64,000 nt of DNA, taken from IMG/VR virus record IMGVR_UViG_3300020558_000001, one strand, 5' to 3'. Under the pieces are notes generated by a model. The model did not search any database. It saw only the letters and a list, made by a program, of their open reading frames with translations, and was not told the origin of the DNA. Below are positions 1-64,000 of this stretch, one piece after another (within the stretch, counting starts at the first letter, position 1; every line of letters starts with the position of its first letter). Source of the stretch: an uncultured virus (IMG/VR IMGVR_UViG_3300020558_000001) (lineage: Duplodnaviria; Heunggongvirae; Uroviricota; Caudoviricetes). The translations under genes were made by a program, and so were the position numbers.

Positions 1-3000
1 ATCATCATATAAATTAATGATAGCACCATCATAATTAGTTGCATCAATACCTGTAGCTTTACTAATTAAATCTTTTATTCTTTGGTCTATTGGTCCTAAT
101 GGTTGTCCATTAACAGATAATTCATAGTACCCATATTTGTTTCTTTGATTTTCAGAATTGTTAATAGTTTTATCAATATTAACAGCTTCTTGATTAGGAT
201 TATTAGATTTATAATCCCATCTAAGATTTAGTCCAATCATTAAATTAGCTGATGAACCTTTATTAGTTTTAGCTGCTTGAGATTGAAGATAAGGCATTAA
301 GATATTAAATAGTTCTAATTGTTCTTGTTCATTTAATGCATTTCTTTTTATTTCTATTCCTGGAGCTACAACTTCAGTACTAGGTTGAGTAGTTGTAGTA
401 GGTTTAACTTCAGGTTTACTCCAAGTACCAATAACTTGACCATCAACTGTTATTTCAGAATAGTTATAACCTTTAGCTTCTAAATTTTTATAAAGTCTTT
501 TTTCACCTTCATTATAATCAGAACTTTCAATATAAGATTTATTATCAGTAAGTATAGTTGCACCTGCTTCAATAGCTTTTATAGCTTCCTTAATAGTTTT
601 ATCTTGTTGTTCTTTTCTAACTTCTTCATTACCTCGTTTACCACCTATAGATACAAATATTACATCATTAGAAAAATAATTACCTGTATTAGCATACTGC
701 CCTGCTTGTTGTCTATATAATTGAGTAGAACTATTTGTAATTCCTTCACCAAATCCTATAAACTGAGTAGCAATACTTGCTTTTACAATAGCTTTTTTAT
801 CAGCAGATTGAATAGGGGTTATGGTAAATATATTTTTCTTATTAAATTTATTACTTGTGGTAGCTTGAGTTTGAGTAGGTTTACTTTCTTCAATAAGTTG
901 GAATATACTTTTAATAGCTTCATCTGTAAGAGTACCTGGTTCTACACCAATAGCTGTCAATACTGACTTAATAAAGTTTCTCAACTTATCCATCAGAGTA
1001 GTATTAGAAGAACCTATTTTAATTTCACTCATAGCCTGTTGAAATTCAGGTTGAGTAAGCATCATTTCAATAAATTCTTTTATATTAGCAGTACCATAAA
1101 GTATTCTTTTTTCTTCGGGGTCAAATCCTACATCTTCACCTGCTTTAAGTTTTTCAAACTTTTCACGCATTGATTTATACTTAGCAGCATACTTACCTGA
1201 ACTTAATGCTGTATTTGCTCTTTCAAACAAAGTAATAATATCTCTTGCAGCTTGAGCACCAGGTACACCATCTTTAGGTGTAAGTTGTCCATTCTCATCA
1301 GTATGTTTAAGTATAAGTTCATCAGTAACTGAGTGTACAGTTTCTTTAAGAATAGTTCTTGCAAGCATTTCATTTGATGTATCTTTACTTTCAGCATATT
1401 CTTTATTGATTTCAATTACACCTTCTTTATACTTACCATTACTATTTAATCCACTAACTAATTTAATTGTAGTATTAGGGTCAACTTTAGATATAAGTTG
1501 TTTAAGTATAATAGTAATGTTATTAGGAAGACCACTTGTATTTATTACATTATTAAGTATAGTGGTAAAACTATCTTGACCTAATCCAAATCTTTCTGAA
1601 TTTATAAGTTCAGAAACTGCACTATCATTAACAGGTTCATTAGGTATTGGTGGTGCAACATCTCTTGTTTTACCTTTACTTATTTGTCTTTGTTGTTGAT
1701 TAGGATTTATGTCATAAGCAAATACTTTTTGTCCTTGATTACCTTTACTAACTGCTACTGTCAATGGCTTATATTCATTTCCCATTTTTATCCACAAGTA
1801 ATCTTTACCTTTTACTCTAAATGCAATAAAATTAGGAGCATTTTTTGAATTATATCCTGCATCAGTTATAGATATATTAGATTTTAATTTACCACTTGCA
1901 GTTTTTTCATCCATTAAAAGTTTAGGAAGTGAAGTAGGATTATTTCTTGCAAACTGAATTGCAAAATCACTTGGTCCATTCTCTTTAAATCCAAATACAG
2001 TTGTAGTATCATAGTTTATTTTGTTAAGTTCTTTAGTGAATCCCATTTGTTCTAAGTAACTAACAGGTATAAACTTAGCAAATTGTGTAGCTTCTTGTAC
2101 ACCACCCTCTAACAATGCATAATTAATAAGGTCTTGTGCAAGTTTTTTAGCACTATATATTTCTCCATTAAATGCAGGAAGTGTAAGGTCAGTACCTAAT
2201 AGTTCTAACAATGCATTATTTAATCCATCTTCATCAAAATTAGACCCAGCAGTATTCTCATAAAGTATCATAGATGGCTTACCTGTATAATCAATATCAT
2301 AGTTAAACCTCTGTATGAGTTTATTATCTTTAAGTTGAGGATGCATACTTACAATGCTAGCTAAATATTTAGCTAAAGATACTTTACCAGTTTTTTTATC
2401 ATCTAACATTAACCTATATCTTTCATCAGTTGCTGTACCTGATTTAATAAGAGTTCTTTGTGCTGCTACTGAATTAAGATATTTTTTAACTTCTTTAATA
2501 ATCATGTGTTGCTTTTCAGCTTTCTTAGCTTCACTTGCTTCACTTTTACTTATTAAACTCATTACTTCATCTATTGCTCTACTCATTGTAGGAGTATTAT
2601 ATGGAAAATGTTTTTCCCATAAATTATTAGCAGTAAGTAATGCATTTAAAGATACAGCACCAACAGAAGTTGTAGGTTTAATCATTAAGTCTTCTGTAAC
2701 ATGAATGTAACCTTCTTTTTTCTTTTGTTCTATATTAGTATAAATAGTAATAGGTAAATAATCACCTATAAGTTTTTCAGAATTTTTAATTGTTGTATTA
2801 CTTAAAGCTGTTACATTTTTTATCCTTTCTCCAATTTCAGGAATAGATTTACCTAATCCTTTTGAATCTGTGTTGATTGTACTTTGTATATTTCTAAGTG
2901 CTAAACCATATCCTTTAAGCATTAAAAATCTATTTAATGCTGCAAGTTGTAAATAGTTATTAAGTCTATCTCCTGTTTTGTTTTTAGTTAATTCATCATA

Positions 3001-6000
3001 CATTTTTTCAGAAGTCAATACATTACTAACTTCATTATCAAAATGATATACAGACATTTCATCCATTGATGAAATTGCAACACTATCAAAGTATTTCTCT
3101 TTTAATTTTTTAATAACCTCAGCTTCTGCATTTGGACTGTAACCTTTTATATTAGAGGTAGCTTTACTCATTTCAGCTACATAATCTTTAATAATAGGTT
3201 GAGATAAAAATAAGAATGAAAGAGAATTACCATCCTCTCCTTTATCAAATCCTAACATACACAATACTTTATCTACATCCATTGTGTATGAATTAAGATT
3301 TACCTTACCTAAGACTTGTTCTTTTTCATTATCTACTGATATGTTTTGTCTTTCAGATAATACATTTGCAATAGGTCTTTGAAGTTTATTATAGTCATCA
3401 AGTATTTGTCTTAGTTCAGGATAGTTTTCTGTTTGACCTTCAAGTACAACTAACCCTGTTTCTTCATCACTTTTAAGTAATTCAGTAAGATTATCTAATA
3501 CAGTATCATTCCCTTCTAAACTACTCATTCTTGCAATAAAGTAATCTTTTTTAGATACTACTTTAGTATCAGCTTCTCCAAGTTTACCATTAGAATCAAT
3601 AGAACCAAATGACATTTTAAATGGAAGACCATCATTCAACAATTGTAATTGATTACCATTTGCTTTAGCTTGTTCAAATAATGAATGAGAAGTAACATCT
3701 AATGAATATGCACCTGTACCTATTTTACCTGAAGCACCTAATGCCATTTTTTGTTTTTGATACTCATCAGATAATGGAGTAAAAAACTTATTATCTTTTT
3801 GATTAATCTTATCAATCATCTCTGCTTGTTCTTTAGCATAATCAATTGATAATATAGCATTAATTTTCTTTTGTACAGAAGGTTTACTGTTGCCAAATAC
3901 AGCTAAGTGTATATTGACAAGTTTGTTTTGAAGTAGTTTTTCTTTAACATTCTTTACTTTATCTCCTGCTTTGACTGGTCTAAACTTACCATCTTCATCT
4001 TGGGTATGCCATAGTTGATAACTACTTAGTTTATCAACGTCAAAGTCTTGACCCATTTGTTTAGTAAAGTTCTTAGGAGTAATTATTAAGTCACCATTTT
4101 GAGATGGAAGAAATCCTGCAATAGTAACCTTAGAACCTGACATGTGACCTGAGGTAGGAATCCTAAATGTAATCATGTCTAATAGTTCCTTATCAAACAT
4201 TTTTTCATTTAATTGAAATCCTTTGTCAGTCTTAATTACATACTTATAATTTTCTCCATCTCTCTCTAATAAGTCAATAAGATTACCATCATTATCTCTA
4301 AACTTAGATGCAACTAATATTTGAGCAGATTTAAGATTATTTTTTTCATCATAATCAGCTGCTTGTAGCTCTCCATTAAATTTATTATTTAACCAAACTA
4401 TTTGACTTTTGTCTATACCTTTAAAATCTTTTTGAATTTTAAATCCTTCTTCAGAACCTGCTACATAAGCATTACCAGGAAATTTCATTTTAACAAGTCT
4501 ATTATCTATAATAGCATTGAGTAGTGCTTCAATTCTATTTGAATTAGCACTCATCCATAATGGAAGTTTAAACTTGTAATCTGTTATTGTTCCATCATTA
4601 TCATAAATAAATTCTATTTCTAATCCATCTATATCTTGTTTAGACCAACCTCTATCAAAAGCTTCTTCTTTTAAAAGCTTTTGAAGTTTAAGTGCTGTTT
4701 CTTTTACATTAGTAGGTTTATTAGTAGCTTCATCAATACCTAACTCATTATAAAATCTTTGTTTCCTTAAGTTATAAAGTTCAGTAAAGGTTTGATTATA
4801 TATCTCTTGAAGTTTTTTACCCGAGTAAGATGTGCCATCCATCATAAATCCAGACTCATCCATCATCCCATTACCAAATAAAACTTTAGTAAGCTGAGAA
4901 CCTAAAGTAGTTGTGTCTTCACTTCTTTTGCCTGATTTAAATGGTACATCTTGTTGTATCTTAAAATCTTTTCTGTTTAAAACTAATGATGCATTTTCAA
5001 GGTCTTGTTGACTTATGTTTTTTATCTTACCATTTTCATCAAATATTTTTAATGGACTTTTAAGTGCTCCTACTTTATTAGCAGTTTGATAAGATGCTCT
5101 TACTTTTAATCCTCTTTTTTGAAAATCTTGTAATGCTATTCTAAGTTTATCTAATTCAGTACCTGCTGTCATCTGTGGAATTAAAGGAAATGATGAACTC
5201 TTAATGTACATCATTCTCATTAACCCTTGTTCTTTATCAAATGTCTGACCTGTATATACTGGCTTAATTGGTTGAAGCACTTTAGAAAGAATTTCTTTTT
5301 GTGCATCAGTCATATCTTCTACAGAAGTATTATTAGTAAATAACTCTTCAGCTATATCTAAGTCTTTATCTGTAAGTGAAAGTACACTATCAGATGTTTT
5401 ACCCATTTGTCTTAATACATGGAGATGTTCTTGCCATGTTGTATACTCTTGAGCATCAGTAGATTCTATACTAAAGTAACCTGCTGAATTAGGATATGCT
5501 TTGTTAAGTTCTTTTTCTCTTTCCCCTTCATCTCCTATTTGCATTATCTTATTATACTCTTCAACATCAAATTTTTTATTATCTAATACTTTAGTAAGGA
5601 ATCCAATATTTTGAGAAACAGAAACTCTATCTGCTAAAAAGATTTGATGATAAGTTTCATTTTTAGAATCAGCTAATTTAACACCAGGAGCAATCATAGC
5701 TGCTAACCTTTTACCAACATTGATAAAAGTATCTTCTGATTGTTCAATAAAAGATTTAGAACTTGATTTATAATAAACAGCTGGGTCACCAATAACTGTC
5801 ATGTAAGTATTTGCATTACCAATCATTTGATTAATAACATAATCAAATGCTATTACACTTGTTTTTGTATCATCAGGTAACTTACCATACTTTTCAGTAT
5901 CTTTTAAATACTTTGCATCAACAAACTTAAACTTAGTTGAACCATCTTCATTCTTAGTAATTAACTCATTATCCTCCCATACTTTTATTTTTTGTTGTAC

Positions 6001-8760
6001 AAGAGTGCTAATAAGATTATTTATTTCAGGATAAATTTGAGCTTTAAGTTCATCATTAAGATTTTCTAATTTAAAATTAGGTGAAGATAAAAGAGTTTGT
6101 AAATTTCCTTCCCACAATGAACCATCATTCATTTCATATTTAACTTGCAAATCATTGAGTCCAGGTAAAAACATTAACATTTTTGCACCCTTATCATATC
6201 CTTTTACATTAGTGCCATCAGGATTCTTTGTCTTAAAGTCAATAATCCTTTCTATTTCAGGTAACACTAATTGATTAAATGCTAATTGAAGTACCTCAGC
6301 TTTAATTTCAAACCTTTGATTTTTAACATTATATTCATAGTAGTCTTGGTCATTAAGTTTAAACATTGGTGCTTTAACTGTAAGCATTGTTGACTTATCT
6401 GACATAGTTGGGAATAGCATAGATGCTATCCTCATTGGAAACTCCATTCCATCAATTGTAAACTTTACACTTGTATCACCTTGTTTCATGTCCATGAACA
6501 ATCCCCACTTAACAAGTTCATGGTCAGCATCTGCTAATGAGGTAATACCATTATCACCAAATATTTTTTTACCTAATTCTTTTAAAGCATTTAAATCTAA
6601 ATGACTAATACTAAATGCATTAGATACTGCTGGATTTTCTAACCATTGTAACCAAGCTGCATTTTTAGAAAATGCAATATCATTTAATTGCTCTCTAATA
6701 TTACCATTGTTATTTTTTAAATCTATAAATCTATCAGTAGCAAATTTATATGCAGTATATCCATAGATAGATTTTTTACCTGACCTAAATGAACTTGTAG
6801 ATACATTCTCTACATACTTAGCTTGAAACTTAGCTAAACCATTTTCAATTGCATTATCTCTAAATGGATGATTTTCTTTAAAGTCAGCTGAAATAATTGT
6901 ATTGTCAGCATCAACAGCTTTCTGTAACCAACCTGCAAGAATACCAATAGGTTGATGTTCACCTGATGTTTTTGCAAAAAACTTATCAGGAGTTAGTTTA
7001 GTATCTTTATTTACATAGTAATCACCACTAAGTATTCTATGTATTGCATTAGGATGCATATCAATACCAAATGCATCTAACCACTCTAATACCTTCTCTC
7101 TTGCTTCTGCTTGTTCTTCAGCAGACATGTTTGAATATTCCATAATAGGAATATTCTTACCATCTGTTGAAATATTTTTAACTTGTAATGCTCTACTAAT
7201 AGCAGGAGTTGTAGGTTTGCCAACAATGTATTTTAATTGACCATTTACTTTTTCAACTCTTAATTCTTTAGTGTCATACTTATCATCAATTTTAGTTGTA
7301 ATACTAAACTTTTTTACTTCTCCTTCTTTAAAGTCATCAGCTTTAAATCCAAGTATATCAATTGTTTTTTTATCCTTTAATTCTTCATCTCTATTATTAA
7401 TTGCTGCTGTCTTATGAATATCTACAAGTTGTCTTGCCTTACTATATTTTAATGGTTTAGGTGCATTATTAAACCAAGACTGATGTTCTTCTAATAATCT
7501 TTGTGCTTCATTTTTATTTACAAAGTATTGTCCTGTTTCAACATCAGCATCTACTAAGTCACTACCTAAGAAATCATTTTTCCAATTAGCTAAAGTTTTT
7601 CTTCTAAGTTCTGCAGAATTAGTATTCATTACTTTTAAAGTAAGATTACCATCTTGGTCAAATGAATATTGTACATAATGCATAGTAAGTGCATGATTAC
7701 TCATTGTAGATAAAAACTGATTCTTAACTTGAGCATCAGCTTTTTCTAATCTATTTACAAACTCATTTAACCAAGGTCTTACATCAGCATTATCTTTTAA
7801 GTAAGCAACAGCTTCATTAAAAGTAAATGACTTATCAGCCATTAAAGCTATAACAGTATCAAACACAGTATCAAAATCTACATAAGCAGGAATACCCATT
7901 ACAGTATTCATGTTATTACCTTTGTCATCTGTAAGAGGAATACCTGACATTAACAGTCTAAGTTCTTTTCTTACAGAATTTTTAGGATTTCTTTCTAAAG
8001 AAGTTTGTGAATAATTTTCATCTCTTTCACTATTTGTTTCTTCAAAGTCTGTTACACTATCTTCTGAAGATTCTTCTTCCATGTCTGCTATTTTAGCAGT
8101 ATCATCTGCTTCCTCTACTGTTGTTGTAGTAGTACCATCTTCATTAGTTACAGTATTAACTTTAATATTAGCAAACTTATATAGTTTATTTAATCCTACT
8201 TCAGCAATAGTATCAAAATTATCTTTAACTAATTTAAGTTTTTCTTTAGCTACTTGAATTTTCTTAAGATTAAGTTGAACTACATTATCATCAGGTTTAC
8301 CAATAGCATTTAATTTTTCTGCAACATTATCAAGAGTAGCTTCATAAGTATTAAACATCTTAATAAGCTCTTCTTTCATTTGCTGTTTTAACTCTGATTC
8401 ACTTGTTATTGATTTCCCATTAACATTAAAATCTTTAGCAGCAGTATTAAATACATGATTTACAAAATAGTTAAAATGATTATTAGCTAAACCATCAATC
8501 TTCATTAACTCTTTGGTAATTTCTTTTCTACCTTCTTCACTTATTTCTTTAGGCTCAAATGATGTGTCATCATCTAACTTAACACCATACTGGTTTAAGA
8601 ATCCTAGTAGTGCATCAGCTTGTTTCATTACAGTATTATAAGCTTCTACTGCATCTTGACTACTTTGAGTTGCTTTATAATTACTAAATGATGCTTCTAC
8701 TAATCTTTTAAATTCTTGTTCGGTATAAGCTTTACCATTATAGGTGATAGTACAAATCAT
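1..8760 (-). CDS. Virion-packaged RNA polymerase polyprotein (crAss/phi14:2 gp66-like), >2900 aa, truncated at left window edge
   Basis: Not in ORF track because no stop lies in the window. ATG at 8760 (MICTITYNGKAY). The same frame is open wherever I sampled it, down to nt 1. It contains ITFRIPTSGHMS...GDLIITPKNFTKQMGQDFDVDKL (DFDVD at 4033-4047), the DxDxD catalytic loop of crAss-type vRNAPs. Confidence 0.93.
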   Translation of the reverse strand, partial: MICTITYNGKAYTEQEFKRLVEASFSNYKATQSSQDAVEAYNTVMKQADALLGFLNQYGVKLDDDTSFEPKEISEEGRKEITKELMKIDGLANNHFNYFVNHVFNTAAKDFNVNGKSITSESELKQQMKEELIKMFNTYEATLDNVAEKLNAIGKPDDNVVQLNLKKIQVAKEKLKLVKDNFDTIAEVGLNKLYKFANIKVNTVTNEDGTTTTTVEEADDTAKIADMEEESSEDSVTDFEETNSERDENYSQTSLERNPKNSVRKELRLLMSGIPLTDDKGNNMNTVMGIPAYVDFDTVFDTVIALMADKSFTFNEAVAYLKDNADVRPWLNEFVNRLEKADAQVKNQFLSTMSNHALTMHYVQYSFDQDGNLTLKVMNTNSAELRRKTLANWKNDFLGSDLVDADVETGQYFVNKNEAQRLLEEHQSWFNNAPKPLKYSKARQLVDIHKTAAINNRDEELKDKKTIDILGFKADDFKEGEVKKFSITTKIDDKYDTKELRVEKVNGQLKYIVGKPTTPAISRALQVKNISTDGKNIPIMEYSNMSAEEQAEAREKVLEWLDAFGIDMHPNAIHRILSGDYYVNKDTKLTPDKFFAKTSGEHQPIGILAGWLQKAVDADNTIISADFKENHPFRDNAIENGLAKFQAKYVENVSTSSFRSGKKSIYGYTAYKFATDRFIDLKNNNGNIREQLNDIAFSKNAAWLQWLENPAVSNAFSISHLDLNALKELGKKIFGDNGITSLADADHELVKWGLFMDMKQGDTSVKFTIDGMEFPMRIASMLFPTMSDKSTMLTVKAPMFKLNDQDYYEYNVKNQRFEIKAEVLQLAFNQLVLPEIERIIDFKTKNPDGTNVKGYDKGAKMLMFLPGLNDLQVKYEMNDGSLWEGNLQTLLSSPNFKLENLNDELKAQIYPEINNLISTLVQQKIKVWEDNELITKNEDGSTKFKFVDAKYLKDTEKYGKLPDDTKTSVIAFDYVINQMIGNANTYMTVIGDPAVYYKSSSKSFIEQSEDTFINVGKRLAAMIAPGVKLADSKNETYHQIFLADRVSVSQNIGFLTKVLDNKKFDVEEYNKIMQIGDEGEREKELNKAYPNSAGYFSIESTDAQEYTTWQEHLHVLRQMGKTSDSVLSLTDKDLDIAEELFTNNTSVEDMTDAQKEILSKVLQPIKPVYTGQTFDKEQGLMRMMYIKSSSFPLIPQMTAGTELDKLRIALQDFQKRGLKVRASYQTANKVGALKSPLKIFDENGKIKNISQQDLENASLVLNRKDFKIQQDVPFKSGKRSEDTTTLGSQLTKVLFGNGMMDESGFMMDGTSYSGKKLQEIYNQTFTELYNLRKQRFYNELGIDEATNKPTNVKETALKLQKLLKEEAFDRGWSKQDIDGLEIEFIYDNDGTITDYKFKLPLWMSANSNRIEALLNAIIDNRLVKMKFPGNAYVAGSEEGFKIQKDFKGIDKSQIVWLNNKFNGELQAADYDEKNNLKSAQILVASKFRDNDGNLIDLLERDGENYKYVIKTDKGFQLNEKMFDKELLDMITFRIPTSGHMSGSKVTIAGFLPSQNGDLIITPKNFTKQMGQDFDVDKLSSYQLWHTQDEDGKFRPVKAGDKVKNVKEKLLQNKLVNIHLAVFGNSKPSVQKKINAILSIDYAKEQAEMIDKINQKDNKFFTPLSDEYQKQKMALGASGKIGTGAYSLDVTSHSLFEQAKANGNQLQLLNDGLPFKMSFGSIDSNGKLGEADTKVVSKKDYFIARMSSLEGNDTVLDNLTELLKSDEETGLVVLEGQTENYPELRQILDDYNKLQRPIANVLSERQNISVDNEKEQVLGKVNLNSYTMDVDKVLCMLGFDKGEDGNSLSFLFLSQPIIKDYVAEMSKATSNIKGYSPNAEAEVIKKLKEKYFDSVAISSMDEMSVYHFDNEVSNVLTSEKMYDELTKNKTGDRLNNYLQLAALNRFLMLKGYGLALRNIQSTINTDSKGLGKSIPEIGERIKNVTALSNTTIKNSEKLIGDYLPITIYTNIEQKKKEGYIHVTEDLMIKPTTSVGAVSLNALLTANNLWEKHFPYNTPTMSRAIDEVMSLISKSEASEAKKAEKQHMIIKEVKKYLNSVAAQRTLIKSGTATDERYRLMLDDKKTGKVSLAKYLASIVSMHPQLKDNKLIQRFNYDIDYTGKPSMILYENTAGSNFDEDGLNNALLELLGTDLTLPAFNGEIYSAKKLAQDLINYALLEGGVQEATQFAKFIPVSYLEQMGFTKELNKINYDTTTVFGFKENGPSDFAIQFARNNPTSLPKLLMDEKTASGKLKSNISITDAGYNSKNAPNFIAFRVKGKDYLWIKMGNEYKPLTVAVSKGNQGQKVFAYDINPNQQQRQISKGKTRDVAPPIPNEPVNDSAVSELINSERFGLGQDSFTTILNNVINTSGLPNNITIILKQLISKVDPNTTIKLVSGLNSNGKYKEGVIEINKEYAESKDTSNEMLARTILKETVHSVTDELILKHTDENGQLTPKDGVPGAQAARDIITLFERANTALSSGKYAAKYKSMREKFEKLKAGEDVGFDPEEKRILYGTANIKEFIEMMLTQPEFQQAMSEIKIGSSNTTLMDKLRNFIKSVLTAIGVEPGTLTDEAIKSIFQLIEESKPTQTQATTSNKFNKKNIFTITPIQSADKKAIVKASIATQFIGFGEGITNSSTQLYRQQAGQYANTGNYFSNDVIFVSIGGKRGNEEVRKEQQDKTIKEAIKAIEAGATILTDNKSYIESSDYNEGEKRLYKNLEAKGYNYSEITVDGQVIGTWSKPEVKPTTTTQPSTEVVAPGIEIKRNALNEQEQLELFNILMPYLQSQAAKTNKGSSANLMIGLNLRWDYKSNNPNQEAVNIDKTINNSENQRNKYGYYELSVNGQPLGPIDQRIKDLISKATGIDATNYDGAIINLYDD

Positions 8761-8768
8761 GTTGATGT

Positions 8769-11700
8769 TTATTTACAATCTTTAGTAATTGTTTTGTTGT
8801 CTATAAGTTTCTGAATAGCTTCATCTACATTTGAAGACTCTGCAAATATATTAAAAAATTCTTCAAATCCTTCTAAAGGTGTTTGTGTTTCTTCAGTTTT
8901 TTGTTGACTTTCTAATGCTGCAATTTGTGCATCATATCTTTCATTGATTGTTTTTTCTTTTGCTTCTTTTATTTTTTGAGATTCTTTATCAGTATAATCA
9001 TCTTTTACAAGTTCTGTTTTTATAATACCTTTTGCATCTAATTCAAAATCAAATTTTAAATAATCTTGAATTGATTCATTTGATAAATTATTATATCTTT
9101 TAGCTTTGGTATCTTTTGTAGCTATTTGTATACTACCATCTTTAAAAGTTATTACTTGTAATTCTACTAATAAATTATCTCCAGTATCAACTATTATTTT
9201 TTCATTTTTAATTGGTGTAATTTTATCTATTTCTTCTTGTTGTTTTCTTTTTAATTCAGCTATTGCTTCTACATTAGATTCTTGAGATGTAGGAGTTTGT
9301 ACTGGTTTTTGTTCAAGTTTCTTTTTAAGATTATCATCTAATTGTTTAGCAAATTCAGTAGACTCATTAGTATTCTCAGATAATAATCTTTTAGCATCTT
9401 CTACTTTTTCTTCTATAGTACTTCCTATAAATTCCCAACCTGCTTCTTCAAAAAGAGGTATTTGTTTTTGTAACTGCTCATCTGTATATGTACTGGCAAC
9501 AAGATTATTGAGTTGTTTATTCTCTTCTTTAGTTTCTGTTTTAGGACTACTGTATTCAGCACTATTTCTATTAGGTGGAGCAACAGCTTTAAATTCAATA
9601 TTAGGTTGGAACCTTGTAATGAAATGAGGTTTATCAGCAGTACCTGCATTTTCTAATCTAATATCTGTTTGAGCATCCTTCATTGAGTACTCAAAGTAAT
9701 TATAATTTGATGACTCTTCAATAGAACCATCTTCATTTATTAATCCCATTTTAAACTCAGAAGAGTTTATGTCAGGATTATTAAAATTATTTTTTACATT
9801 TAAGTATTGTTCAGATAAAAATTGTCTTAGTTCAGTTTCATATTTTTTTAAATCATTTTCATTCTCAATTGTAAATTCCTTTCCACCCTTAACTCCAAAT
9901 CTTAATTTTGTACCTTCATCATTAATGTGGATGTATGATTTATTATTTGCTAAGCTAGTTGGATTTTGTGTTCTTACAAATTTATTTGTGTATTGAAAAA
10001 ACATGTTACTACCTGAAAATCCAAGTTTTTTTAGGTTAGTAATTAAATTATTTTTGTTGGCTCCACCTGTTAAACTTACTGAAAACAAGTTCATTAATGA
10101 GTCAACTAATTCTTCACTTACTTTTGGAAAATCAGTAGTTAATATTTTATGACTATCTGCATCCCATTGTCTTACATCAATAGTATGACCATATTTTAAT
10201 TGCTCTAATAACTCAGGAGTAAATTGATTATCGTCAATCTTAAACTGTTTTTTAAATTCATCAAATGGAATTATAAAAGATTTATTTCCATTACTCACAT
10301 ACATATGAGTAATTTGTTTATTACTTACAATTGCTCTAGCAAGAACAGCATTCTTATTTATACTTCTAATTCTTTTCTTTTCATTGTTAGGGAATTTTTC
10401 AATCATCCCTCCTGTCTTAGCTGTTATTTCAATCTTAGGAGTTCCACCTTTTTTATTAGTATCAATTATATATTTTCTTAAAGCTCTAAGGTCTGCAAGT
10501 TGTTTTTTCTTATCTTCTGCATTAAGCTTATCATTGGTTTCTATTTTACTTACATCATGAATATAGGAAACTGCATCTCCTTCATTATCAATAATAGTAA
10601 GAGGTACAGCATCATAGTATGCTTGAGATTTTAAAAAATCATTTCCTTTTTCTTTTACATTCTTAACTACCCAATCTTTAAAAGAAATTAATGCAGCTTT
10701 ACCATCAGGAGTAACTTTAACCTTACCATTAGCATCTCTATCTTTAATAAGAATATCTGCATTATTAGCAGCTACTTGTACATTAAGTTGAGTGCCTGGA
10801 TTAAACTTATCTCTTCTTAATAACTTTTTAAATTTCAAAAAGTTATCAACATCTTCTTCTTCATATTCTTCAAGTATAGTTGATAAACTTCCATCTTCAT
10901 TTTCTATAGTTTTAAAATTACCACCCTTATTAGTAGAGTTATAACCAAATCTAAATATAGTATCACCAAGTGAAAATACTTCAGTAGCCATTTCACCTGA
11001 TGCAGTTTCAACAGGAGTTTTAGAACTGTTAATTTCTTTGTTTAAATTATCAGCTTGTTTTTGAGCCTGTTGTTCCATCAGGTTTTGTTCTTCAGCAAAC
11101 TGCAATAAAGAACTTGCCATCTCTTTTCTACTTCTGAATACCTTATCAAATACAGCTTGATAATTATCAATAGGCATTCCATTTAATTCCCAACCAAGAA
11201 TCAATGTGTTGAATAATCCTCTTACTTGGTCTTTGTTAGAATTAACAATATAATCTCTGATAAACTTTTCAAATGATGGTTCAGAACCAAGTTCATCTTC
11301 AAGTGCTACTAAGTAATCACCTACTTCTTGTTTAATTCTAGCTCTTGCTTCAGGACTTAATTTGCTATTTACTTCTTTAGGGTCATAACTAATTGATTCT
11401 TTTTCTACTGCAGCATCACTACTTTCTTTAGGGTCATTACTTACAGGTATTTGAAACTTATATCTATTTGGTATAGTTTTATTTTTAGTAATATCTAATC
11501 CTGAATTATTATTAGCTTGTAGTCTTTGAATTAACTCTAATTGTTTTTTACCTTCTTCATTTAACTCATCACTCTGTTCATCAACTTCAAGGTCTATAGT
11601 TAATTGGTCATTACCAGAATTTTCTATTTGTTGTTTGATATCATTAACAAAGTTAATTAACTCAACATCAGTATTATTATCAACAGATTGTTGATTTAAT

Positions 11701-14700
11701 TTATATTCATTTATTATTTGTTGAGCTATTGACTTTTTAACATTACCAAGTAATCCTGCTACAAGATTTTGATTAGGGTTTTCTTTAGCAAGTTCCTTTT
11801 CTAATAATGCTTTTTTATCATCACTAATTTTAAGATTATTATTTTTAAGAACTGTATCAATATCAGATTCAGTTTTTACTTCAGGAGTTATTTCAGATTC
11901 CTCATTAAGTATACCACTAATGTTATTTGCAATCTTAGACTTTTCATCAGTTACAGTTCCTTCTTCACCAACTACTTGTTCTTGAATATCCTCTGTAATA
12001 GGTTCACCACTTGCTTGTTGTTTTTCATAATCAGCTCTTTTATTTTCTACCTTAATAGAGTTAGAGTTTTTAAATCTTTCTTCATCAGCAGTTAAAGGTT
12101 TATTCTGTGCAAGTTTTCTTGCAACTAATTCTATCTTAGTTTCTTTAGGGAGATTAGTAAAGGGTATTTCTTTTACAGAATTTTCATCTGCTTTTTTAGT
12201 TTCTTCCTCTATATCTTTATTACTCTTTAATCCTTCTTCTAATTGTGCTTTTTCTGCTAACTCTTTTGTAACTTTTTCTTTATTGTTTTTATTTACAAAA
12301 AATTGCTTTCTAAAATTTTCAAAAGAATCCTTAGTCATTTTATTTTTATAATGATTAAGAATTTTTGAATCTATTTCCTGCATATACTTATCAGTACCTA
12401 ATAATTCTTCTAAGTTACCTTTCATAGATTCATATTCTTGAAGTACCATATTTTGATACTTCAAGTTTTTCTGTAAACCTTTGTCAGTCATCTTAGCATA
12501 AGTTTCATTATGCTGTGCTATTCTTATTTCTGTTGCTTCAAGTTCTTCTTGTAAGTCTAAAAGTTCTTGATAAGGTTTTACACTTTCTTTAATTTGCTGT
12601 ATTTGTTTATCTGCATTTCTACCAGGAGTAGCACTTACATATCCTTTATTTGTAAGTTCTAATTCAAGTTCACCTCTTTCAGTTTTTTCACTTGGAAATA
12701 CTAACTCACCTGTTTCTTCATTTACAGTAGGTTCTCCTACACCTACTGTGTAGTCATAACCTAAATCAAGTTTACCTGCTTGTCTTAAAAGTGCAACTTC
12801 TAATTGAGCTTCATTTCTTTTTTCAGCAATCTTATTTTTTATTTCTTGTGCTAACTTAGCATCTTGTTTTTGATTAGCTCTATTTTTAAATACACTTCTA
12901 CCATTCTCATATTTTAATGAATCATTAAAATCATTTTCCATAGCAATAATTTCTTGTACTGCTACTGCTGCAGCTTGTCTTACTTCAGGTTTTAATGTTG
13001 TATCATCAGCTATTTTTTGCCAATTTTGAATAAGATTTTGAGTAGTGCCTGATTGATAAGCATCATAAGCTTGAACTGCAAGTATTTGTTTACTTTTTTG
13101 TTTAGCTTCTTCAGTTTTACCTTGAGATTCAAGTGCATTTATTTCTCCTAAAATTTTATTTAACTCTTGTGCACTTCTTACAGGAGCAGTAAGTTGTTCT
13201 ACTATATCAGGCATCCCAACAGATGCACCTATTTCATTTTGTTTTTTAATTACTTCTTGTTGTTTATTATAAGCTTCTTTATGGTCTTTAGCACCAAAAG
13301 CTTCTATTCCTATTTTCATTCCTCCACCAACTCCAAATCCTATTAATCCCCCTACAATACTATCCCAAGAAGATAATTTTTTCCATGCATCAGATACAGT
13401 ATATTCTCTACCCTCACCAGCAGCCATACCCATATCCTCAGCTATATTTTCAACTCCCCATTCTTCTACAAATTCTTGACCACCTTCAACTAATGTGCCT
13501 TTAACACTATATGGAGATTTAGAAATTATATTTCTTGAAGTTCTTGGAAGTCCACTAAAAACTCTTGTAAATGCAGATGACATTGAAAGGTTTAAAAGGA
13601 ATGCAGGGGCCATTGCTTGAATACTTACTTCAGCACCTTTACTTGCACTTTTAGTTGCAGATTGATGTAAGTCAGGATTTTCATCAGCAAATTTTTGAAG
13701 ATATTCTTTTTTTGCTTTTAATCCCATTGCTATTGCATCTTCATCACTTTCACCATTTTTAAGTGCATCTTGAATTGCTTTTTCATAAGTTGCATTCATT
13801 GCAGTTTCTAACTGAGGAGATAAATCAAAAAGTTTCTTTTGATATGTTTCATTATACACTCCTTGTGCAATAGAAAACCCTGTAGTTTGAGTCATTAAAA
13901 ATGCTCCACCTATTACATCTAATGCTTTTTTTGTTCCACCTAAATTACTATTTGCAAATGCTGTAGCTCTTACAGCTTGTTGAGCAGCAGTTAATCCTTT
14001 TAATCCACCACGAAAAGCTGATATTGATTGTGAAACTTTAAATGCAGAACCAGGACCTATTATATTTCCTACAATACTACCAGCTATTTGAGGAGCATAA
14101 TTAGCAACTGTATTTATTAAATTTGATTTAGTTTTAACAGTATGATATACTCTATCTAACTCTCTTATTTCAGAAGCTCTTCTTGTAAGCCAGTTACCAA
14201 ACATGTGTTCACCATCTCCAAATATAGTATGATTATCTAAAAACTTAAAAGGACTATTTAACCAATCTGCTGTTTTATTCCAATCTTCTGCATCTTTTTT
14301 AACTTGCATTGTATTCCACATGTTTCCTTGTATATCACGATTAGCATCAAGGCCTCTATAGTCAACATCTGAATATTCACCACTTAAACTTGGTATTCTC
14401 CAATCAGCAGGGTCCATTAATGTTCCTAAATATTCTTCTAATGCAGCAGCAGTATGTGTAAGAAATGAACCTGTCATTTTATACAAAGTATTTCCTAATC
14501 CATCATATTCATTTTCTATTGATTCTTTTCTTAAATTTTCATAAGTTTTTTCAAATTGTTCTTCAAGTGCTTGTTGTGACCAAGAACTTCCAACTAAAAC
14601 TTTAGGAGTTGAAATAGCAGAACTAATGTCAGGACTCTTTGAATATTTATTTATTGCAGCTTGAACATCAATTACTTCTCCATTAATTGTTGCTGTTTTT

Positions 14701-14771
14701 GGTTGATTAACAGGAGTAACATTTACAGGTTTAGTATTTTGATTTACAACTTTATCATCTTCATTTGCCAT
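8769..14771 (-). CDS. Large virion cargo/ejection protein (2000 aa)
   Basis: Long ORF directly upstream of vRNAP; N-terminal Gly/Ala-rich hydrophobic segments and coiled coils; synteny with crAss-like cargo genes. Confidence 0.7.
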   Translation of the reverse strand: MANEDDKVVNQNTKPVNVTPVNQPKTATINGEVIDVQAAINKYSKSPDISSAISTPKVLVGSSWSQQALEEQFEKTYENLRKESIENEYDGLGNTLYKMTGSFLTHTAAALEEYLGTLMDPADWRIPSLSGEYSDVDYRGLDANRDIQGNMWNTMQVKKDAEDWNKTADWLNSPFKFLDNHTIFGDGEHMFGNWLTRRASEIRELDRVYHTVKTKSNLINTVANYAPQIAGSIVGNIIGPGSAFKVSQSISAFRGGLKGLTAAQQAVRATAFANSNLGGTKKALDVIGGAFLMTQTTGFSIAQGVYNETYQKKLFDLSPQLETAMNATYEKAIQDALKNGESDEDAIAMGLKAKKEYLQKFADENPDLHQSATKSASKGAEVSIQAMAPAFLLNLSMSSAFTRVFSGLPRTSRNIISKSPYSVKGTLVEGGQEFVEEWGVENIAEDMGMAAGEGREYTVSDAWKKLSSWDSIVGGLIGFGVGGGMKIGIEAFGAKDHKEAYNKQQEVIKKQNEIGASVGMPDIVEQLTAPVRSAQELNKILGEINALESQGKTEEAKQKSKQILAVQAYDAYQSGTTQNLIQNWQKIADDTTLKPEVRQAAAVAVQEIIAMENDFNDSLKYENGRSVFKNRANQKQDAKLAQEIKNKIAEKRNEAQLEVALLRQAGKLDLGYDYTVGVGEPTVNEETGELVFPSEKTERGELELELTNKGYVSATPGRNADKQIQQIKESVKPYQELLDLQEELEATEIRIAQHNETYAKMTDKGLQKNLKYQNMVLQEYESMKGNLEELLGTDKYMQEIDSKILNHYKNKMTKDSFENFRKQFFVNKNNKEKVTKELAEKAQLEEGLKSNKDIEEETKKADENSVKEIPFTNLPKETKIELVARKLAQNKPLTADEERFKNSNSIKVENKRADYEKQQASGEPITEDIQEQVVGEEGTVTDEKSKIANNISGILNEESEITPEVKTESDIDTVLKNNNLKISDDKKALLEKELAKENPNQNLVAGLLGNVKKSIAQQIINEYKLNQQSVDNNTDVELINFVNDIKQQIENSGNDQLTIDLEVDEQSDELNEEGKKQLELIQRLQANNNSGLDITKNKTIPNRYKFQIPVSNDPKESSDAAVEKESISYDPKEVNSKLSPEARARIKQEVGDYLVALEDELGSEPSFEKFIRDYIVNSNKDQVRGLFNTLILGWELNGMPIDNYQAVFDKVFRSRKEMASSLLQFAEEQNLMEQQAQKQADNLNKEINSSKTPVETASGEMATEVFSLGDTIFRFGYNSTNKGGNFKTIENEDGSLSTILEEYEEEDVDNFLKFKKLLRRDKFNPGTQLNVQVAANNADILIKDRDANGKVKVTPDGKAALISFKDWVVKNVKEKGNDFLKSQAYYDAVPLTIIDNEGDAVSYIHDVSKIETNDKLNAEDKKKQLADLRALRKYIIDTNKKGGTPKIEITAKTGGMIEKFPNNEKKRIRSINKNAVLARAIVSNKQITHMYVSNGNKSFIIPFDEFKKQFKIDDNQFTPELLEQLKYGHTIDVRQWDADSHKILTTDFPKVSEELVDSLMNLFSVSLTGGANKNNLITNLKKLGFSGSNMFFQYTNKFVRTQNPTSLANNKSYIHINDEGTKLRFGVKGGKEFTIENENDLKKYETELRQFLSEQYLNVKNNFNNPDINSSEFKMGLINEDGSIEESSNYNYFEYSMKDAQTDIRLENAGTADKPHFITRFQPNIEFKAVAPPNRNSAEYSSPKTETKEENKQLNNLVASTYTDEQLQKQIPLFEEAGWEFIGSTIEEKVEDAKRLLSENTNESTEFAKQLDDNLKKKLEQKPVQTPTSQESNVEAIAELKRKQQEEIDKITPIKNEKIIVDTGDNLLVELQVITFKDGSIQIATKDTKAKRYNNLSNESIQDYLKFDFELDAKGIIKTELVKDDYTDKESQKIKEAKEKTINERYDAQIAALESQQKTEETQTPLEGFEEFFNIFAESSNVDEAIQKLIDNKTITKDCK

Positions 14772-14785
14772 AATTAAATATATAT

Positions 14786-17275
14786 TTACTTTTTATATAA
14801 TGTTTCAAATAACCCAAGTGCTTCATTTGCAGTTTCAAATTTTCCTATTTCGTTTTTATTATCATCATAAAATACGTATATACCTTTATTATTATTTGCA
14901 TTAGGATAATAAGAAATAAATTTATTATATTGATATTCAAATTTTGGACTTTTAACTGAACTTGCTTTTCTTGTAGCTTCTTGTGTAAAAGCCATCATTT
15001 CTGTTTGAGGTTCAACTTTTTTTAATGTCGATGATACTGTACTACTTTTTAATTGATTTGTATACAAATCAAAACTTACAGATTCTCTCTTTCCTGTTAA
15101 CGGGTTTATTTGACTACCATTAATTGTAACTGCAACAGCATTTTTACCTACTTTATCAAGATTTTCTAAAGCTAATCTATAATTTCCTACATTACCGTTA
15201 AATACTACTTTACCATCAGCTTTAGTTTTAACTTCAAATTGATTAGTTACTGAATTATAGTCATAATCATATTTATCTGTTTCTGTAAAATAGCTACCAA
15301 GTGTAGTTCCTTTAAGTCCAACCATTCCTGTACCCTTACTATTTCTTACAAAAGTTCCAGTAGCAGTTGAACCACCAAATAAAGAAAATATACTTTCTTT
15401 ACCTAAATCTCCTAATGCTTTTTGTACTGCTATTGCATCTTCATTGCTTGCTCCAAAATCTTTTAATTTTTCTCCAGCAGTTTGATAAGTTCCAAATGAT
15501 ATTTTATTAACATTATTTGGGTCATCAACATTTAAATTAACATATTTATTTATAATTGCATCTTTATCTTTTTGTAATTTTTTTATTTTATCAGTTACTT
15601 CAAATAATTTTTTTCCAGTAGGACTATCTATCATTCCAAGACGAGGTTGTTTAGTTACAGGGTCATAGTAGTTAGTTTCTAATCTTTGTTTTTCTGCTAT
15701 TAATTTTGTTAAATCATTATCAATAGCAGTTTGTTGTTGTATGTCATAATAATTTAAATTATCTTTAGCTTGCTCTCTCATTAAGTTTAAAGCATTTTGT
15801 TTATTTCTTAAATTTGTATTAGTAGATTCCCACTCTCGTTTAAAATCATCTACAGATGTCAAATTAGGGTCACCATTAAATCCTTGACTAGCCATAAATT
15901 TTGCTAAACCATTAAAGTCTGGGTCACCTATTTTTTGACCAAGAAGAGTTGGTCTTTCAAAATATTTATTTAATTCAACTCTAATTTTCTTTAATTCTGT
16001 TTCAGATTTACCTTTACCTAAAACTGCAAGTAATTTATTTTTATAATCTAAAGATGAAGTTTCTAATGCATTACGTTGCTCATCAAGTTTACTTTCTGCT
16101 TCTTCTACAGTATTACCTTCAAACATGGTTTCAATAAATTCCCCAGTTGTTTTATCCCAAACAATTGGGTTTTTATAATCTTCTAATGCTTTTGCATTAG
16201 CTAATTCTTGTGCTTTTATAGCAAATGGGTCAGCACCAGTCATTTCATTTCCTGTAGTTATATCATTCTTATCTTTTTTATCAGCAGCAGCTTGAGCTAT
16301 TCTATACAATTTGCCAGGATTTACAAACCTCATTACAGGTTTTTTTGTTTGCTCATTTATTACAGGTTGACCTTTTTCATCTAATACTTGTTCTAATTTA
16401 AGTTGTTTTGTAGCTGGGTCTATTTCTCCAAATTCATTTGTATATAATTTATTAAATGCTTCATTATATAACTTATCAAAATTTTCACCAGTTTCTTCAG
16501 CTCTTGCAGTAGCAGCAACAGTTGCTTTGTGTTGTAAGTTTTGTATAATGGGTTTAATTACATTTTCATCATTTTCCATAGTATTTAAAATACCCATAGT
16601 TAAATCATCTAACTCTAATACATCTGTTTCTTTAGTTATTTTATACCAATAATTTCCTTTTGGTGTAGAATACCAATCTTTTGTTTTTGTTGATTCCCAA
16701 CCATTAGCTGTTTCTTTAGCATATACAGATGGGTCAACATAATCATATAATAATTCAGTACCATAAGGATTAAACTTACCTGTTTCTTTATTAAACTGTG
16801 CACCTTTATTCATAGCATATCTTGCATCATAAGCACCCATTGCATCTTTAACTTGTTGTACATTTAACCTACCATCTTTATCTGTAGCTTCCTTAGTTAC
16901 TTTTTCTTCATAAGCTTTTCTTGTACTATAATTAGTATTATATGCATAGAGTTCTCCTTCAGTTAAATCTTTATAAATCTCTTGACCTAAATCTCTAATA
17001 CCTTTTTGTTCTTTAATTGCAAGTAAAGGATTTTCAAAAATCTTTAAAGAGTGTTCTCTAATCTTTCCTTCAAGTTCTGTTACTCTTGCTTTTCTTTTTG
17101 CTTCATCTTCTTCTAATGCAGCAGTTTTTAACTGTTTTTGTAAATCAGTTAAGTAAGCTTCTTGTCCTTCAATTTGAGCATCAGCACCTTTAATAGCAGT
17201 CATAATTGCTTGCTCAGGTACCTTAAACATGAAATCCATTATTTCAGGTTTAGCTGTTTTATAAAATCTTCCCAT
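14786..17275 (-). CDS. Virion cargo/ejection protein (829 aa)
   Basis: Coiled-coil-rich ORF within the cargo gene cluster. Confidence 0.6.
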   Translation of the reverse strand: MGRFYKTAKPEIMDFMFKVPEQAIMTAIKGADAQIEGQEAYLTDLQKQLKTAALEEDEAKRKARVTELEGKIREHSLKIFENPLLAIKEQKGIRDLGQEIYKDLTEGELYAYNTNYSTRKAYEEKVTKEATDKDGRLNVQQVKDAMGAYDARYAMNKGAQFNKETGKFNPYGTELLYDYVDPSVYAKETANGWESTKTKDWYSTPKGNYWYKITKETDVLELDDLTMGILNTMENDENVIKPIIQNLQHKATVAATARAEETGENFDKLYNEAFNKLYTNEFGEIDPATKQLKLEQVLDEKGQPVINEQTKKPVMRFVNPGKLYRIAQAAADKKDKNDITTGNEMTGADPFAIKAQELANAKALEDYKNPIVWDKTTGEFIETMFEGNTVEEAESKLDEQRNALETSSLDYKNKLLAVLGKGKSETELKKIRVELNKYFERPTLLGQKIGDPDFNGLAKFMASQGFNGDPNLTSVDDFKREWESTNTNLRNKQNALNLMREQAKDNLNYYDIQQQTAIDNDLTKLIAEKQRLETNYYDPVTKQPRLGMIDSPTGKKLFEVTDKIKKLQKDKDAIINKYVNLNVDDPNNVNKISFGTYQTAGEKLKDFGASNEDAIAVQKALGDLGKESIFSLFGGSTATGTFVRNSKGTGMVGLKGTTLGSYFTETDKYDYDYNSVTNQFEVKTKADGKVVFNGNVGNYRLALENLDKVGKNAVAVTINGSQINPLTGKRESVSFDLYTNQLKSSTVSSTLKKVEPQTEMMAFTQEATRKASSVKSPKFEYQYNKFISYYPNANNNKGIYVFYDDNKNEIGKFETANEALGLFETLYKK

Positions 17276-17280
17276 AATTA

Positions 17281-20200
17281 TTATCTTCTTTTAGTTGCAG
17301 CTTTAATAAATGACTTATCAGTTACAGTAGGTATATTTATATCTTTAAATATAGGATTAAAGTAAGGAGTATTTCCTAACCCTAAAGGATTAATTGCAGG
17401 AATCATATTAGAAGTTTTAACTGGTGCAACAGGAACATTAGAAGTAGTAGGATTAACAGGAGTATTAGGAATAACAGGTGCAGTTGTAGTACTTGCTTTT
17501 TCAAGTGCAGCTTTCTTTTCTGCTTCTATTCCTTTTTCTACTATTAACCTGGCTGTTGTTTGGTCAATATCTTCACCATTATGTGTCATTACATATTTAC
17601 CCTTTCTCATTTCTACACCAATACCATACTTAGAAAACATTGGTGACATTTCTAATATCATCTTATTGTATTGTGCTTGATTCATATCTCTACCTTGTTT
17701 CTGCATTAGTTCAGATTGAGATGCAAAGTTTTCACTAAGGTTACTGTAGAAGTTATCAACATCTTGTCTATCAGCTAAATCTCTTTGGTATTCACCTGTC
17801 ATTACTGCTTGGTCTTGTTGATTTTCCATTTGTGCTTTTTGACCTAACAACTGCATCATCTGTTGAGCATAAGCATTGTAAGCTTGGTTCTGTGCTTGGT
17901 TAGCTCCCATATCAGCAGCAATATCCATTGCTCTTAAAGTATTAACACCTCTTGCAGAATTTCTACCTCTTTGTCTTGATGCTTCTTCTCCTAATTTAAT
18001 ATCAGCTAATTGTTTATCTCTATTAATACCAGAGAGTGCTTGTGCTTCTTGCATAGCTCTTAATCCTTCAGCACCAAATTCTCTAAAGAAGTTTTGATTC
18101 TTAGGAGTCATCATTCTATTTAACATAGTAGTTGTAGCAGGTGCAAGTCCACCAAACAATGTACCTGCCATACCCATTAAATCACCACGAGTATAATCTA
18201 AACCTTCATCTGACTTAGTACCTTTTTCTTTTTTAGGTTTACCATCTTTATCAAACAACCCACTAAAGAAATCACCTGTTTGGTCTACTGCTTTATTTAA
18301 AAAGTTCATAAACTTATTAGGTTTCTTAGGGTCTTCTTCAGGTAACATTTTATTACCAATCACTTCATTGTAAAGTGGATTAGGAATCATTCCACCTTTA
18401 GTATTAATGTATGGGTCTTTTGAAAGAGCAATATTTTCAAATGTATTTCCCATTATATTACTCATTACATCATAAGGATTTACACCTGGAGGTTCTGGTT
18501 TAGTTACATCAACACCTACATTTTTTCTAAGGTCTAATGGATTAGTATTAAAATTTGTAAATTGATTAAGTTGTTCTTCTGTTAAATATGGAGGAGTAAT
18601 ATTTGCAACTTTAGTTTTAGAATTTAAAGTATTTACAGATTTTGTTTTAGACATATTATCATCATAAACTACTGTCATTGGATTTCCTTGTTCATCATAT
18701 TCTAAATCTTCCATAACTTGAAAATCTTTTCCATATAGATTTTCAGTAGGAATTAGTTTATTATATTGTTGCTTATTAACTGCATTAGCAAGTGTAGGGG
18801 ATATATAATTTAATAACCCATAAGGAGGAGTACCATTAACAAGTTTACCACCATACATCATCATTCCCATTTGTTGCATCATAGCAGGGTCTTGCATTAA
18901 ACCAGCCATTGCTTGTTCTTGCATCATACCCTGTTGAGCTTGTTGTTGCATTTGTTGTTTCTGATTAGCTTGTTCTTGCATAGCCATATCACTCTGCTCT
19001 TCTAAAGCAGCAGTTTCCTGTTGTCTTTTAAGTGCTTCTTTTATAAACTTATCAGAAGGATTTTTACTAAGTATCTTTTCTAACTTAGCAACATTAGCTT
19101 CTCTTTTAGTTTTTCTATCTGCCATAGTTTTACCATTGACTTTTAATTGTTTAGAATAAACCTTAGTTTGTTCAGGAAGTGCTACTGGTATTCCACCATT
19201 ATCATGTGATGGTCCTTCAAACTCTCCCATTTCACCATTAGGTAGTTCATAAGCTTCTCCTCCCTCTACTTCAACAGGAATGTTTTGAGGTACTTGTCCA
19301 CCTTGTGCATAAGAACCATACATCATTTGTTGCATGTACATTGATGGGTCAATCATGCCACCATAAGCCATAGTAAAACCTGTATTAGGTTTTGTAGGCC
19401 TCATTTCTTGTTCAGGTTCTCTAATAGCTTTAACCATATCAGTTACAGCTTTAGTTGTAAGGTTTACTAAAGCATTAGCACCTACATCAAAAAGCATAGG
19501 TGTTAATCCACCTGCCCACATTTTAGGAAGTTTGTTATTCATATCATCAGTTATTGTACCACCATAAGCTCTTTTACTCAAATTAAGTGATTGAGCATAA
19601 TACTCACTTGGCGAAAGACTTTCCTTTAAAGCATTAATCATTTTTTGTCCTTTTGTTGGTTGATTTTCATCTATCAACTTTATACTTTCATTCTTTTTAA
19701 TCATTTCTTTTGGTAATTTCCAAGGTGTAGTTTTTTGTTTTGCTTTACCTTTAGGAGTATATGTTACTCCTGCTTTAACTTCAAATGGGGATGCTTTATC
19801 TTTTTCTTTTTGAGCTTCACTTAAAGTTTTATAATCAACTCCAGCTTTAACTCCAAAACCATTTCTATTATATCCAACATTAACACCTAATTTATTAGTA
19901 GCAGGATTTTCTTCTGTAGCAAATTGTCTTTCATAATTAGCATCTGCATTAAAGTTTTTACCTCTATATCCAACTTTAGCATCTAAACTTCTGTTTCCAG
20001 TTTCTTCTTCAAGGTCTAAATTTGTTTTGTAATTTACATTAGTTGCAAATTTTTTACCTTTATATCCAAGTCCTGTTCTAACATCAAAGTTTTTATTTTT
20101 ATAATCAACAGCTGCATTAGTAGTGAACCCTTGTTTTTCAGGAACAAAGTTAAGATTAAAATTATAATTAGGGTCAAGTTTATTTCCAGTAAATCCAAGA

Positions 20201-23200
20201 TTACCAGTAAACCCATTTTTAGAATAACCTATTTTAGCATCATGTATAAGTGGGTCTTGATTATCTCTTGATATTGCATAGTTAGCAGTAAGACCATTTC
20301 TATCATAATCTAATAATCCTAAATTAAAATTAGATTTGTTTTTAGCATTATTAGATTTAAGATTATTATTTTTACCTTTTGTAAGAATAGATTTAAAGTC
20401 ATCTTTTTTACCACCTTTATAATTAAAGTTAGTACCTATGCCACCCACATTAAAACCTGCTGTAATATCATAATCATTTTGATTACCAGTAAATCCAAAG
20501 TTACCAGTAACTCCATCTCTATCATAATTTAAACCAGCTTCATAATTATATGGAACATCTTTATTTTTTGTTGCTTTAAAGTTTGCATCAAATCCATTAC
20601 CCTTATATCCTCCACCAAAATCAAAGTTAGGATTTTCTTTATTAAAGTTATAATTGTAATCTCCAGTAAATCCATACTTATCAAATCCTAAATTAAATTT
20701 AGCATTAGGATTATTTTCAGCTGTAGAGTTTGTATAATCAGCACTACCTTTAAATCCAAATCTATCTCTATATCCTAACCTTGCATTAAAGTTTAATTGT
20801 GAATTAGGATTATCACTAGCAAATGTAAAATCTTTAAGAGGAGCTAATTTTCTATCACTAGTTATACTTGTCATTTGATTAAATGGACCTACTTTATACC
20901 CTAGTCCAACATTACTTAAACCAGATGACATTCCTCTTATATTAGGATTAAATCCTGGTTGTCTTAAACTTTGATTTAATCTTTCTTGATATGGATATAC
21001 AGTTCCACCATTATCCATTTGTGCTCTAATCTTTCTTTCTTGCTCTAACATTTTTTTAGTAGGCTTTTTACTAGAACCTTTATTAGCTCTAATATTATCC
21101 CACAATCCTCTTTTAGAATAAGAACCATCTGCTCTTTTAATCATACCACCTGTTCCATACTCATCTCCACTTGTTGTAAAATTATTATTTTGTAATACCG
21201 ATTTTTTCTTTTTCATAGTATTAGTTATTATACCACCATTAGCAGCAGTAGATATAGGAGTATTATTTTGATTACTTACAAAAGAATTAAACATTTTAAT
21301 TACATCTTCTTCTTTAAAAGGAATCATTAAATCTTGTATTTGTGACTTTAATGAATTTTCTTTACTCATACCTTTTAAAGGAGTAAGTTCTAAATTCTTT
21401 TTTAATTCATCATAATGTTTCTTTTCAAATCTTTCATTAACTGGGTCATACATGTTATTATCTAACATCCACTTTCTAACAGCATCTACTCTTGCTTTTA
21501 CTTCAGTAGGTCTTTCATAATATTCTTTGTCATTATAAACTTCTTTAAAATCTTCTGGTAAATTAGCTTCATCTATTGTAAATGGATTATTAAAATACTT
21601 TAAACCTCTACGACCTAATGTAGAAGCATGAGAAAGTTCATGTAATTCTGTAGCTGGTAAATCTTGATTTTCATTTATAAATACAGTATGAGGATTATTT
21701 ACTTTACTCTTATAAGACCTTATATTTTTAGCATAATTTAAAAGACTTTCTGTAAGATTTGGATTATCCATTATAGTAGTATAACCATAATTTTCTATAA
21801 ATTTTTCTTTACTTTTTTCCAATTCTTGTAGTTGAGCATTCATTTTATTTTTTTCATCCTCAGAAAATTGAGGATAATAAACACCTTCCCAAGCTCCTTT
21901 GTCAGAATTTTCATAATCACCAATCTTAACAGTATTTAAATTATTATTTATAAACTGTCTGTAATCATCAGCTTCAGTAGATATATTTGTTATAGGTTTA
22001 TTTGTCATCATAGCATACCTTTCATTAAACAAAGGACTGTTTGTCATTTGTTTTAAAAAGTCTAATGATGTAGTATTTGTTGGTTCTATTGGTCCACCTG
22101 TTTGATATTTAGGAAGTTTCTTTTTCGTATTAGTTATTTTTCCTCCCATAGCTTTTTGTTCAGGTGCAGATTCTTCTTGTGACATTAACTGAGAACCAAT
22201 TGTACCAGCAGTTGCAACTCCAGTTGTTGCTGGTAATGCTTCATTTAACCATTTTAAAAAGTTTGGTTTATTTAATCTTTTAATAAGTTCAGGTGTAAAT
22301 ATATAATCATCAGTTTTTATAAATTTATCAAGTGTAGTTTCGTCTATTTGTTCAAATGGACTTTTTATAAATCCTTTATCTACCATTAATTTTTTTAAAT
22401 CTCTTGATAACCAAGCTTCTTGTTCTACTGGATCTAATCTGTATTTAGTATAATTATCTCTAATATTAGTTTCATCAAAATTTTGAGAAATTGCTTCTTT
22501 GTATTTTTCTGGAAATTGTGCTCTCCATTTTTTTGTAAAATGTTCTTTATGTTTTAATTCATGTGGTAATGCATTATCTACTCTTACTTGTGTTATATTT
22601 AAACCAGGAGTAAATCTACCTAATACCCTACTTTGTCTTTGAGCTTCGTTAAATTCTTCAGTTGTTAAATCATCAATACTCTTCTTTAAGTTTTTTAAAT
22701 ATTCATCACCAAAATCTACATTAGTAAATATATTTTTATAATATTCAGGAGTTTGAGTATAATTAGACATTCTAGTAAAAAGACCAGCTGCATCTTCAAA
22801 CTCGTTCCTTTGTTGAAATGGCCCAAATAATAAAGAAGGTCTATAATCATTATTTCTCAAAGGTCTTCTTGTTCTTGTTTCTCGCAATGTTAATTGTCTT
22901 GCAAAAGGATTAAAATCAGTTGTTTGTTGTTGGTCAGTTAAAGTTAAATTACTATTAGTAGGTCTTTCTTGTATTGATGTATCACCATATTTAACATCAA
23001 GCTCTTTAGCTTTTTGCGCATATCTTGGGTCTGATGTTACATTTTTAACATAATCTATTCCTGTTTTATTTTTAAACTTATTTTTAAATAAGTTTGGTAA
23101 AACATCTTGTAATTTATTTAATTGTTTAGCATACTTAGATGTTTTTGTAAATGCTTTTCCTGTTAAAATATCTAAAGGTACATCTATACCCATTTGTACT

Positions 23201-23691
23201 AAAGGATTATCAGAAACCAATGCACCAGGAGTCATTTGGTCATTAGTAGGTAACCATTTTTTATCTTCAGATGTTAGTTGACCTTCTAACCCCATATCTT
23301 TCATTGCTCTTGTTAAATTAGGCAATGCAGAATAATAATCATTTCTGCCTGATAAAGCTTCTCCCATTAATGCTAATGGAGTATTCATTACTTCACCAGT
23401 ATAAGCTAATGCAGTACCTACTCCTTGAACTGCTCCTTTTACAAATTTACCTCTACCTTTTCTAACTTTATCTTGAGCTTTACCTACTCTTTGCTTTTTA
23501 TAAAATTCATCCCAAAGTTTATTCATACTTTTTGGAACACTTACCCATTCTTGGTCAGCTTCACTCCAAACTATATCACCATCTTCAAACTTATCTTCAT
23601 ACATTTGAGCATAATTAGGAGAGTTGACATCGTAAATTTTACTGTCAACTTGTACCTGATTTTTTTTAAGTTTTTTCTTTTGCTTACTCAT
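17281..23691 (-). CDS. Multidomain cargo protein (2136 aa) with two zincin modules, a beta-barrel-like region and a VEVEGGE/GPSHDNGG module
   Basis: HELKH (22549-22563), HELSH (21628-21642), amphipathic beta-strand array ~19750-20920, VEVEGGE...GPSHDNGGIPV; lies directly downstream of the muzzle gene. Confidence 0.7.
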   Translation of the reverse strand: MSKQKKKLKKNQVQVDSKIYDVNSPNYAQMYEDKFEDGDIVWSEADQEWVSVPKSMNKLWDEFYKKQRVGKAQDKVRKGRGKFVKGAVQGVGTALAYTGEVMNTPLALMGEALSGRNDYYSALPNLTRAMKDMGLEGQLTSEDKKWLPTNDQMTPGALVSDNPLVQMGIDVPLDILTGKAFTKTSKYAKQLNKLQDVLPNLFKNKFKNKTGIDYVKNVTSDPRYAQKAKELDVKYGDTSIQERPTNSNLTLTDQQQTTDFNPFARQLTLRETRTRRPLRNNDYRPSLLFGPFQQRNEFEDAAGLFTRMSNYTQTPEYYKNIFTNVDFGDEYLKNLKKSIDDLTTEEFNEAQRQSRVLGRFTPGLNITQVRVDNALPHELKHKEHFTKKWRAQFPEKYKEAISQNFDETNIRDNYTKYRLDPVEQEAWLSRDLKKLMVDKGFIKSPFEQIDETTLDKFIKTDDYIFTPELIKRLNKPNFLKWLNEALPATTGVATAGTIGSQLMSQEESAPEQKAMGGKITNTKKKLPKYQTGGPIEPTNTTSLDFLKQMTNSPLFNERYAMMTNKPITNISTEADDYRQFINNNLNTVKIGDYENSDKGAWEGVYYPQFSEDEKNKMNAQLQELEKSKEKFIENYGYTTIMDNPNLTESLLNYAKNIRSYKSKVNNPHTVFINENQDLPATELHELSHASTLGRRGLKYFNNPFTIDEANLPEDFKEVYNDKEYYERPTEVKARVDAVRKWMLDNNMYDPVNERFEKKHYDELKKNLELTPLKGMSKENSLKSQIQDLMIPFKEEDVIKMFNSFVSNQNNTPISTAANGGIITNTMKKKKSVLQNNNFTTSGDEYGTGGMIKRADGSYSKRGLWDNIRANKGSSKKPTKKMLEQERKIRAQMDNGGTVYPYQERLNQSLRQPGFNPNIRGMSSGLSNVGLGYKVGPFNQMTSITSDRKLAPLKDFTFASDNPNSQLNFNARLGYRDRFGFKGSADYTNSTAENNPNAKFNLGFDKYGFTGDYNYNFNKENPNFDFGGGYKGNGFDANFKATKNKDVPYNYEAGLNYDRDGVTGNFGFTGNQNDYDITAGFNVGGIGTNFNYKGGKKDDFKSILTKGKNNNLKSNNAKNKSNFNLGLLDYDRNGLTANYAISRDNQDPLIHDAKIGYSKNGFTGNLGFTGNKLDPNYNFNLNFVPEKQGFTTNAAVDYKNKNFDVRTGLGYKGKKFATNVNYKTNLDLEEETGNRSLDAKVGYRGKNFNADANYERQFATEENPATNKLGVNVGYNRNGFGVKAGVDYKTLSEAQKEKDKASPFEVKAGVTYTPKGKAKQKTTPWKLPKEMIKKNESIKLIDENQPTKGQKMINALKESLSPSEYYAQSLNLSKRAYGGTITDDMNNKLPKMWAGGLTPMLFDVGANALVNLTTKAVTDMVKAIREPEQEMRPTKPNTGFTMAYGGMIDPSMYMQQMMYGSYAQGGQVPQNIPVEVEGGEAYELPNGEMGEFEGPSHDNGGIPVALPEQTKVYSKQLKVNGKTMADRKTKREANVAKLEKILSKNPSDKFIKEALKRQQETAALEEQSDMAMQEQANQKQQMQQQAQQGMMQEQAMAGLMQDPAMMQQMGMMMYGGKLVNGTPPYGLLNYISPTLANAVNKQQYNKLIPTENLYGKDFQVMEDLEYDEQGNPMTVVYDDNMSKTKSVNTLNSKTKVANITPPYLTEEQLNQFTNFNTNPLDLRKNVGVDVTKPEPPGVNPYDVMSNIMGNTFENIALSKDPYINTKGGMIPNPLYNEVIGNKMLPEEDPKKPNKFMNFLNKAVDQTGDFFSGLFDKDGKPKKEKGTKSDEGLDYTRGDLMGMAGTLFGGLAPATTTMLNRMMTPKNQNFFREFGAEGLRAMQEAQALSGINRDKQLADIKLGEEASRQRGRNSARGVNTLRAMDIAADMGANQAQNQAYNAYAQQMMQLLGQKAQMENQQDQAVMTGEYQRDLADRQDVDNFYSNLSENFASQSELMQKQGRDMNQAQYNKMILEMSPMFSKYGIGVEMRKGKYVMTHNGEDIDQTTARLIVEKGIEAEKKAALEKASTTTAPVIPNTPVNPTTSNVPVAPVKTSNMIPAINPLGLGNTPYFNPIFKDINIPTVTDKSFIKAATKRR

Positions 23692-26600
23692 TATCTTATA
23701 GAATTTTGTTCAGTTTCAATAATAAAGTTAGTAGTTAGTTCTACATCCTCAAAGTTAGTGAATCTTAATCTCATTACTAAATATTTATCTCTAAAGTTTT
23801 CTTGGTCATACCAATCTTTGTTTACATTAATTGCAGCAGGATTAATAACTTTATCAATAGGATATTGAGAAGATATAGCTGACCAGTCTTTAGTAAACAT
23901 AGGAATTGTATAATTAATTCTTACATCTCTAAAATCATTTATTCTCCAATCTCTTTCAGCTCTATCTATTACAACTGATGTAGCATTGTTAGTAGTTTGA
24001 TTCTCATAAAAATCTGCTGGGTTAGCTTGTAAATTTTTAGCAATCAATTGTACTTCACCAGATATTTGTCTGTTATTATAAACTGTTAATCTGTTAAATG
24101 TAACATTTCTTTCTTCATAATAATCTTGATTTACTGCATCATATTTTTTAGCAATAGTTTGTAACATAATATCTTCCCATAGTCTTGTAGTTATAGGATT
24201 AGATACTGATACTGTTTCAATTATATGTGAGTAAAGAGTATCATAATACTTTTGATATAATCCTTGAATATTATGTTCCCACTCTGTTTCTCCATCAGCT
24301 GAGTAAAAAGTATTTTGGTCTTGAGAATAGAATAGTGGAAGATAAGAATGAAATGATACCCAAGTTTTAGTTAGCAATGAAAATGAAATAGTAAATGATT
24401 TATTTTCAAAAAATGTAGCATCATTAAAAATAATGTTTGTAAAATCTTCTTTAAATCCATAATACACAAAGTTATTAGTGTCTATATTAAAATATACTGA
24501 ACCAGGAATTAATCCTACATAACCAGCATCAATACTTATTATTTGAAAATTATTTACATAGTTAGGTCTTAATAAATAATCTCTTTTAGTAAAGATAACT
24601 CTTTGATGTCTTGGGTCAAATACTGAATGAATACCTATACCATTAGGATTATTAGGATTGTCAGCATTAGGGAATACTTCACCTGTAAGGTCAAAGAATT
24701 GTTGAGCAAGATATGGTTTAAGATATTCTTGAAACCAATTATACATACCTTCACCACTTATTTTTGCTAACCCTCCTTCTGCACCACTAACAAGATATAA
24801 ACTCTTTTCATATTCAGAAGCATAAAATATACCAAGAGGTGATTTAAGAATACTCCATTTATGATTAGTACCTGCACTACCCATATCTGAATCTACCATT
24901 TTTCTTGGAGGTATTGAGAAGTATTCTCCAGTACCTATAAATGTAACTACTTCATTAACAATACTTTGTTGTACATTTTGAGGTAGTAACCATAAACACT
25001 CTTCAGTAAATACAAACAATGAATTATTCTTTCTTACTAATCCTGTAATGCCACCATGCTCTGCTTCTATATCTCTATAATTGTTAGCTAAAAATACTCT
25101 ATAGTTATCACTTAGTTCTTCTTGAAAACTTGTTTCAGAATAATATACTCTATCAGGAAAAGACTCTAAACAATCTGAACAACAATCATAAAGAGATGGT
25201 AATGGAAAATAAACTTTTTGTTTATCCATTCTACTAAAGTCAACATTATAGTGATATATCTCTGGACAACAACTTGACTTGGCTAAATATTTCTTTTTAT
25301 CTTCATCAAAGAATAACCATCTATCTCTAAAGTATTCTTCTATATCTTGTGTATAATTATAATAACTACCACAAACATTATTTTCTACTTGTCTTAAAGC
25401 AGTATTAATTTCTGATTCTACATATACTCCAACAAGATGTTCATTAGCATAAAATAAACAATTACCAAGACTAACTGACATGCTATCTAATTCAGGGTCT
25501 TGACATAATACATCTAATTCACTTTGTTTAAATGCATTCCAAAATGCAGCTATTTTTGTTGCAGTTACTCCTACAGCAGCACCACCTATTGCAAGAACTA
25601 AAACCCACACAGGTGCTCCTGCACCCACTGTTACTATAGTTATTACTAATGCTGCAACAATAGCAAGTGCTGTAATTATTTCATCAAAGAATCCTGAAAA
25701 TGATTCTCTTACTAATGAGTTAGATAAATTAAAATGTGTAATAGATACATCACCTGCATATAATCCAAAATCATCAGTTTTTGAATTTGCTTTCAACATA
25801 CAATTATGCATCTTATAATACTTAATAGAGTTTAATTGACAATGAACATTTCTATCTACTCTCATAGTTATGTAAGAAATATTCCTTTCATCTAATCCTT
25901 GATTAGGAGGAAACAATTGTCCAGTCTTAATCATTTGTACTCTATTAGACCAAGATAAATTATACATTCTTCTACCTGGTTCATAAGTATCATCATAAGA
26001 TAAAGCATCCATTGCAAGTATTTTTAACCTGCAAAGATTTCTACCTGTAAATACACCATTAGTTACTCCACTATAATTTTGAACTCTAACTTCTATTCCA
26101 CTATCCCAATCACCTATAAATGTTCCTACTCCATCATATCTTTCATAATAAAATGTACTATTTGTATATTGAAATTCATTTTCTAATTTAATATATTCAG
26201 GAACAAGTATATCTTTTTTATATAAAAATTTTGGATTAAATATATAACCATGCCCTCCACCATCTCCATTAAGTCGAGTAAAATATGTAAATGTAGTATA
26301 GTTATAAGAATTAGTATTCTGACTTCTAGCTTTTCCTCCTATACCTGCATCAAGTATAGTTCTATTAAAATCATCTCTTTCAGCTCTAACAAAATAATGA
26401 CCTACAATATCAGGATGTGGATATTCTACATTAGTAAATTTAATTCCTAATAGTTTAAGTGTAGTGTTATTTACATAATTTTGATATGCAAAATTAATAC
26501 TATAAGTAACAGTAAATTCAGCACCCCAACTAGTAATCATTGTACCACTAAATGCTACATTACTAAAAATATCATTAGGGTCATTTCCTGGTTCTGTAAC

Positions 26601-28421
26601 TACTGTAAAAGTATATGATGATTCATATAAATCTGATTCTGAAATACTTGTAGTTACAGGAGTTTGTGTAGTTGGAGGAGGTATATTATAATCATAAGTA
26701 GTAGTTAAATCAATAGCATTTCCAGGGTCAGGCCACACAAACCCATCATTTAAAGTAACTGTAACTGATAAATTATAAAATGAATTTATTGAGTTATCAT
26801 TATCTACATGGTGTTCTAAAGTACGAGAAGGAAACCTATGATGTCTTACAGGTGTACTAACAAGTGGATTACCACATATATCTTCTCCCCAATAATCTCC
26901 TGATGCACAAGAATCTATATTTTCATAAACACTTCCAAAACATTCCCAATATGCCATTTGTCCTTCAACACCAGGATTAGTTGCAATAGCAGTTTCATAT
27001 ACTCTCCATTTTTCTACTTTAGGAATTAATCCATCATTATACTGAGTTTCTTGACTTAATGGTACAATATGTTCTATATTATGAGTCCAAGTATTAATTA
27101 AACTATCATCATTTGTAGGTTCACAATTACCTGTATTCCAATTCCATCTTTGATTTTTAGGTGGTCCAGGAATATGATAAACAGGAGATTCAAATCCATC
27201 AGCAAATACATAAACTATACCCATAGCATATACTTCACCACCCATAAATCCAATAACTTCATTAGGAGATATAGGATTTTTAGGATTACCTACTTCACTA
27301 ATATCTGTATCACCTATTTCTTTTACAATATAACGAGAATGTATTTTAGATGCATATTGTTGAAATCCACAAAAGTTTACTTGTTTACCTTTTGTATTAG
27401 CAAGTAATAATTTATTTTCTAATTGCTCTAAGTGTCTAGCAAGTTCAATATCAATTTTACCTGGTTTAATTTCCTCAACAGATATTTCTGTATAACCATT
27501 TATTCCTCCATCATATATAAATGTAGTTTGGTCAATAGGTATATTAGGAGATACTAAACACTTGTTTACTAATCCTGTAAATTGAGTTGCATGAATTGCA
27601 GCAATTCTATAATAAGTAAAGTCAGGGTCTAAATTAGATAAATTAATTTGTATTGATTTATTTGTTTTAGCTGTAACACCTCCTACTCCATCATATTCTA
27701 ATTGAGATGAACCATTGATATTATTATAAGTTGAAAAAATATTATCATGGTAAATATTAACAGGTCTTGAAGTTATAATCCAATTAGTAGGATTACCACT
27801 TTCATTAAGTAGTTGAATAGCAAAATTATATGAACCTGCTTCTAATTGACCACCAGTATTTAAAACTTCTATTTCAGAAAAACAAGGAATTTGAAATGGT
27901 TGAATTAAATTAAATTTAACACAATTCCATTTTTCACCTACAAATGGGCCAATAGGATTATCTAACCAAGCTAAATATGCATCACTATAATAATCTTCTA
28001 ATTTATTAAGATTAACTTGTCTTACAGAATTTAACCCATCTGTAAAATAAATTACTTTTTCACAACCTCTTCTTATTCTATAAGTTGCATCTATCTGATA
28101 TTCAATACTAAATCCTAAACATTCAGAATTTACTATTTGAATGTACTCACAATTCTTTACTGTACCTATTTCACTATTAGTTCCATTAGTACTAAAGATA
28201 ACTATCTCATTATCTTTGGTATAAACTTTACCTATTCTATAATATCCATTAGGAAGAGTATAACATTCCTCATTTCCTTTTTCATTAGATAACATTGTTC
28301 TGTTACCTTCACTTGTTTCATTGACAGCATTAAGTGCATATCTATATGATTCTTTAGGTTGGTCAACAGGATTAACATCCTGCATCATACCTTTATGTGG
28401 TCTATTTACATTGTTATCCAT
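23691..28421 (-). CDS. Tail stabilization/muzzle protein (P22 gp10-like, crAss type)
   Basis: 1576 aa; N-terminus KGMMQDVNPVDQPKESYRYALNAV and C-terminal TISFSLLTKTWVSFHSYLP resemble crAss-like stabilization proteins; position between ring and cargo genes. Confidence 0.8.
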   Translation of the reverse strand: MDNNVNRPHKGMMQDVNPVDQPKESYRYALNAVNETSEGNRTMLSNEKGNEECYTLPNGYYRIGKVYTKDNEIVIFSTNGTNSEIGTVKNCEYIQIVNSECLGFSIEYQIDATYRIRRGCEKVIYFTDGLNSVRQVNLNKLEDYYSDAYLAWLDNPIGPFVGEKWNCVKFNLIQPFQIPCFSEIEVLNTGGQLEAGSYNFAIQLLNESGNPTNWIITSRPVNIYHDNIFSTYNNINGSSQLEYDGVGGVTAKTNKSIQINLSNLDPDFTYYRIAAIHATQFTGLVNKCLVSPNIPIDQTTFIYDGGINGYTEISVEEIKPGKIDIELARHLEQLENKLLLANTKGKQVNFCGFQQYASKIHSRYIVKEIGDTDISEVGNPKNPISPNEVIGFMGGEVYAMGIVYVFADGFESPVYHIPGPPKNQRWNWNTGNCEPTNDDSLINTWTHNIEHIVPLSQETQYNDGLIPKVEKWRVYETAIATNPGVEGQMAYWECFGSVYENIDSCASGDYWGEDICGNPLVSTPVRHHRFPSRTLEHHVDNDNSINSFYNLSVTVTLNDGFVWPDPGNAIDLTTTYDYNIPPPTTQTPVTTSISESDLYESSYTFTVVTEPGNDPNDIFSNVAFSGTMITSWGAEFTVTYSINFAYQNYVNNTTLKLLGIKFTNVEYPHPDIVGHYFVRAERDDFNRTILDAGIGGKARSQNTNSYNYTTFTYFTRLNGDGGGHGYIFNPKFLYKKDILVPEYIKLENEFQYTNSTFYYERYDGVGTFIGDWDSGIEVRVQNYSGVTNGVFTGRNLCRLKILAMDALSYDDTYEPGRRMYNLSWSNRVQMIKTGQLFPPNQGLDERNISYITMRVDRNVHCQLNSIKYYKMHNCMLKANSKTDDFGLYAGDVSITHFNLSNSLVRESFSGFFDEIITALAIVAALVITIVTVGAGAPVWVLVLAIGGAAVGVTATKIAAFWNAFKQSELDVLCQDPELDSMSVSLGNCLFYANEHLVGVYVESEINTALRQVENNVCGSYYNYTQDIEEYFRDRWLFFDEDKKKYLAKSSCCPEIYHYNVDFSRMDKQKVYFPLPSLYDCCSDCLESFPDRVYYSETSFQEELSDNYRVFLANNYRDIEAEHGGITGLVRKNNSLFVFTEECLWLLPQNVQQSIVNEVVTFIGTGEYFSIPPRKMVDSDMGSAGTNHKWSILKSPLGIFYASEYEKSLYLVSGAEGGLAKISGEGMYNWFQEYLKPYLAQQFFDLTGEVFPNADNPNNPNGIGIHSVFDPRHQRVIFTKRDYLLRPNYVNNFQIISIDAGYVGLIPGSVYFNIDTNNFVYYGFKEDFTNIIFNDATFFENKSFTISFSLLTKTWVSFHSYLPLFYSQDQNTFYSADGETEWEHNIQGLYQKYYDTLYSHIIETVSVSNPITTRLWEDIMLQTIAKKYDAVNQDYYEERNVTFNRLTVYNNRQISGEVQLIAKNLQANPADFYENQTTNNATSVVIDRAERDWRINDFRDVRINYTIPMFTKDWSAISSQYPIDKVINPAAINVNKDWYDQENFRDKYLVMRLRFTNFEDVELTTNFIIETEQNSIR

Positions 28422-29422
28422 TAGATATAAGAATTATAATATCCTCTAAAATAGTTTCTAAAGTCAGGGTCATTAAATTTACGAGATTCTGGTCTAGACA
28501 TTTTACCAAAAAATCCATAGTACCTATTCATACGAGGTAACATATATTGTCTTTGTTCAAGAATGTTCTGCCATTGGTCAACACCTTTAGGCATCATAGC
28601 TCTATTACGAGCTTGTTTACAATACCAATGCCAATCCTGTTCTGCTTTTTGTAATTTACCTACTGACCCATCTCTATTGGCATAAAACTCTCTTTCCATT
28701 AACTTCATTACTACATATTTAGTAATAGCAGTAGTGTAAGCATAATGGTCAGGTATCATTGGGTAACCTTGGTCATCAACAACTTGTCTTACATGAGATA
28801 ATACTATCTGACCTTTCTCAAAAGAAAATCTAATAGTATCTCCATTTATAATAGTGTATTCATCAAATACTCCTGAACCTGCATTATATAATTTATCCTG
28901 GTCAGGATTAGAACATACAAGTGAATTAAAAAATGTATGGTTAGCAAGTCTTATAACTGAAAAACATTTGTTGTACAAATAAGATGAAGCATAATATCCT
29001 ACCTCATCTCTTAAATCAAAATATGGTCTATAATATGCTAAGTCATATTCTTGTAATGGTTTTCCATCACAATCAATAGGTACAGGTATAGCTGCAGGAA
29101 GTGGTGCTAAAGATGAAACTTCTTCAGATAAGTTAAGTACATCAGATGGACAAAGACCACATTCTCTTATATCATCCCAACATATATTTCTTATTACCTG
29201 TACAATAGCATGAAGTCCATTAGGAAGAGAAGCCTGATGATTTCTTACTTCTATAAATGCAACTGCTTCTTCATAAAGAGTAATGGCACCAATAGCTTCT
29301 AAAGCTTCAGCAGTCCATTCAATAACATCTGATTCATTTATATTTTCTAATGAACCAAAATCTCTTCTAAGTTTACCAAGTATTCTATTTACAGATACAT
29401 AGGGTGTAACTTCATTACTCAT
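28421..29422 (-). CDS. Tail tubular/ring protein
   Basis: 333 aa; DVIEWTAEAL...DDQGYPMIPD...WHWYCKQA pattern; adjacent to muzzle gene. Confidence 0.7.
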   Translation of the reverse strand: MSNEVTPYVSVNRILGKLRRDFGSLENINESDVIEWTAEALEAIGAITLYEEAVAFIEVRNHQASLPNGLHAIVQVIRNICWDDIRECGLCPSDVLNLSEEVSSLAPLPAAIPVPIDCDGKPLQEYDLAYYRPYFDLRDEVGYYASSYLYNKCFSVIRLANHTFFNSLVCSNPDQDKLYNAGSGVFDEYTIINGDTIRFSFEKGQIVLSHVRQVVDDQGYPMIPDHYAYTTAITKYVVMKLMEREFYANRDGSVGKLQKAEQDWHWYCKQARNRAMMPKGVDQWQNILEQRQYMLPRMNRYYGFFGKMSRPESRKFNDPDFRNYFRGYYNSYI

Positions 29423-29955
29423 AATTTACGTTCTTTTAAAGCTTTTAATGATTTAGTATGTAAAGCATCTCTTCCTTCAAGTATTAGATATTCAGTTCCA
29501 TTTATTATTCTTTTAGCCAACTCTCTTTTACTTTCTCTATTAGGACAATAAGTATAAAAATATTTATTACCTAATGTTACTGCTGTTCTTGACCACATAA
29601 ATCTATATCCTATACCATCACTATGCTCATTAAAATTATATATTTTCTTTTGTTGTAGTTTAGATTTCTCACAGGATTCCCATAACTTTTTAGTTTCTGT
29701 CCAGTTAATTGATAACCCTGATATTCCCCAATCAGTAACTTTTATATTTCTTTTTTTACCTACTACTTGTACTGCCCCAAGTTTGCCTGGCAAATAAACT
29801 GTTTCACCTTTTAAGATAGATTCCATTATAAAATCATTGAATCCATTTAACAATTTAAGATATTCAGGCTTAGTAAGTTTTCTTTTAAATTCTGATTTCT
29901 TAAAATAATTCTTGTATGCTGTCTGTATTGATTCTAATACCTTTCCTTTACTCAT
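29419..29955 (-). CDS. Basic HU/IHF-like protein of the crAss structural module
   Basis: 178 aa, Lys-rich; ILKGETVYLPGKLGAVQV resembles the HU/IHF signature; conserved position. Confidence 0.55.
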   Translation of the reverse strand: MSKGKVLESIQTAYKNYFKKSEFKRKLTKPEYLKLLNGFNDFIMESILKGETVYLPGKLGAVQVVGKKRNIKVTDWGISGLSINWTETKKLWESCEKSKLQQKKIYNFNEHSDGIGYRFMWSRTAVTLGNKYFYTYCPNRESKRELAKRIINGTEYLILEGRDALHTKSLKALKERKL

Positions 29956-29957
29956 TG

Positions 29958-30650
29958 TTACTTAGTTGTTTGTTCTGGATTATCTTTTGTATTATTAGAT
30001 GAATCTTCTTGTGCTTGATTAAACATAGCTATAAGTTCTTGAGTACTTAATTCAATAGCTGCATCTAACATTGAGTTATCTAAATGAAACTCTTTATCAA
30101 ATACAGATTCACAAGAATCTACTACAGGACAATACATTGGATAAGTATATCCTTCTATTGGGTCTTCTAATAGTATTTCTATTCTAATTACTTCTGCATC
30201 ATTCTTTGCAGTAACATAAAGATACTCACCTGAAATAAAATAATCAGGTTTATGAGAAGTATATTTATCAAACTGTTTATACTTTTTATCTTGCCAGGTT
30301 AGTTCAGAATACACTACATTACCATCTAAAGATGTAACACTTTTAATAATGTGTCCACTTATACCTGATATTGGTTTAGGAAGTGGATATTTAGTTTTAA
30401 ATATACAACATCCAAGAGGAGGAATACAAGGACATTCTGATATAGGTGCTTTTACAAGTTCTACACAAGGCAATACCTGATAGTTAATACTTGCAATGAA
30501 TTGTCTTTTATTTACTTTTTCATAAAGTAATCTTCCTCTAGTAGATTTAAGTTTGCTGTAAATATGTCTTGAACTTAATCTGCTATCATCAGACTTAACA
30601 CCTTTAGAATATAAAGCTTGTATTCTTTGTATGACTTCTTTAATTAACAT
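29958..30650 (-). CDS. Tail ring protein
   Basis: 230 aa; SDDSRLSSRHI and LPCVELVKAPISECPC motifs; tail gene context. Confidence 0.6.
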   Translation of the reverse strand: MLIKEVIQRIQALYSKGVKSDDSRLSSRHIYSKLKSTRGRLLYEKVNKRQFIASINYQVLPCVELVKAPISECPCIPPLGCCIFKTKYPLPKPISGISGHIIKSVTSLDGNVVYSELTWQDKKYKQFDKYTSHKPDYFISGEYLYVTAKNDAEVIRIEILLEDPIEGYTYPMYCPVVDSCESVFDKEFHLDNSMLDAAIELSTQELIAMFNQAQEDSSNNTKDNPEQTTK

Positions 30651-31360
30651 TGTTGTAAGTAATCTTTTAATATAGTAGTAAAATCATTACAATTTCTCAG
30701 TTCATAAGTTCCATCTGTTCTTAACCAAATTATTAGTCTTTGTTTAGCATACAATTCTATTTCTTCTAAGAGTATTTGATAATAACTCAATTGAATTTGA
30801 TACTTACAATAAGGAGTATTTGGAGTATAACTAAATGGTTCTAAAAGATAACCATACTGTTTATCTAAATCATAATTAGTTTTGTAATCAGCAATAACTA
30901 TTTCTCCAAGTTCATTATCCCATAACAATAAATCTGATGTACCAGCGTAATTATACTTTTCAGAATACATTTTAAGTTCAGTAGTTAATACTGTATATTT
31001 ACCTGATAATATATTCTCATGTATAAATTTCTTAACAGCTTCTTCTTGTCTGCAATTTGGAATTAACTCATTATCAACAATATAGTTTTCTGCAAACAAG
31101 TGCACTTTAGTTCCTTGGTGTGCTGCTTTTTCTCTTTTGTTTTTCCACTCTAAAAGTATCTCACTTGGTTTAACTTGTAACTTTCTTGCTGTATTTCCTG
31201 CAGCTTCTTTTTCATTAAAATCAGGAGTATGTTGTTTAATCATTCCTGTTGTAGAAGTAAGCAATTTATTTTTTACTTTGTACAAGTGTCTTCCTTCTTC
31301 AAATTCTAAATCTAAAAATGCATTTTGCAATTTAAATTGAACATCGTTTAAGTTTAACAT
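30644..31360 (-). CDS. PD-(D/E)XK (RecB/Cas4-like) exonuclease
   Basis: GTKVH, E-x-AGTSD, IADYKTN and YQIQLSYY motifs. Confidence 0.85.
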   Translation of the reverse strand: MLNLNDVQFKLQNAFLDLEFEEGRHLYKVKNKLLTSTTGMIKQHTPDFNEKEAAGNTARKLQVKPSEILLEWKNKREKAAHQGTKVHLFAENYIVDNELIPNCRQEEAVKKFIHENILSGKYTVLTTELKMYSEKYNYAGTSDLLLWDNELGEIVIADYKTNYDLDKQYGYLLEPFSYTPNTPYCKYQIQLSYYQILLEEIELYAKQRLIIWLRTDGTYELRNCNDFTTILKDYLQQC

Positions 31361-31421
31361 AAAAAGATATTTGTTAATTTTAACAAATATCTTAATTTTT
31401 ATTCATAGTTTCAACTTAATC

Positions 31422-31724
31422 TTAATTATTCTTTTCTAATCTTTCAACTAATGTAAGTAACTTTTTCATTAATGCTGTATTGTTTTCTATAACGTGATTA
31501 TTAGAACTAACTGTATCTAATAATGTTTTTCTGTCTTCTGAAACATATTTTAAAAGTTGGTCTTCTATTTCTTTTAAACGAGTTTCATTCTTTTTATGAA
31601 GAACAAAAAACTGTTTACCCATAAAGTAAATAATACCAATCATAATAATAGCAAATACACCTAGTATGCCATAGTTAGTTAAATAGCTTATCTCTTGGGG
31701 TACTTGTAACAATAAGGATTTCAT
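31422..31724 (-). CDS. Single-TM membrane protein, holin-like
   Basis: TM segment YGILGVFAIIMIGIIYFM followed by a coiled coil. Confidence 0.5.
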   Translation of the reverse strand: MKSLLLQVPQEISYLTNYGILGVFAIIMIGIIYFMGKQFFVLHKKNETRLKEIEDQLLKYVSEDRKTLLDTVSSNNHVIENNTALMKKLLTLVERLEKNN

Positions 31725-31934
31725 TTAGTTTTGAAATTTATTATGTGATTTAAACTCAACTACCGGCAAATGCTTTACCCACCAACAGTCTATATTTTTG
31801 TTTTCAAATATTTGGTGCAATGGCAAAATCCAATTTTCTTCTGCATCTAATACAGGAGTAAATGGCTTATATTCATCGTAAAACTTATCAGACAAATATA
31901 ATCTTTCTTCTTCATCTAATATACCGCCTAACAT
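31725..31934 (-). CDS. Small acidic protein, paralog of 31949-32167
   Basis: Shares F-x-P-x-x-DA-x-x-x-WI...WVK-x-LP-x-x-E with its neighbour. Confidence 0.65.
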   Translation of the reverse strand: MLGGILDEEERLYLSDKFYDEYKPFTPVLDAEENWILPLHQIFENKNIDCWWVKHLPVVEFKSHNKFQN

Positions 31935-31948
31935 AATTAAAATTTTTA

Positions 31949-32167
31949 TTATGGATGTAATGGAGGTTCAGGTTTAGGTATATATTCAATCAAAGGCAAA
32001 TCTTTGACCCATTGGAACTCAGGAGTTACACATTGGTCAATCTCTTCAACTGAAATTATCCAATCGTCATTTGCATCCTGTATTGGGTTGAAATAGCTGT
32101 CTTCATCATATAATTGACCGACAAGGTCATTTTTTTGTGATTCTGTTAAAAGTCCTACGTATATCAT
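31949..32167 (-). CDS. Small acidic protein, possible tail fibre chaperone
   Basis: YFNPIQDANDDWIIS; directly follows the fibre-like gene. Confidence 0.65.
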   Translation of the reverse strand: MIYVGLLTESQKNDLVGQLYDEDSYFNPIQDANDDWIISVEEIDQCVTPEFQWVKDLPLIEYIPKPEPPLHP

Positions 32168-32988
32168 ACTTGTCTACCTAAAGTTGTTTGGAATGTTTGT
32201 ATAGCTGTATAATAATTTGTCATTTCAGACGATAACAAAGGTTCACCATAAAATGCAAATGCCATTTGTTGTGTGCTAAAATTAGTAATACTGCCTAAAT
32301 CATTATATGCACCAAGTGAAAATGTATTTACAGTTTCAGGACTTGAACTGCTTGCAGTTGTAGAACCAACTAAAATTGTTGAATTATTATTTACATACCA
32401 TTGTGTTGCTGTACTTCTTGAATGACCAATTAAACCTGTAACCCCACTAATATTTTCATTCCTATTTCCTGACCTAATATTTGAAGTAGTAGGCAATGAA
32501 TTAGTTACTCTAATCCAATAAATACCATTTCTCAATCCTGTTGATGCTTCAGTAGTATTTACTGCAAAAGTTGGATTTGTTCTTAAATAAACTCCATAAG
32601 ATTGTAAACCTGTTGTTGTTACATCATCTGTATTAAAAAATGTATTAGCGTAACCATTTGTACCATTTGGTAATGCACCATTAGCACTATGTGTCCAACC
32701 ACCATTAAATACCAACCTAAACGCTGCATTAGTATCTAAAGGATTTTTTAGGTTAAACTTGTGAGTAGTAGCAGTACCACCAACAAATGGATATATAGCT
32801 TTCATCTTAGTCCAAATACCATAGCCTTTCATATCAATTACTAATGTATTGATAGCATTTTTCTGAGTGTTATCTGTTATGCCTGCTGCCGTAATAAAAG
32901 TCTGTGCATCAGGGTCAAAAGATGACTTAGCTTTTATATAAGTTCCTATTTTAGAACTTGTATTTCCTGCTTTTATATATGCTTTCAT
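32164..32988 (-). CDS. Tail fibre/receptor-binding-like protein with probable beta-sandwich C-terminus
   Basis: DPDAQTFITAAGITD...AIYPFVGG...FQTTLGRQV; Thr/Ser/Gly-rich. Confidence 0.5.
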   Translation of the reverse strand: MKAYIKAGNTSSKIGTYIKAKSSFDPDAQTFITAAGITDNTQKNAINTLVIDMKGYGIWTKMKAIYPFVGGTATTHKFNLKNPLDTNAAFRLVFNGGWTHSANGALPNGTNGYANTFFNTDDVTTTGLQSYGVYLRTNPTFAVNTTEASTGLRNGIYWIRVTNSLPTTSNIRSGNRNENISGVTGLIGHSRSTATQWYVNNNSTILVGSTTASSSSPETVNTFSLGAYNDLGSITNFSTQQMAFAFYGEPLLSSEMTNYYTAIQTFQTTLGRQV

Positions 32989-33654
32989 CTATGCTTTAGT
33001 AATGTTTAAGTTAATAACTGCTGCTGTATTTACTGTAACTGTTATCTTGCTACCTACTGCAATAGTATTTGTAAGTGTATAAGCTGCCCCATCATCAAGT
33101 ATTGTAGTAGTAGGACTATTTAAAATATTGCTTATTGTGTTAATCTTTAAAGCATAAGGTGCATAAAAATCTACAGTAAGTGCATCCATTAACTCAATTG
33201 TATAAAGAATATTTGTTGACTCCCAAACAGCAGCACCTGTAGTATTATCAGTACATGTATAAGTATCTCCATTATCTAAAGACCATTTACTACCAACTAA
33301 ATAACCTAATGTTACATCATCAGTTACTGTAGGAGTTATATTAAAGTTATATAAAGACCATCTGATGTAGATGCCATTACCATCCATTACATACAATCTC
33401 CCTGCTTCCCACTTTAACTCATAACCAACAGCACAAATCTGAGCAATACCTTTACTTCCACCAAGCAATGCATCTATAGTACCTTCTCTGAGTCTTGAGC
33501 TATTATTAAACAAAACACCTTGTGTTGTATCAAACTGTATATCATTTGGTCCTGATGTATTACCATTTCCTAATACAGTTTCTAAATCACTAGAACCACT
33601 TCCTGCTTCATAGTAATCAAAATTTCCAGTAAATGGATTTAATTTATATGGCAT
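32989..33654 (-). CDS. Tail fibre-related structural protein
   Basis: 221 aa; LETVLGNGN and PTVTDDVTLGYLVGSKW...YTCTDNTTGAAVW fibre-type segments. Confidence 0.55.
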   Translation of the reverse strand: MPYKLNPFTGNFDYYEAGSGSSDLETVLGNGNTSGPNDIQFDTTQGVLFNNSSRLREGTIDALLGGSKGIAQICAVGYELKWEAGRLYVMDGNGIYIRWSLYNFNITPTVTDDVTLGYLVGSKWSLDNGDTYTCTDNTTGAAVWESTNILYTIELMDALTVDFYAPYALKINTISNILNSPTTTILDDGAAYTLTNTIAVGSKITVTVNTAAVINLNITKA

Positions 33655-33667
33655 AGTATTATGTTTA

Positions 33668-34933
33668 TTATCTGATTTCTCTAAATTTTACTGCTCCTCT
33701 ACATGCTTGTGTTCCACTTAAACTTTTCATAATTAAAGTAATTGTACCTAATGTTCTATGTGCACCTGCTTGATTTAATGTAATTGGATATCTTGAATTG
33801 ATTGCAGTATTAGTAACTGACTTTACACTTCCACTTGCAGGAACCCATCCACCATCTATTTTAACTGCATAAGCACCACTTAGTGTACCAGCTGTATTAT
33901 ATTCTGTACTTGAATAAGAAGCACTAACATCATTAAATGTAGTAGTACCTGTTAAATCTTGACCAATTACTAAATGCCATTCTACAGGTTGATTTCCTCC
34001 ATTATAAACTTCAACATCAATAAATGATACCCTTGACCTATTAGTTAATCCATTAAATAAGAGTTTAGGTCTTAAAGTTAATATATGAGTATTAGATGTT
34101 AAAACATTTACAGAACCACTCATTTGTTGAAATGTATATCCAAACTGATTAACATCATCAGTACCTCCTTCAGATATTACAGCAGAACAAAGAAAATACA
34201 TTGAAGTAGTTGCTGTTGCAGTACATGTCATTCCACATCTTACTGGTAAACTTGCATAAGCCAAATAAGGATGCAATATAAGATTTGAATGAACAAATTC
34301 ATGTGCATACACAATAACACCATCAATATCAAAACCTATTCTTACTCTACCTGCATACAATGCTTGTAAATCTATTACAAGTATTTGAACTTTATCTGTT
34401 GCTAATGTAACACCACTTGGACCAGTACCATCTAATTTATCTAAATTCCATTCTGATTGTAACTTAGTAATATTACCTTGTGATGTACTTGAATACAAAG
34501 TAAACTGTTTTTGTGAACCATCTAATTGATATTCTATACCATTAATACCATCAGAGTAACCTGCAAACTTTAAAACATTTGATACTCCCTCAACAAAATT
34601 AAATGTTATAAATATTAATTGTGATTTACCTGGTTGATATGGTAAGTATTCAAAGCTTTGCATATATGCTTTTCCACCTGTGGGAGTAGATAAAAAAGTA
34701 ATATCTGCATGTCTATTTGTAACATCATGAGATATACTTGCTCCACTTCCATTTGTTATTTGTTCATACAAAAGAGGTACAAGGTCATAAGTCAATTGTG
34801 CATTAAATAACGTAAGAGGATTTGAAATTCTTAACCTACTAAATGCATCAAAGTTTGGGGTATCAGAAAAACCAATATTTTGATAACTACCAACATTATC
34901 TAGTTTTCCTGTATAGGGATTAATTCTATACAT
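33668..34933 (-). CDS. Beta-rich virion structural protein (fibre/spike-associated)
   Basis: Start re-called to ATG 34933 (TAATG overlap with the upstream stop); DAFSRLRISNPLTLF...YQPGKSQ motifs. Confidence 0.6.
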   Translation of the reverse strand: MYRINPYTGKLDNVGSYQNIGFSDTPNFDAFSRLRISNPLTLFNAQLTYDLVPLLYEQITNGSGASISHDVTNRHADITFLSTPTGGKAYMQSFEYLPYQPGKSQLIFITFNFVEGVSNVLKFAGYSDGINGIEYQLDGSQKQFTLYSSTSQGNITKLQSEWNLDKLDGTGPSGVTLATDKVQILVIDLQALYAGRVRIGFDIDGVIVYAHEFVHSNLILHPYLAYASLPVRCGMTCTATATTSMYFLCSAVISEGGTDDVNQFGYTFQQMSGSVNVLTSNTHILTLRPKLLFNGLTNRSRVSFIDVEVYNGGNQPVEWHLVIGQDLTGTTTFNDVSASYSSTEYNTAGTLSGAYAVKIDGGWVPASGSVKSVTNTAINSRYPITLNQAGAHRTLGTITLIMKSLSGTQACRGAVKFREIR

Positions 34934-35220
34934 TATGTAGTAGTTATATTTGTACAATTGTTTCCAACATAAGTATAAGTCTGAGTAAATACAAGAGTAG
35001 CACCCTCATAGTATTCAGCAACAGTTACATTATTATTAGTATCATAAGTATAATCAATTGAATTACCTGGAGTAGTACTCCAATTAGCATATAATATAGT
35101 TGTATATAATAATTGAGTTACTTGTGTAAGTCTATTTATTGCTTCAATAGTAGCTGCACTACTTTCACAAGCACATTGTAATGCTCTATTTATTTGTTTG
35201 ATATCATCCCTGGTTCCCAT
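34933..35220 (-). CDS. Small structural protein
   Basis: Start re-called to ATG 35220 (MGTRDDIKQ) to avoid long overlap; C-terminal YTYD...YTY beta-hairpins. Confidence 0.55.
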   Translation of the reverse strand: MGTRDDIKQINRALQCACESSAATIEAINRLTQVTQLLYTTILYANWSTTPGNSIDYTYDTNNNVTVAEYYEGATLVFTQTYTYVGNNCTNITTT

Positions 35221-35437
35221 CTGTATTTTTATTTTTAAGTTTTTCAATAGTTCTTGAGATAGTATAAACACCCATATCAGCAAACATTGCAAGTAATATA
35301 GCTTCAGTAATAAATCCCTCATTACAAGGTTTAGAACTATATAGACAAGTTACAAATGCTATAGTAATTAGTACAGACCATAAAACAGTTCTTACAGGTC
35401 TTTGGTAATTCTTTATCAAAATTAATACTTTTTCCAT
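35204..35437 (-). CDS. Two-TM small membrane protein (holin candidate)
   Basis: Two hydrophobic helices and a basic C-terminus, 77 aa. Confidence 0.5.
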   Translation of the reverse strand: MEKVLILIKNYQRPVRTVLWSVLITIAFVTCLYSSKPCNEGFITEAILLAMFADMGVYTISRTIEKLKNKNTDGNQG

Positions 35438-35452
35438 AATTATTTTAATTTT

Positions 35453-37081
35453 TTAATATTCATCACAATCAATTAAAGTTAATCCTATTATTGAACTTCC
35501 ACCTGAACCAGCATCACAAGATACATCAGCTTTTAATGTTCCTGAAAAACAAAGAGTACAAACAACATCTTCAGTAACTACAGTAAGTCTTACTTTAATA
35601 ATTGCATCTATTTTTTTAAAAGCTCCAGGAGAACAAGTAGAAGATATTATTGCTGTATGAGATGGAGATAAACCTATTGAGTTACTTGTATTGTACACTA
35701 TAGGTGAACTTGTAGTAAGATGTGTAAGAGAACCTATACAAGGATTACAAGGAGAACCTGACATTCCAAAAGGATAGTGGTCAAATAATCCAAGAGATAC
35801 ATTTTGTAATTTATATTCAAATGTTGCAATGTTTGCATAATTTAATCCAAGTGAACCTAAGTTAGTCAATTGAAAATTAATATTATACAAAGCTCGCAGT
35901 TTAACTGATAATCCTACAAGTGTATTACTAATGCTTGACACAAACATTGAACTTAAAATATTAATTTCACCAAAGTCTACACAATCAAATCCATCTCCTC
36001 CAGGACCTGGGTCAGGTAATGGACAATCAATAGTTATACTATCAGTTGTAGTACAACCATTTGAATCAGTTATAATAACATAAATTTTATCTCCATTATT
36101 TACAGATTGACCTGGACTAAAAACACCTGGTGTTATTTGTGTAAAGTTCCCATAAGGACTTCCATTTATACTTCCTGTAACTGAATATGGTGCATTACCA
36201 CCTGAAGGAGTTAATGTTAATAATGCTTCTCCTGTGTTATTACCTAACCCATCAGTTAAACATTCAACTTCAAAATTAGATAAAATAGTAACTGTTTCAC
36301 AATCAAATGGACAACCTATAGTTCCTCTTTGTATAAGACTAACAGTTCCTAAACTATCTATTACATAAAATGAAAATGTAGTACCATTAGGTAAGTTTTG
36401 ACATAAATTTCCACCATCTAAAAGTATAGTACCATTTGGTACACCAACTACTGTGTATGGAGGAGTTCCACCTGATGCTTGAATACATAATGTACCTGTA
36501 TCATCTTCTTGACATTCATAAGCAGATGATATTAATAATGGGTCATAGTAACAAGTATCGTTATCTATTATAGCAATTGGATTATAGTTAACTGCATTAG
36601 GGTCTGTACAACCAGGAGTATATCGAATTTTATCATCCCAACTTCCTGTACACTTATCAGTATCAGTAACAACAACTTCTACATCACCCCCTACTGAACC
36701 ACTAAATAATAATATTGGTTCTAATGTCAATACATTAGCTACACTAGATACTAATTGAAAAACACTTGTATCATAAGTCCAACTATAAGAAATAGGCAAT
36801 ACAGCATTTGTTACACTAGCTGTAAATACAAAGTTATTATTTACTATAGTAACAACTACATTAACTACAATATTACATACAACTGTACTTGATGCTTCAC
36901 TACTTGTACATGGAAGATTAGAACCTTTTAAACAAGATAAATCAATAGGTGTACAATCTAATCTGTTAAGATAAGACTTGATAAAATTTTCATTAGATGT
37001 ATCATCAGAGCAAAGCATTCCAAATTTTCTTCGGAGTACTCTATCATACATTTCTTTGACTATGTTACAGTTCCATTTCAT
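35453..37081 (-). CDS. Cys-rich virion protein with SprB-like/Ig-like repeats (tail hub/adhesin)
   Basis: ASGGTPPYT, PSGGNAPYS and ITDSNGCT SprB-type segments plus GCTDPNAVNYNP...DTCYY; likely start ATG 37081, just past the upstream stop. Confidence 0.6.
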   Translation of the reverse strand: MKWNCNIVKEMYDRVLRRKFGMLCSDDTSNENFIKSYLNRLDCTPIDLSCLKGSNLPCTSSEASSTVVCNIVVNVVVTIVNNNFVFTASVTNAVLPISYSWTYDTSVFQLVSSVANVLTLEPILLFSGSVGGDVEVVVTDTDKCTGSWDDKIRYTPGCTDPNAVNYNPIAIIDNDTCYYDPLLISSAYECQEDDTGTLCIQASGGTPPYTVVGVPNGTILLDGGNLCQNLPNGTTFSFYVIDSLGTVSLIQRGTIGCPFDCETVTILSNFEVECLTDGLGNNTGEALLTLTPSGGNAPYSVTGSINGSPYGNFTQITPGVFSPGQSVNNGDKIYVIITDSNGCTTTDSITIDCPLPDPGPGGDGFDCVDFGEINILSSMFVSSISNTLVGLSVKLRALYNINFQLTNLGSLGLNYANIATFEYKLQNVSLGLFDHYPFGMSGSPCNPCIGSLTHLTTSSPIVYNTSNSIGLSPSHTAIISSTCSPGAFKKIDAIIKVRLTVVTEDVVCTLCFSGTLKADVSCDAGSGGSSIIGLTLIDCDEY

Positions 37082-37082
37082 A

Positions 37083-37934
37083 TTAGCAACCACAATTAGC
37101 ACATGATTCATTAGTACCTAACTCAGAGCACAATTTATTAAATATTGTGCACAATTCCTCACAATTACATCCACAATTTGAACCTTCAGTTAAAGCATAA
37201 TGTAGAAGAAATATATTAGTAGCTGTTTTATTACAGTTTAATATTTCTTCTAACTTGGTAGATACTTTACATTTAGTTTGACAATCAAAAAAGAAACAAT
37301 TTGATTCAGTAATTATATATCCATCAGTACTCTTAAAAGTAAGTGTAAATGAATAAATTCCATCAATAAAATTCATCAATGAAAAAAATGATGGTGCTAT
37401 ATATAGCATATAATTATTTACAAACATTCCTTCAATTGGAAAATAACCAAAGTATATTTCCTGAATATCAGTTGTTAGTTTAGTTGGAATTATATTTACA
37501 GGAAGGTCTGTAATTGTATATTGACAAGTATTTGCTACAGGGTCATAAATATAATTCTGAGTTACTGTTGTAGCAAAGTTAGTAGTAAAATAATTATCTA
37601 CTATTGTAAACAAATTAGTTATATCTCCTGTACTACACATATAAGTTGCAGCAGTAGTTTCTATTGGAATTGAAAACTGCTGGTGAGTAAAAATGTTTTC
37701 AAATACAAGTTGGTCTAAAAATACATTTGCATTAGTAGGAAACTGTAAAGTAAAAACACTACTGTCAATTTCATCTTCTCCTAAAGTATGAGTTACATTT
37801 TCATCACTACAACAACTTAATGTACCTGTAATTGTGAATGATGTATAGTTACTAGGATTTAAAATAAAGTCTGATATAGTATCAGACTTTATTTCTATGA
37901 ATTGACAATCTTCAGTTTTAGATAAGTACATCAT
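37083..37934 (-). CDS. Cys-rich structural protein (tail hub-like)
   Basis: 283 aa; DGIYSFTL and C-terminal CGCNC...CANCGC; synteny. Confidence 0.5.
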   Translation of the reverse strand: MMYLSKTEDCQFIEIKSDTISDFILNPSNYTSFTITGTLSCCSDENVTHTLGEDEIDSSVFTLQFPTNANVFLDQLVFENIFTHQQFSIPIETTAATYMCSTGDITNLFTIVDNYFTTNFATTVTQNYIYDPVANTCQYTITDLPVNIIPTKLTTDIQEIYFGYFPIEGMFVNNYMLYIAPSFFSLMNFIDGIYSFTLTFKSTDGYIITESNCFFFDCQTKCKVSTKLEEILNCNKTATNIFLLHYALTEGSNCGCNCEELCTIFNKLCSELGTNESCANCGC

Positions 37935-38383
37935 TATGGGTAAACTCTTACAGTTAAACTAATACTTAATGCACTATCTGCTACTGTTCTTGCCCCTGCA
38001 TTATCCATTGTAGCAGTAATAAACTTAAGTCTATTTGCAGTATCTCTAACGGCAGATGTTAATGCTATACTACCTGCTGGAGCTAAATCTGAACTTGTAA
38101 ATGATGTCAAAATAACTACTTTAGATGCAGTTGGAAATGCACCTGTAAGTGTAGCTAAATAAGTACCTGCTGCACTTCTTGTCCAAACTAATGTACCACC
38201 TAAAGTATTATTAAGTACAGTTGCAACTGGTGCTGCAGTACCTGTTTGAGTAACAGTAGCTGTATATTCTTTGTAAGTACCAACAGCAGTTTGAAGTGCA
38301 GCAATATCACTTCTTTGAGTTGAAGTGTATTGAAAAATCATTTGTTTAATCTTGTTGAAAAGATTTTTTGGTAAACCTGTCAT
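37934..38383 (-). CDS. Small virion fibre-like protein
   Basis: YTATVTQTGTAAPVATVLNNTLGG...IRVYP-type C-terminus (VRVYP). Confidence 0.5.
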   Translation of the reverse strand: MTGLPKNLFNKIKQMIFQYTSTQRSDIAALQTAVGTYKEYTATVTQTGTAAPVATVLNNTLGGTLVWTRSAAGTYLATLTGAFPTASKVVILTSFTSSDLAPAGSIALTSAVRDTANRLKFITATMDNAGARTVADSALSISLTVRVYP

Positions 38384-38407
38384 TTTAATTAATATTAAAA
38401 GTTAAAT

Positions 38408-38438
38408 AAAAAAAGGAGAGAGGATTACTCTCTCCTTG
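38408..38438 (-). terminator. Intrinsic terminator after 38444-39586
   Basis: Minus strand AAGGAGAGAG-TAATC-CTCTCTCCTT followed by a T-run. Confidence 0.8.
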
Positions 38439-38443
38439 TTATT

Positions 38444-39586
38444 TTATAGACCACAATCGCAATCTGCAAGAGGAGTTGTAAGACCAGGGAAGTTATCTAC
38501 TACCCAAGCATCTAAAATTGGAAGCAAATCTCCAAGCAAATCATTATCTGCAGTACAAGGTACAGCAATAATAGTATTGATATAGTTTTTGTATTCTTCC
38601 CAACCACCTACACTTTCATTTCTATACATCAAGTTTACTTGATTGTATTGACCTGAATTAGTAGACAATCTTCTGAATGAACCAAGAGGAATACCTGCAA
38701 GTTCACCTACTCTATAAGGACCAGGTTGACCATTATATCCACCAGCTTCATATTCCAACCATCCAATATCTTTACCTTGACCATTACCAAAAGCAGGTTC
38801 TTGGAAAGTTACAGAAGTTGCACCACAATTAAGAGGTTCAAGCAAAGATGTAATCATCTTAAATTGAATCATCTTGTAGTAACGAGCAGGAATCTGACAG
38901 TAAGTATAAACTTTAGAAGGAATACTTGTAAGACGTACACCAAGACAAGCACCAGGATTATCAATAATCCATTGAGCTACATCATCAGGTGCAACTACTA
39001 CAGGAAGCAATGGGTCAGTATAATCTACAAACTCAGCTTTGATAATACCATCAGTATCAACATTAACTGCAGTAACAAGAAGTTGAGCAAGTTCATTACA
39101 ATCACCTGTTGGGCAATCACAATCAGGGCCACAACATCCAGTAGTTACAGAGAATGTTTTAGAGAACTGATTAAAGCCAAACATTTGATATGCTTGTGAG
39201 TTACCTCTAAACTCTACTTTAAAAGAATAGGTAGTTTCACAATTGACATTTGAGAAATTGTAAATGTCAACAATGTGTGGTGCTTCAGCTTCATAACAAC
39301 TTAGTGAGTAAGCTGTCATACCTGACCTTTGAATATGTGTAGCTGCTGATACAATAATATCATCAGCGGTACCATCTGCATCTGTATCAATGTTTGTTGC
39401 AATAAAGATATTTCTTTTACCTACAACAGTTGAACTATTAACAGAAAGACCAGTTTCATAATCAAATACACCAAATGTTCCCAATGGATTACTAAGCAAA
39501 CTAGTCACAGGTAAACCAGCAGCTAATACAGCTCCATCACCATCTTGACCAACAAGCACTTGAAAAACAGGATTATTTGCACTCAT
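38444..39586 (-). CDS. Auxiliary capsid/structural protein (crAss capsid module)
   Basis: 380 aa; followed by its own terminator; third gene downstream of MCP as in crAss-like phages. Confidence 0.6.
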   Translation of the reverse strand: MSANNPVFQVLVGQDGDGAVLAAGLPVTSLLSNPLGTFGVFDYETGLSVNSSTVVGKRNIFIATNIDTDADGTADDIIVSAATHIQRSGMTAYSLSCYEAEAPHIVDIYNFSNVNCETTYSFKVEFRGNSQAYQMFGFNQFSKTFSVTTGCCGPDCDCPTGDCNELAQLLVTAVNVDTDGIIKAEFVDYTDPLLPVVVAPDDVAQWIIDNPGACLGVRLTSIPSKVYTYCQIPARYYKMIQFKMITSLLEPLNCGATSVTFQEPAFGNGQGKDIGWLEYEAGGYNGQPGPYRVGELAGIPLGSFRRLSTNSGQYNQVNLMYRNESVGGWEEYKNYINTIIAVPCTADNDLLGDLLPILDAWVVDNFPGLTTPLADCDCGL

Positions 39587-39601
39587 TTTTTAATTTAAAT
39601 T

Positions 39602-40327
39602 TTAATTGTTCAAAAGATTAATTTTGTCTTGTTTAATTTGATAATCAGGTATTTGAATTTGCCCTGTGGCAATCAAAACTGCTAAGTCTACAATTTCTCT
39701 ATGAGTATGTTCAGGTAACTCACAATTCTGAAATCCCACTAAAGGAGTTCCATTTGGTAAATTATAAGTTCCCCCTACATAATCTTGAGCATTCTGTATA
39801 TAAGCAGGCTTCTTAAGATAATTAAACTCACATATAGATTCTACAATAAAGGTTCCATCACTAAATACTCTAAGTCCATTTTTAAAAAATCTTACAGTCA
39901 CTTCTCTCCACTCAAATGAACTTGAATCAAAAGGAGATTCTTCATGCAAGTCATCATGTTGTTTAACATATAATCTTGCTCTTTGATTCTCACAATCTCC
40001 TTTAGATATACAGGCATAGCCTGAAATAAAAAACATATAGTCAGCAGGTAATGCAGCTTGAAATGAATTATCCTGCGTATTAAAATTTGAAATAACCAAA
40101 GGAGTTAGACTATCTACAACAATAGTTCTTACATCATCTATACTCCTTTGGTTTACTTCAAATCCATATCCATTTTTAATGCGAGGTTGAGCAATCTTCT
40201 TAATAAATACTTCTTGTGCTTCATTGAGCAGCCAGTCAATTTCAGGAACTCTAAGGTTTCTAAATTGCTGTGAATCTACTTTATTAAGTTTGACTTTTAA
40301 GTCATAATGCATTGCTCTAACATCCAT
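39602..40327 (-). CDS. Head-tail ring protein
   Basis: LNKVDSQ...EIDWLLNEAQ...YLKKP...CELPEHTHREIVDLAV motifs typical of crAss ring proteins. Confidence 0.7.
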   Translation of the reverse strand: MDVRAMHYDLKVKLNKVDSQQFRNLRVPEIDWLLNEAQEVFIKKIAQPRIKNGYGFEVNQRSIDDVRTIVVDSLTPLVISNFNTQDNSFQAALPADYMFFISGYACISKGDCENQRARLYVKQHDDLHEESPFDSSSFEWREVTVRFFKNGLRVFSDGTFIVESICEFNYLKKPAYIQNAQDYVGGTYNLPNGTPLVGFQNCELPEHTHREIVDLAVLIATGQIQIPDYQIKQDKINLLNN

Positions 40328-40336
40328 GATTTAAAT

Positions 40337-41140
40337 CTAGTTAAGTTTCTCAAGGATTCTTGCTTTGATTTCCTGATTCTGAGGATTAGTAAAATACTCA
40401 GTAACATCATCAATGCTATGTCCAAGAATGTCTGACATATAATAAATACCACTACCTTCTTTGGTAAGTATATTTTTATATAATGCTTCTACTACCATTC
40501 CTTTTATATACAAGTAATTTTTATCAGCTTTAGAAAGTTTCAATAAGTCATTGATAAACTCTCCTTCTATAATCTCACCAATTTTAACATCTATATATTC
40601 ATTAGATTGTTTTCTTACTGATGTATCAAGAATAATCTGTATAAGAGCTACTTTTTGTTCCTTAGTAAGTTTGTCAACAATTTTATATGCTTCCTTTTTC
40701 TTATTAAGTCTGTGAGCTTCAATTTCAATGTGTTCACCTTCATCATAAAGAATGTGAGTTGCTAAAGGCCACAAACCATCTTGATATTCCTTTTCTGAAT
40801 TAGCTACAAATGGTGAAGCTTTATAATTCTTTACTCTAATAAAATCCAATGGTTTAGTAATGTCAAGGATTAGAGTGCTATTAGGAAATTTAAGATGAGC
40901 AGTTTTAGTACTCCAATATGGGTGAGGTTGATTAGGATTAAAAGTATCACTTAAATCTACTCCCATCAATCCACCATACTGTTTAATTTCTTCTTCTGAA
41001 AGTCCAGTATCATATCTACCTGTTTGAGCATTATATAATACTTGTGAACTATGTTCTTGGGTAAATGAATCTTTACCTGTTTTTCCATGCCATTTCTTTA
41101 TTTCAATTGGCCTAATTTCTACAATGTTTGCATTTCTCAT
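40337..41140 (-). CDS. Conserved crAss-like capsid-module protein
   Basis: 267 aa immediately downstream of MCP. Confidence 0.55.
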   Translation of the reverse strand: MRNANIVEIRPIEIKKWHGKTGKDSFTQEHSSQVLYNAQTGRYDTGLSEEEIKQYGGLMGVDLSDTFNPNQPHPYWSTKTAHLKFPNSTLILDITKPLDFIRVKNYKASPFVANSEKEYQDGLWPLATHILYDEGEHIEIEAHRLNKKKEAYKIVDKLTKEQKVALIQIILDTSVRKQSNEYIDVKIGEIIEGEFINDLLKLSKADKNYLYIKGMVVEALYKNILTKEGSGIYYMSDILGHSIDDVTEYFTNPQNQEIKARILEKLN

Positions 41141-41185
41141 AATTTACTTTTTTAAATATTTCAATTTAATTATTTACTTATAAAT

Positions 41186-41211
41186 AAAAGGGGAGGGATG
41201 CTCCCCTTTTA
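41186..41211 (-). terminator. Intrinsic terminator after MCP
   Basis: AAAAGGGGAG-CATCC-CTCCCCTTTT then a T-rich tail on the minus strand. Confidence 0.8.
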
Positions 41212-41230
41212 CTAAAACTATTTATGACAA

Positions 41231-42685
41231 CTAAGAACGAGAAAGTATCAATTCTCCACAACGAGATACGTCTTCAATGTGTACACCACATTGGTCTTTA
41301 ACGTGCATCTCATAGTAGTCACCTGAGTGAGAAGCAAGTTTGTTGTTAACTGGACCATAAGGTGTAACAAGACCTGCTGTATAAATCAATGACATACCAC
41401 CTTTTTTCTTAATACGTTTGATGTTAGATTGTTGTCCTTGTCCTGAAAAATCAAGGAAAGTAAAACGCATAGATTCAGTAGGATAACCTGTAACTGGGTC
41501 AATCTCAAAGTTAATCTCTCTATCATCATATAATGGATTATGGATGAGTTCAAGCTCAGCACCATTTGCCATTCTATACTTCACAAACTGATAACCAGCA
41601 GCAAGAGCTTGCTCATTATAATCAGAAGAAGTTTTGTTAATGAACAATTGGTCAACAACTTGAATGAAACCTTTTTTCTCCATCCAATCTTGGATAGCAC
41701 GATGGAAGATAATCATACCATATTCACCTGTGTATGCTTTGATTTTACGTTGTCCACCAGGTTTAACACGAGAGTAGAAAATGTCCATCAAGTACTCTTC
41801 AATTAGAGTAGCAGTAAGATGAGTATAACGATGAATGTGAGAATCTTCCAATTGCTCTTGAATACCAGGACCTGAATAGATTGGTCTACCATTAGCACCA
41901 AGTACAGAATCTGTACTACGAGAATACCAATAACCTCTCTCAAGTTCCTTGTACCATTGTTGCCAGTATTCTACTTCAGCATACTTAATCCAAGTATCAT
42001 GCATTTTACCATTAGGGTCTGGAACCTTAACTGCAAGAACTTGATTGTGTGCATCACCTGTTACTTGATACTTTTTACGGAAACGAGAAAGTCTATTCTT
42101 TAAAGTAATAGGAAGTGAGTATTGAGTTGAACCTGATTGTTCACCTGCTTCTTCATATTGAGAGAATAGTTTTGCCCATTGAGTACCAGGAGTAAGATAA
42201 GTCAAAGGAAGAAAATCAGCAGGATTGTCAGTCATTAGACGTACTGTATAAATCCAACCTTTACCATGTCTGTATGGTTCTTCTTGTACACGAACTTGAT
42301 ATTTTTTGTTAGTAGTACCTGGGTGAAGAACATCACCTGGAACAAACCAGTTTTCATCAAGTTTAATTTTGAAGTTTTGTTTTAGTTTACCAGGAGTTGT
42401 ATTACCTACAGTTTCTACGTTTTCAACTACAACAAGTGGTCTTGTCATACCTGTTCTCAATCCCCATTCCCATTCATTAGAAGTAATCTCTTCTTCTTTA
42501 CCCATCATAGATAGGATGTAAGTCATAGGATTATCTGAATAACGAGTGGCTGAAAACAACCTTGTCATTACTGATTCAAATACATGTGGCTTTGCAATAA
42601 GAGCAGCACCCAAGTGATTGAGGTCTGTCATATTAGCATGCCAAGGCATCTGTTTAGTTACTAACTTATTATTTAATTGTGCCAT
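41231..42685 (-). CDS. Major capsid protein
   Basis: 484 aa; portal-scaffold-MCP order; GRPIYSGPGIQEQLE, YTGEYGM and LIHNPLYDD motifs of crAss-like MCPs; strong terminator follows. Confidence 0.9.
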   Translation of the reverse strand: MAQLNNKLVTKQMPWHANMTDLNHLGAALIAKPHVFESVMTRLFSATRYSDNPMTYILSMMGKEEEITSNEWEWGLRTGMTRPLVVVENVETVGNTTPGKLKQNFKIKLDENWFVPGDVLHPGTTNKKYQVRVQEEPYRHGKGWIYTVRLMTDNPADFLPLTYLTPGTQWAKLFSQYEEAGEQSGSTQYSLPITLKNRLSRFRKKYQVTGDAHNQVLAVKVPDPNGKMHDTWIKYAEVEYWQQWYKELERGYWYSRSTDSVLGANGRPIYSGPGIQEQLEDSHIHRYTHLTATLIEEYLMDIFYSRVKPGGQRKIKAYTGEYGMIIFHRAIQDWMEKKGFIQVVDQLFINKTSSDYNEQALAAGYQFVKYRMANGAELELIHNPLYDDREINFEIDPVTGYPTESMRFTFLDFSGQGQQSNIKRIKKKGGMSLIYTAGLVTPYGPVNNKLASHSGDYYEMHVKDQCGVHIEDVSRCGELILSRS

Positions 42686-42712
42686 TTTTTAAAATTTACT
42701 TTTTTGTTTTAA

Positions 42713-43822
42713 TTAAAAATAATCTGCCAAACCTTTATTGCGAGAACCTTTATTGCCGATAGGAGAAACTTTGCTATTTGTAAGTTTAGATTTAGTTTCT
42801 CTAATTATTTCTGTCTTTGCTTTTTCCTTTAAATCAGTTAAGTCAAAATCATTACTGATAAGTTTAGCAAGCAAGATAGTCTTTTCTTTATCTTTAAATA
42901 CTTGCTGTAAATCATTTTGAAACTGAGTAAGGTATTGACTTTCTGAAATTTTAACAGAAGCTCTTGTCATATATCCATGAAGTACTTTTTTATCTCTTTG
43001 AGTAATACTCCAATCTTTTATATTATCAGCATCATCAATTAAACCTTTTAATTCTTTAACATACTGCTTTCTTTGTTCCTCTTGTTGTAACTGATAATAC
43101 TGTTGCTTCTTAATTGCTTCTTCTCTATTCTGCTCAATCTCTTCTTCTACATTTTCATGATACTTTTGAGCATACTTAGTAAGCTTACCTGTTTCTTTTA
43201 AAAACTCAATTTTATCATCTATATCTTCATCATCTAAATCTTCATAAGCCTTATAGTAATACTTTAAAAACTTTTCTTCAGATTTAGAATCTCCTATTGT
43301 AGGAGTTGGTATTTGAGAAATTTCATTATAAAATTTAAAAAACTGTCTAGTATCCCCACCTTCTTTTTTAAATTTTAAGAATGCTTTTGCATCATCATCC
43401 AAGTCATCCATAAAAGCTTTAATAGTTTCATCTAAACCTGCTTCTATTTCCTGCTCAATAACATCAGCAAATGTTTCTTCATTAAATTCAGTTTCATCTT
43501 CAACATCAATTGATATAACTCCTTTTTCTTTAAGTAGTTTATATACATTTGAATATGATGTTTTTGATTGTGAAACTTCTTCTTCATCTTCATCAAAAAA
43601 AACTTCTTTTTCCTTTTCAGGTTCAGTAACTTTCTTATCATCAAGATTTACAGGTTCATCATCATCGTCATCTTCAACCTGTTTTAATTTTGATATAGGA
43701 GTTTCCTGTGTTGCAGTTTCTTTAACTTCAGGTGTAATTCCAAAAAAATCTTCTGAATTATCCCAAGAGAAATTCATAAGACTACTTTCCAATTCTTGTT
43801 CTTTACTTAGTTCTTTACTCAT
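42713..43822 (-). CDS. Acidic capsid scaffolding-like protein
   Basis: Very acidic and coiled-coil; lies between portal and MCP. Confidence 0.65.
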   Translation of the reverse strand: MSKELSKEQELESSLMNFSWDNSEDFFGITPEVKETATQETPISKLKQVEDDDDDEPVNLDDKKVTEPEKEKEVFFDEDEEEVSQSKTSYSNVYKLLKEKGVISIDVEDETEFNEETFADVIEQEIEAGLDETIKAFMDDLDDDAKAFLKFKKEGGDTRQFFKFYNEISQIPTPTIGDSKSEEKFLKYYYKAYEDLDDEDIDDKIEFLKETGKLTKYAQKYHENVEEEIEQNREEAIKKQQYYQLQQEEQRKQYVKELKGLIDDADNIKDWSITQRDKKVLHGYMTRASVKISESQYLTQFQNDLQQVFKDKEKTILLAKLISNDFDLTDLKEKAKTEIIRETKSKLTNSKVSPIGNKGSRNKGLADYF

Positions 43823-43829
43823 AACGATA

Positions 43830-43837
43830 CAAATTTA
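43830..43837 (-). promoter_or_regulatory. Bacteroidota-type -7 promoter element (TAnnTTTG)
   Basis: TAAATTTG on the minus strand, 7 nt upstream of the scaffold ATG, in an intergenic gap. Confidence 0.55.
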
Positions 43838-43889
43838 AGATTTAAAATGAAGTTTTTTTAAGATTTATTCTTAAGTTTTAAAATGTTAT

Positions 43890-46331
43890 CTAATTGCTTT
43901 TTTTGTTAAGCTTTTTCTTTTCTAATTCCATCTTCTCTTTATCTACTTTTTTCTGATACTCAAACTCTTGCTCATTTAAATCTTGTTTCCTCATTTTAAT
44001 CTGAGCTTCCATTCCTTTTCTTGCTACTTCTAAAACATCAGGTTCCCCATCTTTATCTAAGTCTTTATCCATTGAGAATCCCATAGATAAGATAGTTTGT
44101 TTTTGTATTTCTCTTTCTGTTTTCATCTTCTCAAGCATTACTTCAGTTTCTCTTTCAAACAACATCTTTTCTTTATCTGCTTGTAACATTTGTTGCTGCA
44201 TCTCCTGTTGTTTCTGTAACTGTTGCATTTGCTGTTGTTGCATTTCTTCTCTCTTCTTTGCTTCAGAAGATATTAACATTTCTTCAGCTTCTTGAATTCC
44301 TTCTGCTCTAATAACTTTAATTACATCTGACAAATCTAATTTAGCTGCCTGCATTGCTGCATGTGCAAGTTGACCTACAAGTTCTTTAGCTTCATGTGCT
44401 TTAGATGAATTAGAAACAAAGATACCATAAGTAGAATTATCTAACAAATCTGCATCTATAGTTAAAAGTTGTCTTGAAAAATCATCTAATATATAATTCA
44501 ACTTTTGATTACCCTTTTCAGTATAAGCTACCTTAGCAGTTTCAATAAGTCTTTGTAATACATTTCTCTTAACATAATTATGCAATTCAAATACTGGTTC
44601 CAATATATGTGAACTCTGTACCATAGTTTGTTTAGTATTTGTAACTGCAGCATTAGGACCAATCTGACCTTCAGCTTCAGGTGGAATACCAATAGACATC
44701 CCTGCTCTTCTTTCAATATATTCTGCTAAGTTAATATATTTCTGAATATCAGATGCTAAAGACATATCTATTTCTTTAACTGCATTAGGTATAGAATAGT
44801 CACCTTTATTACCTTCTTCATTAGGATTCATAAATCCTATTTTAGAACTCTCTAAAAAGTATAACCATTTCTCAGTATCTATACCAGCAGATTCAGGTAT
44901 CATTCCAATGTTCATCATAAGAAGTTTACCTTTATCAGATGCCATTAACAATTCTATCCTATACATTATAATATTGTAATAATACTGATAAGCTTTAATC
45001 CTATCAATAAAAGAAGTAGGGAGAGAATTAGTAGCATCCATGATAGCACCAATGTAAGGAAGCTTACAATAATGCAAATTATTTAAATCTTTAAACTGTC
45101 CTGCTACTGGACCCATATTTACATAAATATCTACACCAATCTTATATCCCTCATATACTTCAGGAATCCATTCCCAAGATATAGATATATCTCCTTGTTC
45201 TCTATTAACAGAATAACCTTCATCTACTAACCTTTCTTGTACTTCACCATTCTGGTCTGTAAATGTAAGAAACCCTATTTTTCTCAAAGCTTTCCATGTA
45301 GCATGAATTACTCTTACAGTCCAACCCTCATCTTCCTTATTAATATTAAAAGTAAATGCAGAGTCAGTAACGTGATTAGCACTTTGAGTATAAATAGAAT
45401 ATATCTTATCAATCTCATCAGTAGTTAACTGGTCACCAAAATGTGATATTACAGTAGAAGGAGAAAGTCTGTAAACACATACTGCCCATTCACCATCTTC
45501 AATAAATTCAGTATCAGGTGATTTATCATAGTCAAAATAAAGTGGATTAACTGTTGACATTGCAGGTTCACCATTAAGAATACCTACCCAAAATATTTCT
45601 TTTGCTGAAATACACAAATGCTTAAATCCCTGATTAAACTTAGTAGGTACATTTTCCTTGTGTATCATGTACTCAAGTAATTGATGAGCAAGTGCTTCAG
45701 CTGGGTCTTGATGTTCTCTCTCCATATACTTCCTAATTTCTGGAGGAGTCATAGTTTGTAACTCTTGTTCTATCTGTTGCTGTATCTGTTGCATTTGTTC
45801 AGGAGTAGGTTGTTGTCCTTGTAACTCTGCCATCTTCTGTTGTTCCAATCCTGCTCTGATTGGTTTCATTATTTCAGCCATTACATATTCCTGTATCATC
45901 TTAAACTCTTCCTGTTCTCTCCTTGTAGTAGCTTCTTCATTTACTGCCATTACTTTCCATGCAAAAGGTCTTTTCATTTCCATACCTAAGAGTACTTTAA
46001 TCTTAGGAGAAGTAATATCTCTATTTACAAAGTTAGCAGGTAACTCTCCACTCTGTGCACCAAATGGTCTAACTACATATTCAAAATCCCTTATATTCAA
46101 CATGTTATTAAACATGTCATAATTAACTTTCATCCTTTTATAATCTGATACACCATTAGTATCAAATGAGTCAAAACCATATCCATTAAAACCTACTTGT
46201 GAAAATGACCTCTTATCCAAAAAGTCTATATTTTGTTTGTACCAAGATTTACCATCAACATTTTTTTGACCTCTTGTCAACCTATGTTTAGGCATACCCT
46301 TACTAAAATTACCATCAGTGCTATGTATCAT
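43890..46331 (-). CDS. Portal protein
   Basis: 813 aa directly after terminase; PKIKVLLGMEMKRPF and SWEWIPEVYEGYKIG crAss portal-like motifs. Confidence 0.88.
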   Translation of the reverse strand: MIHSTDGNFSKGMPKHRLTRGQKNVDGKSWYKQNIDFLDKRSFSQVGFNGYGFDSFDTNGVSDYKRMKVNYDMFNNMLNIRDFEYVVRPFGAQSGELPANFVNRDITSPKIKVLLGMEMKRPFAWKVMAVNEEATTRREQEEFKMIQEYVMAEIMKPIRAGLEQQKMAELQGQQPTPEQMQQIQQQIEQELQTMTPPEIRKYMEREHQDPAEALAHQLLEYMIHKENVPTKFNQGFKHLCISAKEIFWVGILNGEPAMSTVNPLYFDYDKSPDTEFIEDGEWAVCVYRLSPSTVISHFGDQLTTDEIDKIYSIYTQSANHVTDSAFTFNINKEDEGWTVRVIHATWKALRKIGFLTFTDQNGEVQERLVDEGYSVNREQGDISISWEWIPEVYEGYKIGVDIYVNMGPVAGQFKDLNNLHYCKLPYIGAIMDATNSLPTSFIDRIKAYQYYYNIIMYRIELLMASDKGKLLMMNIGMIPESAGIDTEKWLYFLESSKIGFMNPNEEGNKGDYSIPNAVKEIDMSLASDIQKYINLAEYIERRAGMSIGIPPEAEGQIGPNAAVTNTKQTMVQSSHILEPVFELHNYVKRNVLQRLIETAKVAYTEKGNQKLNYILDDFSRQLLTIDADLLDNSTYGIFVSNSSKAHEAKELVGQLAHAAMQAAKLDLSDVIKVIRAEGIQEAEEMLISSEAKKREEMQQQQMQQLQKQQEMQQQMLQADKEKMLFERETEVMLEKMKTEREIQKQTILSMGFSMDKDLDKDGEPDVLEVARKGMEAQIKMRKQDLNEQEFEYQKKVDKEKMELEKKKLNKKSN

Positions 46332-48415
46332 ATTGCTTGTTTATTTGAATTTTTAAACCATGATTTGTAACTATCTAAAAGATATTTTGCTGCTTTATTT
46401 TTTTCTGTCTTATCCGAATACTGTTTTTCTCCTTCTTCTTCTATTTGAAACATAATCATCATAAATGCCATTACTCGGTCAAAGTTTCCTTTCTTATTAA
46501 ACTGTATTAATTCTTCTATTAATCCTGGGTCTTCAATAGTATCTAAGTTTAAAACTATATTTCCATTTTCATCTACATCTCTTTCTTGAAGTAGCCATTG
46601 TTTAATATACTTAGCACCTGCATCCTTAAGGTCACTATTCATGTGAATACCATAAACCCTTGATACTCTTGAGTTCTTAATACTCTTAGATATAACAGCA
46701 TCAGGTTGTGCAGCTAACAGATGTAACTTTCTTTTCTTTTCAAAATATCCTTTAACATCTCTAATCATATTCTCATGCATTATCTCTGCATTGTAAAGTT
46801 CTGCTAACAATTCTACAATTCTATGAGTATCATCTACTGTCTTCATTCTACCTACATAAGCTGCTACTATTTTATTCCTTGTAAATGAAAACACAGCATT
46901 ACTTTTATATACATATACAGCACCTAATGATACACCTCCACTTTGGTCTTGTTGATAAGGGTCATATCCTATCTTATAAAGACCTTTAGGTGCATTAGGT
47001 ATTGGATATTCAAATATAACTGGTGCACCACTCAAATCAGTAATCTTAGGTTTATAATCCCAAACAGGTTGTAACTCATTCTTTAAATCAGGTAATGCTT
47101 TAACTTTACCATCTTCTCCTCTTATAAGATTAACAGCTTGTCCTTTCTTAAAATGCAATTGTTCTCTTTCTACAATATCCTTTCTTCTTCTAAGTTCAGT
47201 AATAGGAAAGTCATTAGTAGATACTGTTAAAAAAGCTTCACTTGGTTTTAATGGATATTCTTGTACTCTACCTTGTATAACTCCTACACCATTAGCTGAG
47301 TTCTTTATAATTATCTCTCTTTGATTAGTTTCAAAATCAATAGCTTCTTGTGTAGCAGAATTACCTTGTTTATCATAAAAACCATCCATGTTCCAAAACA
47401 CAGGATGAAAGAATCCACACTTAGTATTATCTGCATTATCATCCCATATATTTGTAAATGGCATTAAGTTAAAAGTAAGTGGGTCATAAAACATTTCAGC
47501 AAAATCTACTGTACCACTTTCCATATCACCACCTGTACCAAATATAAGTATTTGTCCTGTTACATATTTACCTGACCTAAGTGTAGGTTCAGTAGCACTA
47601 TAAGAATCTTTCAAATTAGGAAACTTACCTGCTTCCTCAAACAATACATAAACAGAGTCTTTACCACGAGCAGCATCTGGATTATCCTTAAATGTAATTG
47701 CCATTACTTGTGATGCATAACCTTTCTCAATAGCTACACCATTCAATACTTCTTTAAAAGATGCTTTCCTATATTCCTGCTTATCAATAAAATCTCTATT
47801 CTTTCTCCAACCAGTATGTTCATTTAAAAAGTTCATATAGTCAGTAGCCATACCCATTGTACCATTAGGATATAAATACTTCTTATCAAATGCACCAATA
47901 ATAGAAAGTGAGTTTCTTGTGTTATTATACTTATTAACTACTTTAGATGCATTCTTAAATGAGTAACCTTTTCTTCGAGATTTACCTACAATCATGTGTC
48001 TTCCACCATCCAAATACTCTTCTTGAATACTAACACTTAAATGAAGTTTATCTAACTCTTTTTTAGTAAGTCCATTATAAGCTATTTCAGTTGCCCAATA
48101 ATAGTTATAATCACCATCCCAAAAGTCAGGAAATCCTTCTATCTTTTTAGCCTTCTTACCTGCTGCATTTTTCTCTACTCTTAAGATAGGACAAAAGTTA
48201 AGATAAAAGTAATGGTCACCTGTAATCTTAACTCCACCTGTTTCATATCCTTCAATAGTTCTTCTAAGTTGTTCTTCCCAATACATTTGCCAGGATGGAG
48301 AACCCCAAGGGTCAGGACAATAATACCCATGCTTTTCAAAGTGTCTTGCTTCTTCTCTGAAAACTTCTGTATTAATCCAATGTCCATCAGGGTTTCTTAC
48401 TGACTCTACTTTCAT
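46328..48415 (-). CDS. terL: Terminase large subunit
   Basis: Walker A GKSRRKGYS, Walker B VLFEEAG, FGTGG coupling motif, nuclease GYDPY and NFDRVMA. Confidence 0.93.
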   Translation of the reverse strand: MKVESVRNPDGHWINTEVFREEARHFEKHGYYCPDPWGSPSWQMYWEEQLRRTIEGYETGGVKITGDHYFYLNFCPILRVEKNAAGKKAKKIEGFPDFWDGDYNYYWATEIAYNGLTKKELDKLHLSVSIQEEYLDGGRHMIVGKSRRKGYSFKNASKVVNKYNNTRNSLSIIGAFDKKYLYPNGTMGMATDYMNFLNEHTGWRKNRDFIDKQEYRKASFKEVLNGVAIEKGYASQVMAITFKDNPDAARGKDSVYVLFEEAGKFPNLKDSYSATEPTLRSGKYVTGQILIFGTGGDMESGTVDFAEMFYDPLTFNLMPFTNIWDDNADNTKCGFFHPVFWNMDGFYDKQGNSATQEAIDFETNQREIIIKNSANGVGVIQGRVQEYPLKPSEAFLTVSTNDFPITELRRRKDIVEREQLHFKKGQAVNLIRGEDGKVKALPDLKNELQPVWDYKPKITDLSGAPVIFEYPIPNAPKGLYKIGYDPYQQDQSGGVSLGAVYVYKSNAVFSFTRNKIVAAYVGRMKTVDDTHRIVELLAELYNAEIMHENMIRDVKGYFEKKRKLHLLAAQPDAVISKSIKNSRVSRVYGIHMNSDLKDAGAKYIKQWLLQERDVDENGNIVLNLDTIEDPGLIEELIQFNKKGNFDRVMAFMMIMFQIEEEGEKQYSDKTEKNKAAKYLLDSYKSWFKNSNKQAI

Positions 48416-48416
48416 A

Positions 48417-48887
48417 CTATTGTGATGGAGCTGCTGTTACATATTTCAATCTATACATTGTATGTGCTGTAAGTTGCTGCATTTCATCTAACTGATTTAA
48501 TATCCAACTTTCTGTGTACATAGACCTTGCTTCATCTATTTTATCATACAAAGATTCCATGTATTGAACAGGATTTTGTATTACAGAAGCTGAGAATGAA
48601 ATTGATAGTTGACCATGTACAGCCATTACAGTTTCAGCAAATGTATCTAATAGTTCATCAAGGGAATCATAAAAAATACCCATAGCATCATGTATTGCAG
48701 AAGACTTTACTCTCTGTTCAATATGAGTAATGTGTGCATCTTCTTTTGCCTTAAACAATAAAGATACAAATCTTGAGCATGACTCAGGATGTTTTCCCAT
48801 ACCCATGCCCATAGACATTGGTGTAGATTTAAGTGACATAGTGGGTTCATCAAAGTACCCTGCTAAATCTTTTTTGTTTTTCATCAT
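48417..48887 (-). CDS. Ferritin/Dps-like four-helix protein
   Basis: AHITH...IHDAMGIFYDSLDELLDTFAE...NQLDEM...YRL pattern. Confidence 0.65.
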   Translation of the reverse strand: MMKNKKDLAGYFDEPTMSLKSTPMSMGMGMGKHPESCSRFVSLLFKAKEDAHITHIEQRVKSSAIHDAMGIFYDSLDELLDTFAETVMAVHGQLSISFSASVIQNPVQYMESLYDKIDEARSMYTESWILNQLDEMQQLTAHTMYRLKYVTAAPSQ

Positions 48888-49438
48888 CTTTCAAATGGAT
48901 TAATTTCTTTACCAGATTTTGTTTTTGAACTCTCATATAATTCCTGCTCAACTCTTTCTTTTAAATCAGTCATTGATTTAAGTACTTCATTAGCAGACTT
49001 TAATGCAGGAATAACTTCACCAATCTTATACACAGGTTGTCCTTTATCTGTTCTTTCATTAAAATCTATATTCTCAAAAAAGTTAATAGTTTGTTCTATA
49101 CCTTTCTTTACAGCAATATAATACTTCATTGATACAGATGCTTCTTGTAACCATTCATTATACTTAACAACTCCCTCTCTTACAAAGTCATCAGGAAACC
49201 ACTTTTCATCTCTCCACAATCCTTTAATTACTTCTCTTTCTTTAAGCTCCTGTGAATAACCTGCATAAGGATTTGTCTTTCTTGGTGATACCAAGAAGCA
49301 AATATAAGAAAATTCTTTTATAGCTGTTTCTTTATGCTTAGATTTATCTCTATCCCATATTTCTTTAAAAGGTGAAATAAGTAATACTTCCTTAACAGGA
49401 GTTACATGAGAGTTATGCATTTCAAATATTTCTACCAT
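48884..49438 (-). CDS. Conserved crAss-like protein upstream of TerL (small terminase candidate)
   Basis: 184 aa; PFKEIWDRDKSKHKETAIKE motif; position. Confidence 0.5.
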   Translation of the reverse strand: MVEIFEMHNSHVTPVKEVLLISPFKEIWDRDKSKHKETAIKEFSYICFLVSPRKTNPYAGYSQELKEREVIKGLWRDEKWFPDDFVREGVVKYNEWLQEASVSMKYYIAVKKGIEQTINFFENIDFNERTDKGQPVYKIGEVIPALKSANEVLKSMTDLKERVEQELYESSKTKSGKEINPFER

Positions 49439-49443
49439 ATCCT

Positions 49444-50382
49444 TTATGTAAGTGACATTATCATATCAATTAATTCTTGCTGTGGAAATATATCATTCTT
49501 TCCTGCAAATGCATTACCATGTGTATATATACCAGGATTCTTTTCCATCTCAGTAGGATTACAAAAATCAAATGCATATTTAACACCTTTACTCTTAATC
49601 ATTTCATACAATCCTTTCTTAGGATTTATCCTGTACAAATCTTGCAAGTAGTAAATCAAGTTTTTTATCTCTTCAATCTGCTTATCAGATATCTTATGAA
49701 AATACTGATTAAACCTATAAACATATCCTAAGTCAACTACTTGGTTAGGACTTACTTCAACTCCAGGCCAAGCATAAAATCCATTAGGATTCTTAGCTAT
49801 CCATTTACTCCCTTGATAATACCCACCTTTATTTAACCCACCAAAAGAACAAATTTCTAATCCAATAGATTCCCTATGTAGTGGAGTATTTCCTACTGAT
49901 AAATGCCAAGCATAAGAACCTTTAGGTAAACAACTAATCATTCTACCATCAAAACCTAAATCACCTTTATTAGGATGCTTACCACCAAGTACATATTCAG
50001 TACCTACTGAGTTAGTATCTTTTTCCCAAAACTTAACTGTTTCATAAGGATTATCCCAACCAGCAGTATGATGTAATATTAACCACCTTTTAGATACAGG
50101 CCCAGGATAATAATTAGGAATCCATTTACCATTAATAGTAATACCTTGAGCTATAGGGTAATACTCATAATCATCATTAGTTAAATCAGTATCTACTTTA
50201 GCAAGTAATGCATTCCATGTAATAGGACCAACAACACCATCAGCAGTAATACCAGATTGCTTTTGAAATTTAACTACAGCATCATGTGTAATTTTACCAA
50301 ATATACCATCAATCTTTATCTCAAGTAATTCCTGAACCTTCATTACTTCATATCCTGTATCACCAAGTTTAACTGTTTCCAT
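49444..50382 (-). CDS. Endolysin: PG-binding domain plus N-acetylmuramoyl-L-alanine amidase
   Basis: N-terminal DGIFGKIT...ADGVVGPITW PG-binding repeats; ILHHTAG, SIGLEIC, YTH...KND zinc-amidase motifs. Confidence 0.88.
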   Translation of the reverse strand: METVKLGDTGYEVMKVQELLEIKIDGIFGKITHDAVVKFQKQSGITADGVVGPITWNALLAKVDTDLTNDDYEYYPIAQGITINGKWIPNYYPGPVSKRWLILHHTAGWDNPYETVKFWEKDTNSVGTEYVLGGKHPNKGDLGFDGRMISCLPKGSYAWHLSVGNTPLHRESIGLEICSFGGLNKGGYYQGSKWIAKNPNGFYAWPGVEVSPNQVVDLGYVYRFNQYFHKISDKQIEEIKNLIYYLQDLYRINPKKGLYEMIKSKGVKYAFDFCNPTEMEKNPGIYTHGNAFAGKNDIFPQQELIDMIMSLT

Positions 50383-50608
50383 TTTGTTTTATAATTAATC
50401 TTTGAGCTAATGTATTAAATTGTTTTTCCATATCTACAAACCTTACATCTACTTCAGTAAGTGCAGTAATATTTTCCAAGTAAGGTTCCATATCATGATT
50501 GAACCTATCAAAAATATGTAAAAAGCTATTAGCTGAGTTAATAACTTCTTGTGCTCTTGTGAGTAAATAATCTTCTGTAATTTCCTCTGGCATTTCTTGT
50601 AGTGTCAT
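50369..50608 (-). CDS. Hypothetical protein
   Basis: 79-aa ORF overlapping both neighbours. Confidence 0.6.
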   Translation of the reverse strand: MTLQEMPEEITEDYLLTRAQEVINSANSFLHIFDRFNHDMEPYLENITALTEVDVRFVDMEKQFNTLAQRLIIKQNGNS

Positions 50609-50904
50609 TTTTCTTTAGTTTTAATTGTTCCTTTAATCATAATAACATCCTTTGAATTATCATCAAATATAATAGCAGCAGACTTACTGAAATCAAATGA
50701 TGTTATCCCTTTACCTTTCAAATGATTAGGAAAAGTAGGACTTTCATAATTCAATATTATCTTATTACCTTCCTTCTTAGATGTAGTACATCCACATGCA
50801 GGTTTAACCTCTATAATCTTCTTATCACCTAAATATTCAAATTGAGCTTTAAGTGCTTGCTTTGGTTTTACTTCACCAAAATTGTAAGTAGTATGATTCC
50901 ACAT
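50605..50904 (-). CDS. DUF1573-like Ig-fold protein
   Basis: YNFGEVK...F-x-Y...VKPACGCT signature. Confidence 0.7.
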   Translation of the reverse strand: MWNHTTYNFGEVKPKQALKAQFEYLGDKKIIEVKPACGCTTSKKEGNKIILNYESPTFPNHLKGKGITSFDFSKSAAIIFDDNSKDVIMIKGTIKTKEK

Positions 50905-51194
50905 TATTTTAAGATTTTAGTTTTATATTCTAACCATTGTTTCTTAGACATCATAGGATAATAACATTTACCTTCACATTGCTTATTCGAAAGAGTAAGT
51001 GCAGGTATATCACAACCACAATGTAAGCATTGTCCATTAGAGTAACATTCTTTATCCATTAATTGAAGTCTTTCTTCAAACTGTTCTTGTATATGTTTCC
51101 TTACCAAGAACTTGAGTTTGGAATAATAGAGTACCTCTCTTGTGTGTCCTTGTATATAATACCATATATCACTTAGATTTCTTTCTCCTTTCAT
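50904..51194 (-). CDS. Cys-cluster (Zn-binding) hypothetical protein
   Basis: CYSNGQCLHCGC...CEGKCYYPMM; likely start ATG 51194. Confidence 0.6.
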   Translation of the reverse strand: MKGERNLSDIWYYIQGHTREVLYYSKLKFLVRKHIQEQFEERLQLMDKECYSNGQCLHCGCDIPALTLSNKQCEGKCYYPMMSKKQWLEYKTKILK

Positions 51195-51525
51195 AATACT
51201 CCTTAAAGAGCGTAGGATTTTTCTCAACATAATTCTCAAGTATTTTTAATCTAATAAAACATTTACTATTCTCAGTAACCCAATCTTGTGTTCTTACTAA
51301 TCCTCTTAACTTCTTTATCTCCTGTAGTATAGGAGCAGCAAATATCTGAAAACTACCAAACCCTTTTAACCTTACATCAGGTAAATCATCTTCTGCCATT
51401 CTACCTCTAAGATAATAAAAAGTATCATTAATTATCTTATAACATTGTGCTTCAGTAAGCTGAGGGTATTGTCCCTTTATAAGCTTATAATATTTACTAA
51501 TACACACATACTTATAATCGTTCAT
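51169..51525 (-). CDS. HU/IHF-like DNA-binding protein
   Basis: DVRLKGFGSFQI HU/IHF signature. Confidence 0.65.
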   Translation of the reverse strand: MNDYKYVCISKYYKLIKGQYPQLTEAQCYKIINDTFYYLRGRMAEDDLPDVRLKGFGSFQIFAAPILQEIKKLRGLVRTQDWVTENSKCFIRLKILENYVEKNPTLFKEYYERRKKSK

Positions 51526-51865
51526 TATCCTTATTTATTATCTGTAAAAAGTATTCTTGCTTATCTACATTAGGAGTAAGTAGGGAGGGTATCTCATTAG
51601 TTGTTGAAATAAATCCTTTTTGTTTAAGTGTCTTTATATAATTAGAAAGTCCACCATCAGATAAAGACAATTCTTGCTTAACCAATTTCTTAGCAGTAGA
51701 ACCAAATCTATCTTTAGCAATATCTCCCTGCAATGACATAAACAGAGCAAGTACTTCAACTTCTTTAGGTGTAAGTTTAATAGGCAGCAATGAATTTACT
51801 ATATTTAAATGTACCTTATAATACTCACTTACAGGTAATTCTAACCTTTTACTTAGTGCTTTCAT
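51512..51865 (-). CDS. Winged HTH DNA-binding protein
   Basis: LTPKEVEVL...VKQELSLSDGGLSNYIKTLKQKGFI. Confidence 0.65.
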   Translation of the reverse strand: MKALSKRLELPVSEYYKVHLNIVNSLLPIKLTPKEVEVLALFMSLQGDIAKDRFGSTAKKLVKQELSLSDGGLSNYIKTLKQKGFISTTNEIPSLLTPNVDKQEYFLQIINKDNERL

Positions 51866-51889
51866 TTTTACTTTAAGTTTTCTTTAGAA

Positions 51890-51897
51890 CAAAGATA
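51890..51897 (-). promoter_or_regulatory. Bacteroidota-type -7 promoter element heading the late operon
   Basis: TATCTTTG on the minus strand ~25 nt upstream of the first minus-strand gene. Confidence 0.55.
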
Positions 51898-52141
51898 TGA
51901 AATTAGAGTTTGATTTAATTTTTTTCTGAAATTTTTTTAGTAAAATTTTTTGTAGAATTTTTGTGACCTTTAGGTAAGTGTGATTCCCCTCTGCCACCCC
52001 CCACCCAGCTGGCGCTTTCAATTCACTACCCCTCCCATCTGCCTCCCAAGTTTATTTCTTGCCCTCTATTTTTATTTTTCCCTACACCCTTCCCCTCACT
52101 CATGCTTGGCAGAGATTTTTCTGCTTCATCTTTTAAATCCT

Positions 52142-52480
52142 ATGACTATGTCTACTCAAGGTTCAGCTAAGTTTTTCACTCCTAGTGAGTTCGTTGCAGA
52201 GTTTAAAATTGTAACTCTGCGTACTGTAGTAAATAAGAATACCCAAAAGGTTTCTGTATTGCTCAATGAGAATACTCAAGACAAAGAGTTTCTCCCTGTT
52301 AGTAAACAAATTCAAGAAGACCATAATCTTCTTGAGTCAGAGAATCTAAAGTTCTGGGTTCCTATTGAAACTGATAAGAAAGGAAGAGAAGTCCTTGATT
52401 ATCAGAGTGCTTGTCTAATTGTCTGCACTCCAGGCGATTTATCTAAGTTTGTAACCAAAGGTATTTCCCTCGGTTTCTAG
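52142..52480 (+). CDS. First early-region gene, hypothetical
   Basis: Start re-called to ATG 52142 (or 52148); followed by a terminator. Confidence 0.7.
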   Translation: MTMSTQGSAKFFTPSEFVAEFKIVTLRTVVNKNTQKVSVLLNENTQDKEFLPVSKQIQEDHNLLESENLKFWVPIETDKKGREVLDYQSACLIVCTPGDLSKFVTKGISLGF

Positions 52481-52488
52481 ACTTCTCT

Positions 52489-52525
52489 AAGTATAGCGTA
52501 TTCTAATGAGTACGCTATACTTTTC
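52489..52525 (+). terminator. Intrinsic terminator
   Basis: AAGTATAGCGTA / TACGCTATACTT stem plus T-run. Confidence 0.75.
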
Positions 52526-52558
52526 AATTAATTATTAATCTTCTAAATCTTCTAAATC

Positions 52559-52753
52559 ATGGCTTCTTTAATCAAAGCTTTTGTTGTAGGATTACTTATA
52601 ATCCTAAATGTAATCCTCATCATTTGTACTATGGAAATAGTAAATGATGTTACTGAATTTCAAGCTATATGCTTAGGCTTAGCATGTTGCATTACAACTA
52701 CTGGTTGTATTGGTGCAGCTGTAGGTATATCTATGGTAAATACAGAGAGTTAA
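52559..52753 (+). CDS. Small two-TM membrane protein
   Basis: 64 aa with two hydrophobic helices. Confidence 0.65.
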   Translation: MASLIKAFVVGLLIILNVILIICTMEIVNDVTEFQAICLGLACCITTTGCIGAAVGISMVNTES

Positions 52754-52770
52754 TCTCTCTGTATTTTTTA
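52739..52770 (+). terminator. Intrinsic terminator
   Basis: AATACAGAGAG / CTCTCTGTATT stem plus T-run. Confidence 0.7.
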
Positions 52771-52793
52771 TTAACTTATTAAACTAACTAACA

Positions 52794-52880
52794 ATGGTAG
52801 CATTATTATTTGTAGGATTTATGATGTTCATATTTCTTACAGTAGAACTAAATCAAAGAGAACAAAATCCTCACAATTAA
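52794..52880 (+). CDS. 28-aa single-TM peptide
   Basis: MVALLFVGFMMFIFLTVELNQREQNPHN; A-rich leader typical of Bacteroidota starts. Confidence 0.5.
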   Translation: MVALLFVGFMMFIFLTVELNQREQNPHN

Positions 52881-52891
52881 ATCTAAACATC

Positions 52892-52969
52892 ATGGCTGAT
52901 TTATGTGCAATTGCAAGTGCTATACTATTTACAATAGTAATCATAGCACTAAACTATAAAAGAGATTAA
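52892..52969 (+). CDS. 25-aa single-TM peptide
   Basis: MADLCAIASAILFTIVIIALNYKRD; ends inside a terminator hairpin. Confidence 0.5.
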   Translation: MADLCAIASAILFTIVIIALNYKRD

Positions 52970-52990
52970 CATCTCTTTTATTTTTTTTAT
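52957..52990 (+). terminator. Intrinsic terminator
   Basis: TAAAAGAGA / TCTCTTTTA stem plus a long T-run. Confidence 0.65.
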
Positions 52991-52995
52991 TTCCT

Positions 52996-53024
52996 TTCAC
53001 CCTTCCCCCTACATATTTGGGACA
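52996..53024 (+). repeat. C-rich 29-mer, copy 1 (candidate phage promoter)
   Basis: TTCACCCTTCCCCCTACATATTTGGGACA; 26/29 identical to 55042-55070. Confidence 0.8.
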
Positions 53025-53276
53025 CTAACAAAGTCTAGTTATATACACATGGTTACTGGTGTATAATAATGAAAAACGTGTAACTCATAGCATAAGTGAA
53101 ACAAACAATGCATACTTTAATGTATTTACCTAAGAATAAGTAAATTGCAAAAATAGTTGATAACATCATTAATCTTATGGCACCGTGATACCTCTAAATT
53201 TAATTGACAATGACAATTAAATAGGTTAGAAAGTTCAGCATAAGACTATTACATTAAAGTATATTATTTAAAAAAC

Positions 53277-53466
53277 TTAATAACTTCCCAAGTTGTTGAG
53301 GGCACCAGTTTCTTTGATAATTAGAGATACAGTAAAGTGTGACAAAAAACTCTAATGTAAGCAGCGATGTTATATCAGAAGTTATAAATAAATTGCAAGT
53401 TATTTATAATGGAGATATTTCACCTGTGTCAATCCTTACAGATTATCAAAGTTTTAGGTGTAAAAC
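53277..53466 (+). ncRNA. Unassigned structured RNA
   Basis: Hairpin CTTAATAACT/AGTTGTTGAG with TCCCA loop; CACC/GGTG and CTTTGATAAT/ATTATCAAAG stems enclosing nested hairpins. Confidence 0.45.
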
Positions 53467-53708
53467 ACATTATTATGATGAGTTATTGACATTAATAAGG
53501 TAGCACCTTATTGTTAAACAGGTCATCGTTTAACTCAGATAAATTGCCTGTTGTTTATCAGTCATTTTAATTGTTTATAAAAAGTTGCAATGTAAAATCT
53601 AAATATATCATAATAGACGTATTATGAAGAAGGTAGTCTTATACTTTTTAGTTGGTTAAATGGGATGTTGAAATAGAGCACATCACCCTGAATACATTGT
53701 AACTTTTT

Positions 53709-53865
53709 ATTTTAATGCACCACAACTCACTTCCCAAGGGTGAGCAGTTGTAATTGGTTATGTCCATTCTAGAAGGGATATAATCTGTAAACCTACTGTC
53801 ACATAGATGACAGCTTGAAAAACATCGCCAAAGATGTGGGATTACAACTGAGTGCAGAGGGAAAT
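53709..53865 (+). ncRNA. Twister ribozyme-like RNA (P1-type) with extended P5
   Basis: AUUU-UAA-UGCA-CC-ACAA-CUCAC-UUCCCAAGG-GUGAG-[CAGUUGUAAU...AUUACAACUG]-AG-UGCA-GAGGG-AAAU matches twister P1/L1/P2/P4/L4 and both pseudoknots. Confidence 0.7.
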
Positions 53866-53893
53866 TATTTTTAAACACTTTAAATTTAATAAC

Positions 53894-54043
53894 ATGAAAA
53901 ACTATAAAGTTATTTATTTAAATACAGAATATAGTGTTATGTCTATTTCTGTTACAGCTTCTAATGAAGAAGAAGCAAGATTATATGTATATAGTCATGT
54001 AGAAAATTGTATTAAAACACTTTCTGCTGAATATATAAATTAA
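53894..54043 (+). CDS. Small hypothetical protein (49 aa)
   Basis: ATG 53894; MKNYKVIY...VTASNEEEAR pattern common in small phage early proteins. Confidence 0.6.
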   Translation: MKNYKVIYLNTEYSVMSISVTASNEEEARLYVYSHVENCIKTLSAEYIN

Positions 54044-54103
54044 ACCTTATTAAAACTAAATGCAAAAAGAAATTATTTTTAAACATATTAACTACACAAC
54101 ACA

Positions 54104-54499
54104 ATGAAAACATTATTTGCATTATTATTAACATTTACATTAGTATCATGTAAAGCACAAAATCAAATTGACATTGACAACTTAGACAGTTTAATTATTA
54201 CTAATACTTGTCTTGCAGAATTATGCTCATCTAATGATGAAATAGAATGTTTTGCATTCTATTTTGATACAAAACCACACATTATCAAAGCAAATCTAAA
54301 TCATTACAGAGTATTATACTCTTCTGAACTTAGAGATGCAGGATGGAATCCACAATCTCCATTTGACCTTATAAATTTCAGAGTACCTATTGACCAATAT
54401 GGCATCATAGTTACTTGGGAAGAATGGAAAAAAATACATCATATAGATAATGATACTGAAGAGAAAACTTTATTTCATTATCCTATAGAAGAGGACTAA
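54104..54499 (+). CDS. Predicted lipoprotein/exported protein
   Basis: MKTLFALLLTFTLVSC signal peptide with lipobox-like LVSC. Confidence 0.6.
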   Translation: MKTLFALLLTFTLVSCKAQNQIDIDNLDSLIITNTCLAELCSSNDEIECFAFYFDTKPHIIKANLNHYRVLYSSELRDAGWNPQSPFDLINFRVPIDQYGIIVTWEEWKKIHHIDNDTEEKTLFHYPIEED

Positions 54500-54523
54500 A
54501 AAAGGTGGAGAAATCCACCTTTT
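54498..54523 (+). terminator. Intrinsic terminator
   Basis: AAAAGGTGGA-GAAA-TCCACCTTTT. Confidence 0.75.
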
Positions 54524-54731
54524 ACTTTTAATAGTAATACTATTATAAAAGTCAAAAACTTTACAAGGTTTTTCTCTCTTTCCCCCACACCCCCTTTCTC
54601 TCTTTTCCAAAGAGAATACTTATGTTCTGTTCGTATAATTTATCATCGTTATTTTTGTATTTATATGAAAATAACACTTAAAAATTTACATTAGTTCCAT
54701 AACATTCAAAATCTTTTAAATTTTAACATTT

Positions 54732-54986
54732 ATGTCAACATTATATATAACAACAAGAACAATCTTAATAGATTTTCTTAATTATGGTTTAGCAAATTAT
54801 CTGTTTTATGGTTTTAATGTAAAAGCATTAGGGCGAAATAGTAATTCAGAACTTGTTTATGAAGTAACTTATAAAACTAATATAACTGAAGATGTAGATG
54901 CCTATTACATATATACATTTGAGAAGCCAACTAATGGTAAATATATGTCGTTAAGGCAACCTGAACTTGAACCATTACCTTTTTAA
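54732..54986 (+). CDS. Hypothetical protein
   Basis: 84-aa ORF followed by a terminator. Confidence 0.6.
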   Translation: MSTLYITTRTILIDFLNYGLANYLFYGFNVKALGRNSNSELVYEVTYKTNITEDVDAYYIYTFEKPTNGKYMSLRQPELEPLPF

Positions 54987-54992
54987 TTTCCT

Positions 54993-55026
54993 AAGAGAGT
55001 TTATTTTGTAAACTCTCTTTTTTTTA
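54993..55026 (+). terminator. Intrinsic terminator
   Basis: AAGAGAGTTTA / TAAACTCTCTT stem plus T-run. Confidence 0.75.
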
Positions 55027-55041
55027 TTTTCTGTTCCTCCA

Positions 55042-55070
55042 TTCACCCCTCCCCCTACATATGTCGGACA
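55042..55070 (+). repeat. C-rich 29-mer, copy 2 (candidate phage promoter)
   Basis: TTCACCCCTCCCCCTACATATGTCGGACA. Confidence 0.8.
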
Positions 55071-55191
55071 GTCATAGGATTTATAGTCTATATTAAAATC
55101 CTATTGTAGCAATACAATAGGATTATTTTAACTTGCATTATTCAATTATTTATACTATTTTTTATTCATTAACTATTTAAAACAATTTATT

Positions 55192-55800
55192 ATGAGCAAC
55201 GCAACAAGAAAAACAGTTTCAAGAGGAAAAGTAACTTTCTCAAGATTATTTGCATCTGATTACCAAAAGTCAGGTAGCAAAACATTGGAAATCAAGCAAT
55301 TGATTACCACAACAATGTATTATCCTACTAAGAAATTCAATTCTGATTTACAAGATGCACTTTTTACAGAAAGTGATTTTGGAGTTGAAGAAAATGGTTA
55401 TGAAACCACAGAAACTCGTGTAGCATGGATTCCAGTTCCTGCTAATTATAACGAGGCACAAGTAAAACAAATTGTAGCTAATCTTCCTAAAGAAGCATGT
55501 ATCTACAAAATGTTGTCAAATAGTCCTATTCTTACTGATAATCAGCGTCAAGCTGTACATCAAGGTTTAAAGACTATGGATGATTTTGCTGATGCACAAG
55601 CTATCAGATATCCAAATAACAGCGAGTTTGCAGGAGAACTTATCCTTGATGCTCAAAGTAAGGTTCAATACAAAAGAACATTCTTTAGCAAAACAGCTCA
55701 AGAAGATATCGATGAACGTGGTAATGGAAAAGAATATGTTTCTGATGCTTTAGCAGAAGAAACTGAAGGTGCTTCTGTTACTTTTGGTCAGAAAATCTAA
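55192..55800 (+). CDS. Hypothetical protein upstream of PolB
   Basis: 202-aa ORF with acidic C-terminus, followed by a long inverted repeat and T-run at 55806-55907. Confidence 0.7.
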   Translation: MSNATRKTVSRGKVTFSRLFASDYQKSGSKTLEIKQLITTTMYYPTKKFNSDLQDALFTESDFGVEENGYETTETRVAWIPVPANYNEAQVKQIVANLPKEACIYKMLSNSPILTDNQRQAVHQGLKTMDDFADAQAIRYPNNSEFAGELILDAQSKVQYKRTFFSKTAQEDIDERGNGKEYVSDALAEETEGASVTFGQKI

Positions 55801-55939
55801 TTATTAAGAAAGTCTAATTTACAAATTATTATCTACAATCACTATTTATTCTATTTTAGAGTATTTATATTGTGGGTAATTTTTTGTAAGTTAGGCTTTC
55901 TTTTTTTATTATTTTACCATTTAATATTTACATTCTACT

Positions 55940-57853
55940 ATGCAAGATTACATTTATGATATTGAGATTTATCCTAATATCTTTTTGGTATGTGCTGAAA
56001 ACATAAATACTAAGCAAAAACTTAGTTTTGAAATCAGCATAAGAAAAATACAAACTCAACAACTTGTAGAATTTTTAAATCAAGACATTAGACTAATAGG
56101 TTTTAATAACAAAAACTATGATGACCTGATGTTACAAAAGTTTTTAGAATGTTTACATTTAAAAGGTAAAGATTTAGTACAAGCATTAAAAAAGCATTCT
56201 GATAATCTCATTACAAGAGAAAACTATTCTAAATTCTGTAAGAAGTTTGTAAAAGTACCTACAATAGATTTATTTCTATTAAATCATTTTGATAATGATA
56301 ATAGAAGATGCTCACTTAAAGAACTTGAGTTTGTATTCAATATGAATAACATTCAAGAATTACCATTTGATTACACACAACCTATACCAGTTATTGATTT
56401 TGATACTCTTGTAAAATATTGTTGGAATGACATTGAAGCTACTTTTAAATTATATAACTATTCTATACAAGAGTTAAAGTTAAGAGAAGAATTAGGTGGT
56501 AAAGAACTTTTAAGTTTTAACTCACCAAAATTAGGTGAGAAAAGTTTTTGTCAGGCAATGATTAAAATAAATCCTACATTTGAACAAAAACTACAAAATA
56601 AATCACCAAGAAAAGAAATTAAACTTGCTGATGTAATATTTTCTTATGTAGAGTTTAAAAGTATAGGATTTCAAAAGCTATTAGAATATTTTAAATCTAA
56701 AGTAATTACTGACACTTATAAAGTATTTTCAGAATTACCATTTGATACTCTTACTTTAATAGAAGGACATTATAATGTCTATAAAACTAAAGGAGTTCAA
56801 AAGAATTTAAATATTAACCACAATGGATTTGAATTTGTATTTGGTACTGGTGGTATTCATGGTTGTATTGAACCTGGTATATATGAAGCAGACCAAGAAC
56901 ATGACATATTAGATATTGATGTAGCTTCATTTTATCCTAACTTAGGCATTAAAAACAAATTATATCCTGAGCATTTAGGTGTAGAATTTTGTGATGTATA
57001 TGAACATAGATATCATGAAAGAGGTAATTATGCTAAAGGCAGTACTCTTAATAAATCTATAAAGCTTGAGTTAAATGGTGTGTATGGTAAAAGTAATTCT
57101 AAGCATTCACCATTTTATGACCCTAAATATACTATGTCAATTACCATTAATGGTCAATTACTCATAGCTATGTTAGCAGAACAACTTATGAATCATTCTC
57201 AACTATTACAAGCTAATACAGATGGTGTTACTATTAAAGTACTTAAGTCAGATTTACCTAAAATACAAGAAATACTTAATTGGTGGGAAAATCTTACTTC
57301 TCTTACTCTTGAAACTGCTAATTATTCTAAAATGGTTATTAAAGATGTATCTAATTACCTTGCTATTTATACTAATGGTAAAGTAAAAAGAAAGGGTGCA
57401 GCATTTAAAACTAAAGCAGAGTTAGAATTACATGAAAATCATTCAGGAGTTATAGTTCAGGAAGCTATTAGTGCATATTTTATATCAAATACAGCACCTG
57501 AACAATTTTTATTACAAGAATTAGAATTAGGATTAGATAAGTTTTATATGAGAGCTAAAGTACAACGTGACCATAAACTTGTAGCAAGAGATGTAACAGA
57601 TATAGCTCTTCAAAGAATTACAAGATATGTAGTTACTAATACTGGTGTATCTCTTATTAAAATAATGCCACCACTTCCTAAGAATCCTGATAAGTGGAGA
57701 GAAACTGAGATTGAAGCAGGATGGAAATGTACACCATGTAATAATTTATCAACTATCAATATAGATTTTTTAAAACAAAACATTAACATCGAATATTATT
57801 TAACACAAATTAAAAAAGTAATCAATGCTATCAAGAGAAATAGTCCAGAATAA
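55940..57853 (+). CDS. polB: Family B DNA polymerase
   Basis: Exo I YDIEIY, Exo II GFNNKNYD, motif A DIDVASFYPN, motif B KLELNGVYGKS, motif C QANTDG. Confidence 0.93.
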   Translation: MQDYIYDIEIYPNIFLVCAENINTKQKLSFEISIRKIQTQQLVEFLNQDIRLIGFNNKNYDDLMLQKFLECLHLKGKDLVQALKKHSDNLITRENYSKFCKKFVKVPTIDLFLLNHFDNDNRRCSLKELEFVFNMNNIQELPFDYTQPIPVIDFDTLVKYCWNDIEATFKLYNYSIQELKLREELGGKELLSFNSPKLGEKSFCQAMIKINPTFEQKLQNKSPRKEIKLADVIFSYVEFKSIGFQKLLEYFKSKVITDTYKVFSELPFDTLTLIEGHYNVYKTKGVQKNLNINHNGFEFVFGTGGIHGCIEPGIYEADQEHDILDIDVASFYPNLGIKNKLYPEHLGVEFCDVYEHRYHERGNYAKGSTLNKSIKLELNGVYGKSNSKHSPFYDPKYTMSITINGQLLIAMLAEQLMNHSQLLQANTDGVTIKVLKSDLPKIQEILNWWENLTSLTLETANYSKMVIKDVSNYLAIYTNGKVKRKGAAFKTKAELELHENHSGVIVQEAISAYFISNTAPEQFLLQELELGLDKFYMRAKVQRDHKLVARDVTDIALQRITRYVVTNTGVSLIKIMPPLPKNPDKWRETEIEAGWKCTPCNNLSTINIDFLKQNINIEYYLTQIKKVINAIKRNSPE

Positions 57854-58922
57854 TGCTGTAAATGCAATTATCAAACATTCTTATAAGGGTATAGTATATG
57901 TATCACCAAGGGTTGGTAAATCAAAGATAGTATGTGACATATTAAAAATGCCAACATTTAAAAAGTCAAAGATACTTATTACAGCACCATACAATACTAT
58001 TTTAGATTCCTGGACATCAGAATTTAAAAAATGGAAAGTAAATACAAAGAATATTGTACTTATAAATCAAAGGTCATTAGGTAAATTAAAGCTTACAGAT
58101 TATAATTACATTATTTCTGATGAAATACACACTTTGAGTGACAATCAAATTGTAGAGTTACAAAAAACTGATACTCCAATACTTGGTCTTACTGGTTCTT
58201 TATCTAAAGAATCTAAAAAGTTATTAAAAGATGAACTACTAATAGAACCTATATTTACATATTCAGTTGAAGATGCTATCAATGATGGTATTGTAGCTGA
58301 TTACAAAGTATATCTTATTGGTGTACCATTAGATAATAAAGACAAGTATATTGAAGCAGGTACTGTAAAACAGAAGTTTATGACTACTGAGTATGCAAAC
58401 TATCAATATCTTACTCAACAGTTTGAAAAGTTTAAAAGGATGTCTTGGAATAATTCTAAGATGAATGCAGTTAAGATGCAATATGCATCTAAAAGAGCAT
58501 CAATGCTTTATACTGCTAAATCTAAAATAGCAATGGCTAAAAAGATTATTGCAGAACATGACAGATGTCTTATTTTTACTGCAAGAACTGAAACAGCAGA
58601 TGATTTTGCTACAGCTTATCATTCTAAAAGTAAAGAAAATTATTTAGAACAATTTAAAGATGGCACTATTAATAAACTTGCTGTATGTGAGATGACCAAC
58701 ATGGGTATCACAATCCCTAATCTTAAAGTAGGTATATTTCATCAGATGAAAAGTTCAGAAGAATCTGCAATTCAAAAGGTTATGCGTATGTGTAATGTAG
58801 AAGAAAATGAAATTGCTGAAATTTACATTACATATTTCATTAATACAATTGATGAAGAATGGGTTAAAAAAGCTTTATCAGGTCTAAATCCTGAAAAAAT
58901 TATCTATGTAAATCGTGGATAA
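57825..58922 (+). CDS. Superfamily 2 helicase
   Basis: SPRVGKS, SDEIH and LGLTGS motifs. Confidence 0.85.
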   Translation: MLSREIVQNNAVNAIIKHSYKGIVYVSPRVGKSKIVCDILKMPTFKKSKILITAPYNTILDSWTSEFKKWKVNTKNIVLINQRSLGKLKLTDYNYIISDEIHTLSDNQIVELQKTDTPILGLTGSLSKESKKLLKDELLIEPIFTYSVEDAINDGIVADYKVYLIGVPLDNKDKYIEAGTVKQKFMTTEYANYQYLTQQFEKFKRMSWNNSKMNAVKMQYASKRASMLYTAKSKIAMAKKIIAEHDRCLIFTARTETADDFATAYHSKSKENYLEQFKDGTINKLAVCEMTNMGITIPNLKVGIFHQMKSSEESAIQKVMRMCNVEENEIAEIYITYFINTIDEEWVKKALSGLNPEKIIYVNRG

Positions 58923-59000
58923 TTTATAAAAAAGTCATATTTTTAATGGCTCTGTCACCTCAAATGGCAGAGCTTTTTGTCACTATTAAACTACAACAAT

Positions 59001-59543
59001 ATGCAGATTAATCAGGAAGTTCCAAAATTATTAGCAGAACATGGTGTTGATTGCAGTTTAGGTCTATTATATTTACTTGGTGTACATCATAATCTTGATG
59101 GTATAAGTGAAATAATACCTGAGCCAATTGTCAGACTTGTTAATAACTTAGGAATAGTAGAAAGAAATTACAGAGATAACACTATTGAATGGCATTTACC
59201 TCTCTATGATGGTCAAAATGTAGATTCAGTATGGGATTGGGTTAATGAATATCGTAAACTTTTTGCAACAAAGAATAAAGAGAGGGAAGGTAATAAGAAA
59301 TCCTGTGTGCAAAGAATGAAAATGTTTTTTGCTCAGAATCCTGAAGTTAGAAAACATGATGTATTAGATGCTACTACTATGTATCTTAGAACAGTAGAAC
59401 CTAAATTTGTAAAGATGGCTGAAAGATTTATCTTTGATGGTCAAGGTAATTACAAAACCAGCATGTTGCTTCAATGGGTTGAAAGATTGTGGGAAACTAA
59501 AAGACAACAAATTCAAGACCCTAATCTTAAGATGATGAAATGA
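59001..59543 (+). CDS. Hypothetical replication-module protein
   Basis: Likely start ATG 59001; overlaps the helicase start (ATGA). Confidence 0.6.
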   Translation: MQINQEVPKLLAEHGVDCSLGLLYLLGVHHNLDGISEIIPEPIVRLVNNLGIVERNYRDNTIEWHLPLYDGQNVDSVWDWVNEYRKLFATKNKEREGNKKSCVQRMKMFFAQNPEVRKHDVLDATTMYLRTVEPKFVKMAERFIFDGQGNYKTSMLLQWVERLWETKRQQIQDPNLKMMK

Positions 59544-60634
59544 ATTTCATAGAAGCATTTAAAGAGGGTCAGCAAGGAAATAACAAAGGTTTACCAACAG
59601 GTCTTATTCCATTAGACAGAGCAATAGATGGAGTACAAAAAAAAGCTATATATGGTGTAGCTGCAGGTCCAAAAGTTGGTAAATCTACACTCGTAGATTT
59701 TGCATTTGTTATTCATCCTATACTTTATTGCTTAGAACATAAAATACCAATCCACCTTATTTACTTTTCTTACGAAATTGACAGAGTCAAAAAAGAATTT
59801 GACTTTGCATCATTCTTTTTCTACTATGATTATCAAATTGATACTGTTGAGTATAATGGAATAGAATATCCTATGTCTGCAAGATATTTATTGGGTAAAC
59901 TACAAGATGCTCAAGGTGAAATTATTCCTGTATCTAAAGACCATCAGCAAAAGTTATCTACAATCTATAAAACAAGAATTATTCCTCTTTTTGGTGAATA
60001 TGACGTTAAAGGTCATAAAGTAACAGAAGGTGTAATTCAGTTTTTAGAAGATAGAGATAATCCAACAGGTATGAGAAATACTATTCTTGCCTATGCTAAA
60101 CAGAATGGTAATTTTCAATTCCAAGAATATGAAACAACAGAAGACTCTAAGAAAGTAAAGAAACAAAGATTGATAGGTTATGTACCTAAAGACAAAGATA
60201 AGAGAACTATAATTATTACTGACCATATTCGTAAACTTAAAAGGGAAAGAGGTTTCTCTATGAAAGAGAACATGGACAAATGGATAGAATACACAGTAGA
60301 ACTCAGAAACTTCTGTCATTTTACATTTGTACACATTGTTCATCTTAATAGGTCTATTTCTAATATAGAAAGACTTAAGTTTAATGGTGAGTATATTTAT
60401 CCTACAGGTGAAGATGTAAAAGATTCAGGTAATCTATCAGAAGAATGTGATTATCTGCTTACACTCTTTAATCCTACTGATGAGAAATATGGATTAACTA
60501 CACATTTTGGATATGTCCTTGAAGAATATCCTAATTATAGGTCTATCCATTTAGTAGAATCTCGTGATACAGAATGTCCAATGCATTTAGCAGTACAAAT
60601 GAAAGGTAATGTAAAACAATTTAAACCAATTTAA
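59540..60634 (+). CDS. DnaB-like (SF4) replicative helicase
   Basis: GLPTG...LD, Walker A AGPKVGKST, YFSYEI, IITDH, HLNR and KDSGNLSEECD. Confidence 0.85.
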   Translation: MNFIEAFKEGQQGNNKGLPTGLIPLDRAIDGVQKKAIYGVAAGPKVGKSTLVDFAFVIHPILYCLEHKIPIHLIYFSYEIDRVKKEFDFASFFFYYDYQIDTVEYNGIEYPMSARYLLGKLQDAQGEIIPVSKDHQQKLSTIYKTRIIPLFGEYDVKGHKVTEGVIQFLEDRDNPTGMRNTILAYAKQNGNFQFQEYETTEDSKKVKKQRLIGYVPKDKDKRTIIITDHIRKLKRERGFSMKENMDKWIEYTVELRNFCHFTFVHIVHLNRSISNIERLKFNGEYIYPTGEDVKDSGNLSEECDYLLTLFNPTDEKYGLTTHFGYVLEEYPNYRSIHLVESRDTECPMHLAVQMKGNVKQFKPI

Positions 60635-60636
60635 TT

Positions 60637-60888
60637 ATGACAGCACCAAAAGGTTATTATCGCAATTTAATTTCTGATTCTAATATTAGAATTGCTTTTA
60701 CTCATACACCAATGTATGGTGTTACAAAAATAGATAGCACTAAAGTTATCGAAGAATTAGAACAATCTACTGATGAGTATGCTCAATACTATATCAATGG
60801 ATTAAAAAATGGTCAAATGGTTACTATAGTTGAAAACTCACATAGTGATAGATATTTTGTACCAGGAGAATTATATTTCAAATCTTAA
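60637..60888 (+). CDS. Hypothetical protein
   Basis: 83-aa ORF tightly packed in the operon. Confidence 0.55.
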   Translation: MTAPKGYYRNLISDSNIRIAFTHTPMYGVTKIDSTKVIEELEQSTDEYAQYYINGLKNGQMVTIVENSHSDRYFVPGELYFKS

Positions 60889-60898
60889 AACAACAACA

Positions 60899-61603
60899 AT
60901 GGCAAAAATTATGGTAATTGCAGAAAGTGGTTTTGGTAAATCTACTGCTATCTGCCCAAGTGAAGAACTTGGAATTAAGGGTTTAGACCCTAATACTACT
61001 TTTGTAGTGAATGTTAGTTCTAAAGATTTACCTGCAAGAGGTTGGAAAAAGCTATATAAGCATATTCAAGGTAAAGACCTTAGTTCAGGTAATTATGTAG
61101 AAACTAACAATGGTTTAGATATAGCTGGTCTTATAAGCATTTTGAATGAGAAGAAACCTGAAGTTACTACACTAATTATTGATGATTTTCAGTACATTAT
61201 GGCTGATTATTATATGGATAAAGCTAAAACAGCAGGTTTTGATAAATTTCAAGACATTGGTTATTTTACAGGTCAAATCTTTAAAGCTATCCAAAAGTTT
61301 AAAGGTCATGTAATAGTACTTACTCACCCTGAAGAAGTTCAAGGTAATTTTGGTACTACATACAAGGCTAAAACTGCTGGTAAAATGATTGACCAATATA
61401 TTACTATGGAGGGTAAATTTGACATTGTCCTTTATGGTGCTCAAGATTATGATTCTAAAGCAAAAAAAGCTATAAAGCAATTTGTAACTAATTATGATGG
61501 TAGATATCCTGCAAAATCTGCACCTGGAATGTTACCATTATTAATGCTTAATGATTTGGGATTAGTTGTTGAACTTGTAAATAAATATTATGAAGGAGAA
61601 TAA
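60899..61603 (+). CDS. AAA ATPase (Sak4/AAA_24-like recombination NTPase)
   Basis: Start re-called to ATG 60899; AESGFGKS, LIIDDFQY, KTAGKM and EGKFDIVL motifs. Confidence 0.8.
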   Translation: MAKIMVIAESGFGKSTAICPSEELGIKGLDPNTTFVVNVSSKDLPARGWKKLYKHIQGKDLSSGNYVETNNGLDIAGLISILNEKKPEVTTLIIDDFQYIMADYYMDKAKTAGFDKFQDIGYFTGQIFKAIQKFKGHVIVLTHPEEVQGNFGTTYKAKTAGKMIDQYITMEGKFDIVLYGAQDYDSKAKKAIKQFVTNYDGRYPAKSAPGMLPLLMLNDLGLVVELVNKYYEGE

Positions 61604-61704
61604 GAAAAGACCAAGAGTCAAAATTGAAAAGAAACAATACACATTAGTATATAGTGTACAACCAACTAAACAATAATTTTTTAACTATTTTAATTTTTTA
61701 AACA

Positions 61705-61992
61705 ATGCAAATCAAAATTTCAGAAATTCTCAATGACCTAACTAATGGTCAAACAAGACAACAGATTAAAGAAAAGTACAATCTTAGTACTGCTCAACTT
61801 AAATCTGTATTTGCTCATCCACTTCTTAAGGGTAGAAAGACTAAGAAAGTAGAACAACCTATTGACTTAGTAGATGACATTAGTGCAGTAGATACAAGAC
61901 CTGCTTATGCAATAGTAGAACCACAACCTGTTGTAGAAACAGTTAGACCTGCATTAGTAGATGATGCAAATGATGATAACTTGTTTAGCTAA
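61705..61992 (+). CDS. Small HTH-like protein
   Basis: ILNDLTNGQTRQQIKEKYNLSTAQLKSVF; terminator at 61997-62022. Confidence 0.55.
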   Translation: MQIKISEILNDLTNGQTRQQIKEKYNLSTAQLKSVFAHPLLKGRKTKKVEQPIDLVDDISAVDTRPAYAIVEPQPVVETVRPALVDDANDDNLFS

Positions 61993-62045
61993 ATTAAGGG
62001 AGGTAGCTCCTCCCTTTTATTCTTTAATTCTATAAAAACATAATT

Positions 62046-62828
62046 ATGTACGGTTATAATAATGATGAGAAATCATCAGGTTCAGCAAGTTTTGGTCTTA
62101 ATCAAGGAGTCTTTATGACTAAATTTGAGTTTAATCCAAATGGTGGTAAAGATGGAGCAGCACAAGAATGCTTAGATATCACATTTGAATTTCCAGGTGG
62201 TGCTGTAAGAAACTACAGACAATTTCCTGTAACTCAAGCAGTTGATAAAGATGGTAACAAGATTACTAATCCTAAAAGCAAAGAGATGATTGCAGCATTT
62301 AATGAGTTTAACTCAAAGATTACTCAAATCATGAAATGTTATGTTACTGAAGAAGTTCTTAAAAGAGAACTTGCAGCAGCTAATAATTTTAAATCTTTTT
62401 GTCATATCTTAAGCAATACTTTGCCTAAAGAATTTGCTGAAATTCCAGTTGATGTTTTTTGTCAGTATCAATGGCAACCTAAAACTGATGGTGAAACTAA
62501 GTATTTGGAAATACCTAAAAATGTGAAGCAAGGTAAAGTATTTGCTGCAGCTGAAGAAGGTAATTTTAAACCAGTTAACATCAATAAGGAAGCAGGTGTT
62601 GTTACTTACAATGGTAATGAATATCCTTTAACAGTAAATGGTAAGAGTGCAAGTTTCACTATTGGTGAAAAGACATTCAACATTGGTTCTGATAAAGGAT
62701 TGATTTATATTGCTAAAGTAGGTGATGAAATCAAAACTCATAGTATTACAAGAACTGGATGGTTTATGGATTCCAATTGGGCAAAAACAACAAATGAAGA
62801 TGCTCCAATTCAATCTTCTTGGGATTAA
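62046..62828 (+). CDS. Putative ssDNA-binding protein
   Basis: Lies between the Sak4-like ATPase and primase; acidic/aromatic C-terminal tail. Function inferred from context. Confidence 0.45.
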   Translation: MYGYNNDEKSSGSASFGLNQGVFMTKFEFNPNGGKDGAAQECLDITFEFPGGAVRNYRQFPVTQAVDKDGNKITNPKSKEMIAAFNEFNSKITQIMKCYVTEEVLKRELAAANNFKSFCHILSNTLPKEFAEIPVDVFCQYQWQPKTDGETKYLEIPKNVKQGKVFAAAEEGNFKPVNINKEAGVVTYNGNEYPLTVNGKSASFTIGEKTFNIGSDKGLIYIAKVGDEIKTHSITRTGWFMDSNWAKTTNEDAPIQSSWD

Positions 62829-62850
62829 TTAACCATAAAATCTTAATGCT

Positions 62851-63807
62851 ATGTATGGCTATCATGAACAACTCACAATCGAAGAAATATTTTTGAAAGT
62901 AAATCAAAAAGAAATCTTTACTCATGTTTTTGGTAAGTTTCAAGTAGGAGAGTACTTAGTATCTCCATTTAGAAATGATGATAGTCCAGGATGTTGGATT
63001 CAATGGCATAATGGAAAGTTATACTTTACTGATTTTGGTTCATATCATGCTAATTTAGACATGATTGGCATTATTCAGCTAAAGTATAATTTTTCATTTA
63101 AAGAAGCCTTAGACTTTGTTGCTAATTTTAAATGTGATGAGGAACCTGAATATATACAGCAGGCAATTACAGTATCAAAATCCAATTCTTTATGTTTGGA
63201 ATTTTGTCCTAAGCTATTTGATGATTATCATAAAACATATTGGTCACAATATGAGATAACATCTAAACAACTAATTCAAGATAACATATTTGCAACCAAA
63301 TGGTATAAAGTTAATGAGCATTATTTTTTTCCTAATGCAGCAGATACTACTTATACAATATCATTTGTTACTGATGCTAAAATCAAAATTTGTAATCCTA
63401 AATATTCCAGAAAAGGTAAATGGGTTACAAATGCAAATCAAAATGTTATTGGTGGAACATCACAATTACCATTTTTAGGTGAAACTCTTTATATCACTAA
63501 GTCTTATAAGGATTGGAGAGTACTCAAAAACATAGGAATAGAATCTGTTATATATTTTCAGAATGAGGGTATGTTACCTGATATGAACATACTTAGTATT
63601 TATTTAAATGCATTTTCAGATGTTATTATTTTATTTGATAATGATGAGCCTGGTATTAATGCATCTAAAAAAGTTCAAGAATATATTAATGGTGAATTTT
63701 CCAACAAAGCATCTTATTTAACACTTCCTACTAAGGAAAAAGACCCTGCTGATATTATTAAAGCAGGTAATAAATTACAATTAACTAATTTTTTAAATTT
63801 AAAGTAA
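62851..63807 (+). CDS. DnaG-type primase (Toprim)
   Basis: SPFRNDDSPGC...FTDFG N-terminal domain; LYITKSYKD and FDNDEPG Toprim motifs. Confidence 0.88.
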   Translation: MYGYHEQLTIEEIFLKVNQKEIFTHVFGKFQVGEYLVSPFRNDDSPGCWIQWHNGKLYFTDFGSYHANLDMIGIIQLKYNFSFKEALDFVANFKCDEEPEYIQQAITVSKSNSLCLEFCPKLFDDYHKTYWSQYEITSKQLIQDNIFATKWYKVNEHYFFPNAADTTYTISFVTDAKIKICNPKYSRKGKWVTNANQNVIGGTSQLPFLGETLYITKSYKDWRVLKNIGIESVIYFQNEGMLPDMNILSIYLNAFSDVIILFDNDEPGINASKKVQEYINGEFSNKASYLTLPTKEKDPADIIKAGNKLQLTNFLNLK

Positions 63808-64000
63808 TGAGAAAAGTAAAAGTTTATTCAACAGCTTTTGGTTTAAAAGCTATTAATTCTGCAGCAACAACTTGGGGTGAACTTCAAGATGATTTATCTA
63901 CTGCCAATGTTACATTTGGTAATATGAATGCTGTAGAAAATGTAGGTAATACTACACTTGTATTGAAAGAAGCAAAATTACCTGATGGTGAGTTTGTACT
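63807..64000 (+). CDS. Partial gene, possible beta-grasp (ubiquitin-like) protein
   Basis: ATG overlaps the primase stop; MRKVKVYSTAFGLKAINSAATTWGELQDDL...KLPDGEF; runs off the window. Confidence 0.55.
   Translation, partial: MRKVKVYSTAFGLKAINSAATTWGELQDDLSTANVTFGNMNAVENVGNTTLVLKEAKLPDGEFV

Follow-up and report, generated by a model that had tools for sequence, protein, structure and literature searches.

An RNA element encoded on the plus strand of a crAss-like phage (IMG/VR record IMGVR_UViG_3300020558_000001, of which a stretch of 64,000 nt, here called the window, was analysed) is, as judged from conservation and covariation among its relatives, a widespread phage RNA that is uncatalogued and whose fold has strong support; in it the whole twister active site is kept and stem P4 is lost (Table 1). 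The element most likely works like a twister: it is probably a twister-derived self-cleaving RNA with the strand order of type P3 and with P4 lost, and homology predicts a likely site of self-cleavage between U53461 and A53462.

Within the window, giant open reading frames on the minus strand extend up to 51865 and plus-strand genes begin at 51980. Its capsid-like ORF shares 61.7% identity with the counterpart in the Flavobacterium phage FpV4 group, and lake and freshwater DNA runs contain the window stretch. The element sits on the plus strand in an ORF-poor gap of ~880 nt (52971-53851). Scanning the window with our own model of the family, R1, returned a single copy (53267-53473), the next match having an E value of 0.18. 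The tRNA/tmRNA scan of the window returned none, promoter-like sites occurred at chance level in the promoter/terminator scan (10 vs 10.4 expected), and the nearest record, a 37-kb fragment (G001), gave no match. Twelve neighbouring proteins, taken from the window and eight GenBank phages, matched no Pfam family and one PHROGs family of unknown function; therefore, no gene association is reported.

Table 1. Features of the element and of the neighbouring twister-like RNA in the window, with the observation on which each rests
Feature	Position	Strand	Basis or remark
Conserved RNA copy	53270-53468	+	Covariation-supported fold; phage RNA family
Conserved 5' leader: A-run 53270-75, CUUAAU 53276-81, AACUU 53282-86	53270-53286	+	5' edge of conservation
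L4-like strand: CCC (T1 5' half) and invariant AAG	53287-53292	+	T1 covariation
P2 3' strand UGUU, partner 53464-67	53294-53297	+	Covariation
GAGGG: invariant GA and GGG (T1 3' half), matching the twister L1 3' strand	53298-53302	+	Between UGUU and CACC
P1 3' strand CACC, partner 53457-60	53303-53306	+	Covariation
Internal-loop strand AGUUU	53307-53311	+	Invariant 98/98, partly imposed: search patterns required AGTTT
Variable domain ("cargo"), closed by the 10-bp stem 53312-21/53442-51, the distal P1 extension	53312-53451	+	
Internal-loop strand UUUUA	53452-53456	+	Loop-strand conservation
P1 5' strand GGUG	53457-53460	+	Same P1 covariation as CACC
UAA, matching the twister L1 5' strand	53461-53463	+	Invariant 98/98; matches twister-P1 consensus position
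P2 5' strand AACA 53464-67 and C53468	53464-53468	+	P2 covariation
Twister-like type-P1/P5 element	53709-53865	+	250 nt downstream of the P4-less element

Relatives of the element are common in phage sequence. A blastn search of GenBank phages with the window copy found a core of ~45-85 nt (from 53270) at 80-92% identity in 14 crAss-like records, which comprise Suoliviridae of four subfamilies and one Steigviridae. Of eleven GenBank regions fetched, ten carry no annotated feature at the matched segment; the remaining record is without any annotation. In IMG/VR a 25-nt pattern identified at least 116 loci, on contigs of 4-270 kb from many samples. Over all scans 175 distinct copies were parsed, 170 of which pass the pairing filter. 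Compared side by side, these copies have one block at the 5' side and one at the 3' side in common, and the insert between the blocks differs greatly in length and sequence; the length of the whole element ranges from 84 to 270 nt. Each of three complete phage records (176, 183 and 270 kb) contains one copy, and one phage fragment carries two copies in tandem. Because a crAss-type capsid gene is present in only two of five element-carrying records, its distribution probably extends beyond a single phage order. Prokaryote genome assemblies yielded 31 pattern matches, of which 14 pass the model and 13 reach at least 67 bits; nearly all are on MAG contigs, the only isolate among the 13 being a 1-kb low-coverage contig, and no bacterial host is claimed from them.

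The window copy had been described earlier from its letters alone (the sequence-only reading) as a hairpin followed by CACC, AGUUU, a 10-bp stem around a multi-hairpin insert, UUUUA, GGUG and UAAAAC. That order is borne out at the positions given in Table 1. Folding of the plus strand gives a minimum free energy of -46.1 kcal/mol (z -3.89), which 0 of 200 shuffles equal, and the minus strand has a z of -2.14. The first variation seen among the copies was a joint change of the CA/UG preceding UUGAG with UG/CA in the 3' tail, and a U replaces the first C of CCC in just those copies in which an A replaces the third G of GAGGG; these joint changes define a four-pair helix (53294-97/53464-67, P2) and a pseudoknot (53287-89/53300-02, T1). 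In an alignment of 52 sequences the pseudoknot, the tail helix, CACC/GGUG and the variable stem are paired in 99.4% of cells, with a covariation score that none of 500 shuffles attains. The comparison was extended to 98 sequences, again with 0 of 500 shuffles as good. In this larger alignment, which was variant-enriched by design and fitted to the nested part of the model with the pseudoknot columns outside it, the paired fraction of cells is 98.9%, double changes occur at 12 of 17 pairs (306 cells in all), and none of the shuffles equals the alignment on every measure; slid-partner controls on the same sequences are 26-47% paired. The column pairs with the top mutual information are exactly those of P0, T1, P2 and P1 and nothing else, the closing pairs of the variable domain having the highest values in the alignment, and P3-type pairing of the 5' and 3' flanks is absent among them. 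Compensatory change across the family demonstrates that helices P0, P1, P2 and T1 form.

Each helix has its own record of change. P1 is 100% paired and three of its four pairs covary (AU:77 GC:13 GU:8; CG:91 GC:4 UG:2 UA:1; CG:97 AU:1). Its G-U pairs would be A-C mismatches on the other strand, and the RNA is therefore read from the plus strand. Variant P1 helices include CGCC/GGCG (9), CGGC/GCCG (4), CGCA/UGCG, CAUC/GAUG and CAGC/GCUG (one each) and 10 G-U forms, the P1 exclusion patterns being unspecific (143 loci fetched, 42 rows passing the filter, 33 kept). In P2, three of four pairs show double changes (pair types CG:48 UA:46 and AU:50 GC:44 CG:1, and one change from U-A to C-G), and 99.2% of cells are paired when the adjoining G-C pair is included; pooled tallies are CAUU/AAUG 108, UGUU/AACA 49, UAUU/AAUA 4, CGUU/AACG 2, CAUC/GAUG 1 and UCUU/AAGA 1. 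That adjoining pair, G53292-C53468, a possible one-pair remnant of T2, is GC in 96 sequences and GU in one, and being invariant lies outside the reach of covariation. All three T1 pairs covary (CG/UA/UG; CG/AU/UA/GC; CG/UA), with 98.3% of cells paired.

One-sided scans of IMG/VR, with a change forced on one strand and the partner left free, constitute a fair test of compensation. For the middle T1 pair, 31 of 36 loci are compensated (CAC/GUG, UUC/GAA, UGC/GCA, CUC/GAG, UGC/GCG). The scan for the inner T1 pair returned eight loci, two of them spurious, and two of the six real loci are compensated (UCU/AGA); among the four failures, the 3' half could not be detected in three, and in the fourth the tail is broken. 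In the P2 scan one locus is compensated (L129, CAUC/GAUG), one is not (L130), and one is cut by a contig end. Uncompensated mismatches in T1 or P2 occur at L146, L164, L170, L172, L150 and L130.

Outside the helices, conservation is concentrated in a few short strands. The leader (A5-8 followed by CU(C/U)AAU) is present in 169 of the 170 distinct copies, and upstream of its A-run no sequence is conserved. An extra hairpin of 14-125 nt with covarying stems lies between the leader and the CCC strand in 45 of 170 copies, and an identical 34-nt GNRA hairpin occurs at the leader/T1 junction in 22 of the 127 loci of the first scan. The U preceding the T1 triplet and the following AAG are invariant in all 97 sequences with a letter there. 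In GAGGG the first G is found in 97/97 sequences and the A in 98/98, and every change in the last three bases is matched by one in their T1 partners. The UUUUA strand is present in 172 of the 175 parsed copies and is UGUUA in the other three, the regular expression having allowed only these two forms.

These invariant strands coincide with those of the twister class described by Roth et al. 2014 (reviewed in PMC5408937; Rfam clan CL00120). The order of the Rfam twister-P1 consensus is P1, UAA, P2, GC, P3, P4 with loop GUCCCAAGCC, UAAA, P2', GAGGG and P1'. Laid against this consensus, the element reads GGUG (P1)-UAA-AACA (P2) and UGUU (P2')-GAGGG-CACC (P1'), with UU-CCC-AAG providing the T1 triplet as L4 does, so that UAA, GA and U..AAG (each invariant in 97-98 of 98 sequences) stand where the consensus has UAA, GAGGG and UCCCAAG. 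Because AACA pairs with UGUU and CCC with GGG, CACC/GGUG is P1 and not P2, and the 10-bp stem is the distal extension of P1; the sequence-only reading had named them P2 and P1, respectively. With the stems so renamed, UAA, GAGGG and U..AAG fall at the L1 and L4 positions of twister, and on that ground the core is the twister's in type-P3 strand order. The permuted, twister-like order and the twister kinship seen in the earlier description stand, and its stem names are refuted by the covariation. Only under those names can GAGGG and UAA be called absent from L1, as they are in that description; the two motifs flank the CACC/GGUG helix and, being the L1 strands of twister, also contradict its claim of a different core. 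From our own numbering of the rice twister sequence, we take the first G of GAGGG to be the catalytic G45. The active-site guanine of the rice twister (G45) and the adenine 3' of the cut (A7) are named in table 1 of PMC5408937, and section 11 of that review gives twister P2 as four pairs whose length matters.

P4 is missing from the element, because a single base parts AAG from the P2 3' strand and leaves no free P4 3' strand. The sole candidate for such a helix is the hairpin 53276-81/53295-53300 formed by the leader, which overlaps P2 and T1 and is without covariation. P1, P2 and P4 are called essential stems of twister, and the L4-P4/L1-T1 architecture is described as crucial to ribozyme activity (PMC5408937); the accessible sections of a large-scale assay paper report that P4 imperfections are tolerated and describe no P4-less form.

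It was this leader hairpin that the sequence-only reading had taken for P4, with CACC/GGUG as P2, the 10-bp stem as P1 and AGUUU/UUUUA as a new, non-twister catalytic loop. Such a pairing is possible in 95.3% of cells and gives the fold of minimum free energy, with a mean advantage of 3.05 kcal/mol in nearest-neighbour energies when T1 is uncounted; AGUUU and UUUUA are invariant; and where the leader has C for U at the top pair of the hairpin the partner is always G (3/3 in the first alignment, 5/5 in the larger). The frequency of pairing is, however, that of the column composition (94.9% in shuffles, with 36 of 500 as high), the hairpin takes up three bases of P2 and one of T1, both of which covary, and at the loci where the two models differ (L129, L305, L131, L138) the compensating changes track P2 or T1 rather than the hairpin. 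Nor would this arrangement account for the invariant UAA and GAGGG, and we regard it as most improbable. Because it is the nearest-neighbour optimum, the hairpin may be a folding intermediate or an OFF state. A further reading is a switchable ribozyme, in which the hairpin would hide the P2 3' strand and one T1 base and putative cutting would follow only once the 3' tail, transcribed later than the long insert, or a factor displaces the leader. The two states are mutually exclusive and, before T1 is counted, close in energy, and the leader is retained even in copies with up to 125 nt of hairpin between it and the core. A very low probability is assigned to this switch: the hairpin does not covary, copies with a one-base deletion or mismatch in the leader persist, and no ligand or factor is indicated. 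As a reading it refines the best explanation given above and is compatible with it.

A non-cutting descendant of twister is the other alternative, and it is unlikely but less readily set aside: the RNA would be a rigid pseudoknotted frame displaying the variable insert, for example for binding of a phage or host protein, with the twister bases kept for folding. It would accommodate the missing P4 and linker, the near-fixed sequences of leader, U-rich loop and P1 that catalysis leaves unexplained, an insert that differs in almost every phage, the single copy in each of the three complete genomes, and an RNA-library contig that spans the predicted cut site. On the other hand, the twister active-site bases (the U-A step, the next A, and the GA before T1) are invariant over 98 sequences in which the surrounding helices vary freely, and this argues against a mere scaffold because a scaffold would not need such invariance; P2 is fixed at four pairs, which according to PMC5408937 is a requirement of catalysis. 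The conservation of the leader, the AGUUU/UUUUA loop and the near-fixed P1 exceeds the needs of a twister core and counts as evidence against twister activity; because of this excess, the RNA may serve a different or a further function.

RNA-library contigs from four freshwater runs (four studies) cover 53270-53321 with a word depth of 59-144 in three runs and 8 in the fourth, the flanks having 4-29. The covering contigs come from relatives with other inserts. The one that crosses the predicted cut site is of low depth, and the cover has holes at 53352-53444; as contigs cannot show RNA ends, both observations are uninformative on ends, and the cover means presence in RNA libraries only.

As a P4-less self-cleaving twister, the transcript would present in order the leader, UU-CCC-AAG, one spacer base, the P2 3' strand, GAGGG, the P1 3' strand, the U-rich internal loop and cargo stem that close P1, the P1 5' strand, UAA, the P2 5' strand and one C. 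CCC pairs with the GGG of GAGGG in pseudoknot T1, which would place the L4 strand on the L1 loop as in twister. In the canonical ribozyme this strand comes back by way of P4 and a linker, whereas here its 3' end goes straight into P2, and T2 would thereby shrink to one G-C pair, stacked on P2. Self-cleavage would take place between U53461 and A53462, giving a 5' product that consists of leader, core and cargo with a 2',3'-cyclic phosphate end, and the downstream RNA would begin with a 5'-hydroxyl. As its favoured role we infer the formation of the 3' end of a small phage RNA with a variable insert, or the cutting of an early transcript; of these, a place at the 3' end of such an insert-bearing small RNA is probable for the element. 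The A-rich leader may dock on the U-rich AGUUU/UUUUA loop and so anchor the L4 strand in place of P4, a putative contact among three segments (leader, AGUUU and UUUUA) that are all invariant, in part imposed by the search patterns. The full form of this proposal is more tentative and has perhaps a modest chance of being correct: a natural P4-less twister would hold its L4 strand by putative docking of the leader into AGUUU/UUUUA, as a short helix or a U-A-U triplex, helped in a quarter of the copies by a 5' hairpin at the stacking place of P4, and would act as a single-copy self-processing small-RNA gene of crAss-like and unrelated large phages that delivers a phage-specific insert with a cyclic-phosphate end.

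The description of the element as uncharacterised in the sequence-only reading agrees with Rfam. The whole window gives no match at the gathering score; the interval 52900-54100 at E values up to 10 gives seven matches, all far below threshold and none to a ribozyme family; and compact copies (81-106 nt) from six loci are likewise unmatched at E up to 10. A literature search on twister and self-cleaving RNAs in bacteriophages, RAGATH motifs and ribozymes of crAss-like phages found no description of the element, although the alignments of Roth 2014 and Weinberg 2015 may contain the family; the accessible part of a Crassvirales review mentions ribozymes only as introns. Since P4 is missing and no Rfam model matches, the element is filed as a new variant and not as a canonical twister.

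A second twister-like RNA lies close to the element (Table 1). The 10-mer ACTTCCCAAG at 53283-53292 had been noticed to recur there, and its sole other exact copy in the window is indeed on the plus strand at 53729-53738, 446 nt away. With one mismatch the word has seven matches against 3.2 expected, and 4 of 100 shuffles reach seven, which is unremarkable; the signal is the exact pair and not the one-mismatch matches. The downstream RNA has stems AUUU/AAAU and UGCA/UGCA, an L4 of UUCCCAAGG in a CUCAC/GUGAG stem, and a variable insert between the halves of P5 followed by GAGGG. An exact 20-mer of its core occurs in at least 120 IMG/VR loci, its P2 covaries (UGUA/UACA), and Rfam gives no match in the window region or, at E up to 0.1, in ten loci that carry it. 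It resembles the P4-less element in its L4 words (ACUUCCCAAG with an extra U), in GAGGG and UAA, and in being widespread and outside Rfam with a long variable insert, but it possesses a true P4 (CUCAC/GUGAG), its T2 consists of two pairs (CC with GG), its P1 ends are not permuted, and its insert is in P5 rather than in P1. The two families share a locus and a strand in 5 of 174 and 3 of 120 loci, and either may come first. In other phages, RAGATH-12 (L017, L104), RAGATH-14 (L075) and sub-threshold twister-P1 matches are found within 1 kb of the element.

Twister is among the best-studied small ribozymes, and loss of P4 bears on the stems that have been called essential (PMC5408937). A natural P4-less family with every active-site base would, if true, represent a rewiring of the fold deeper than the three known circular permutations and a compact new scaffold for ribozyme engineering, and would mean that crAss-like phages possess a conserved non-coding gene missing from their annotation. 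Even if it does not cleave, the element is still a widespread phage RNA, outside the catalogues, whose pseudoknot fold has strong support.

Compared with known ribozymes, the element is closest to the type-P3 circular permutation of twister, with which it shares the order L4 strand, P2 3' strand, GAGGG, P1 3' strand, closed P1, P1 5' strand, UAA and P2 5' strand, and it has the twister's P1, four-pair P2, three-pair T1 and invariant UAA, GA and U..AAG. It differs from twister in having no P4, its L4 strand being not a closed loop but one that enters P2 after a single base, and in having no conserved UAAA linker. Its T2 has at most one pair (G53292-C53468), as opposed to the two that join L4 to the GC of L2 in twister; its ends lie in the junction after T2 and not inside a P3 helix as in type P3; and further additions are a conserved A-rich leader and, within the P1 extension, a U-rich internal loop. 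Twister-sister is vaguely similar to twister in sequence and stems and shares the adenine 3' of the cut, but cuts the opposite loop strand, has no pseudoknot evidence and lacks the other key twister bases (PMC5408937, section 8); an identity with twister-sister was rejected, the element having a covarying T1, all L1 and L4 bases and no Rfam twister-sister match. Eckert et al. 2023 sought the missing twister permutations and, in the available portion of their text, "did not find promising candidates" (PMC10085705). The non-circular hammerhead permutations reported there are likewise a natural core with changed strand connectivity, drawn from metagenomic sequence; unlike them, the element is a plain circular permutation minus one stem.

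Downstream of the P4-less element, a conserved phage RNA with a twister-like core, the window carries a second twister-like element, of type P1, the parts of which are listed in the table. At least 120 IMG/VR loci contain the exact 20-nt core of this type-P1 element, the P2 of which shows covariation. Searches of ten loci against Rfam returned no match at E values up to 0.1. Cleavage of both elements at the predicted sites would free the 252-nt RNA between them (53462-53713, plus strand), carrying a 5'-OH and, at its other end, a cyclic phosphate. Neither an ORF nor a known RNA family was found in this interval, and RNA-library contigs cover 53450-53672 at low depth.

Features of the window and ribozyme-associated RNAs at other phage loci
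Feature	Location	Strand	Description
Terminator-like hairpin	52738-52766	+	12 pairs, then T-run
Twister-like type-P1 element	53709-53865	+	variable insert located in P5
Type-P1 stem P1		+	AUUU/AAAU
Type-P1 predicted cut step	U53713^A53714	+	
Type-P1 stem P2		+	UGCA/UGCA
Type-P1 loop L4		+	UUCCCAAGG
Type-P1 GAGGG	53857-61	+	
RAGATH-12 RNA	L017 870-951; L104 494-575		89 bits; within a few hundred bases of P4-less element
RAGATH-14 RNA	L075 628-858		169.5 bits; within a few hundred bases of P4-less element

Upstream of the P4-less element, a 226-nt stretch (53014-53239, plus strand) is represented by contigs in all four freshwater RNA-library runs, with 6 differences. In three of the four runs the contigs end at 53238/53239; such assembled contigs cannot show RNA ends, and the stretch may be another conserved transcript or merely reflect an assembly break. 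The terminator-like hairpin lies directly after ORF 52559-52753, and the RNA-rich gap may therefore form its own transcription unit.

Copies of the P4-less element in other phages vary in arrangement and integrity. The L210 locus (record G005) contains two in tandem on the minus strand, at 235-379 and 472-561, the leader of the second starting within a few bases of the tail of the first. In 22 of the 127 first-scan loci (L015, L019, L024 and 19 others) an identical 34-nt insertion with a GNRA-capped hairpin separates the leader from the CCC strand. The variable domains of the copies that host it are otherwise unrelated, which suggests that the insertion is a module that moves or recombines. 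Six copies (L150, L130, L146, L164, L170 and L172) carry mismatches in P2 or in the T1 pseudoknot that are not compensated, as in L150, where CAUU stands opposite the tail AACA in P2; these copies may be decaying or recombinant.

At four loci (L345, L419, L350 and L437) a type-P1 twister-like element precedes the P4-less element and ends only 4-5 bases 5' of the latter's A-rich leader, an order reversed with respect to the window. At other loci the proximity of RAGATH-12 and RAGATH-14 RNAs places the P4-less element in a classic ribozyme-associated neighbourhood.

Follow-up and report, generated by a model that had tools for sequence, protein, structure and literature searches.

The window, i.e. 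the whole stretch of 64,000 nucleotides analysed here, has a G+C content of 29-33% and comprises two gene arms: on the minus strand, the left 52 kb encode giant proteins together with head, portal, terminase and tail genes, while the plus-strand genes from 51980 on start with small ORFs, which are followed by DNA polymerase, helicases and primase. Since Pfam matches exceeding the curated cut-offs were obtained for the muzzle protein and for tail-ring proteins 1 and 2 of crAss phages, accompanied by a weaker match to ring protein 3/4, the source was identified as a crAss-like phage. The element under study is situated 1.8 kb inside the rightward early/replication arm, within a 900-nt stretch devoid of credible ORFs, and precedes a unit of two small genes:

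53709..53865, plus strand: the RNA element, a candidate self-cleaving ribozyme
53894..54043, plus strand: small ORF of 49 aa, with its ATG at 53894, 32 nt past the GAGGG of the element
54104..54499, plus strand: second ORF of 131 aa in this unit, with a terminator-like hairpin (54500-54523) behind it
52738-52766, 54500-54523, 54993-55019 and 55097-55124, plus strand: terminator-like hairpins after small early-arm ORFs

The product of the 53894 ORF matched neither a PHROG nor a Pfam entry. The four hairpins listed belong to six terminator-like hairpins found in 51800-55300, where 1.1 were expected from shuffles. Moreover, a C-rich motif of the approximate form CCYWYCACCCTTCCCC is repeated on the plus strand: it stands behind a run of T where the rightward arm begins (51980-52110) and recurs at 52990-53020, where the gene-free stretch starts. 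This motif may represent an early promoter.

An initial annotation of this DNA had described a twister-like self-cleaving ribozyme at the locus. Every structural part that it had named can be read directly from the sequence between 53709 and 53865 on the plus strand:

53709..53712, plus strand: P1, 5' strand AUUU, pairing with 53862-53865
53713..53715, plus strand: L1, 5' strand U A A, with the predicted cut between U53713 and A53714
53716..53720, plus strand: P2, 5' strand UGCA (53716-53719, pairing with 53853-53856) and C53720 as a likely fifth pair
53721..53725, plus strand: L2, consisting of C53721, the proposed T2 partner of G53738, and ACAA
53726..53730, plus strand: P4, 5' strand CUCAC, pairing with 53740-53744
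53731..53739, plus strand: L4 UUCCCAAGG, near-invariant, with CCC 53733-53735 as T1 strand
53740..53744, plus strand: P4, 3' strand GUGAG
53745..53754, plus strand: P5, 5' strand CAGUUGUAAU, pairing with 53841-53850
53755..53840, plus strand: insert of P5 ('cargo'), three hairpins in the minimum free energy (MFE) fold
53841..53850, plus strand: P5, 3' strand AUUACAACUG
53851..53852, plus strand: junction AG, with G53852 as the likely partner of C53720
53853..53856, plus strand: P2, 3' strand UGCA
53857..53861, plus strand: L1, 3' strand GAGGG, with G53857 at the position of the twister catalytic guanine and GGG 53859-53861 as T1 strand
53862..53865, plus strand: P1, 3' strand AAAU

The MFE fold of 53700-53875 comprises P1, P2, P4, the 10-bp P5 and three hairpins within P5; at -47.1 kcal/mol (z = -3.29) none of 200 shuffles folded as well.

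The discovery of twister ribozymes is reportedly owed to Roth et al. in 2014. According to Table 1 of PMC8501958, published twisters feature UAA in L1, a P2 of 4 bp, GC in L2, GUCCCAAGC in L4 and GAGGG in L1, and the window presents in the same order UAA, UGCA(C), CC, UUCCCAAGG and GAGGG. Both strands of L1, UAA at 53713-53715 and GAGGG at 53857-53861, are flanked by P1 and P2 and correspond letter by letter to the twisters of that table; the earlier remark that L4 contains one U more than in canonical twisters agrees with the same entries. The likeness to type-P1 twisters with an optional P5 (RF03160) extends to the order P1-UAA-P2-L2-P4-L4-P4'-P5-P2'-GAGGG-P1', the L4 core UCCCAAG, the CCC/GGG pseudoknot of three pairs, P5 as an optional stem, and a predicted cut 5' of a conserved A. 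In addition, P5 of the window is located where a twister review (PMC5408937) puts this stem.

On the other hand, the departures from canonical twisters are real. The review PMC5408937 gives the L2 GC as conserved and the closing pair of P4 as an essentially invariant G-C, whereas here L2 reads CC, L4 ends in GG rather than GC, and the P4 closing pair of the family varies (C-G 57, A-U 8 and U-A 5 of 70 rows). L4 contains its additional U 5' of CCC, and P2 probably comprises 5 bp; an altered P2 length, as stated in PMC5408937, may disturb the twister active site. Further differences from type-P1 twisters are the exchangeable folded RNA of about 20-290 nt in P5 and, in some relatives, a conserved insertion into L4 that exceeds 100 nt; moreover, the family is invisible to all Rfam twister models. 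The proposed recovery of the element by the Rfam twister model failed: no twister match was obtained at E <= 10, either for the window or for relatives with a P5 insert of 39-56 nt. The run of the whole window at gathering scores gave no hits, 53500-54000 gave no twister and five weak unrelated hits at E <= 10, 16 short-insert relatives gave nothing relevant at the same threshold, and RF03160 and RF02684 each matched none of five records. Two other classes were discarded, namely twister-sister (RF02681), which likewise matched none of five records, and hatchet, which scored 13.7 bits (E 8.6) against a gathering score of 51. A match to the FopS sRNA of Bacteroidetes on the opposite strand (53815-53904, minus; 19.3 bits at E 1.7, the gathering score being 56) is probably noise.

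In a survey of 2625 candidates, 94% of the predicted twisters were active, and twisters tolerated imperfections in P1, P2, P4 and the length of L4 while being sensitive in the catalytic bases and in the pseudoknots, their least tolerant parts (PMC11662667). Because letters, order and conservation match, the departures are real, and surveyed twisters are tolerant outside pseudoknots and catalytic bases, the element was filed as a divergent twister-type ribozyme, with catalysis predicted and regarded as fairly probable.

The element is one member of an extensive RNA family that occurs in uncultured crAss-like phages and has not been catalogued. An IMG/VR scan with the 19-mer of P4/L4 found exact matches in at least 120 viral contigs. 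A 5' core starting with (U)AAUGCACC is common to all listed matches (at least 120), and a 3' core ending in GAGUGCAGAGGG follows 39-310 nt past P4 in 110 of the 120 matches listed; three of the ten listed matches without it had at most 20 bases of downstream sequence. Independently, a seed derived from the 3' core yielded at least 122 matches at no fewer than 121 loci of viral contigs. By fuzzy matching, P4/L4 is exact in 42 of the 122 listed matches, altered in 58 and not recognised in 22, and a rough sorting of the same 122 assigned 77 to the plain type-P1 form, at least 16 to a form with a large L4 insertion and at least five to an L4-less form, with 21 unsorted and three having short flanks. 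Among 185,579 species genomes there were five matches, all on contigs of metagenome-assembled genomes; hence, no host is indicated. A blastn comparison of 53600-53900 with GenBank phages produced no match, the nearest record, a 37-kb fragment (G001), did not match the element, and no description of the family was found in the literature searched, which comprised the main texts of freely accessible papers.

The structure was assessed on three sets: 40 short-insert members, 42 sequences including P4 variants, and a model-based alignment of 71 copies. In all three counts about 90% of the cells are paired, compared with 28-49% in slid-partner controls, and none of 500 shuffles scored as high; the number of pairs changed on both sides ranges from 14 among the 40 short-insert members to 24 of 30 in the 71-copy alignment. 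The twister-like fold put forward before is thereby borne out, since P1, P2, P4 and P5 covary and no shuffle control matches the observed scores. P1 is short and rich in A and U; its three L1-proximal pairs covary, with 57, 52 and 46 of 70 cells paired and five to six pair types each. P2, UGCA/UGCA in the window, reads UGUA/UACA, CACA/UGUG, CCUA/UAGG, UGUG/CACA or UGCGU/ACGCA in relatives. All five pairs of P4 are changed on both sides with 99% of cells paired, and in the 42 sequences of the P4-variant set L4 remains UUCCCAAGG while all five pairs are compensated; in P5, changes on both sides affect eight of ten pairs. G-U pairs are frequent (e.g. UG 17 at the first P1 pair of the 71-copy alignment), which points to an RNA read from the plus strand.

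This family size and covariation rule out a chance resemblance in AT-rich intergenic DNA, an explanation that could invoke the silence of Rfam and the mere four A-U pairs of P1 in the window, and whose probability is negligible in view of at least 120 and at least 121 conserved loci retrieved with two seeds. Key bases are nearly invariant as well: the position after the predicted cut (A+1) has retained its A in 69 of 70 rows, the preceding one (N-1) is U in 64 of 70, the guanine at the catalytic position is found in 65 of 69 rows (A or U in the other four), and the L4 bases are kept in 64-70 of 70 rows.

As to the pseudoknots, the proposed CCC/GGG interaction (T1) is upheld by compensatory changes in relatives and in a sister module described below. 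Two of its three pairs are changed on both sides with 98.5% of cells paired (pair 34-319: CG 61, UG 4, UA 2); in one relative (L361), CCU in L4 faces GAAGG in L1, so that CCU pairs with AGG. T1 is backed in addition by L4-less variants, in which CCC is relocated directly 5' of P2. A scan with TTTCCAAGG for compensated pseudoknot variants returned four matches, none of them family members. The second proposed pseudoknot, CC/GG (T2), stands in part. Its inner pair, C53721-G53738, is kept as an invariant one: the inner C occurs in 67 of 71 rows, its pairing with the inner G counts CG 67, UG 2 and other 1, and a TTCCCAAHG scan for a changed inner G gave 22 matches without a family member. The outer pair, C53720-G53739, is less certain: C53720 covaries at least as well with G53852 (pair 18-312 of the 71-copy alignment: CG 61, UA 6, UG 2, other 2). 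In plain type-P1 copies the outer pair reads CG 62, UG 6 and UA 2, and in six other relatives it is mismatched, with A or U at the position of G53739 opposite an unchanged C (C.A or C.U). Judged from these counts, C53720-G53852 is likely to be a fifth pair of a P2 that would stack on a one-pair T2, or possibly part of a base triple.

The weakened T2 and the failure of the Rfam twister models both speak for a non-cleaving pseudoknotted scaffold, i.e. a twister-derived fold that would be retained after cutting was lost and would present the hairpins of its insert, e.g. to a protein of the phage or the host; L4-less variants, which retain P2, P5 and an insert, would be compatible with it as well. 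Such a scaffold, however, would have no need for a near-invariant A+1, a guanine at the catalytic position and the L4 adenines, nor for a P1 that covaries and sits precisely at the UAA/GAGGG loop, and we consider it unlikely. Our preferred reading is that 53709-53865 belongs to a divergent subfamily of twister-class ribozymes of type P1, which is specific to phages and self-cleaving; it is held with more confidence than doubt, though well short of certainty.

The initial annotation had also reported a three-hairpin RNA carried in P5. The three hairpins are present in the MFE fold; as a fixed part of the element they do not hold, being one of many interchangeable inserts. P5 forms a slot that accommodates structured, exchangeable inserts of about 20-290 nt, whose lengths are broadly spread (39-310 nt from P4 to the 3' core). 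In a close relative (L082), which carries a different insert, blastn identity to the window amounts to 98.7% over 53444-53754 and 92% over 53841-53902; it stops at 53754 and restarts at 53841, the very boundaries of P5. Conversely, the insert of the window (53755-53840) has an 87%-identical copy between other flanks in a second element of L057/L070. A k-mer test revealed 13 pairs of elements with a common insert and unlike flanks, and at its thresholds no pair with the same flanks and a different insert, the L082 case having come from blastn.

Insert exchange also connects the element with a second, permuted twister-like module, termed E2, which lies about 240 nt upstream and was found on 25 viral contigs:

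53270..53468, plus strand: the E2 module
53287-53289, plus strand: T1 strand CCC within UUCCCAAG, with a one-base spacer before P2b
53294-53297, plus strand: P2b UGUU
53298-53302, plus strand: GAGGG
53303-53306, plus strand: P1b CACC
53312-53452, plus strand: insert slot
53457-53460, plus strand: P1a GGUG
53461, 53462 and 53463, plus strand: U, A and A, with the predicted cut between 53461 and 53462
53464-53467, plus strand: P2a AACA
53468, plus strand: C

E2 comprises a twister core in permuted order, lacking a P4 hairpin and having P1 closed by the insert, the slot of which spans 26-170 nt across relatives; the predicted cut falls on the 3' side of the module. Its P1 covaries (CAGC/GCUG, CACU/AGUG), as does T1 (UCC/GGA, CCU/AGG), while P2 and the single T2 pair showed no variation. 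Rfam at E <= 10 returned nothing relevant for 53200-53520, and a published search for further twister permutations obtained no good candidates (PMC10085705). A permuted, P4-less form bears on the question which twister parts are truly essential.

The E2 insert of the window (53339-53443) recurs with 89% identity in P5 of a type-P1 element (L074, 459-563), and a hairpin in it is kept through compensatory changes. The finding of one insert on two different scaffolds therefore suggests that the insert is a functional payload, and these compensatory patterns argue that the inserts are folded and under selection. Both the shared insert and the preservation of insert hairpins by compensatory changes would suit the non-cleaving scaffold considered above.

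Swapping of inserts might alternatively reflect exchange at the DNA level, with the conserved half-cores on either side of mobile inserts serving for recombination and the RNA fold being incidental. The insert breaks at the P5 boundaries and the 13 sequence pairs with a common insert between unlike flanks are in keeping with such a site, and so is the core being nearly identical between phages with major capsid proteins of 23-29% identity, namely the window (41231-42685, minus strand) and the element-bearing phages G007-G011. Against it, compensatory changes preserve five helices and a pseudoknot, for which a DNA recombination site has no use, many G-U pairs would read as A-C mismatches in the opposite strand, the orientation of the element is always that of the local genes, and homologous recombination in conserved RNA cores suffices for the exchange; we therefore regard a dedicated exchange site as very improbable. 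The near-identity of the core despite divergent capsid proteins is what either strong constraint or a horizontally spreading module would produce.

The arrangement of the two modules raises a further possibility. In most relatives E2 follows directly after the type-P1 element, whereas in the window it precedes it; hence, both cuts would free here the RNA between the two predicted sites, 252 nt in length:

53462..53713, plus strand: RNA between the two predicted cuts

Its predicted fold (-60.7 kcal/mol, z = -4.46; none of 200 shuffles as good) displays two long arms, and both ends meet at their junction. Cuts after U53461 and before A53714 would leave this RNA with a 5'-OH and a 2',3'-cyclic phosphate, ends that a host RtcB-type ligase could join to a circle. 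On this reading, the two modules would form natural ribozyme-bracketed cassettes, from which a circularised 252-nt RNA could arise through RtcB-type ligation, and the cores may be frames for a shared cargo pool: divergent crAss-like phages would express, trim and shuffle this pool of structured RNAs, which might be effectors in an arms race with the host. The resemblance to Tornado, an engineered system for circular RNA expression by twisters and RtcB ligation (review PMC11263348), consists in ribozymes bracketing an RNA that would be left with RtcB-compatible ends and in their polarity, given that in both cases the upstream ribozyme cuts on its own 3' side and the downstream type-P1 twister on its own 5' side. 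In contrast to that man-made system, cleavage is predicted and ligation hypothetical here, and the module order is reversed in most relatives, so that the ribozymes would sit inside the excised RNA. A Pfam scan of the 39 window proteins found neither an RNA ligase nor an RtcB gene. This cassette scheme, which would be a natural counterpart of the Tornado design if true, is rated as unlikely.

Irrespective of ligation, the mechanism favoured for the ribozyme would start with transcription of the element rightwards, together with the early, replication-side genes. The RNA would adopt P1, P2 (5 bp), P4, P5, T1 (CCC 53733-53735 with GGG 53859-53861) and at least one T2 pair (C53721-G53738), a fold that would put the U53713-A53714 step at the active site beside G53857, and would then cut itself between these two nucleotides. 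The upstream non-coding RNA would keep a 2',3'-cyclic phosphate. The downstream RNA would begin with a 5'-OH and the folded ribozyme, followed by 32 nt and the 53894 and 54104 genes, the former being the first gene on this 3' cleavage product; the ribozyme would consequently serve as a structured 5'-OH leader of the downstream mRNA, with P5 as a tolerant slot for an exchangeable RNA insert that folds on its own. In this scheme, catalysis, the site of the cut and any effect on mRNA fate are predictions.

The gene context is consistent with such a role. The position of the element just 5' of the 53894 gene, as originally annotated, was confirmed and turned out to be typical across the family: of 111 distinct contexts of family members, 75 have the start of an ORF no more than 140 nt downstream, with a median distance of 46 nt (a count made without shuffle control), compared with 32 nt in the window. 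The 56 nt upstream of the element fold somewhat better than shuffles (-10.5 vs -7.0 kcal/mol). Five of five related genomes of 100-117 kb carry one or two copies of the element, in all five on the strand that encodes a neighbouring series of small ORFs, with the divergent switch 0.8-3.3 kb away.

Contigs from metatranscriptomes cover parts of the locus. Nine runs contained small shares of the stretch, and four of them, freshwater metatranscriptomes each from a different study, were compared; their contigs, which are mostly sequence of relatives, cannot show RNA ends and may include DNA, cover the family core as well as 53270-53321. Some contigs of relatives cross the predicted cut site, which could be due to uncut RNA or to DNA carry-over. 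Downstream bins of the locus were empty, to which no weight is given.

The context described here would fit the processing by ribozymes of long transcripts made early, a role that has been proposed for hammerheads of prophages and of a halovirus (PMC3088659). The clustered hammerheads of Perreault et al. 2011 (PMC3088659), which flank genes in prophages and in early transcripts of phages, are alike in lying between small phage genes a few tens of nt before a start codon and in forming tandem or mixed arrays, for which cutting of long transcripts was proposed. They differ in ribozyme class, an exchangeable insert slot is not described there, and the present system combines two permuted forms of a single class.

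The chemistry of twisters is well studied, and no biological role is known for them in bacteria and phages, as far as we are aware. The subfamily considered here escapes Rfam, the standard RNA catalogue; its core is conserved almost to the letter among crAss-like phages with capsid proteins of only about 25% identity; it occupies a fixed kind of site, tens of nt 5' of small early genes; and its inserts are swapped among phages and also across two distinct ribozyme frames. The question of function has thereby become directly testable, that is, what purpose the inserts have and whether cutting sets the ends or the stability of early RNAs.

Apart from the plain form, several variants were observed. 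In the L4-expanded form (L129, L134, L136, L139, L147, L162, L190, L221, L228 and others), the conserved insertion of more than 100 nt contains a two-part conserved arm, GUGGAUAUAAAGACUUCUUA...UAAGAUGUGAAACCAC, and a second, variable hairpin, CUGAUUAA...UUAAUCAG, and the strand UCCCAAGG is retained. In the L4-less variants (L132, L133, L140, L177, L193 and L200), P4 has a small loop or is absent and (U)CCC(A/U)(A/U) stands immediately 5' of UGCAC; since GGG can pair in a plain helix in these copies, they probably do not cleave. Furthermore, elements occur in tandem arrays in L311, L015, L042, L208, L375, L023 and L004, where the next element begins within a few bases of the GAGGG-P1 of the preceding one, with up to three elements in tandem in L311.
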